Shown: positions 1-29,523 of the stretch, piece after piece
Numbering within the stretch: position 1 is the first letter of the stretch
Layout of the letters: each line of letters starts with the position of its first letter
Virus record (IMG/VR): IMGVR_UViG_3300025653_000187
Coordinates: 1 to 29,523 of that record
DNA length: 29,523 bases
Source of the DNA: a virus
Lineage: Duplodnaviria > Caudoviricetes
Reading direction: 5' to 3' (one strand)
Translations under genes and position numbers: made by a program
Notes under the pieces: generated by a model
Seen by the model: the letters and a program-made list of their open reading frames with translations, nothing else
What the model was told of the DNA's origin: nothing
The model's database searches: none

Positions 1-2
1 GT

Positions 3-1031
3 AAGTTTATCCTAGCATTTAACGATAATTCAGAAAGTGCTGCGAGTATAGAGCCAGTACAACTAAGCGAAGCACACCAACAATACCAATTCTTATCGGA
101 TGAAAGTTCTAAAAAGATAATGGTAGCACATAGGGTAGTAAGTCCTATGTTATTAGGCATAAAAGACAATACTGGTTTAGGTAACAATGCAGACGAGTTA
201 AAGACTGCTAGTATATTAATGGATAATATGGTTATTAGACCGTTTCAGACGCTTTTAATAGATGCGTTTGATTCTATACTAGCTTACAACTCAATCAGCC
301 TTAATTTATACTTTAAAACGCTTCAACCTTTAGAATTTACAGATTTAGAGAACGTAGAGGATGAAGAAACTAAGGAAGAGGAAACTGGTGTTAAGTTATC
401 TAACGAGCCAGAGGGATTTGATGATGATGAAATGTTAAACATATTAGAGGGAGAGCCAATAAGTGAAGAATGGGAACTTGTAGAAAAAAGGGAATATTCA
501 GAAGATAACGAAAGTGTAGAGGATTGGGCAAATAGATTAATTAAAGAAAAGAAAACTAGCTTAGAAAAGTTAGCAGATTTTATTAAATCTAAACCTAGTG
601 CTAAAAGTAGTTTAGATAAGTCTTATTATAAGGTACGTTATGAGTATGCTGAAAAGTATAGTAGTGGTAATTCTAGGAAGTTCTGCAAGAGTATGATGAG
701 TAGAACTGGCAGAGGTGTTGTTTACCGTAAGGAAGATATAGACCAGGCTAGTTTTCAAGGTGTAAATAAATCATTCGGGCATAAAGGACAAAACTACTCA
801 CTTTTTAAATTTAAAGGTGGGGTTAATTGTGGGCATTTTTGGAATGAAAACCTTTACAGATTAAAGAAGAAAACCGATGGTACTTATAGAGAGGATAAAT
901 CATTAGCAAGTAGCGAAGAGGTAAACAAGATACCTAAAAGCTACATACCTAAAGGAGAGGAATATAATAAGTCTAGGATAGCACCAAAGGATATGCCAAA
1001 TAACGGACACCACCCAAATTACAAAGGATAA
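3..1031 (+). CDS. Portal protein, C-terminal part, with Cys/His-containing extension
   Basis: Frame is open from position 3 (KFILAFNDNSESAASIEPVQLSEAHQQYQFLSDES...MVAHRVVSPMLLGI...). The ATG at 120 is internal. Joined product is about 590 aa. Confidence 0.85.
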   Translation, partial: KFILAFNDNSESAASIEPVQLSEAHQQYQFLSDESSKKIMVAHRVVSPMLLGIKDNTGLGNNADELKTASILMDNMVIRPFQTLLIDAFDSILAYNSISLNLYFKTLQPLEFTDLENVEDEETKEEETGVKLSNEPEGFDDDEMLNILEGEPISEEWELVEKREYSEDNESVEDWANRLIKEKKTSLEKLADFIKSKPSAKSSLDKSYYKVRYEYAEKYSSGNSRKFCKSMMSRTGRGVVYRKEDIDQASFQGVNKSFGHKGQNYSLFKFKGGVNCGHFWNENLYRLKKKTDGTYREDKSLASSEEVNKIPKSYIPKGEEYNKSRIAPKDMPNNGHHPNYKG

Positions 1032-1034
1032 GAT

Positions 1035-1535
1035 ATGGCTACTGCATTATTTATAAAAAGAGAGGATATAGTAAGAAATACTATTATTGATGGAAACGTA
1101 GACATTGATAAGTATATACAATTTATTAAGATTGCTCAAGAAATACACGTTAGAAACTATTTAGGTACGGACTTATACAATAGAATAAGCGATGATATTA
1201 TAAATGGTACTTTAACTGGCGATTATTTAACATTGGTAAACACTTATATACAACCTATGTTAATCCATTATGCAATGATGGACTATTTACCTTTCGCTGC
1301 GTATCAAGTAAAGAACGGTGGAGTATTTAAGCATACTAGCGAGAATGCACAGAACGTAGACAAGAACGAGGTAGATTATTTAGTAGCAAAAGAAAGAGAA
1401 TTTGCACAATATTATACAACTAGGTTTGTAGACTATATTTGTTTTAACGATAATTTATTTCCAGAGTATAATTCAAATAGTAACGATGACATTAACCCAG
1501 ACACAGATACAACGTTCAACGGATGGGTTTTATAA
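1035..1535 (+). CDS. Putative head-tail adaptor/connector
   Basis: 166 aa, directly after the portal, helical-looking. Call rests on size and synteny. Confidence 0.55.
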   Translation: MATALFIKREDIVRNTIIDGNVDIDKYIQFIKIAQEIHVRNYLGTDLYNRISDDIINGTLTGDYLTLVNTYIQPMLIHYAMMDYLPFAAYQVKNGGVFKHTSENAQNVDKNEVDYLVAKEREFAQYYTTRFVDYICFNDNLFPEYNSNSNDDINPDTDTTFNGWVL

Positions 1536-1585
1536 GCCTAAAAAGAAGAACGTAGTTAAGTTAAAAAAATATCTAAAAGTAAATA

Positions 1586-2737
1586 ATGAATCCAACGGTA
1601 GCTTTAATTCCTAGTGCATATAAAAGTGGTTTAGTATATTCTATATTACCAGCAAGTGGTCGTGGGGATTTTAATTTTAACAGACCTAGTTCAGCAACTA
1701 GAGTAAACAAAGATGGTTTAGTAGAAGAAGTAGTATCTAACGTACCCAGACTAGATTACACAAACGTAAATTGCCCACAATTACTTTTAGAGCCACAATC
1801 TAGCAACCTAGTAACTTATAGCCAAGATTTAACTGATTTAGATTGGAAGAAATTTAGTGGTGGTACTACACCTTTAGTAGAAAATAGTTTTATAAGTCCA
1901 AGTGGAGAAGCAAACGCTCAAAGAATAACTTTTTATAGTGGTGCAGACGGAATAGTTACTAATAACGCAACCGTTTCTACATCTTCTAATTATTCTTTAT
2001 CAATTTATATGAAAGGTGTAAAAGGTGGGGAACAAATAAGATTAGATTTTAAGAATAACGCATCACAAGGAAACATAGGAACTACATTTACTTTAACTAA
2101 TCAATGGGTAAGATATACGGTGGAAAATTTAACACCTTTACAAACAAGCCAAGGACTGCAAATAAGATGCACAAATCCTAGTGAAGAAGTGCAGATATAT
2201 GCTTGGGGTGGGCAGATAGAAAATCTAACATACGCTACAAGCTATATCCCTACTGAAGCCACAAGCGTAACACGAAGTAGAGATTTAATGTATGAATCTA
2301 TGGTTTTACAACCAGAAATAACTTCAGACGATTGGACTTTATTTTTAGACTATAATAAATCTGATTTAGGAGATAATAGAGGTGTAAGTATAAATGATGG
2401 TGGTTCTAACAATAGAATACTTATTACTCAAAGAAACGAAAACCAATTAAACTTTCAACTTTATCAAAGTGGCTCAATACTTAGTTCTTATGATTATAAT
2501 ATAGAAGTAATAGACCATTTAAAAGTATGTTTTACTTCTACTAATACTGGTGCTAGTATCGTTGTAAATGGAGTAGAAATAGATAGGTTAGACGATGGTA
2601 GATATGACGCTAGTGGTTTAACACAAATAGATTTTACGGTATACGGTACTACGAATGAGTTTGCTGGTAGGGTAAATGATTTCAGATATTATAACGTAGC
2701 ATTATCTTTAAACGAAACAATAAAATTAACACAATGA
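1586..2737 (+). CDS. Tail fibre/receptor-binding protein with carbohydrate-binding and LamG/concanavalin-like modules
   Basis: Beta-rich 383 aa with RPSSATRVN, PRLDY, LLLEPQSSN, YATSYIPT and a C-terminal GRVNDFRYYNVALS LamG-like ending. Confidence 0.65.
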   Translation: MNPTVALIPSAYKSGLVYSILPASGRGDFNFNRPSSATRVNKDGLVEEVVSNVPRLDYTNVNCPQLLLEPQSSNLVTYSQDLTDLDWKKFSGGTTPLVENSFISPSGEANAQRITFYSGADGIVTNNATVSTSSNYSLSIYMKGVKGGEQIRLDFKNNASQGNIGTTFTLTNQWVRYTVENLTPLQTSQGLQIRCTNPSEEVQIYAWGGQIENLTYATSYIPTEATSVTRSRDLMYESMVLQPEITSDDWTLFLDYNKSDLGDNRGVSINDGGSNNRILITQRNENQLNFQLYQSGSILSSYDYNIEVIDHLKVCFTSTNTGASIVVNGVEIDRLDDGRYDASGLTQIDFTVYGTTNEFAGRVNDFRYYNVALSLNETIKLTQ

Positions 2738-3033
2738 TAAAAGTAGGTAAATACGAGTTTAACGACCAAGCACAAGCAACAAGTAAAATAGATGCTTTAG
2801 GAGATAACAGACATACCTTTTCTATATTAGGACATATACCAATAGTAAAAGGCGAATGGGACGAAGAGGGTAACGTAATAGTAGAGCCAGTATATAGTGA
2901 TAAGTTTCACGTTGACGTATTATGGCAAGATCAAGAAACAAATCCTTATGGTTGGGCAACATACGAAATAGACTTAAATAGCGATGGAGTGCATTCGTTT
3001 TTTGGAGTAAGTTATTTAGAAAATAAGATATAA
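2734..3033 (+). CDS. Hypothetical virion/tail-fibre-associated protein
   Basis: 99 aa acidic ORF translationally coupled between two fibre genes. Confidence 0.6.
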   Translation: MIKVGKYEFNDQAQATSKIDALGDNRHTFSILGHIPIVKGEWDEEGNVIVEPVYSDKFHVDVLWQDQETNPYGWATYEIDLNSDGVHSFFGVSYLENKI

Positions 3034-5375
3034 TGGCAAATACAATAAATTGGGGTAAAATATATGAGAAAACTGCTTGGGGGATAGGCGTAGTAACAAA
3101 CACTATAAACTGGGGTAAGATATATGCAGATTTAGTAAGTGCAATACCTAGTTTTGCATTAAACTTCGCTACTATAAGTGATGACTTTACATTCACTCGT
3201 AGTTCGTTTGCTACAAGAGTTAATGAGTTTGGTTTAATAGAAACGGTAACAGACTTAGGTAGTGATTTGGTAAGAAATGGAGACTTTGAAGAGTTAGGTT
3301 CAGAACTTGTAACTAATGGTGATTTTAGCAATGGTGCAAATGGATGGAATAATAACGCATCTTTTCCTGTTGATTACTTTAGCGTTGTAGATAATAAATT
3401 AGAAATTGAAAATATAAGTGGTGGCACACAAGTTTTTACAAGCGATAGCTTTAACGTATCTGCAAATAAAATATATAAAATTAGTTTAGATACTGTCAAA
3501 GAAAGTGGAATAGACGATTTTGATATAACATTACGAAACAGTCCTTTATCTACTGTGATAGAAACAATTACTTCTACACATCAGACAGGCGAACTTATAC
3601 ACTATTTTAAATCAGCATCTACACAAAGTTTAATCTTTCAGTTTACTTTAAGAGATACGATTAAGGGTTCAATAGACAACGTATCAGTTAAGCAAGTAGA
3701 CCCTAATAATGATTGGGTTAAAGGTACCGGTTGGAGTATAGAAGATGGTAAAGGAACTTATGATGATGTAGCCTATGGTGGTATTTTAACTCAGCTATCA
3801 GTTTTCACAATAGGCAAAAAATACCGTGTTTCATTAGATTTAGAAAGTGGAAGCGTAAGAGTTAAAGCTGGTACTGCGTCTTATACAAATTACACATCTC
3901 CTTTTGATGTTGTTGCTGATGATAATACAACCTTATCTATACAAACAACAAGTGCAACTGCTACAATAGACAACATAGTAATCAAAGAAGTATTAGAAGA
4001 CGATATACCAAGAATAGACTATACAGGCTCTACATTTGATGTACCTGTTTTAGGAAATGAGTTAATTGATTATAGTAATATAACATATGGTAGTGGCGGT
4101 TGGAGTTTAGTTAATGGTAAGTGGTTTTTTGATGATATTACAGCAGGTTTCATTAGCACAGATGATTTTGATGTTGTTGTAGGGGAGCAATATGAAGTAA
4201 CTGTAGATGTAACTATTTCAAGTGGTAACGCTAATTTCAGAGTTTCAAGTGGTAATGCACAAACAATACTATTTGAGTATACGGACTTCCCTAATGGAAT
4301 AACTAAGTTTGTAACTACTGTAACAGGTGTTGATGGTTTTATACAAAGGTTATATGCTCCAACATCTTTAACAGATAACCCTTTTACATTAAATAGTATA
4401 TCTATCAAGAAAATTACTGCATACACTACAACAGATAAAGGCTCTTTCTTACTTGAGCCACAGAGTACTAATTTAATTCCTTATAGTGAGGATTTTAGTG
4501 ATAGTAGTTGGTTAAAAGTAGGTTCTCCAACTATAACACCTAACTACGGAACAAGTCCTGATGGTACACAAAACTCAACAAGAATACAAGGAAATAGTAG
4601 TTCGGTATTACAAACTAACGCTATGACAGGAGCTACGAGTGGAGAAACGAGAAGTCTATATGTAAGAGCTGTAAGTGGTAGTGGTAATATACAATTAACA
4701 TCACATAATAGCAACACAAACAACGTATTTGCTATTGATGAAAATTGGCAAAGAGTACAAACAAATAGCTTAACTTCTACAACAGGAAGCACTTATTTTT
4801 ATATTGATATGAGAGGTGCTTCAACAAACATATACGATATAGAGGTATGGGGTTGTCAAGGAGAAGCATTACCTTACGCTACATCTTATATACCTACTAA
4901 TGGAACTGCAGTTACAAGAAGTGCAGAATCTTGTGTAGATGGTGTAGTATCAGCTAATAGTTTAGAAGGTGTTTTATATTGGGAAGGTAGTAGTGATGTG
5001 GATTCAACTGTGATTATAGCTGAATTAAGTCAAGGAAATATTACAAACAGATTATCTTTATACTATCAATTTGGAAGTGACGCAAGAGGGTCTATAAGAG
5101 TAAGTGATGTTCAAACAACTTTAACAGGAGGAGGTACTTTGTCCACTAATAAAAAAATTGCAGTTGTATGGGGTAATAATGTTATATCTTTTTGGGTAAA
5201 TGGCTCGCAAGTAGACACAGATACTTACGTTGGCTCAATACCTGAAGGAGTATTAACTGCCTTGAATTTTGCTCAAGCAGGAGGAGGATCGTCTTTTTAT
5301 GGTAGAACTAAAGACCTTAAAATATACGACAAAGCATTATCAGATAGTGAACTAGAAGAATTAACAACGATATGA
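3033..5375 (+). CDS. Second tail fibre/receptor-binding protein, paralog of 1586-2737 with inserted modules
   Basis: Same anchor motifs (RSSFATRVN, PRIDY, LLEPQSTN, YATSYIPT, KIYDKALS), plus LVxNGDF-initiated carbohydrate-binding-like inserts and a duplicated NTINWGKIY. Confidence 0.7.
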   Translation: MANTINWGKIYEKTAWGIGVVTNTINWGKIYADLVSAIPSFALNFATISDDFTFTRSSFATRVNEFGLIETVTDLGSDLVRNGDFEELGSELVTNGDFSNGANGWNNNASFPVDYFSVVDNKLEIENISGGTQVFTSDSFNVSANKIYKISLDTVKESGIDDFDITLRNSPLSTVIETITSTHQTGELIHYFKSASTQSLIFQFTLRDTIKGSIDNVSVKQVDPNNDWVKGTGWSIEDGKGTYDDVAYGGILTQLSVFTIGKKYRVSLDLESGSVRVKAGTASYTNYTSPFDVVADDNTTLSIQTTSATATIDNIVIKEVLEDDIPRIDYTGSTFDVPVLGNELIDYSNITYGSGGWSLVNGKWFFDDITAGFISTDDFDVVVGEQYEVTVDVTISSGNANFRVSSGNAQTILFEYTDFPNGITKFVTTVTGVDGFIQRLYAPTSLTDNPFTLNSISIKKITAYTTTDKGSFLLEPQSTNLIPYSEDFSDSSWLKVGSPTITPNYGTSPDGTQNSTRIQGNSSSVLQTNAMTGATSGETRSLYVRAVSGSGNIQLTSHNSNTNNVFAIDENWQRVQTNSLTSTTGSTYFYIDMRGASTNIYDIEVWGCQGEALPYATSYIPTNGTAVTRSAESCVDGVVSANSLEGVLYWEGSSDVDSTVIIAELSQGNITNRLSLYYQFGSDARGSIRVSDVQTTLTGGGTLSTNKKIAVVWGNNVISFWVNGSQVDTDTYVGSIPEGVLTALNFAQAGGGSSFYGRTKDLKIYDKALSDSELEELTTI

Positions 5376-5734
5376 GAAAACTAATATTTATACTTTTAAT
5401 ACTACCTTTATTAAGTAACGCACAAGATGTAGGTTGGTTATTTGTAAACGAAAATACAATACCTTTAGATAAGCAGATGCACGGTGCTGGTGGAATGTAT
5501 TTAGGTGGTGTATCTTATATTGTAACATACGGACAAACTAAAGACCGTAAAAAGTCTAAAATAGTAGGTATATTAACACCAATAATTGTAGGTACTATAA
5601 AAGAGTTATCAGATAGCACAAAGTCTAATAATAAATTTGATTGGGAAGATTTAGGATATACCGTAGGTGGTGGAATAGTAGCTACTTTTACATTTGATTT
5701 TTTAGTAGGAAGAGCAAAAAGAAATAATGATTAA
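5372..5734 (+). CDS. Signal-peptide-bearing membrane protein, YfiM/DUF2279-like
   Basis: MRKLIFILLILPLLSNA-Q signal peptide. DKQMH, KELSD and FDWEDL motifs separated by Gly-rich hydrophobic helices. Confidence 0.55.
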   Translation: MRKLIFILLILPLLSNAQDVGWLFVNENTIPLDKQMHGAGGMYLGGVSYIVTYGQTKDRKKSKIVGILTPIIVGTIKELSDSTKSNNKFDWEDLGYTVGGGIVATFTFDFLVGRAKRNND

Positions 5735-6260
5735 ACTACTACCGTTCTTATTGATTCAGTTGCATAGTGATTGGAACGCTACTAGCATACTAGAAAATAT
5801 GGATAGAAGCTGGTCAATAGGTAATGGTTGTTATGAAGCTAATTATAAGGTTGTAGATGTAGATGGTAACCTAGAACTAAACGGTAATACTTTAGAGGTT
5901 TTAGATGCCACTATAAAAGTTTACGGTTGTGTAACGAATTATGGCGATTATATAGATGTTTTAGATTCGGAATATATTATATACAAATGCGAAAGTTCAA
6001 ATATTATAGAATACCAGCAATTAAGTATTCCAGAAGTAGAAGTAGAAGAAAAAGTAAGATTGCACCCAAATCCTACCAATGAATTTTTAAATATAGAAAT
6101 AACAAGTTTAGATTGCTATGAGGTTTATAACGTAAGTGGAGAATTTATAAAAAAAGGAGATACCAAAAGAGTAGATGTAAGAGATCTAAAACAAGGTATT
6201 TACTTTATTGTTGTTCACTACGATTATAAAAAACAAGCATTAAAATTTATTAAGAAGTGA
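5727..6260 (+). CDS. Protein with a type IX secretion (Por) type A C-terminal sorting domain
   Basis: C-terminus VRLHPNPTNEFLNI...VYNVSGEFIK...VDVRDLKQGIYFIVV...KFIKK matches the type A CTD pattern (YPNP, YxxxG, LxxGxY, terminal KxxxK). Short hydrophobic N-terminus. Confidence 0.85.
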   Translation: MIKLLPFLLIQLHSDWNATSILENMDRSWSIGNGCYEANYKVVDVDGNLELNGNTLEVLDATIKVYGCVTNYGDYIDVLDSEYIIYKCESSNIIEYQQLSIPEVEVEEKVRLHPNPTNEFLNIEITSLDCYEVYNVSGEFIKKGDTKRVDVRDLKQGIYFIVVHYDYKKQALKFIKK

Positions 6261-6436
6261 TAGGATTATTATACGAATTTTGCATTAAGTGTGATAAGGC
6301 TGGTGTAGTACCAGCAGAAAAAGAAATAGACCTTTTTTTGAGAATGGTAAAAAGAAAGGATTTAAGAAAAGATTTTATTAATTTTTGTTTTTATAATTGG
6401 GAAACCAGATACGAAACATTAGAAAACAAAATATGA
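6257..6436 (+). CDS. Hypothetical protein (59 aa, not in ORF track)
   Basis: GTG start overlaps the upstream TGA, and its stop overlaps the next ATG (6433). MIGLLYEFCIKCDKAG... Confidence 0.6.
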   Translation: MIGLLYEFCIKCDKAGVVPAEKEIDLFLRMVKRKDLRKDFINFCFYNWETRYETLENKI

Positions 6437-6597
6437 GCATTGAAGATTTGAAATTAGGAATATTTAACGGATTAACGTTTATTATTAGCTTTACGGATAT
6501 AGAGAATAGCCTTAAAATATTATTGTTATTGGTATCTATTATATATACGGTTATCAAGATATATGAAACCTATAAAAAGAATGACAAGAAACTTTAA
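6433..6597 (+). CDS. Small membrane protein, probable holin
   Basis: 54 aa from ATG 6433 with hydrophobic segments and a basic C-terminus, directly before the endolysin. Confidence 0.55.
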   Translation: MSIEDLKLGIFNGLTFIISFTDIENSLKILLLLVSIIYTVIKIYETYKKNDKKL

Positions 6598-6967
6598 AAA
6601 AAGTGAGTTTGATTGTAGGTGTGGTTGTACTATGCCTGGCGATGTTTACGAAAACGTAAAAAAGGTAGCTACTCAACTACAAGTAGTAAGAGATTACGTT
6701 GGTGTGCCAGTAAGAATCAATAGTGCTTATAGGTGTATAAACCATAACCGTAGTATAGGTTCAAAAGATACTTCGCAACACGTTTTAGGTAAGGCAGTAG
6801 ATATAACAATAGATACTTTTAACGCAGACCAGACCTATAAAATAATTATAAACCTATTAAACAACCCAGTATTACAAGGTGTAAACTTCAATGGTATTGG
6901 TAGGTATAATACTTTTGTGCATTTAGATATAAGATATAATGAAGCAAGGTGGGATTTAAGGAGTTAA
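6581..6967 (+). CDS. Endolysin, peptidase M15 family
   Basis: NF...EFDCRCGC, SAYRC..HN, SQHVLGKAVD (SxHxxGxAxD) and FVHLD zinc-ligand motifs. Likely start ATG 6581. Confidence 0.85.
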   Translation: MTRNFKKSEFDCRCGCTMPGDVYENVKKVATQLQVVRDYVGVPVRINSAYRCINHNRSIGSKDTSQHVLGKAVDITIDTFNADQTYKIIINLLNNPVLQGVNFNGIGRYNTFVHLDIRYNEARWDLRS

Positions 6968-6969
6968 CT

Positions 6970-7173
6970 ATGAAAGGAGATTTAGAGTTTACTGAAGAAG
7001 AACTTGCTTTATTAACAGATGAAAGAGAGTTTCAGATATTTTTATATTCCTTGCACGAAGAGTATGATATATATAATGTAGATGAGTTATACGAATTTTA
7101 TAAGCAATTAAAATGGTTTAGACACTTAAAGGTACTAGACGAATTTAGAAAAGAAATCAATGGCGAAGTATAG
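6970..7173 (+). CDS. Hypothetical acidic protein
   Basis: ATG just after the endolysin stop, 67 aa. Confidence 0.55.
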   Translation: MKGDLEFTEEELALLTDEREFQIFLYSLHEEYDIYNVDELYEFYKQLKWFRHLKVLDEFRKEINGEV

Positions 7174-7633
7174 AGATAAGAACGGAACTACAAGAGTAGG
7201 CGATGCTTTAAGGTGGTTAGTAAAACAAGGTAAGGAAGTAGCACCAGAACTTATACAACTAGCTGGTAACATAACTGGTATTGATTCCCTTAAACAACTA
7301 TCTAAAAAAATAAAAGAAAGCGATAAGTTAAGCGAAATAGATAAACAAATCCTATTAGAAGAGTTAAGGTACGATATGTTAGAGATGCAAGAAGTAACTA
7401 AACGTTGGCAATATGATATGTCAAGCGATAGTTGGTTAAGTAAGAATATAAGACCTTTAACGTTAGCTTTTTTAACTGCTACACTATTTATATACATTAT
7501 ATTAGATAGTTCAATACAAGGCTTTAAAATAGATGATAACTGGATAGATTTACTTTCTTCACTACTTTTATTAGTGTATGGTGGTTACTTCGGTGCTAGA
7601 ACGGTAGAAAAGGTTGTAAAGCATAGAAAGTAA
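7160..7633 (+). CDS. Holin-like protein (GTA-type 3TM holin-like)
   Basis: RWQYDMSSDSWLSKNIRP, two C-terminal hydrophobic helices and YFGARTVEK. Lies in the lysis module. Confidence 0.7.
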   Translation: MAKYRDKNGTTRVGDALRWLVKQGKEVAPELIQLAGNITGIDSLKQLSKKIKESDKLSEIDKQILLEELRYDMLEMQEVTKRWQYDMSSDSWLSKNIRPLTLAFLTATLFIYIILDSSIQGFKIDDNWIDLLSSLLLLVYGGYFGARTVEKVVKHRK

Positions 7634-7800
7634 TTTTTTTAAATTTCTCTTTTTTTTTAAAAAATAAATATATAACTTTGAATTATTTATTAATAGTATT
7701 ATTAGTTGTTTTTAAACAACAATAAAATAATAAAAATAAATTAATAAAATAAATTAATAAAAATATATAAATAATAAATATAAGATATCTGAACTCTATT
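7634..7800. other. Very AT-rich intergenic region, candidate replication origin/promoter region
   Basis: Tandem 13-mer AAATAAATTAATA (7734-7746, 7747-7759), inverted repeat GTTGTTT-TT-AAACAAC (7705-7720) and TAACTTTG -7-like element (7673-7680). Confidence 0.4.
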
Positions 7801-7802
7801 CA

Positions 7803-8201
7803 ATGGCAAAAAAAACGCAACGTAAAAAACTAATAGAGAAGTTAGATAAGATATTTAGTGTTTATATTAGGCTTAGAGAAGCAAAGGCCAAGATAGCTCA
7901 GTGTTTTACTTGTGGTAAAAAAGACCACTATAAGAAACTTCAAAACGGACACTTCCAGAGTAGGAAACATTATAGTACTAGGTGGGATGAAATTAACTGC
8001 CAAGTACAATGTGCTGGTTGTAATGTATTTCGTTATGGAGAGCAATATCTATTCGGAGTTAATTTAGATAAAAAGTATGGTACTGGAACGAGTGATGAAA
8101 TGCACAAGAAATCCAGAGAAACTTACAAGATAGATAACTACGAATTAGGGGTGTTAATAACAAAGTATGAAGATTTAGTAAAAGAACTTTTAAAAGTTTA
8201 A
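7803..8201 (+). CDS. NinG/Rap-like HNH-type endonuclease
   Basis: LDKIFSVYIRLR, CFTC, GHFQSR, RWDEINC..QCAGCN pattern. Confidence 0.8.
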   Translation: MAKKTQRKKLIEKLDKIFSVYIRLREAKAKIAQCFTCGKKDHYKKLQNGHFQSRKHYSTRWDEINCQVQCAGCNVFRYGEQYLFGVNLDKKYGTGTSDEMHKKSRETYKIDNYELGVLITKYEDLVKELLKV

Positions 8202-8241
8202 ATTTGCCATAAATTTAGTTGCATAATCTTTTTTTTGTTTA

Positions 8242-8275
8242 GGGGTGTTACATTTATTTGTAGCACCTTTTTTTT
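8242..8275 (+). terminator. Intrinsic terminator
   Basis: GGTGTTACA-loop-TGTAGCACC stem followed by a T run. Confidence 0.75.
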
Positions 8276-8310
8276 ATTATTTGTTTATTAAATATTTTTT
8301 ATTACTTTTG
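8271..8310 (+). promoter_or_regulatory. Early (host sigma) promoter P1
   Basis: TTTG 8280-8283, 19 nt, TACTTTTG 8303-8310. Matches the Bacteroidota -33/-7 consensus. Confidence 0.75.
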
Positions 8311-8332
8311 GGTAAACAAAAAATTTTTATTT

Positions 8333-8533
8333 ATGAAACTAATCGATAGATTGAAACCAGAGTTTAGGCTTGTACTAGAACAAGACACAGAAAACCCACT
8401 TTACTGCCAAGAGATTGCAGAAGCATTAGAAGAATACCAATTTGTTATTCATATACCTTATGGTGTTATAATATCAATGGATTTTTTATTTGGAAATTTA
8501 GATAGTCCTTATAATTATTTCAATGAGTTATGA
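8333..8533 (+). CDS. Hypothetical early protein
   Basis: 66 aa, first ORF after P1, A-rich initiation region. Confidence 0.65.
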   Translation: MKLIDRLKPEFRLVLEQDTENPLYCQEIAEALEEYQFVIHIPYGVIISMDFLFGNLDSPYNYFNEL

Positions 8534-8700
8534 TAGATAAGATGACAATAGACTTTCTTAATGCTAGGATAGAAGCATTAGAAAAAGAATTAGATAAACT
8601 AAAAGAAGAAAACGCAAAACTAAAACGTATTAATTATGAACAAATCAAAACTTACGGAACTCTACAAGAAATACAAGCTAGAGAGAGAGGACTTTTTTAA
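8530..8700 (+). CDS. Small coiled-coil protein (56 aa, not in ORF track)
   Basis: ATGA coupling. LNARIEALEKELDKLKEENAKLK heptads. Confidence 0.55.
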   Translation: MIDKMTIDFLNARIEALEKELDKLKEENAKLKRINYEQIKTYGTLQEIQARERGLF

Positions 8701-9046
8701 GCACCAGAATTTCTACACAATCATCACTAGGCAAGGTATTGATAAGATACAAGCTATTGAACAAATAGTAATATATTATGAAGTTGTAAGGTGTGAGCCT
8801 AATTACGCAGTATTTAAAGCACTTGCAGAAAAGGATGGTAAAACAATAGAAACCTTTGGTAGTGCATTAAAAGGAGAGGGTTACAAAGATGGTAATTGCA
8901 CTTCGTGGTATGTTGCTGAAATGGCAGAGAAACGTGCAATGTCAAGAGCAGTACTTAAATTAACTGGCTTCTACGAGTTAGGAGTATTTGGCGAAGATGA
9001 ATCCGAATCATTTAAAAAATCAAACACAAACATTAAAATTAAATAA
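8636..9046 (+). CDS. Putative single-strand annealing protein (Rad52/Sak/Red-beta-like)
   Basis: MAEKRAMSRAVLKL motif, adjacent to SSB. Confidence 0.6.
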   Translation: MNKSKLTELYKKYKLEREDFFKHQNFYTIITRQGIDKIQAIEQIVIYYEVVRCEPNYAVFKALAEKDGKTIETFGSALKGEGYKDGNCTSWYVAEMAEKRAMSRAVLKLTGFYELGVFGEDESESFKKSNTNIKIK

Positions 9047-9048
9047 CT

Positions 9049-9384
9049 ATGAGTTTAAAAGTAAGAGGTAGTATAACAAAGATATTACCAACACAAACTG
9101 GGCAAGGTGCAAAAGGCGAATGGAAAAAATTATCATTTGTATTAGACACTAAAGAAGAGTACAATAATTTATATTGTTTCGATATATTCGGAAACGATAA
9201 GGTAGATGAGTTCTTAAAGTACAACAAAGAGGGTAAAGATGTTGAAGTAGATTTCAATGTTAGAACTAACGAGTATCAAGGCAAGTACTATACTTCTCTT
9301 CAAGCGTGGAAAGTTTTTAAGAGTGAGCCAGTAACTGCTAAAGAACAAGCACCAGATAGAGAAAAAGAAGATTTACCGTTTTAA
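9049..9384 (+). CDS. Single-stranded DNA-binding protein, DUF3127-like
   Basis: OB-fold-like GEWKK...EYQGKYYTSLQAWK and SSB-type acidic tail EDLPF. Confidence 0.8.
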   Translation: MSLKVRGSITKILPTQTGQGAKGEWKKLSFVLDTKEEYNNLYCFDIFGNDKVDEFLKYNKEGKDVEVDFNVRTNEYQGKYYTSLQAWKVFKSEPVTAKEQAPDREKEDLPF

Positions 9385-9390
9385 TTAACT

Positions 9391-9421
9391 AGGGTGTTAT
9401 TAATTTAGCACCCTTTTTTTT
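9391..9421 (+). terminator. Intrinsic terminator
   Basis: GGGTGTTA-loop-TAGCACCC followed by a T run. Confidence 0.8.
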
Positions 9422-9494
9422 AACGCTTGTATAAGGTGCGTTTTAATGCACTTTATACGTTGTTATAAAAAAATTAATATATTTAAACAAAAAA

Positions 9495-10409
9495 ATGATA
9501 ATAGACTTTAACAAAGAACTAAGCAAACTAAACAAGGTAAGAACTGGAGAAGTAAAGGAAGCACAAAAACTAGACCACATAACACTAGATGAACACCTGC
9601 GCTTTAAAAAAAATAGTTTTGACATTTTTATTGGGCACTCTAATGTCGGAAAAACTACAACAGTACTTTACTTAATGCTTTTGCAGACTTTAAAACACAA
9701 TACAAAGTGGTTAGTTTACTCAAGCGAGAACGAGCCACACGGATTAATAAGAAAGTTAATAGAATTTAAACTAGGTATGCCGATAAACCAGATAGATGAA
9801 TTTACTATGCGTGAACAAGGTGCTTACATAAACAACTATTTTAAATTTATTTATAGTAATGACCTTTACACTTATAGAGAATTATTAACTTTAGCCAAGC
9901 ACGTTAAAGATGCCTGGAAGTATGAGGGTTTTATGATAGATCCCTACAACTCATTAAAGATGGATAGAAACGTACTAAAAGGTATTAGTTCACACGAGTA
10001 CCATTATCAAGCTGCGAGTGAGTTAAGAATATTCTGCAAAGAAAACGAAGTAAGTATATGGTTGAATATGCATTGTGTAACTGAAGCATTAAGGCGTAGG
10101 CATAAAGATAGCCACCAATTTGCTGGGCATCCACAACCACCAATGATGAGCGATGTAGAGGGTGGTGGTAAGTTCGGAAACCGTGCTGATAATTTCTATT
10201 GCATACATAGATACACCCAGCACGAGAGCGATTGGATGTATAGTATGTTGCATACACGAAAAATAAAAGACACCGATACTGGCGCAAGACCTACAAACTT
10301 AGACAACCCTATTAGACTAAAGAGCGTTTTAAACAACGTAGGGTTTGAAATAGATGGCATCAACTTAATAAAACCAAGTAAAGTAACACAACAAGAAGTA
10401 CCGTTTTGA
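9495..10409 (+). CDS. SF4 (DnaB/T7 gp4/Twinkle-like) helicase, helicase domain only
   Basis: Walker A GHSNVGKT, YSSEN, Walker B MIDPYN, downstream H and RAD motifs. Confidence 0.8.
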   Translation: MIIDFNKELSKLNKVRTGEVKEAQKLDHITLDEHLRFKKNSFDIFIGHSNVGKTTTVLYLMLLQTLKHNTKWLVYSSENEPHGLIRKLIEFKLGMPINQIDEFTMREQGAYINNYFKFIYSNDLYTYRELLTLAKHVKDAWKYEGFMIDPYNSLKMDRNVLKGISSHEYHYQAASELRIFCKENEVSIWLNMHCVTEALRRRHKDSHQFAGHPQPPMMSDVEGGGKFGNRADNFYCIHRYTQHESDWMYSMLHTRKIKDTDTGARPTNLDNPIRLKSVLNNVGFEIDGINLIKPSKVTQQEVPF

Positions 10410-10906
10410 CTAAATACGAATTCCTAAACTTAGCCTACAAAAAACATAAACAATGGATATCTATTGTAAATTCGTTTGGATGCAATCCAGCCTTTTCAGA
10501 AGATATAGTACAAGAGGTTTATATAAAACTAGACCGTTTACTAGATAATGGCTTAGATGCCACCTATGGCAACGAGGTTAATTACTTTTATATTTATAAA
10601 CAATTAAGAGGAACGTACTTAAACTTTATAAAAAAGAAGAATAAAATAAATATGCAGTACATAGAGGAGATAGGAACGCCAGAAAAAGAGTTAGAAGAAT
10701 CGCAAGAAGAAAAATACGATATATTGCAACTTATGAAAAACCTAGATAAAGAGTTAGAAAAGTTGTACTGGTACGATAGAAAAGTATTTGAAATAATTAT
10801 GGGAGGTAAAAAAATTACAGAGCTCTCAAGAGAATCAAATATTAGTTATGCTTCATTGTATAACACATTTAGAAAAACAATTAAACACTTAAAAAACAAA
10901 TTATGA
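10406..10906 (+). CDS. ECF-like sigma-70 family factor
   Basis: TTG start. SEDIVQEVYIKL (region 2) and C-terminal HTH KITELSRESNISYASLYNT (region 4), 166 aa. Confidence 0.8.
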   Translation: MTKYEFLNLAYKKHKQWISIVNSFGCNPAFSEDIVQEVYIKLDRLLDNGLDATYGNEVNYFYIYKQLRGTYLNFIKKKNKINMQYIEEIGTPEKELEESQEEKYDILQLMKNLDKELEKLYWYDRKVFEIIMGGKKITELSRESNISYASLYNTFRKTIKHLKNKL

Positions 10907-11031
10907 AACTAAACGCATTTGAAAACGAAATTTTTCACTATTACAGAGAACAACAAGCAAAGATTAAAAAAGCAATTAAACTACTAAAAGAAAATGATTA
11001 CGAGGTTATAAAAATAAAGACTAAGAAATGA
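10903..11031 (+). CDS. Hypothetical protein (42 aa)
   Basis: ATGA-coupled at both ends. MKLNAFENEIFHYYR... Confidence 0.6.
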   Translation: MKLNAFENEIFHYYREQQAKIKKAIKLLKENDYEVIKIKTKK

Positions 11032-11168
11032 AGTTAGGAGATTTAATATACTACATAACTTATTATACTGGCATACATTGGCTGGTTAAGAAAGTAAGCA
11101 AACTACTAGGTAAAGATTGTGGTTGCGATAAGAGAAGAAAAGATATGAATAAAATAGACCTTTGGTAA
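11028..11168 (+). CDS. Small CxC-motif protein (46 aa)
   Basis: MKLGDLIYYITYYTGIHW...DCGCDKRRKDMN. Coupled start and stop. Confidence 0.65.
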   Translation: MKLGDLIYYITYYTGIHWLVKKVSKLLGKDCGCDKRRKDMNKIDLW

Positions 11169-11377
11169 TGGAAGAACAAGATTTAAAAGACTGGCAAGAG
11201 TTTAAAGAGAACGCATATCCTTTTACTAAGATAGCTAACAAACCAAAGTTAATTAAAAAGTACGTTAAACTAATAAATGTTCTACACGCTAAATACTACA
11301 AACACAAATACAATGAGCCTTGCACTTGTAATGGTTCGATATATCGTAAAAGAGTAGCAGAACTAGATAAGATATGA
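11168..11377 (+). CDS. Small CxC-motif protein
   Basis: TAATG coupling. EPCTCNG near the C-terminus. Confidence 0.6.
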   Translation: MEEQDLKDWQEFKENAYPFTKIANKPKLIKKYVKLINVLHAKYYKHKYNEPCTCNGSIYRKRVAELDKI

Positions 11378-11541
11378 AACAAAAAAAGTACACCCTAAAT
11401 CACAGAATAAGCAAACTAGAACGAAGATTATCCCAACAAGAAAAAGTTATAGAGCAACTAGCCATACAAATTTATTACCTACTTAACAATGATAAAGAAG
11501 ATACACAAATGGGAGAAAGCAGTGATAACACTACTGAATAA
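11374..11541 (+). CDS. Hypothetical coiled-coil protein (55 aa)
   Basis: ATGA-coupled ORF MKQKKYTLNHRISKLERRL... Confidence 0.5.
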   Translation: MKQKKYTLNHRISKLERRLSQQEKVIEQLAIQIYYLLNNDKEDTQMGESSDNTTE

Positions 11542-11890
11542 TGATGGGTGGGAACTAACACATACTGGAGAGAACTGCGAAAGCTGGGATGCAGAGGGTA
11601 TAACACCTAAAGGACACGAATGTGTATTAGAAATAAAGTTTCGCAAAACGTATTATGAAACCAAGATGCTAGAAAAGTATAAGTACGATAAACTTATAGA
11701 AACTGGCAAGGTAGCATTATACTTCGTGAACGATCCTAAAGGCAACTATCTATTCTGGTTGAACGAAATAACCGATTTAAAGATAAAAGAAATGTATTGC
11801 CCAGATACTACCCTATGGACTAAGAAGCGTTTAAAGAAACCTTGCTACCTTTTAAAAGAAGAAGATGCTAGGATTATAAACGACAATTAA
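11489..11890 (+). CDS. PD-(D/E)XK family nuclease
   Basis: WE...WDAEG...VLEIKFR catalytic pattern. Confidence 0.65.
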   Translation: MIKKIHKWEKAVITLLNNDGWELTHTGENCESWDAEGITPKGHECVLEIKFRKTYYETKMLEKYKYDKLIETGKVALYFVNDPKGNYLFWLNEITDLKIKEMYCPDTTLWTKKRLKKPCYLLKEEDARIINDN

Positions 11891-11897
11891 AATATTT

Positions 11898-11937
11898 TGT
11901 TTATTATTTGTTTATTAAATATATTTTATTATATTTG
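11898..11937 (+). promoter_or_regulatory. Early (host sigma) promoter P2
   Basis: TTTG 11907-11910, 19 nt, TATATTTG 11930-11937. Confidence 0.8.
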
Positions 11938-11978
11938 GTTATTGTTAGCAATGAAGCTAATAATTTAAAACAAAGATT

Positions 11979-12131
11979 ATGCAAACACTAAAACAATTAC
12001 AAGATTACGCAAGTGCAACCGATAATGTATGGTTGTCTAAAAAGCTACAAGACCTAGAACGTGAAATGGATATAGTTATTCATAATGCACGAATGAAAGT
12101 ATATGATGACTTAATAGGTATGGTAGAATGA
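11979..12131 (+). CDS. Hypothetical early protein (50 aa, not in ORF track)
   Basis: First ORF after P2. MQTLKQLQDYASATDNVWLSKKL... Confidence 0.65.
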   Translation: MQTLKQLQDYASATDNVWLSKKLQDLEREMDIVIHNARMKVYDDLIGMVE

Positions 12132-12259
12132 GTTATTACGAGCAAATAGATTCGATAGGCGAAAGCGATATAAACGAAGAGTGTAAGTGTTGTGGTGTAC
12201 CAGATGCATCACATTACGGATATTGTAGTAGAACTTGTTATAATTACGATAATGAATAA
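12128..12259 (+). CDS. Small zinc-finger-like protein (43 aa)
   Basis: ECKCCG...YCSRTC (CxxC...CSxxC). ATGA coupling. Confidence 0.6.
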   Translation: MSYYEQIDSIGESDINEECKCCGVPDASHYGYCSRTCYNYDNE

Positions 12260-12386
12260 ACAACATAAGATTTTAGCAACTGGATTACACGCTATAACTA
12301 TAAACGGTAGGGTGTATATCTTCACAGAAAAAGAATACCAGCACCTAACGTGGTGGGAATTAGTTAAACTTAAATACTTCGTTTAA
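12252..12386 (+). CDS. Hypothetical protein (44 aa)
   Basis: Start ATG 12252 (MNKQHKIL...) preferred over GTG 12192. Confidence 0.55.
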   Translation: MNKQHKILATGLHAITINGRVYIFTEKEYQHLTWWELVKLKYFV

Positions 12387-12389
12387 CTT

Positions 12390-12692
12390 ATGAACGTATT
12401 ACAACGACAATCCTACCAATTATATTTTGATTGGTTAGGAGAAAAGATATTAGAATGGTACGATAACAAACCCGCTAATAACGATTTAAAGAACTGCGTT
12501 AAAGCTATGAAGCATATAGGCACTCACAACAATCATTTACAGATAGAATGTGATATCAATAAAAAGCTACTAAGCAAAATGCGAATAGAAAAGAATAGAG
12601 CCATACAACGTGCCAGAAAATCAGATGCACAAGTAGAAAAATTAGAATTACAAATAGAACAACTAAAACTAAAAATAAAATTAGGGTTATGA
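12390..12692 (+). CDS. Hypothetical protein with C-terminal coiled coil
   Basis: 100 aa ORF in the operon. Confidence 0.65.
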   Translation: MNVLQRQSYQLYFDWLGEKILEWYDNKPANNDLKNCVKAMKHIGTHNNHLQIECDINKKLLSKMRIEKNRAIQRARKSDAQVEKLELQIEQLKLKIKLGL

Positions 12693-12958
12693 ATATATTA
12701 AAAGAAGCTCAAAAAATTATATTTGATCGAGCAGAAGAAAAAGAAAGACAGTATGGCAATATTGATGATTCAATAGCTAAGGCTGCTTGTGTTGCATCTG
12801 AATTATGTAACAAAGAAATAACTACAGAAGATTTTTATAAATGTATGATAGCTTTAAAAGTATCAAGGATGGCATACAATACAAAAAAAGATACAATGCT
12901 AGATTGTGTAGGATATATAGCCGCATTAGATAACTTTAAAAATAACGGTTATGAGTAG
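12689..12958 (+). CDS. DUF6378-like all-alpha protein, nucleotide-metabolism associated
   Basis: ILKEA..II..R...RQYG...MIALKVSR...DTMLDCVGY pattern. Confidence 0.65.
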   Translation: MNILKEAQKIIFDRAEEKERQYGNIDDSIAKAACVASELCNKEITTEDFYKCMIALKVSRMAYNTKKDTMLDCVGYIAALDNFKNNGYE

Positions 12959-13709
12959 TATATTTGAGAAGCAGTATAAAACTTTATTAAATGAAACGTT
13001 AAAGCAGGGGGAACTTTGCGAAAATCGTACGGGAATTAAGACATATAAACAATTTAATAAATGTTTAAATATAGATTTAAAAGAAGGTTTTCCTGTATTA
13101 ACCGGTAAAAAGTTATTTTTTAAAAAAGCATTAGCAGAGTTTAAGTGGATATATGAAGGGCGTACAGACCTTGAGTTTTTACATAAACACAATATATTTT
13201 GGTGGGATGATTTTGCTACAAATAATAGTTTAGGTAAAGTGTACGGGTATCAAATAAAGCATTTTAACGGCTTATTTGATCAAATAGATTATGTTATAAA
13301 TGAAATTAAAAATAACTCGCGTAGAGCTTTAATAACACTTTGGAATCCTACAGACTTAAAAGATCAAGCGCTCCCCTGCTGCTATACTCAATTTAATTTT
13401 GTGCGGGTTAATGATAAGTTAAATATGACAATGCATTTTAGGAGTTCTGATTTATTTTTGGGGTTACCATACGATATAATAGTGGGTGCTTTATTTTTAA
13501 AAACTATAGCTGATAAGTGTAATTTAATTCCTTCAATTTTAGGTTTAAATTTAGCTGACGCACATATTTATGAATCGCACACGTCTCAAGTTATTGAATA
13601 CAATAAAGCAAATATTTATAAACTTCCAACTTTACAAGGTAAATACAAAAACTATTCTTTAATAGATTATAATCACAATAAGTTTATAAAAGCAGAATTA
13701 ATAAAATAA
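12951..13709 (+). CDS. Thymidylate synthase superfamily enzyme, predicted dCMP-preferring variant
   Basis: NRTG, GFPVLT, AEFKW, YGYQ, SRR, catalytic C144, RSSD and DAHIY are present. GLPFNI is replaced by GLPYDI (D175) and PCH by CCY. Confidence 0.9.
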   Translation: MSSIFEKQYKTLLNETLKQGELCENRTGIKTYKQFNKCLNIDLKEGFPVLTGKKLFFKKALAEFKWIYEGRTDLEFLHKHNIFWWDDFATNNSLGKVYGYQIKHFNGLFDQIDYVINEIKNNSRRALITLWNPTDLKDQALPCCYTQFNFVRVNDKLNMTMHFRSSDLFLGLPYDIIVGALFLKTIADKCNLIPSILGLNLADAHIYESHTSQVIEYNKANIYKLPTLQGKYKNYSLIDYNHNKFIKAELIK

Positions 13710-13710
13710 T

Positions 13711-14469
13711 ATGTATTATACTTACCACATAAAGGGAAAAAAAGTAGGTTGCACAAATAACCCGTTTAAAAGAATAACACAACAGCAAGGGTATTATGAT
13801 TATGAGATACTAGATAAAACAAATTGTATTGACAAGGCGTCTGTCCTAGAATTAGAGTGGCAAAATAAGCTAGGTTATAAAAAAGATATAAGAACATACA
13901 AAGAAACTATTAATAATTTAAAAACAAAAAAAATGATACACGTTACGGATCACACTATTACATTTAAAAAAACATTTAACAAAGAACTAGATAATTTTAT
14001 ACTACCTGTAGTAATAGAATTAAACGATGGTTTTATAATACCTGTAGATGATGAAATAAAAAAATTTATTTTAAAAAATAATTATAAATCTCAAAATAAT
14101 GACGAAAGATATATTTATACAAATAGTCTAAAAAATTATTATGAAGTTTTAGAGGATTCTAAAAAAATTAATGATCAATATATAATTTTTAATAAAATTA
14201 GAAATTGGGCCAAAGAACGAGGTTTATACAAAAAAGGAGATTCTAATACTCAATATATTAAATTAATGGAAGAGGCTGGTGAATTAGCTCAAGCATTATT
14301 AAAAAGAGATGATGCTGAAATATATGATGCTATTGGTGATATGGTTGTAGTATTAACTAACTTAGCTTATATGGAAGGAGTTACTATAGAAAATTGTATT
14401 AATGATGCTTATAATGAAATATCAGATCGTAAAGGTAAAATGATTAACGGAACATTTGTAAAAAATTAA
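13711..14469 (+). CDS. Fusion of N-terminal GIY-YIG-like domain and C-terminal MazG-like NTP pyrophosphohydrolase
   Basis: YYTYH...KVGCT..P.KR...E at the N-terminus. IRNWAKERG...KLMEEAGELAQA...EIYDAIGDMVVVL...AYNEI.DRKG at the C-terminus. Confidence 0.75.
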   Translation: MYYTYHIKGKKVGCTNNPFKRITQQQGYYDYEILDKTNCIDKASVLELEWQNKLGYKKDIRTYKETINNLKTKKMIHVTDHTITFKKTFNKELDNFILPVVIELNDGFIIPVDDEIKKFILKNNYKSQNNDERYIYTNSLKNYYEVLEDSKKINDQYIIFNKIRNWAKERGLYKKGDSNTQYIKLMEEAGELAQALLKRDDAEIYDAIGDMVVVLTNLAYMEGVTIENCINDAYNEISDRKGKMINGTFVKN

Positions 14470-14473
14470 GATT

Positions 14474-14584
14474 ATGAAAAGTAAAGAATATAGTATGAGA
14501 GTAGTAGTTTATACAGTACTAATATTAGCTTGTATAGTTATAGGCTTAAACATATTTAATTTATTAATGCTATGGAATATATAG
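14474..14584 (+). CDS. Small single-pass membrane protein (36 aa)
   Basis: MKSKEYSMRVVVYTVLILACIVIGLNIFNLLMLWNI. Confidence 0.5.
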   Translation: MKSKEYSMRVVVYTVLILACIVIGLNIFNLLMLWNI

Positions 14585-14626
14585 TATTAGCAATAGCATT
14601 TTATTTAATTTATAAAACATTCAAAG

Positions 14627-15409
14627 ATGATTAAATTACTAGATGGTAATATCTACGATAAAGAGGAACTACTAAAAAAGATGGGTGATGATAACTTCTA
14701 CTACGGAGAACTAAACCAATTAGCTTTAAGTAGTAGTAGCCTTAAACAACTTCTATCAAGTCCTAAAACATATTACTACTCATTAAAGTATGGTAGTCCA
14801 GATTCACAACCTTTACGAGATGGCTGGTTATTCCATACTGCAATACTTGAGCCAGATGTATTTACTGCTCAAAGGTTTATAGATGTTCAATCAAAGAACA
14901 CTAAGAAGTTTAAGGAAGCTAAAGAAGAGTTTGGTAGGGTATTTACAATGAAAGAAAAGAACGATGCAGAACGTTTAGCAGATGCATTCTTGAGGAACGA
15001 ACACGCATTACAATTAATAACAGATTGCGAGTTTGAAGTACCAGCAATAGGCGAGATAGAATATTTAGATAACAAATATCCATTTAGAGGTAAGGCAGAT
15101 GTAATTGCTCACGATAGGATAGTAGATTTAAAAACCACAAGTGGTGGTATAGATAACTTTTATCATAGTTCTCAACGATATGGTTACGATGTGCAATGTT
15201 ATTTGTATTGTAGGTTGTTTAATAAAACCTATGACCAATTTAAGTTTATAGCATTAGATAAGGGAAGTTTAGATATTGGTATATTTGAATGCTCTGAAGA
15301 GTTTTATTACAAAGGAGAAGAAAAGGTAGAAAAGGCATTAGACTTATACGAAAAGTTCTTCGTGTTCGGCGCAGACCTTGATAATTATTGTTTAACTGGA
15401 ATATTATAA
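14627..15409 (+). CDS. RecE/exonuclease VIII-like PD-(D/E)XK nuclease (DUF3799-like)
   Basis: LSSSSLK, G..FHTAILEP, FRGKAD...IVDLKTT, YGYDVQ..LY. Confidence 0.85.
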   Translation: MIKLLDGNIYDKEELLKKMGDDNFYYGELNQLALSSSSLKQLLSSPKTYYYSLKYGSPDSQPLRDGWLFHTAILEPDVFTAQRFIDVQSKNTKKFKEAKEEFGRVFTMKEKNDAERLADAFLRNEHALQLITDCEFEVPAIGEIEYLDNKYPFRGKADVIAHDRIVDLKTTSGGIDNFYHSSQRYGYDVQCYLYCRLFNKTYDQFKFIALDKGSLDIGIFECSEEFYYKGEEKVEKALDLYEKFFVFGADLDNYCLTGIL

Positions 15410-15410
15410 T

Positions 15411-15917
15411 ATGGAACTAAGAAAATTAGTAGAAGTAGTAAGCGATAAGTATAGAACAAAACTAATAACTAAAAGTAGAAAAAGGCATATAGTATATCCT
15501 AAAAAAGTATTATGTTACCTAGCCAGAGAGTTAGGGTACGGTTTACAAGAAATAGGAGATAGCCTACAACTGCAACACGATAACGTACATTACCACATAC
15601 ATTCAATAGATAGAATCTACAATCACGATGCGATAAAGTGTAACGAAATAATAGACGAATACGATTTATCAGCTAGAAAGCTAGAGGTAATAGAAATAAA
15701 AGAAAAGGTACTGATGGTAGATAAGGAAACTAAAACTGCACTAGAAGCAATACTAGGCGATTTAAAAGACTTAAACACCGAACTAATAAAAGAACTAATA
15801 GAAACAAAAATAAAACCGTTCTTGTTGCTTGTAAAGAGTAGAAAGAAACAAAACCAAATAGAAGAAACATCAGCACCTAAATTAAGAAACCCAGTTAAAA
15901 ACCCTTTCTTGTCGTGA
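15411..15917 (+). CDS. DNA-binding protein with DnaA C-terminal (domain IV)-like HTH
   Basis: KSRKRHIVYPKKVLCYLARE..YGLQEIG....QHDNVHY aligns with the DnaA_C pattern R...V..R...MYL.R...SL..IG....DH.TV. No AAA+ domain. Confidence 0.7.
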   Translation: MELRKLVEVVSDKYRTKLITKSRKRHIVYPKKVLCYLARELGYGLQEIGDSLQLQHDNVHYHIHSIDRIYNHDAIKCNEIIDEYDLSARKLEVIEIKEKVLMVDKETKTALEAILGDLKDLNTELIKELIETKIKPFLLLVKSRKKQNQIEETSAPKLRNPVKNPFLS

Positions 15918-16003
15918 AATTTAAAAGAGATATACCAAAAGCAGATATAGTAATAATACTAGTAGTAGCAGTATTTATATTGTATGTTCTATTTAAAAAA
16001 TAA
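15914..16003 (+). CDS. Small membrane peptide (29 aa)
   Basis: GTGA coupling. IVIILVVAVFILYVLFKK. Confidence 0.45.
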   Translation: MKFKRDIPKADIVIILVVAVFILYVLFKK

Positions 16004-16024
16004 AAAACCATTGATATATTAATA
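15994..16024 (+). promoter_or_regulatory. Late promoter motif copy 1 (before small terminase)
   Basis: TAAA-N12-ATTGATATA (16010-16018). Confidence 0.65.
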
Positions 16025-16054
16025 GCGTACAGATACGAACACAAAAAATACACA

Positions 16055-16402
16055 ATGGCATATAACACAGATGACCTTAGAGAACAATCACTAAAAGCTA
16101 TAACAGAACATAACCTTATTTTCATTGGGGATATATTTGCTTATGTAGGATTTAGTAAACGTGCATTCTATGACCATAAATTGCAAGAATGTAACGCTAT
16201 AAAAAGCGAACTAGATAAAAATAGGGTTAATATGAAGATAGAGATGCGTAAGAAGTGGTATGATAGCGATAACGCAACCTTGCAGATAGGACTTATGAAA
16301 CTCATAGCAAACGATGAAGAAGCACATAGATTAAATGGAACTAAGCGAGAAGTAAAACACGATACCACAGATAAAGAGATTAACATAAAAATCCATAGGT
16401 AA
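16055..16402 (+). CDS. Terminase small subunit
   Basis: 115 aa with an HTH-like N-terminus, immediately upstream of TerL. Confidence 0.75.
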   Translation: MAYNTDDLREQSLKAITEHNLIFIGDIFAYVGFSKRAFYDHKLQECNAIKSELDKNRVNMKIEMRKKWYDSDNATLQIGLMKLIANDEEAHRLNGTKREVKHDTTDKEINIKIHR

Positions 16403-17557
16403 TTGAACGTAGATGTAAATGTAGTATTTGAACATTTACTTGATAGCAAATCAAAGATAGTAGTAGAGCAAGGTGGAACTAGGTCTGGTAAGACTTATAA
16501 CATTCTGCTCTATATTATTTTTAACTACTGCCAGGTAAACAAAGGTAAAACGATTACTATTTGTCGTAAGACATTCCCAGCACTACGCTCTTCAGTTATG
16601 CGTGATTTCATAGAGATACTTAAAAAGCATAACAAGTATAGGGAAGAAAACCATAACAAGTCTAATAGTGAATACAACTTAGATGGCAACTTAATAGAGT
16701 TTATATCGTTAGACCAAGCACAAAAGATAAGAGGTCGTAAACGTGAGTTCTTATTTATCAATGAAGCAAACGAACTAGAGTACGAGGACTGGCAACAACT
16801 TATATTCAGAACAACCGATAAGATAATACTAGATTATAACCCTAGTGATGAGTATCATTGGATATACGATAAGGTACTACCAAGAGAAGATGTAGAGTTC
16901 TATAAGACCACATATAAAGACAATCCTTTTTTAGATAATTCTATAATAGAAGAGATAGAACGTTTAAGGGAAACGGATGAGCAGTACTGGCAGATATACG
17001 GACTAGGAGAAAAGGGAATAAGCAAGGCAACTATATTTAACTATTACGAATGCGATAAGATACCAGAAGATGCAGAGTTTATATCCTACGGTGCAGATGC
17101 TGGGTACACTAATGACCCTAGCACACTTGTAAGCGTTTATAGAAAAGACCACAACCTTTACATTAAAGAACACCTTTATAGAACAATGATGACTACAAAG
17201 GATTTAAGCGAACACTTTAAGCTGGTAGGTGTAGGTAGGAATACTATTTACTTTGATGCAGCTGAACCAAGATTAATAGCAGAACTTCGTAGGATGGGGC
17301 ATAACGTGCAACCGAGTTTAAAAGGTAGAGATAGTATAAATGCTGGTATAGACCTTTTAAAGCGTTTTAAGATACATTTAACGAGTGATAGTGATAATCT
17401 TATAATGGAGTTTAGAAACTATAAATGGCAAGAGGACAGAAGTGGTAAACTAACAAATAAGCCAGTACAAAATAATGACCATTTAATAGATGCTTCCAGA
17501 TACGCAACCTATTCAATATTAAGTAGACCTAACTTTGGTAAATATGCGATTAGGTAA
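16403..17557 (+). CDS. terL: Terminase large subunit (PBSX/SPP1-like)
   Basis: Walker A QGGTRSGKT, Walker B FINEANE, DYNP, nuclease GADAGYTNDP and DHLIDASRY. TTG start. Confidence 0.95.
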   Translation: MNVDVNVVFEHLLDSKSKIVVEQGGTRSGKTYNILLYIIFNYCQVNKGKTITICRKTFPALRSSVMRDFIEILKKHNKYREENHNKSNSEYNLDGNLIEFISLDQAQKIRGRKREFLFINEANELEYEDWQQLIFRTTDKIILDYNPSDEYHWIYDKVLPREDVEFYKTTYKDNPFLDNSIIEEIERLRETDEQYWQIYGLGEKGISKATIFNYYECDKIPEDAEFISYGADAGYTNDPSTLVSVYRKDHNLYIKEHLYRTMMTTKDLSEHFKLVGVGRNTIYFDAAEPRLIAELRRMGHNVQPSLKGRDSINAGIDLLKRFKIHLTSDSDNLIMEFRNYKWQEDRSGKLTNKPVQNNDHLIDASRYATYSILSRPNFGKYAIR

Positions 17558-17575
17558 AATAAATTAAAAATAAAT

Positions 17576-17615
17576 TGTTTATTATTTGTTTATAAGTAAA
17601 AAAGTATTATATTTG
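17576..17615 (+). promoter_or_regulatory. Early (host sigma) promoter P3
   Basis: TTTG 17585-17588, 19 nt, TATATTTG 17608-17615. Confidence 0.8.
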
Positions 17616-17671
17616 TACTGTTGCAATGATGTAACAATGGCGACCCGCCAATCAGGGTTTACTCTTTTACT

Positions 17672-17836
17672 ATGAGTTATTTAGTTATTTTCGATGGCAC
17701 TACCGCTTTTGTAGGCGACCATTCAGATATTGCAGATGCTGACCACGAGATTGTTGGCACATTCACTGACGAGGATGAGGCGTATGCTTTTGAAGAAAAG
17801 TATAACGAAGAAGCCACTAACTACGGGAGGTATTAA
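17672..17836 (+). CDS. Small highly acidic protein (54 aa, not in ORF track)
   Basis: MSYLVIFDGTTAFVGDHSDIADADHEIVGTFTDEDEAYAFEEKYNEEATNYGRY. First ORF after P3. Confidence 0.7.
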   Translation: MSYLVIFDGTTAFVGDHSDIADADHEIVGTFTDEDEAYAFEEKYNEEATNYGRY

Positions 17837-17894
17837 TCTCCCGTTCATTCTCAACCAATGTTCATTGACAATGAACACTAAAAAATATTGAACA

Positions 17895-18128
17895 ATGATA
17901 CAAAGTTTAAGAATTATTAAAGAGCAATTTGAAGAATCAGATGAGATAGAAATACAACCGACTATGATTAATGATGGTCGTGTTATTGATATTATGATGT
18001 GGTTAAAAGCAGATAAAAAAACGGAAAGACACGAATACCACCATACTTTTGATTTGCAGGAAGTGAAAATGATTAGAGATTTTTTAACAAGTGTTTTAAA
18101 TAGTTATGGCATACATATACTACAATAA
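17895..18128 (+). CDS. Hypothetical protein (77 aa)
   Basis: Second ORF of the P3 unit. Confidence 0.65.
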   Translation: MIQSLRIIKEQFEESDEIEIQPTMINDGRVIDIMMWLKADKKTERHEYHHTFDLQEVKMIRDFLTSVLNSYGIHILQ

Positions 18129-18233
18129 AGAATTAGATAAATACAGGCTCTTTAGATAATAGAAATATAGATTATAAGATAGCATTTTATGCCTTTATAT
18201 AATATTAAACAATTAAAAACAACCACTTATAAC

Positions 18234-18261
18234 ACCCTTACAGAAATGTAGGGGTTTTTTT
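18234..18261 (+). terminator. Intrinsic terminator
   Basis: ACCCTTACA-GAAA-TGTAGGGGT followed by a T run. Confidence 0.85.
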
Positions 18262-18272
18262 GTACCTTATTC

Positions 18273-18302
18273 TAAAATTTTAAAAAACATTGATATATAA
18301 AT
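18273..18302 (+). promoter_or_regulatory. Late promoter motif copy 2
   Basis: TAAA-N12-ATTGATATA (18289-18297)-N5-ATG. Confidence 0.7.
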
Positions 18303-18944
18303 ATGAAGATAGTAATACCTAATAGTTTAAACGAAATTACACTAGGGCAATACCAAGAGTTCTACAAGCTAAACGATGTAGAAGATGTTAAGGTAGTGGA
18401 AAGAAGAATGATAGAAATATTCTGCCAAGTACCTATGAAGTATGTAAACCAGATGAAAGCTATCGATGTAAAGGATATCATACAAATACTTACACAGATG
18501 CTAGAGAACAAACCTAGCCTGGTAAACCTATTTAAAATGGATGGTGTAGAGTTTGGGTTTATTCCAGATTTAGATGATATGACCTTTGGCGAGTATGTAG
18601 ACTTAGATACGTTTATAGGCGATACTAAAAACCTACATAGAGCAATGAATGTACTTTACAGACCAGTAAAGATAAAACGAAGTGGTAGGTATCAAATAGA
18701 GGACTATGATAGCGATAAGTATGAACGAATGTTAAATATGCCAATGGATGCAGTTATAAGTTCTATACTTTTTTTTTATCATTTAGGCATCGACTTGTCG
18801 CAGATTATGATGGACTCTTCCAAACTGAAGAACGAAAAGAATATGATGCAGTATCTAATTTCGGAAGAAAATGGGGGTGGTATCAATCACTCGTTCACAT
18901 CGCTCAAAACGATGTTAGACGATTTAAGGATATCACTAAACTAA
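18303..18944 (+). CDS. Tail assembly chaperone (gpG-like)
   Basis: Contains a T9 slippery run at 18769-18777 with an open -1 frame. Confidence 0.7.
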   Translation: MKIVIPNSLNEITLGQYQEFYKLNDVEDVKVVERRMIEIFCQVPMKYVNQMKAIDVKDIIQILTQMLENKPSLVNLFKMDGVEFGFIPDLDDMTFGEYVDLDTFIGDTKNLHRAMNVLYRPVKIKRSGRYQIEDYDSDKYERMLNMPMDAVISSILFFYHLGIDLSQIMMDSSKLKNEKNMMQYLISEENGGGINHSFTSLKTMLDDLRISLN

Positions 18945-19030
18945 ATATGCACGAGTGTTTAACATTCTTGACATTTGAAAAAGAGAGAAACGAACTAGAA
19001 TCTAAAAGAATTAAAAGCAAGTTTAAATGA
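18770..19030 (+). CDS. -1 frameshift extension (gpGT-like)
   Basis: T TTT TTT heptamer. The -1 frame reads FLSFRHRL...NFGRKWGWYQSL...LTFEKERNELESKRIKSKFK* and its stop overlaps the next ATG (19027). Confidence 0.75.
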   Translation, partial: FFLSFRHRLVADYDGLFQTEERKEYDAVSNFGRKWGWYQSLVHIAQNDVRRFKDITKLNMHECLTFLTFEKERNELESKRIKSKFK

Positions 19031-19491
19031 GAGGTATAAGAGGTTACTACTTAATCACGGAAACGATAAAAGACCAGTTACTAGCAGATGTAAATGTTAA
19101 TACGGTAACTACTGGAGATATTACAAAGGTAGACTTAAACAAACAAACTATATTTCCGTTAAGCCACATTATAATAAACCAATCAATACTAGAGGAACAA
19201 GTAATAAGGTTTAACGTTTCGGTATTGGCTATGGATGTTGTAGATGTAAGTAAAGAGCCAGTAACGGATTTATTCAGAGGAAACGACAACGAGCAAGATA
19301 TATTAAACACGCAGTTAGCAGTACTAAACAAACTTACACAAGTATTAAGTAGGGGAACGCTATTCCAAGACAAGTACCAATTAGATGGCACTATAACTTG
19401 TGAGCCTTTTTATGATAGGTTTGAAAACGAACTAGCTGGGTGGACTGCAACCTTTGATGTATTAATACCTAACGATATAACTATATGTTAG
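19027..19491 (+). CDS. Putative tail terminator/completion protein
   Basis: 154 aa acidic alpha/beta protein in the tail module. Confidence 0.55.
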   Translation: MRGIRGYYLITETIKDQLLADVNVNTVTTGDITKVDLNKQTIFPLSHIIINQSILEEQVIRFNVSVLAMDVVDVSKEPVTDLFRGNDNEQDILNTQLAVLNKLTQVLSRGTLFQDKYQLDGTITCEPFYDRFENELAGWTATFDVLIPNDITIC

Positions 19492-19988
19492 CAGATAAGG
19501 AAATACAGAAAGCCTTACAAGACTTCGCTAAGTATGTTATACAACAATCACGAAGCAACTTAACCAAAGGCGATAAGAACGCATCTAAGGAACTTTATAA
19601 TAGCCTTGGTAGTGATGTAAAGAAAACAAATAAAGGTTACAACCTATCGTTTGAAATGGAAGATTACGGTAAGTTTCAAGATAGGGGTGTAAGTGGTACT
19701 AAAAAGAAATACAATACACCTTACAAGTACACGAATAAAATGCCACCACCTAGTAAGCTAGATAAGTGGATAGTAAGAAAAGGAATAGCACCAAGAAACA
19801 AGGGTAAGTTCTTAACTAGAAAAAGTATTCAATTTGCAATAGCTAGAAGCATATACACTAAAGGTATAAAACCTAGTTTGTTTTTTACCAAACCATTTGA
19901 GAGAGCGTTTAAGAGGTTGCCAGATGAATTAGTAGAAGCATACGCAATAGGAATAGAAAAACAAATACAAGTTAATATAAACAAATGA
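19485..19988 (+). CDS. Putative neck/tail completion protein (HK97 gp10-like)
   Basis: Basic. LYNSL, YGKFQDRG and KGIKPSLFFTKPF motifs. Confidence 0.6.
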   Translation: MLADKEIQKALQDFAKYVIQQSRSNLTKGDKNASKELYNSLGSDVKKTNKGYNLSFEMEDYGKFQDRGVSGTKKKYNTPYKYTNKMPPPSKLDKWIVRKGIAPRNKGKFLTRKSIQFAIARSIYTKGIKPSLFFTKPFERAFKRLPDELVEAYAIGIEKQIQVNINK

Positions 19989-21139
19989 GGAAGATAAATT
20001 TAAGAAGTCCGTTTTATTTTAAGGTGGAAAAAACTGGTATGACTTCGGTAGAATTAAATCTATACGTTTATACTGGTACGTTTACCGATAACGCAAGTGT
20101 AAGTCCTAGCACGTTACGATACACAATAACAAAAGAGCCTTTAAGTACAAACGATTATGTAGTATTCGAGATAGCAGAACTTATAAGAGATTACCTAGAA
20201 ATAGAGTTTGATGGTAGTTATGATAGTCAATGCGTTTGGGTAAATGCTATTCCTACGGTTACTGCTGGTACTGGAGATACAACTATAACACCAGATAATA
20301 CTGATGGCTTTTTAGGTGTAGAGGGTTACGGATATTTTGAAGATGGTATAAACCCAGCACTAAGTGGAACGTTATTACAATCTAATAAAGTAGTACATAG
20401 GGTAAACGATGGCGTAACAAGAATAGCAGTATGGTCTGAAAACGTAGAACAAGTTACATATCTTTTAAACGGTCAAACCTTACAAAGTTACCCAATAAGT
20501 TCTAGTACTAGCACAACTGGGCAAATAACCTACATAGATATAAGCTACAATGTAGCAGATTCATTTGAAGAAAGGGTACTAAACAACAGTGGTACTTTTG
20601 AGGATAGCGATTGCCTACAATCATTTTTAAATAGCTTAGATATATTAGAAGCTGATGAAATATATGTAGAAAGTGCAGATGATGTTGAGGTACTTAAAAT
20701 AAAGACTTTAGGTTGCTCTAAATTTACACCTTATAAAATTACATTCGTAAATAAGTTTGGTGCATTACAAGATGTGTGGTTTAGCTTAAAATCAACAGAG
20801 CAACTAACAACCAAAGGCGAAACGTATAAAGCTAATACAATAGACTTCGATACGCTAAGTTACAACACCTACAATCCACAAAAGGCACAATTCCAGAAAG
20901 TAGGAAACGAAAGCATAACCTTAAACACGGATTACATAGATGAATCTTATAACGATGTAATTAAGGAACTATTGATGAGTGAGCAAGTATGGATTACTAA
21001 AATAGAAGATGAAGAATTAGTACTAGGAGTAATACCTAAAACAAGTAGCGTACAATACAAGACCGTATTAAACGATAACCTAATAAACTATACAATTCAG
21101 TTTGATTACGCATACGATAAAATAAACAACGTAAGATAG
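19985..21139 (+). CDS. Tail protein (distal-tail-like)
   Basis: 384 aa beta-rich. FVNKFGALQ, LNT and LLMSEQVW motifs. Synteny. Confidence 0.55.
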   Translation: MRKINLRSPFYFKVEKTGMTSVELNLYVYTGTFTDNASVSPSTLRYTITKEPLSTNDYVVFEIAELIRDYLEIEFDGSYDSQCVWVNAIPTVTAGTGDTTITPDNTDGFLGVEGYGYFEDGINPALSGTLLQSNKVVHRVNDGVTRIAVWSENVEQVTYLLNGQTLQSYPISSSTSTTGQITYIDISYNVADSFEERVLNNSGTFEDSDCLQSFLNSLDILEADEIYVESADDVEVLKIKTLGCSKFTPYKITFVNKFGALQDVWFSLKSTEQLTTKGETYKANTIDFDTLSYNTYNPQKAQFQKVGNESITLNTDYIDESYNDVIKELLMSEQVWITKIEDEELVLGVIPKTSSVQYKTVLNDNLINYTIQFDYAYDKINNVR

Positions 21140-23142
21140 TGCAAGTAATACAACTATACATAGAGGGTAACCCAATAGAACTATTTAAAGATGAAAGCGT
21201 ATCTATAACTGATTCTATAAAATCGGTAAGAGATATAGCAAAGGTGTTTACTGCGTTTAGTAAAACGTTTACCGTACCAGCTAGTAGAAACAACAATAAG
21301 ATATTTAAGCACTACTACAACTTCGATATTGTAAATGGGTTTGATGCCAGGATAAGAAAAGATGCCAACATAGAACTAAACAACCTACCGTATAAAAAAG
21401 GTAAAATAAAGCTAGAGGGTGTAGACTTAAAAAACAATAAGCCATACGCATATAAGATAACGTTCTTCGGTAGTACGGTAGAGTTAAAAGATATACTAGG
21501 CGATGATAAGTTGAGTGCTATCACAAGTTTAACAACTTATAATGAACTATACGATTACACAACTATAAAAACGTTTTTAGAATTAAACCCTAATACCAAT
21601 GATGTTATAGTACCATTGATTACGCATACTCAAAGGTTATATTATGAAGATGGCGTACACGGAGAAGATACTGGTAACTTGTGGTATGAATCTGGTACTG
21701 GTACTTCGCATCATCACGGAGTATTGTGGTCGGAATTAAAGTATGCAATTAGACTAGATGCAATACTAAAACAAATAGAAAGTTTTTACGGTATTTCTTT
21801 TAGTAGTGATTTCTTTAATAATAGTAACGACCACTACCATAATTTATTTATGTGGTTACACCGTAAAAAAGGAAATGTAGAAAACCCTAGTGGTCTTACA
21901 GAAAACATTGTAGATGGCTTTACAAACGAAACTGATAGTAATACTGCTACTGCAATACAATACAATGAGCAACTTACTTTAAATGGTACTGAATCGTTTT
22001 ATACAAGCAAAGAACTAACTTTAGAAACAACAAGTACTGATACATATAGAGTATCGGTAAAAAGAAGTGGTATAGAAATATTTAATAGTGGGGATGTTAC
22101 TGGCAACCAAACCCTAGATTTAACTTCTTATAGTTTTGGTAGTTTACCAATTACGATTTATATACAAGGCGAAGATGCAATAGTATTTTCTAAAATAGAA
22201 TGGGAGATACAATACGAACCAGATGCTTTATATACTAAAACTTATGATACTGGTACGCATTCTTACAATGCTAGTTTTATATTTGACATTACGCAACAGA
22301 TACCAGATATAAAAGTTATAGACTTTATTAGTGGATTATTTAAGATGTTTAATTTAACTGCGTATGTAGAAAACGATGTTATAGTAGTTAAGACCTTAGA
22401 TGATTTTTATGCTGGTGGTACAACATACGATATATCAAAATATGTAGATATAAACACAAGCCAAGTTAATATTGCCCTACCTTACCGAAAGATTAACTTT
22501 ACTCACGGAGATACTAAAACCTTTTTTGCTGCAAATCACAATCAGTTATTCGGTAAGGAATGGGGTAAGGAAGAATACACAAACCAAGAAAATTTAGATG
22601 GTGGTATATATGACCTTGTAACACCATTTAGCCAGATGAAGTTCGAAAGGATATACGACACGACAACTGGAAACATAACTACTATACAATGGGGTTATAG
22701 TGTAGATGATAATAGTGAATCTTATAAAGGTAAACCGTTAATATTTTATCCTATTAAAATACCATCAGCTACTGAAATATCATATTTAGAAAATGGTGGG
22801 CATAGTGCTACAACACAATATAACATACCTAGTAATAGTGTTTCTTATGCATCAGCATTTAGCAAAGAGAATATAAACTTTTACTTAGAGAACAACGAAT
22901 ATACTGCTGATACAACTTTTACAGATACGTTATTTGAGAGTTACTATAAAAACTATATAACAAGTGCATTTAACGAAAAGAACAGAATCACTAAAGTAAC
23001 TGCATACTTACCGATACGAATAATAAGAGTGTTAAGCGTAGCAGATAAGATTATAATAAACGGTAAGCAATACAAGATAAATAGTTTAAAGATAAACCTA
23101 CTAGATGGCAAGAGCGATTTGGAATTATTGAACGACCTATGA
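21139..23142 (+). CDS. Tail tip/baseplate hub-like protein
   Basis: 667 aa, GTG start. FSKTFTVPAS..NNKIF and DFISGLFKMFNL motifs. Confidence 0.6.
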   Translation: MQVIQLYIEGNPIELFKDESVSITDSIKSVRDIAKVFTAFSKTFTVPASRNNNKIFKHYYNFDIVNGFDARIRKDANIELNNLPYKKGKIKLEGVDLKNNKPYAYKITFFGSTVELKDILGDDKLSAITSLTTYNELYDYTTIKTFLELNPNTNDVIVPLITHTQRLYYEDGVHGEDTGNLWYESGTGTSHHHGVLWSELKYAIRLDAILKQIESFYGISFSSDFFNNSNDHYHNLFMWLHRKKGNVENPSGLTENIVDGFTNETDSNTATAIQYNEQLTLNGTESFYTSKELTLETTSTDTYRVSVKRSGIEIFNSGDVTGNQTLDLTSYSFGSLPITIYIQGEDAIVFSKIEWEIQYEPDALYTKTYDTGTHSYNASFIFDITQQIPDIKVIDFISGLFKMFNLTAYVENDVIVVKTLDDFYAGGTTYDISKYVDINTSQVNIALPYRKINFTHGDTKTFFAANHNQLFGKEWGKEEYTNQENLDGGIYDLVTPFSQMKFERIYDTTTGNITTIQWGYSVDDNSESYKGKPLIFYPIKIPSATEISYLENGGHSATTQYNIPSNSVSYASAFSKENINFYLENNEYTADTTFTDTLFESYYKNYITSAFNEKNRITKVTAYLPIRIIRVLSVADKIIINGKQYKINSLKINLLDGKSDLELLNDL

Positions 23143-23279
23143 TAGAGAATATACTATACTTGCTTAATTACGCAAAAGGAGAAACGGAGAATATAAGAAT
23201 AGCACAAGGTAAGTACAAACTACCATTGACTTTAAAAGAGGGTTATAAAACACTTAAACAAGAAATAAAATGGCGATAG
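23139..23279 (+). CDS. Small protein (46 aa, not in ORF track)
   Basis: ATGA-coupled. MIENILYLLNYAKGETENIRIAQGKYKLP... Confidence 0.6.
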   Translation: MIENILYLLNYAKGETENIRIAQGKYKLPLTLKEGYKTLKQEIKWR

Positions 23280-25081
23280 AAAAAGATATTAAAATTAATG
23301 TTGAGGATAGGGATGCATTAGCTAGTATTGGAAACATCGATGATGGTTTACAAGGACTTGATAAGAGTGCAGATAAAGGTGCTAAAGGTGTAGCTGGTGT
23401 ATCAAAGGCTTTTAAGGGTTTAGGAACTGCAATTAAGGCAGCTGGAATTGGTTTGGTAATTGGTGCTTTAGCTAAGTTATCGGAAGTGTTTATGCAAAAC
23501 CAAAAAGTAGCAGATTTATTTAATACTACATTTGAAGTATTGAGTATAGCTTTTAATGATTTCGTAAACTTTATAATAGATAACTTCGGTACGGTATCTG
23601 ATTTCTTTAAAGATATATTTGAAAACCCAGTAGATAATATAAAAGCATTTGGTAAGGCTATTAAAGAAAATATTATAGAAAGGTTTAATAGTGCATTAAA
23701 AACTCTTGGTTTCTTATCAAGTGCAGTTAAAAAAGTATTTAGTGGAGATTTTGCTGGTGCATTAGAAGATGTTAAGAGTGCTGGTAAAGAATCAATAGAT
23801 GTATTAACTGGTGTTAATGATTCATTTGATAAGGGTAAAGCATTTGTAGAAGAGAGTACAGAAGCTATATCAAAGTACGCAACTGAAACTATTAAGGCTG
23901 CTAAAGAAAATGTAAACTTAGCAAACTCTGCTGAATTAGCAGCAGTAAAAAATCAAGGATTAATTGAAGAGTATGACAGACAAGCAGAACAATTAAGGCA
24001 AATACGAGATGATGAAAGTAAAAGCATTGAGGATAGAATAAAAGCTAACGAAGATTTAGCAAAAGTTTTAGATAAGCAAGAAGAAGCAATGCTTAAAAAT
24101 GCAGAAATACAAGTTGCTGCAGCTGCTGCTGAATTATCTAAGAATAAAAATAGCATAGAACTACAAAAGGCATATTTAGAAGCCTTAAACGAACAAGCAG
24201 CTATTGAAGCACAAATAACTGGTTTTAGAAGTGAGCAACAAACAAACGTTAATTCTTTACTAAGAGAACAAAAAGATATTCAAAAAGAACTTGCATTAAT
24301 TGGTAAGAGTGAAAGGGATGTAGAACGTGAAGAACTTAAACAACAATACGAAGAACAAAAAGAACTAATAAATAAACAAGTATCTGATGACGCTGAAAGA
24401 AAAGCTATATTATTAGAATCTGAAAGAGTATATAATGAACAACTTAAAGAACTTAATGCCCAATTTATTCAAGAAGATTTAGATGCTCAAAAAGAAAAGC
24501 TAGAACAAGAAAAACAAATAGCAGAGCAAGAACGACAATTAGAAAAACAAAAGATACAAGATAAGCAAATGGTATTGGATGCTATTGGTCAATTTGCAGA
24601 TGCAGAAACTGGCATTGGCAAGGCTTTACTTATAGCAAAACAAGCACTAGCGTTAAAGGAAACTTTAATGGATGTTAAGCGTATAACTTTTAAAGGAACA
24701 CAAGCAGTTTCAGAAGCTGGTGTTAATGCTGCACAAAACGTATCAGAAAGTTCTAAAATAGGTTTCCCACAAAACATTATAACAATAGCAGCTGCGATAG
24801 CACAAGGTATTTCTATTATAGGTTCGGTTAAAAAAGCAGTTTCAAAAACTAAAGCAAAAGCAAGTGGAGCAGTAGCATCAACACCAACTGCACCTACTAC
24901 ACCAAGTACTACTTCTATACCACCAGCATTTAACATTGTAGGTGCAAGTGGTACAAGTCAATTAGCAGAAGCGATAGGAGAACAAGAACAACAACCAGTA
25001 CAAGCGTATGTGGTAGCAAACGATGTAACAACTGCACAAAGTATGGATAGAAATATAGTTGAGGGTGCTAGTATTGGATAA
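23270..25081 (+). CDS. Tape measure protein
   Basis: 603 aa, Ala-rich and helical, with periodic Phe repeats, a long coiled coil and hydrophobic segments. Confidence 0.8.
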   Translation: MAIEKDIKINVEDRDALASIGNIDDGLQGLDKSADKGAKGVAGVSKAFKGLGTAIKAAGIGLVIGALAKLSEVFMQNQKVADLFNTTFEVLSIAFNDFVNFIIDNFGTVSDFFKDIFENPVDNIKAFGKAIKENIIERFNSALKTLGFLSSAVKKVFSGDFAGALEDVKSAGKESIDVLTGVNDSFDKGKAFVEESTEAISKYATETIKAAKENVNLANSAELAAVKNQGLIEEYDRQAEQLRQIRDDESKSIEDRIKANEDLAKVLDKQEEAMLKNAEIQVAAAAAELSKNKNSIELQKAYLEALNEQAAIEAQITGFRSEQQTNVNSLLREQKDIQKELALIGKSERDVEREELKQQYEEQKELINKQVSDDAERKAILLESERVYNEQLKELNAQFIQEDLDAQKEKLEQEKQIAEQERQLEKQKIQDKQMVLDAIGQFADAETGIGKALLIAKQALALKETLMDVKRITFKGTQAVSEAGVNAAQNVSESSKIGFPQNIITIAAAIAQGISIIGSVKKAVSKTKAKASGAVASTPTAPTTPSTTSIPPAFNIVGASGTSQLAEAIGEQEQQPVQAYVVANDVTTAQSMDRNIVEGASIG

Positions 25082-25084
25082 ATG

Positions 25085-25114
25085 CAAAAAATATTAAAAG
25101 ATTGATATACTAAT
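25085..25114 (+). promoter_or_regulatory. Late promoter motif copy 3
   Basis: CAAA-N12-ATTGATATA (25101-25109)-N5-ATG. Confidence 0.7.
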
Positions 25115-25711
25115 ATGAAAATAGTTGAACTTATTTTAGACGAAAATAGCGAACTAGGAATAGAAGCTATAAGCGTAGTTGAAAACCCAGCAATAGAAGA
25201 AGATTTCATCGCATTAAAAAGCCAAGAAATAAAACTTGCAGAGGTAGACAAAGAAAAGAGAATACTAATGGGTGCTTTATTAGTACCTAACAAGCCTATA
25301 TACAGACGAAGTGGAGAAGATGAGTACTACATATACTTTTCAAAAGATACGGTAGAGAAAGCATCGCAAAAGTATTTAATGCAAGGCAACCAGAACAACT
25401 CAACCTTAGAACACCAATACGAATTAAACGGACTTAGCCTGGTTGAAAGTTGGATTGTAGAAGATAAGGTACACGATAAAAGCGTAAAGTATGGAATGGA
25501 TTTACCTATTGGAACGTGGATGGGAAGTGTTAAGGTTAATAACGATAAGGTTTGGAATGAGTTTGTTAAGACTGGCAAGGTTAAAGGTTTCAGTATTGAA
25601 GGTTACTTTGCAGATAAGATGGAAAGACCTAAAGAAAATATTGAAGAAGAACTTGATGAAGATGAAAAACTTATAAAACAAATCATAGATATACTTGAGA
25701 ATGGCTTATAA
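25115..25711 (+). CDS. Prohead maturation serine protease (XkdF-like)
   Basis: TLEH, VESW, GTW and VKGFSIEG motifs. Confidence 0.8.
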   Translation: MKIVELILDENSELGIEAISVVENPAIEEDFIALKSQEIKLAEVDKEKRILMGALLVPNKPIYRRSGEDEYYIYFSKDTVEKASQKYLMQGNQNNSTLEHQYELNGLSLVESWIVEDKVHDKSVKYGMDLPIGTWMGSVKVNNDKVWNEFVKTGKVKGFSIEGYFADKMERPKENIEEELDEDEKLIKQIIDILENGL

Positions 25712-26036
25712 GAGCGTTTTAAAAAGGTTAGATTTAGAATCATATAACGATTATCCACAAGGTGCTAGAAATAATGCTAAGAGAGCCTTAAAATGGGTAG
25801 AAGAGAATGGATGGGGAAGTTGTGGCGAAGCTACTGGTAAGAAAAGAGCAAACCAAATCGCAAACGGAGAAAAGATAAGCAGAGATACGATAGCAAGAAT
25901 GGCATCATTTAAAAGACACCAACAACATAAAGACGTACCTTATAGTGAGGGATGTGGTAAGTTGATGTGGGATTCTTGGGGTGGAAGTGCTGGTATTAAT
26001 TGGGCGATAAGTAAACTTAAAGAAATAGATGGCTAA
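25695..26036 (+). CDS. Basic head-module protein, function unknown
   Basis: YNDYP..A.NNAKRAL...GKKRANQIA...RMASF.RH...WGG.AG..WA. Confidence 0.65.
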   Translation: MRMAYKSVLKRLDLESYNDYPQGARNNAKRALKWVEENGWGSCGEATGKKRANQIANGEKISRDTIARMASFKRHQQHKDVPYSEGCGKLMWDSWGGSAGINWAISKLKEIDG

Positions 26037-26169
26037 AGATAAATTTATAACACCAAGTAGAACAAGTCCTAAATCAAGTAGGAGAGGTTGTTTATGCAAG
26101 GATAAAAACACATACTCTCGTAAATGTTGCGATGGTAGTTTATGGGCTCAAGGAATAGGTAAAATATAA
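26029..26169 (+). CDS. Small Cys-rich protein (46 aa, not in ORF track)
   Basis: ...RRGCLCKDKNTYSRKCCDGSLWAQGIGKI. Fills the gap before the next promoter. Confidence 0.65.
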   Translation: MAKDKFITPSRTSPKSSRRGCLCKDKNTYSRKCCDGSLWAQGIGKI

Positions 26170-26174
26170 AAATG

Positions 26175-26204
26175 CAAATAATTTTTAATAATTGATATAT
26201 AAGT
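26175..26204 (+). promoter_or_regulatory. Late promoter motif copy 4
   Basis: CAAA-N12-ATTGATATA (26191-26199)-N5-ATG. Confidence 0.7.
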
Positions 26205-26798
26205 ATGGAAGCAAAAACTATGTTAAATTCTATAAAGCAAGTTCTAGGAATGGAAGTTAAGCTAGAGCAACAAACTTTAGAGAACGGTACTATTATCGAA
26301 GCAGAAAGTTTCGAGGTAGGACAAGAAGTATTCATCATTTCAGATGATGAGAAAGTAGCAGTACCAGCTGGAGAATACCAGTTAGAAGATGGTAGAATCT
26401 TAGTTGTAAACGAGGGTGGAGAAATAGCAGAAATAGGTGCTAAAGAAGAAGAGGAAGTTGAAGCTAAAGACGAAGAGAAAGACGAAGAGAAACAAGAAAT
26501 GGGATATGCTACTAAAGAGGAACTAGCAGAGGTTAAAGAAATGATTGAGGAAATCAAAGCTATGTTAGAGCCTAAAGAAGAAGAGAAACTATCTGAAGAG
26601 GTAGAACAAGTTGAGGTTGTAGCTGAAGAGGTTGTAGAAGAAGTTGTAGAACAAGTTAAAGAAGAACTATCACAACCAGCAGTAGAGCCATTAACACACA
26701 ATCCAGAAGCTAACGCTAAAAGAAAAGTTGAGTTTAAGTATGCTAAAAATAGAAAAGCATCTGTACTTGATAGAGTTTTAAATAAATTAAATAACTAA
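26205..26798 (+). CDS. Capsid scaffolding protein (putative)
   Basis: Very Glu-rich with a basic C-terminal tail, directly upstream of the capsid gene. Confidence 0.7.
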   Translation: MEAKTMLNSIKQVLGMEVKLEQQTLENGTIIEAESFEVGQEVFIISDDEKVAVPAGEYQLEDGRILVVNEGGEIAEIGAKEEEEVEAKDEEKDEEKQEMGYATKEELAEVKEMIEEIKAMLEPKEEEKLSEEVEQVEVVAEEVVEEVVEQVKEELSQPAVEPLTHNPEANAKRKVEFKYAKNRKASVLDRVLNKLNN

Positions 26799-26809
26799 AA
26801 TAAAATAAA

Positions 26810-27733
26810 ATGCCAAATCCAACAATTACTTCTTCATACGCTGGAGAATTCGCTGGGAAGTACTTAGGTGCTGCCCTTTTAAGTGCTTCAACTTTAGATG
26901 CTGGAGCAGTAACTATATTGCCTAACGTAAAGTTTAAGGCTGCAATGAAAGTAGGTTCTTTCGCTAACTTGGTACGTAGTGCTGATTGTGATTTCGATGA
27001 TACTACTTCAACAATGACACTAACTGAAAAAGTGTTACAACCTACTGAATTACAAGTAAATTTGCAAATTTGCAAGAAAGAGCTCCACGCAGATTTTGAG
27101 GCTGCACAGATGGGATATTCTGCTTTCGATAGCTTACCACCATTATTTTCTGATTTCGTAATCGCTAGAGTAGCTGCTGAAGTTGCTCAAGCTACTGAAC
27201 AATCTATCTGGGGTGGTTCTGCTGGAGAGGGTAACTTCGATGGTTTTACTACTTTATTAGCTGCTGATGCAGATGTAGTAGATGTAACTGGTACAACGGT
27301 AACTGCTGCAAACGTAATCGATGAGTTAGGTAAGATTGTAGATGCTGCTTCAACACAGATTTTAGGTAAAGAAGATTTAACGCTTTATGTATCTAACAAC
27401 ATTGCAAGAGCATACATTCGTGCATTAGGTGGTTTCGCAACTAACGTAGGTGCAAACGGTGTAGATAACAAAGGAACAACTTGGTACAACGGTGGTGCAT
27501 TAACTTTCGAGGGTATCAATATCTTTGTGGCACAAGGTCTTGGAGATAACAAGGCAGTATTAGCACAACAATCTAACTTATTCTTCGGAACTGGTTTACT
27601 AGATGATAGAAACGTTGTTAAAGTTCTTGATATGGGCGATTTAGATGGCTCTGATAACGTAAGAATCGTAATGCGTTATACTGCTGGTGTTCAAACTGGA
27701 ATCGGTGGAGATATCGTTTATTACACTGCTTAA
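26810..27733 (+). CDS. Major capsid protein
   Basis: 307 aa, strong codon bias (TTC, AAC, ATC, GCT), follows the scaffold and precedes a terminator. IWGG...FDGF motif. Confidence 0.8.
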   Translation: MPNPTITSSYAGEFAGKYLGAALLSASTLDAGAVTILPNVKFKAAMKVGSFANLVRSADCDFDDTTSTMTLTEKVLQPTELQVNLQICKKELHADFEAAQMGYSAFDSLPPLFSDFVIARVAAEVAQATEQSIWGGSAGEGNFDGFTTLLAADADVVDVTGTTVTAANVIDELGKIVDAASTQILGKEDLTLYVSNNIARAYIRALGGFATNVGANGVDNKGTTWYNGGALTFEGINIFVAQGLGDNKAVLAQQSNLFFGTGLLDDRNVVKVLDMGDLDGSDNVRIVMRYTAGVQTGIGGDIVYYTA

Positions 27734-27756
27734 TAATTAATTAACTAATGTAGAAA

Positions 27757-27785
27757 AGGGTGGGCATAACTGCCTACCTTTTTTT
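27757..27785 (+). terminator. Intrinsic terminator after capsid gene
   Basis: AGGGTGGGCA-TAAC-TGCCTACCTT followed by a T run. Confidence 0.8.
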
Positions 27786-27804
27786 ATTTAAAACCTAAAA
27801 ATAT

Positions 27805-28329
27805 ATGTCTTGTGCAATCACAAAAGGAAGAAGTTTACCTTGTAAGAGTTCGGTAGGTGGTCTTAAAAATGTTTTCATTTTAGATTACTCTACTGCTATT
27901 GCAGCGTTAACTGATTCTGCTGGAACAATAACGTTACCAAGCGATGGTAGTGCCGAATTTTTCAAATACGAAATAAAAGGTAACTCAAGTTTGGAAACTG
28001 CCGTAAACTCATCGAGAGAGAACGGTACAACTTTTTATGAAACTACATTGAATGTTACATTAACAACTATTGATGTAGCAACTCAAGAGGAAATCAAATT
28101 ATTAAATAGAGGTAGAGCCCACTATGTAGTAGAAGATTACAACGGTAACTATTTCTTAATCGGTAAAGAACACGGTGCTGAAATTACTGGTGGTACAATC
28201 GTAAGTGGTGCTGCTATGGGGGATTTAAGTGGGTTTACACTTGTAGCTACTGCTCAAGAAACTGCACCACCTTTCTTCGCAACTGCACCAGATGAAAGTG
28301 CAACAACGCCAATAGACCCTAACGCTTAA
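27805..28329 (+). CDS. Major tail (tube) protein, putative
   Basis: 174 aa, beta-rich. C.ITKGR.LPC...VGGLK, SRENGT.FY and GAAMGDLSG.TL motifs. Confidence 0.7.
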   Translation: MSCAITKGRSLPCKSSVGGLKNVFILDYSTAIAALTDSAGTITLPSDGSAEFFKYEIKGNSSLETAVNSSRENGTTFYETTLNVTLTTIDVATQEEIKLLNRGRAHYVVEDYNGNYFLIGKEHGAEITGGTIVSGAAMGDLSGFTLVATAQETAPPFFATAPDESATTPIDPNA

Positions 28330-28355
28330 TGGTTATTAGTTTGGTTTGATTAATT

Positions 28356-28386
28356 AAGGCTACTCTTTATGGGTAGCTTTTTTTTT
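28356..28386 (+). terminator. Intrinsic terminator
   Basis: AAGGCTACTC-TTTAT-GGGTAGCTTT followed by a T run. Confidence 0.8.
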
Positions 28387-28396
28387 GTTATCTATA

Positions 28397-28426
28397 CAAA
28401 AAACAAAAATACATTGATATATTAGT
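28397..28426 (+). promoter_or_regulatory. Late promoter motif copy 5
   Basis: CAAA-N12-ATTGATATA (28413-28421)-N5-ATG. Confidence 0.7.
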
Positions 28427-28783
28427 ATGAAGATAGTAACACCAACTGGAGATAATATTTTTTATGTTATACCTAGAACTTTTGTTCAATCAACGGTAGA
28501 TATAATTATAACTAACGAAACTACCAATACTCAAGTATCATCAAGTATAGATACAACTATTAGTGGTAATTATATAACTTTTAGATTGACTAATATTGGA
28601 ATAAGAGTACCAGAGAACAATTATGGCACGATAGAATTAAGATACAATTCAGAAACAATATATAAGGATAAGTTTTTTGTTACTTCACAGAGTATAGACC
28701 AAACTAACAACGAATATTTTAACGGTAACTTAAACCAATATACAACCGAAGATAGTTACGATAACGATTACATTATAATATGA
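28427..28783 (+). CDS. Putative structural protein (head closure-like)
   Basis: 118 aa, beta-rich, coupled to the portal start. Confidence 0.5.
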   Translation: MKIVTPTGDNIFYVIPRTFVQSTVDIIITNETTNTQVSSSIDTTISGNYITFRLTNIGIRVPENNYGTIELRYNSETIYKDKFFVTSQSIDQTNNEYFNGNLNQYTTEDSYDNDYIII

Positions 28784-29523
28784 ACGATTTAAGAATAGTA
28801 AACCTATCAACTTATACAAGTCCAGTAATTAGCGAAAAGACCAATCAAGATTTCGTTAGCTACGGAGAAGATAACAACTATTTTCAGTATTTGATAGATA
28901 GATACAATGGTAGTCCTACAAATAACGCTATTATAAACGGTGTTAGCGAGATGATTTACGGTAGAGGGTTAGATGCTACCAATTCAAATAAAAAGCCAGA
29001 GCAATACGCTCAAATGATTTCTTTATTTCATAAGGATTGCGTTAGAAAGTTGTGTTTTGATTTAAAGTTAATGGGTGCTTGTGCTATGCAAGTTATATAC
29101 TCTAAGGATAGGAGTAAGGTTGCACAAGTAGAGCATATGCCAGTAGAAACATTAAGGGCAGAAAAGTGTAACGATAAAGGCGAAATAGAAGCGTATTACT
29201 ACCACCCAGATTGGGCAAATTATAAACGTAACGATGTACTAACTAGAATACCAGTATTTGGTACGAGTAAAGAAAACATAGAAATAATATATGTAAAGCC
29301 TTATCGTGCTGGTTACAAGTATTATTCTAGTGTAGACTATCAAGGTGGATTACAATACGCAGAATTAGAAGAAGAAATAAGCAACTACCACTTAAACAAC
29401 ATTATGAACGGATTAGCACCTAGTATGTTAATCAACTTTAATAATGGAACACCAAACCCAGAGGAAAGACAAATGATAGAACAAAGAATCTATCAAAAGT
29501 TTAGTGGTTCAAGTAACGCTGGT
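28780..29523 (+). CDS. Portal protein, N-terminal part (continues at window start)
   Basis: ATG 28780 overlaps the TGA of the upstream gene. Open for 248 codons to the end (MNDLRIVNL...YGEDNNYFQYLIDRYNGSPTNNAII...NGLAPSMLINFNNG...FSGSSNAG). Joins KFILAFNDN at position 3. Motifs are typical of portals in Bacteroidota phages. Confidence 0.85.
   Translation, partial: MNDLRIVNLSTYTSPVISEKTNQDFVSYGEDNNYFQYLIDRYNGSPTNNAIINGVSEMIYGRGLDATNSNKKPEQYAQMISLFHKDCVRKLCFDLKLMGACAMQVIYSKDRSKVAQVEHMPVETLRAEKCNDKGEIEAYYYHPDWANYKRNDVLTRIPVFGTSKENIEIIYVKPYRAGYKYYSSVDYQGGLQYAELEEEISNYHLNNIMNGLAPSMLINFNNGTPNPEERQMIEQRIYQKFSGSSNAG

Follow-up and report, generated by a model that had tools for sequence, protein, structure and literature searches.

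Can a phage of 29.5 kb rewrite the cytosine of its own DNA with enzymes borrowed from the host? The question is raised by a small freshwater phage whose complete genome (29,523 nucleotides, hereafter the window; its ends join within the portal gene) carries three tightly coupled genes at 12689..14469, proposed in a preliminary description to be a miniature cytosine-modification system. Our analysis makes it probable that they form a mobile cassette leading, through 5-methyl-dCMP and host enzymes, to 5-methylcytosine (5mC) in the phage DNA, likely as an anti-restriction measure. The thymidylate synthase (TS) homologue of this mobile insert would turn dCMP into 5-methyl-dCMP, the MazG domain would supply the dCMP from dCTP, and host kinases together with the host polymerase would put 5mC into the phage DNA, where it would protect against restriction.

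A precise insert that moves between distant phages

The three genes are real and lie on the + strand exactly where they had been placed (Table 1; ORF3, split there into its domains, is 13711-14469). ORF1 (89 aa) and ORF2 (252 aa) overlap by 8 nt, and ORF2 and ORF3 (252 aa) are separated by 1 nt. The cassette is a precise insert of 1,785 bp whose site is empty in a close relative (L055), in which the left flanking gene passes directly into the small 36-aa ORF. The two copies of the 17-nt direct repeat agree at 15 of the 17 positions. In relatives the slot without the cassette is often occupied by DNA methyltransferases or TAGT.

Table 1. Features of the cassette and its surroundings in the window.
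Feature	Position	Strand	Basis or remark
Left flanking gene, 100 aa, no assigned function	12390..12692	+	comparison with L055
Left copy of 17-nt imperfect direct repeat	12677..12693	+	spans start codon at insertion point
DUF6378 protein (ORF1), 89 aa, five helices	12689..12958	+	Pfam DUF6378 match
TS homologue (ORF2), predicted dCMP C5-methylase	12951..13709	+	active-site residues, Xp12/PaMx74 motif
T5orf172/MUG113-type GIY-YIG-like domain, aa 1-74 of ORF3	13711..13932	+	family alignment, profiles
ORF3 middle domain, aa 75-155, no family match	13933..14175	+	sequence
MazG-family all-alpha NTP pyrophosphohydrolase domain of ORF3	14176..14469	+	profile, fold, metal site
Right copy of 17-nt imperfect direct repeat	14462..14478	+	spans MazG stop codon and start of next ORF
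Right flanking ORF, 36 aa, hydrophobic	14474..14584	+	comparison with L055
PD-(D/E)XK exonuclease, downstream of the 36-aa ORF	14627-15409		profile match

Mobility is seen in two distant phages (L004 and L006), where DUF6378 is 98% and the TS 93-94% identical, against 35-40% for the terminase. The fusion gene is only 62-71% identical in both, indicating that it was exchanged separately from the TS. None of the seven terminase relatives that are at least 90% complete has any TS, so that the enzyme is not needed by the lineage. Among the GTDB genomes no prophage or cellular copy was found except for one match of 26%.

A TS homologue with a cytosine-type active site

ORF2 belongs to the Pfam family Thymidylat_synt (E 2.9e-62). 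The TS fold, the catalytic Cys146, Glu58, Tyr94 and the phosphate-binding Arg residues are all present, the retained positions being R21, E58, Y94, R126/127, L143, C146, R166, S167, D169, H207 and Y209 in ThyA numbering (in the numbering of ORF2 itself, L141 is position 143 and D167 position 169). Alignment with E. coli ThyA places an Asp at the position of Asn177 (D175, codon GAT at 13473-13475), a Tyr at that of His147 and a Cys at that of Pro145; the claim of a TS-fold enzyme with cytosine-type residues thus held. Asp177 was present in 52 of 53 IMG/VR loci (the remaining one is truncated) and in all 120 protein matches, and is therefore neither a sequencing error nor a product of chance. 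Asp177, Leu143 and the invariant Asp169 were found in ORF2 and in every full-length relative, and the motif RSSDxFxGLPYD is common to ORF2 and the 5mC synthases of Xp12 and PaMx74.

Asp at position 177 has been reported to switch the preference of TS to dCMP (PMC8670742; PMC13326640). An acidic residue at 143 goes with a hydroxymethyl product, a non-acidic one together with Asp169 marks a methylase, and Asn169 is the signature of the 5-hydroxy-dCMP synthase (PMC13326640). In ORF2 the Asn177 and His147 of a canonical thymidylate synthase are Asp and Tyr, position 169 has not changed to the Asn of the RB69/DLP3 5-hydroxy-dCMP synthases, and Leu at 143, together with ThyA-type proteins as the best 60 PDB matches, sets it apart from the hydroxymethylases of the T4 gp42 type. 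The preliminary description had allowed either 5mC or 5hmC as product; from Asp177, Leu143, Asp169 and the shared motif 5mC is predicted, and 5hmC falls away because Leu143 is retained whereas the hydroxymethylase type has Asp. The Leu143 rule is inexact, as the Xp12 enzyme itself, ca. 27% identical to ORF2 and on a separate branch, has Asn there. Five of seven Asp177 homologues made 5mdC in E. coli supplied with T4 gp1 and two gave none in the same assay, as described in the main text of bioRxiv 2024.12.05.627091. Taken together, we regard dCMP methylase activity as a highly probable prediction for ORF2.

It is very improbable that ORF2 is instead a normal TS that acts on dUMP and whose active site has drifted, with MazG as the dUTPase feeding it. 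In favour of this, the top matches of ORF2 in the PDB and INPHARED are ordinary TS proteins, three of 60 long DUF6378 matches contain a fused dUTPase or UDG, and on general grounds dUTP is plausible as a MazG substrate. Against this stand the invariant Asp177 with its reported switch to dCMP, the lack of any TS in most relatives, and the sister cassettes in which a gp42-like hydroxymethylase takes the place of this gene (see below).

A three-domain fusion protein

The C-terminal part of ORF3 matches PRA-PH (E 1.3e-5) and MazG (E 3.3e-5), each above the cut-off, as well as phrog_715 (E 8e-33), and its model has the MazG/HisE fold (Z 10.6, rmsd 2.6 over 86 residues). The metal site is intact (E187/E188-x-x-E191 ... 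E203-x-x-D206); in the alignment E187, E188, E191, D206 and D210 are invariant and E203 nearly so. Structural neighbours of this domain act on mixed substrates, and many phages for which no modification is known also carry this family (1,205 INPHARED records). A cyanophage MazG prefers dGTP and dCTP, which has been read as recycling for an AT-rich genome. For the domain studied here, activity on dCTP or dCDP seems reasonably likely.

The GIY-YIG pattern consists of Tyr and Gly motifs on two strands followed by a conserved Arg and a conserved Glu. The N-terminal domain of ORF3 taken alone gives a weak profile match (MUG113, E 5.8e-4, 20.8 bits, below the cut-off of 22.3), and T5orf172 is matched at E<=1 by 27 of the 29 aligned family members. 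Y2, Y5, K11, G13, R21 and E47 are invariant in the 29 rows, i.e., the Tyr, Gly, Arg and Glu of the pattern are kept and the Tyr of the second motif is replaced by Lys. The model shows a beta-beta-alpha-beta-alpha order, and the Atlas feature score between this domain and T5orf172-bearing clusters is 0.96. The profile of the domain matched no solved structure, and the structure-match lists for the ORF3 model were filled by the MazG domain. Its sequence places the domain in the T5orf172/MUG113 branch and apart from Endo II.

Both ends of the fusion described earlier were thus recovered, an intact MazG domain and a T5orf172-like N-terminal one, but a third domain of ca. 80 aa (residues 75-155) that separates them had been missed. 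An internal Met that follows an A-rich run marks its start, and a Met is found in the linker of all 105 distinct fused proteins. Proteins made of the middle domain and MazG without the GIY part also occur (L149, L150), and it is possible that the internal Met is a second start releasing these two domains. Over the 86 methylase loci with a neighbouring MazG, the GIY-YIG part is fused to it in 52 and unfused in 34.

Two readings of the N-terminal part may be considered. The domain could be a nuclease which leaves modified DNA intact and provides dCMP out of host DNA, a suggestion that we hold only tentatively. Equally doubtful is that, for this part of the protein only, the GIY-YIG and middle domains act as a homing-type endonuclease by which the cassette, or the endonuclease alone, enters cassette-free phages, not as a modification-sensing nuclease of host DNA. 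Homing enzymes usually pair a nuclease with a second domain, the GIY-YIG part is not always present, the conserved internal Met could release MazG, and the movement of the cassette between distant phages, with separate exchange of the fusion gene, would suit such an element. However, the MazG domains of the fusions lie together on one side of a branch (support 81/85), which makes a single origin possible and shows no patchy spread, and wherever the TS neighbour of the fusion could be read it has Asp177, in enzymes of two quite dissimilar types that come from different groups of phages. A nuclease cutting only unmodified DNA could also serve both roles.

The DUF6378 protein

ORF1 was correctly described as a DUF6378-like helical protein (Pfam, E 1.4e-15, above the cut-off), and its model (pLDDT 85.7) has five helices. 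Y22, G23, K57, R60, D68, D72 and Y76 are conserved at 98-100% in 151 rows; apart from the Tyr and Gly residues, this leaves only a DxxxD pair plus Lys/Arg. The VIA matches that cover the whole chain are of the MazG/HisE family in 10 of 50 rows, with Z 5.0-6.5, below the trusted level. Foldseek with the model returned nothing at E<=0.001, the Atlas matched DUF6378 clusters only, and no profile match was found between DUF6378 and the MazG domain. The family is large (1,661 representatives at 50% identity), and among 60 long matches scanned seven are fused to a MazG, PRA-PH, dUTPase, UDG, TS or P-loop domain; P0373, for example, has a PRA-PH-DUF6378 layout. These fusions and neighbours suggest, with fair likelihood, a partner in the same nucleotide pathway, its step being likeliest that of a second hydrolase or a nucleotide-binding partner.

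Some other assignments were discarded. The helical domain behind PRA-PH in Xp12/PaMx74 scored 13.6 as a DUF6378 domain against a shuffled maximum of 14.8, the presumed likeness to DUF1599/Nmad1 had no Pfam match in 82 members, and the PHROG label 'phosphofructokinase' on DUF6378 families received no support from any analysis here. A small helical family (c19) weakly resembles DUF6378 (score 23 against a shuffled maximum of 16.6) and often stands in its place; as it also occurs in cassette-free phages, we have not counted it as part of the cassette.

An exchangeable middle gene

The expectation that the three genes would recur with an Asp-type TS in viral databases was borne out: they co-occur in a conserved order and move as a unit. 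MazG adjoins 86 of 87 distinct methylase-type genes, and 70 of the 73 distinct fusion proteins have a readable TS neighbour, in all 70 cases with Asp177 (39 with Leu143, 30 with Asp143 and one not readable at 143). In sister phages the DUF6378...MazG frame is retained and the middle gene is a gp42-like hydroxymethylase accompanied by a T4-type DNA glucosyltransferase. In this form 30 of 51 distinct upstream genes are homologues of the T4-type enzymes (20 beta-like, 10 alpha above the Pfam cut-off). Matches in the sister cassettes reach E 2e-17 for gp42 and E 1.4e-9 for beta-GT, with alpha-GT also matched, and the enzyme of one of them (L081) has an acidic residue at 143 and is closer to gp42 than to ThyA. 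The middle gene is exchangeable, with methyl, glucosyl-hydroxymethyl or PLP-enzyme-linked chemistry. The glucosyltransferases of T4 act on DNA, and the swap to a hydroxymethylase with such an enzyme indicates modification of DNA.

Proposed dependence on the host and the fate of the nucleotide

As the preliminary description had noted, neither a DNA polymerase nor a dNMP kinase is recognisable by profile searches among the 48 ORFs of the complete genome; its P-loops belong to the helicase and the terminase only. No kinase, polymerase or deaminase was found in the window or in 16 near-complete carriers. The dCMP-deaminase family PF00383 had no match in the window, and the control matched in 13 of 14 genomes. 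A search for the DNMK family gave matches in 0 of 47 records, yet the gene annotated as a kinase in the control AP013540 escaped it too, so that the result carries little weight. The failure to find a phage kinase counts against the model, since 5-methyl-dCMP would have to be raised to the triphosphate. The in vivo 5mdC test relied on the phage kinase T4 gp1 (main text of bioRxiv 2024.12.05.627091), engineered 5hmC E. coli likewise used a phage kinase, and 5-methyl-dCTP is described as a good polymerase substrate in the abstract of PMC9594043.

The sites CCGG, CGCG, GCGC and GGCC are avoided less by carriers, with median observed/expected ratios of 0.57 (n=23, methylase) and 0.73 (n=35) against 0.17 in non-carriers (n=19; p 1.6e-5 and 8e-7, respectively). 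Within terminase clades the relaxation appears in two of three (p 0.003, hydroxymethylase carriers only, 0.04 and 0.70), each with 3-6 carriers from related genomes that are not independent. Over all C-containing palindromes of whole genomes seven methylase carriers are not relaxed, and CpG depletion did not differ between groups. The window avoids GC-palindromes as strongly as non-carriers do (18 observed, 97.5 expected, ratio 0.18), which fits either partial cover or recent gain; partial substitution of C is a guess. In each of the three terminase clades the GC content of carriers is the lower one (p 0.066, 0.015, 0.031).

This lower GC and the full site avoidance of the window would agree with another fate, in which 5-methyl-dCMP is made but routed by a host deaminase to dTMP/dTTP, turning a cytosine surplus into thymidine for an AT-rich genome or bypassing a dCTP-depleting defence, and little 5mC enters DNA. 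The missing kinase and the preference of the cyanophage MazG point the same way, and deamination of 5mdCTP to dTTP is proposed for Xp12-like phages in the main text of bioRxiv 2024.12.05.627091. Nevertheless, we consider this route rather improbable. The same frame carries a hydroxymethylase and DNA glucosyltransferases in kinase-less sister phages, which is sensible only if the modified base reaches DNA; a deaminase is lacking in the window and in the 16 carriers; and an ordinary Asn177 TS would suffice, yet every readable neighbour of the fusion has Asp177. Arrival of 5mC in the phage DNA is, in our judgement, quite probable.

A more far-reaching model would make DUF6378 and the GIY-YIG-MazG fusion a universal chassis for fully modified-C DNA in tiny phages without polymerase or kinase, by way of host replication enzymes. 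The fusion would be an endonuclease II/dCTPase chimera, cleaving unmodified DNA and passing dCMP on to the modifier in place, and DUF6378 would perform the missing activation or pool-clearing step by an undescribed chemistry. We regard this as unlikely.

Relation to known modification systems

T4 makes modified-C DNA with the dCMP hydroxymethylase gp42 and the dCTPase gp56, and its Endo II cuts unmodified-C DNA. The cassette had been said to pack the same three functions. It shares with T4 (gp42/gp56/gp1/alpha- and beta-glucosyltransferase/endonuclease II) the logic of dCMP modification plus a pyrophosphatase, and the sister cassettes have gp42 and glucosyltransferase homologues. However, the enzyme of the window is ThyA-like with Leu143 and not gp42-like, MazG is not gp56, there is no gp1 kinase or own polymerase, and the nuclease domain resembles T5orf172/MUG113 and has a Lys in its second motif. 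As the GIY-YIG part is optional and of this branch, the analogy of three T4 functions is a hypothesis for one sub-lineage.

Among characterised systems the Xp12/PaMx74 pathway comes nearest, with the same RSSDxFxGLPYD motif and Asp177 and an adjacent all-alpha pyrophosphohydrolase (PRA-PH, E ~1e-15). The Xp12 enzyme makes 5mdC in vivo, according to the main text of bioRxiv 2024.12.05.627091. Xp12 and PaMx74, with genomes of 59-64 kb, both carry a neighbouring dCMP deaminase and a gene annotated as DHFR, and in the stretch examined PaMx74 also has its own DNA polymerase. The much smaller window has none of these, and its pyrophosphatase comes from a different MazG family and is joined to a GIY-YIG-like domain. 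In the MetaGPA contigs (main texts of PMC8670742 and bioRxiv 2024.12.05.627091) Asp177 and a changed 147 mark modified-C TS, which co-occurs with PRA-PH. Those main texts name MazG 0 times and stress deaminase, carbamoyltransferase, ligase and polymerase as partners; their supplements may hold family members.

The pairing of an Asp-TS with an all-alpha pyrophosphatase is already published. No description of this cassette, or of hydroxymethylase plus glucosyltransferase in metagenomic flavobacterial phages, was found in titles and the opening parts of abstracts, and the three papers found for DUF6378 report phage genomes, judging by their titles. What is new is the minimal form lacking a kinase, the interchangeable chemistry and the link with DUF6378. 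The characterised pre-replicative cytosine modifiers compared (T4, Xp12, PaMx74) bring their own replication or nucleotide-handling genes. If the cassette works, then either the kinases and polymerase of the host are enough, or DUF6378 has an activity not seen before. A 1.8-kb block that moves between 30-kb phages showing neither kinase nor polymerase would thus make it possible to test directly how few genes are needed to rewrite cytosine in a cell. It also provides a first clue to what DUF6378 does, together with a candidate for a nuclease that senses modification and numerous new DNA glucosyltransferases.

The closest TS homologue in INPHARED (55%) is that of the uncultured phage MedDCM-OCT-S28-C10 cluster (AP013540), where no DUF6378 or GIY domain was found. 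This TS falls in the same clade as ORF2, has the same PCCY and GLPYD motifs, and lies between PRA-PH, the kinase-annotated gene and a dCMP deaminase; the record also holds a DNA polymerase A.

Cytosine-type enzyme and predicted product

The three ORFs are as the preliminary description had them, i.e., tightly coupled genes coding for a DUF6378 protein, a thymidylate synthase (TS) homologue and a fusion of a GIY-YIG-like domain with MazG. The TS homologue maintained the catalytic set, with changes of Asn177 to Asp, His147 to Tyr and Pro145 to Cys (E. coli ThyA numbering). The cytosine-type active site proposed before was borne out, with Asp177 also in 52 of 53 IMG/VR loci (the remaining one was truncated) and in all 120 protein matches listed. 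Asp177 is reported to move substrate preference to dCMP, and positions 177 and 147 best told apart the TS of modified and unmodified contigs (PMC8670742). An acidic residue 143 has been related to hydroxymethylation and Asn169 to 5-hydroxylation (PMC13326640). The window enzyme has Leu143 and Asp169, a combination that predicts 5-methyl-dCMP as the product; of the two bases suggested earlier, 5mC fits these residues and 5hmC lacks its acidic 143. When combined with T4 gp1 in E. coli, five of seven such homologues yielded 5mdC, as did the Xp12 enzyme (bioRxiv 2024.12.05.627091). The window enzyme has the RSSDxFxGLPYD motif in common with the TS of Xp12 and PaMx74, although identity is ca. 27% and the latter belong to another branch. 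Xp12 has Asn143 instead of Leu143 and makes 5mdC, so the residue-143 rule is a guide only. The closest INPHARED homologue (55%, in AP013540, MedDCM-OCT-S28-C10) lies in a PRA-PH, kinase, TS, deaminase and polymerase cluster.

The MazG domain has its fold and metal site intact. MazG adjoined 86 of the 87 distinct methylase genes (Asp177 and Leu143) with enough flanking sequence, 52 of them fused; in the other 34 of these 86 it was not joined to the GIY-YIG-like domain. We infer the action on dCTP rather than read it from the family, because this is so widespread (1,205 INPHARED records, e.g., Streptococcus, Staphylococcus and Paenibacillus phages). A cyanophage MazG preferred dGTP and dCTP (PMC6850273). 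In the proposed route MazG would convert dCTP to dCMP, the TS homologue would methylate it with methylene-tetrahydrofolate, host kinases (no phage kinase was recognised) would take 5-methyl-dCMP to 5-methyl-dCTP and the host polymerase would put it into phage DNA, likely as a block to 5mC-sensitive restriction enzymes. 5-methyl-dCTP was a good substrate for nine polymerases (PMC9594043), and engineered E. coli with T4 genes reached 63% 5hmC according to a review.

The lack of a recognisable DNA polymerase or dNMP kinase held: no polymerase, nucleotide kinase or deaminase was recognised among the 48 scanned ORFs, and P-loops were found only in the helicase and terminase. Neither kinase-type P-loops nor matches to the AP013540 kinase, deaminase and polymerase profiles appeared in 16 near-complete carrier genomes (12 of ca. 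30 kb and four of 63–69 kb). The corresponding Pfam families were absent from 150 scanned carrier proteins, made up of 148 of the 173 cluster representatives and two others; most of the 25 omitted were opposite-strand frames or long structural ones. Four scanned records of the 60–69 kb group had no recognisable DNA polymerase. Carriers may still have a divergent kinase or polymerase.

The pairing of an all-alpha pyrophosphatase and an Asp177 TS has been published before, and the cassette is a variant of it. The DUF6378...MazG frame without a kinase, the exchange of its middle and the GIY-YIG fusion appear to be new; no description of them turned up in the literature searched, and supplementary MetaGPA contig lists or tested enzymes may include the family.

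The partner proteins

Co-occurrence with Asp-type TS in viral databases, which had been proposed as a check, was evident for DUF6378 as well as for MazG. Among 66 distinct proteins from DUF6378-fetched loci, 63 lay no more than 4.5 kb from a TS site, which was of the Asp177 type for 62 and Asn177 for one. DUF6378 was clearly missing from 15 of the 87 methylase loci and is thus dispensable. It has seven nearly invariant residues, and the whole-length structural matches of its model, all weak, were to the MazG/HisE family. Seven of 60 long homologues scanned (150 were listed) were fusions, with MazG of the window's own family, PRA-PH, dUTPase (twice), UDG, an Asp177 TS or a P-loop domain. We read it as a putative pyrimidine-nucleotide partner. 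More distant members were found in 112 actinobacteriophage records. Profile comparison of DUF6378 with the Xp12/PaMx74 C-terminal domain was not significant.

The N-terminal 74 residues of the fusion protein resemble T5orf172/MUG113, and Tyr, Gly, Arg and Glu in them do not vary. The Endo II-like role suggested for them found its best support in the neighbourhood: of 73 distinct proteins from loci fetched by the fusion alignment (three at contig ends), 70 had a readable TS neighbour and all 70 were Asp177. Residue 143, readable in 69, was Leu in 39 (that of locus L208 included) and Asp in 30. Two points count against this role: the domain is optional, and it may be a homing-type nuclease. The fused MazG domains may share one origin (branch support 81/85). 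In all 105 fused proteins the N-terminal domain is followed by a Met, and there are also versions that lack the GIY part, so a second start at Met75, yielding a nuclease-free MazG, is possible.

Insertion in a complete phage genome

The portal gene is divided between the two window ends, and its parts adjoin at the very next base in relatives; the window is a complete phage genome. Besides terminase, portal, protease and tail genes it has genes for a DnaB-like helicase, an SSB, a sigma-like factor, NinG and an exonuclease. We infer a Bacteroidota host from the closest terminases, which are those of Flavobacterium phages (37%), and from the Por secretion tail of one gene. Freshwater metagenome runs contain the window sequence, and most of these runs are flagged as its possible source.

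The block is missing in L055, a relative with 95% identity in terminase, 91% in helicase and 87% in exonuclease. In an alignment with it the insert measures 1,785 bp; it begins with the DUF6378 start codon, stops just short of the next start codon and is bordered by a 17-nt imperfect repeat. GC content is 26.5% in the block vs. 32.6% in the rest. Two other phages (L004 and L006) are 98% identical to the window in DUF6378 and 93–94% in TS but only 35–40% in terminase, which argues that the block moved recently between distant phages. Among the 90 classed of 240 terminase-anchored loci (duplicates kept, two of the three queries from carriers), 65 had no cassette, 12 the methylase and 13 the hydroxymethylase form. 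No TS of any kind was found in seven terminase relatives at least 90% complete, and three of 30 records overall had one. The corresponding variable region often has C5 or N6/N4 methyltransferases, ParB or TAGT genes.

Exchangeable middle of the cassette

In L081 and its kin the order is DUF6378, a beta-glucosyltransferase homologue (T4 enzyme, E 1.4e-9), a gp42-like enzyme with Asp143 and Asp177 (gp42, E 2e-17), an 80-aa ORF and the GIY-YIG-like/MazG fusion. These 30-kb phages, without recognisable polymerase or kinase, are predicted from gene content to have a miniature T4-type glucosyl-hmC system. T4 glucosyltransferases act on DNA, so the DNA of these phages most likely contains the modified nucleotide. 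The 51 distinct genes upstream of the hydroxymethylase included 20 beta-like (by a profile from beta-like proteins), 10 DNA alpha-glucosyltransferases (over the Pfam cut-off), five PLP enzymes and one UDP-galactopyranose mutase; 15 (344–440 aa) had no Pfam match and are possible new DNA glycosyltransferase families.

Features in the window and in fetched loci (L) or genome records (G) of related phages
Location	Feature	Remarks
Window 5727-6260	Gene between tail and lysis genes	Bacteroidota type IX secretion C-terminal sorting domain (E 1e-9)
Window 13915-13935	A-rich run	Ahead of Met75
Window 25115-26798	Head protease region, three ORFs (198, 113, 197 aa)	Single ~299-aa ORF of same PHROG in relatives; read as split or insertion
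L219:1900-2121; L244:6767-7069	Small helical family (R...KYG...HLQEELMDA..Y), no Pfam match	Often beside cassette where DUF6378 would sit; also in cassette-free phages
L566:46207-46980; L567:41389-42126	Xp12/PaMx74 pyrophosphatase, unannotated ~90-aa C-terminal helical domain	Lys-Arg and Asp-x3-Asp-x3-Tyr pattern, reminiscent of DUF6378
L021:7091-8426; L073; L104; L451	ParB-like and TET-associated glycosyltransferase (TAGT) genes in variable region	In L021 alongside methylase cassette
L227-L277; G035; G040; G041; G044	60-69 kb phages with primase-helicase, ribonucleotide reductase, ligase	Asp177 TS and same fusion as window
L081:4966-8059; also L093, L096, L097, L099, L278-L334	Glucosyl-hmC-type frame	DUF6378...MazG, hydroxymethylase, T4 beta-/alpha-glucosyltransferase homologue
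L300:2873-4192; L311:2603-3634; L329:3999-5087	Pfam-less genes upstream of hydroxymethylase	Examples of the 15
L315:6758-7762	UDP-galactopyranose mutase (E 7e-52) immediately upstream of hydroxymethylase	Suggests galactofuranose modification
L207:6254-9876; L190:4423-8180; L336-L343; L223; L266	Three ~300-aa genes between DUF6378 and hydroxymethylase: GT-like start, no family, PLP-dependent (PALP) enzyme	Candidate new hypermodification of hydroxymethylcytosine
L186:3568-7735; L200:5077-8324	In row: PLP enzyme, DUF6378, dUTPase-like gene, dCMP deaminase, Asp177 hydroxymethylase	Could lead to 5hmC or, via deamination, 5hmU

Restriction-site footprint

The median observed/expected ratio of the four GC-only 4-base palindromes was 0.57 in methylase carriers (n = 23) and 0.73 in the other carriers (n = 35) vs. 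0.17 in non-carriers (n = 19, all one clade); GC content was lower in carriers. Avoidance was weaker in carriers in two of three terminase clades, with 0.73 (four hydroxymethylase carriers) vs. 0.17 (17 without) in the first and 0.58 (six) vs. 0.29 (16) in the second. The third, with the slot upstream of the helicase and perhaps out of view in some loci, showed no difference (0.81 in three carriers, 0.80 in 13 without), nor did whole genomes of carriers and non-carriers with all C-containing palindromes pooled. The window itself is non-carrier-like (0.18), which is consistent with recent gain or with partial protection and lends no support to a long-standing full substitution of C. Counting both strands, the whole window has no CATG where 122 are expected, and GATC reaches 0.14 of its expected number; these depletions point to strong pressure from restriction at sites where 5mC may give no protection.
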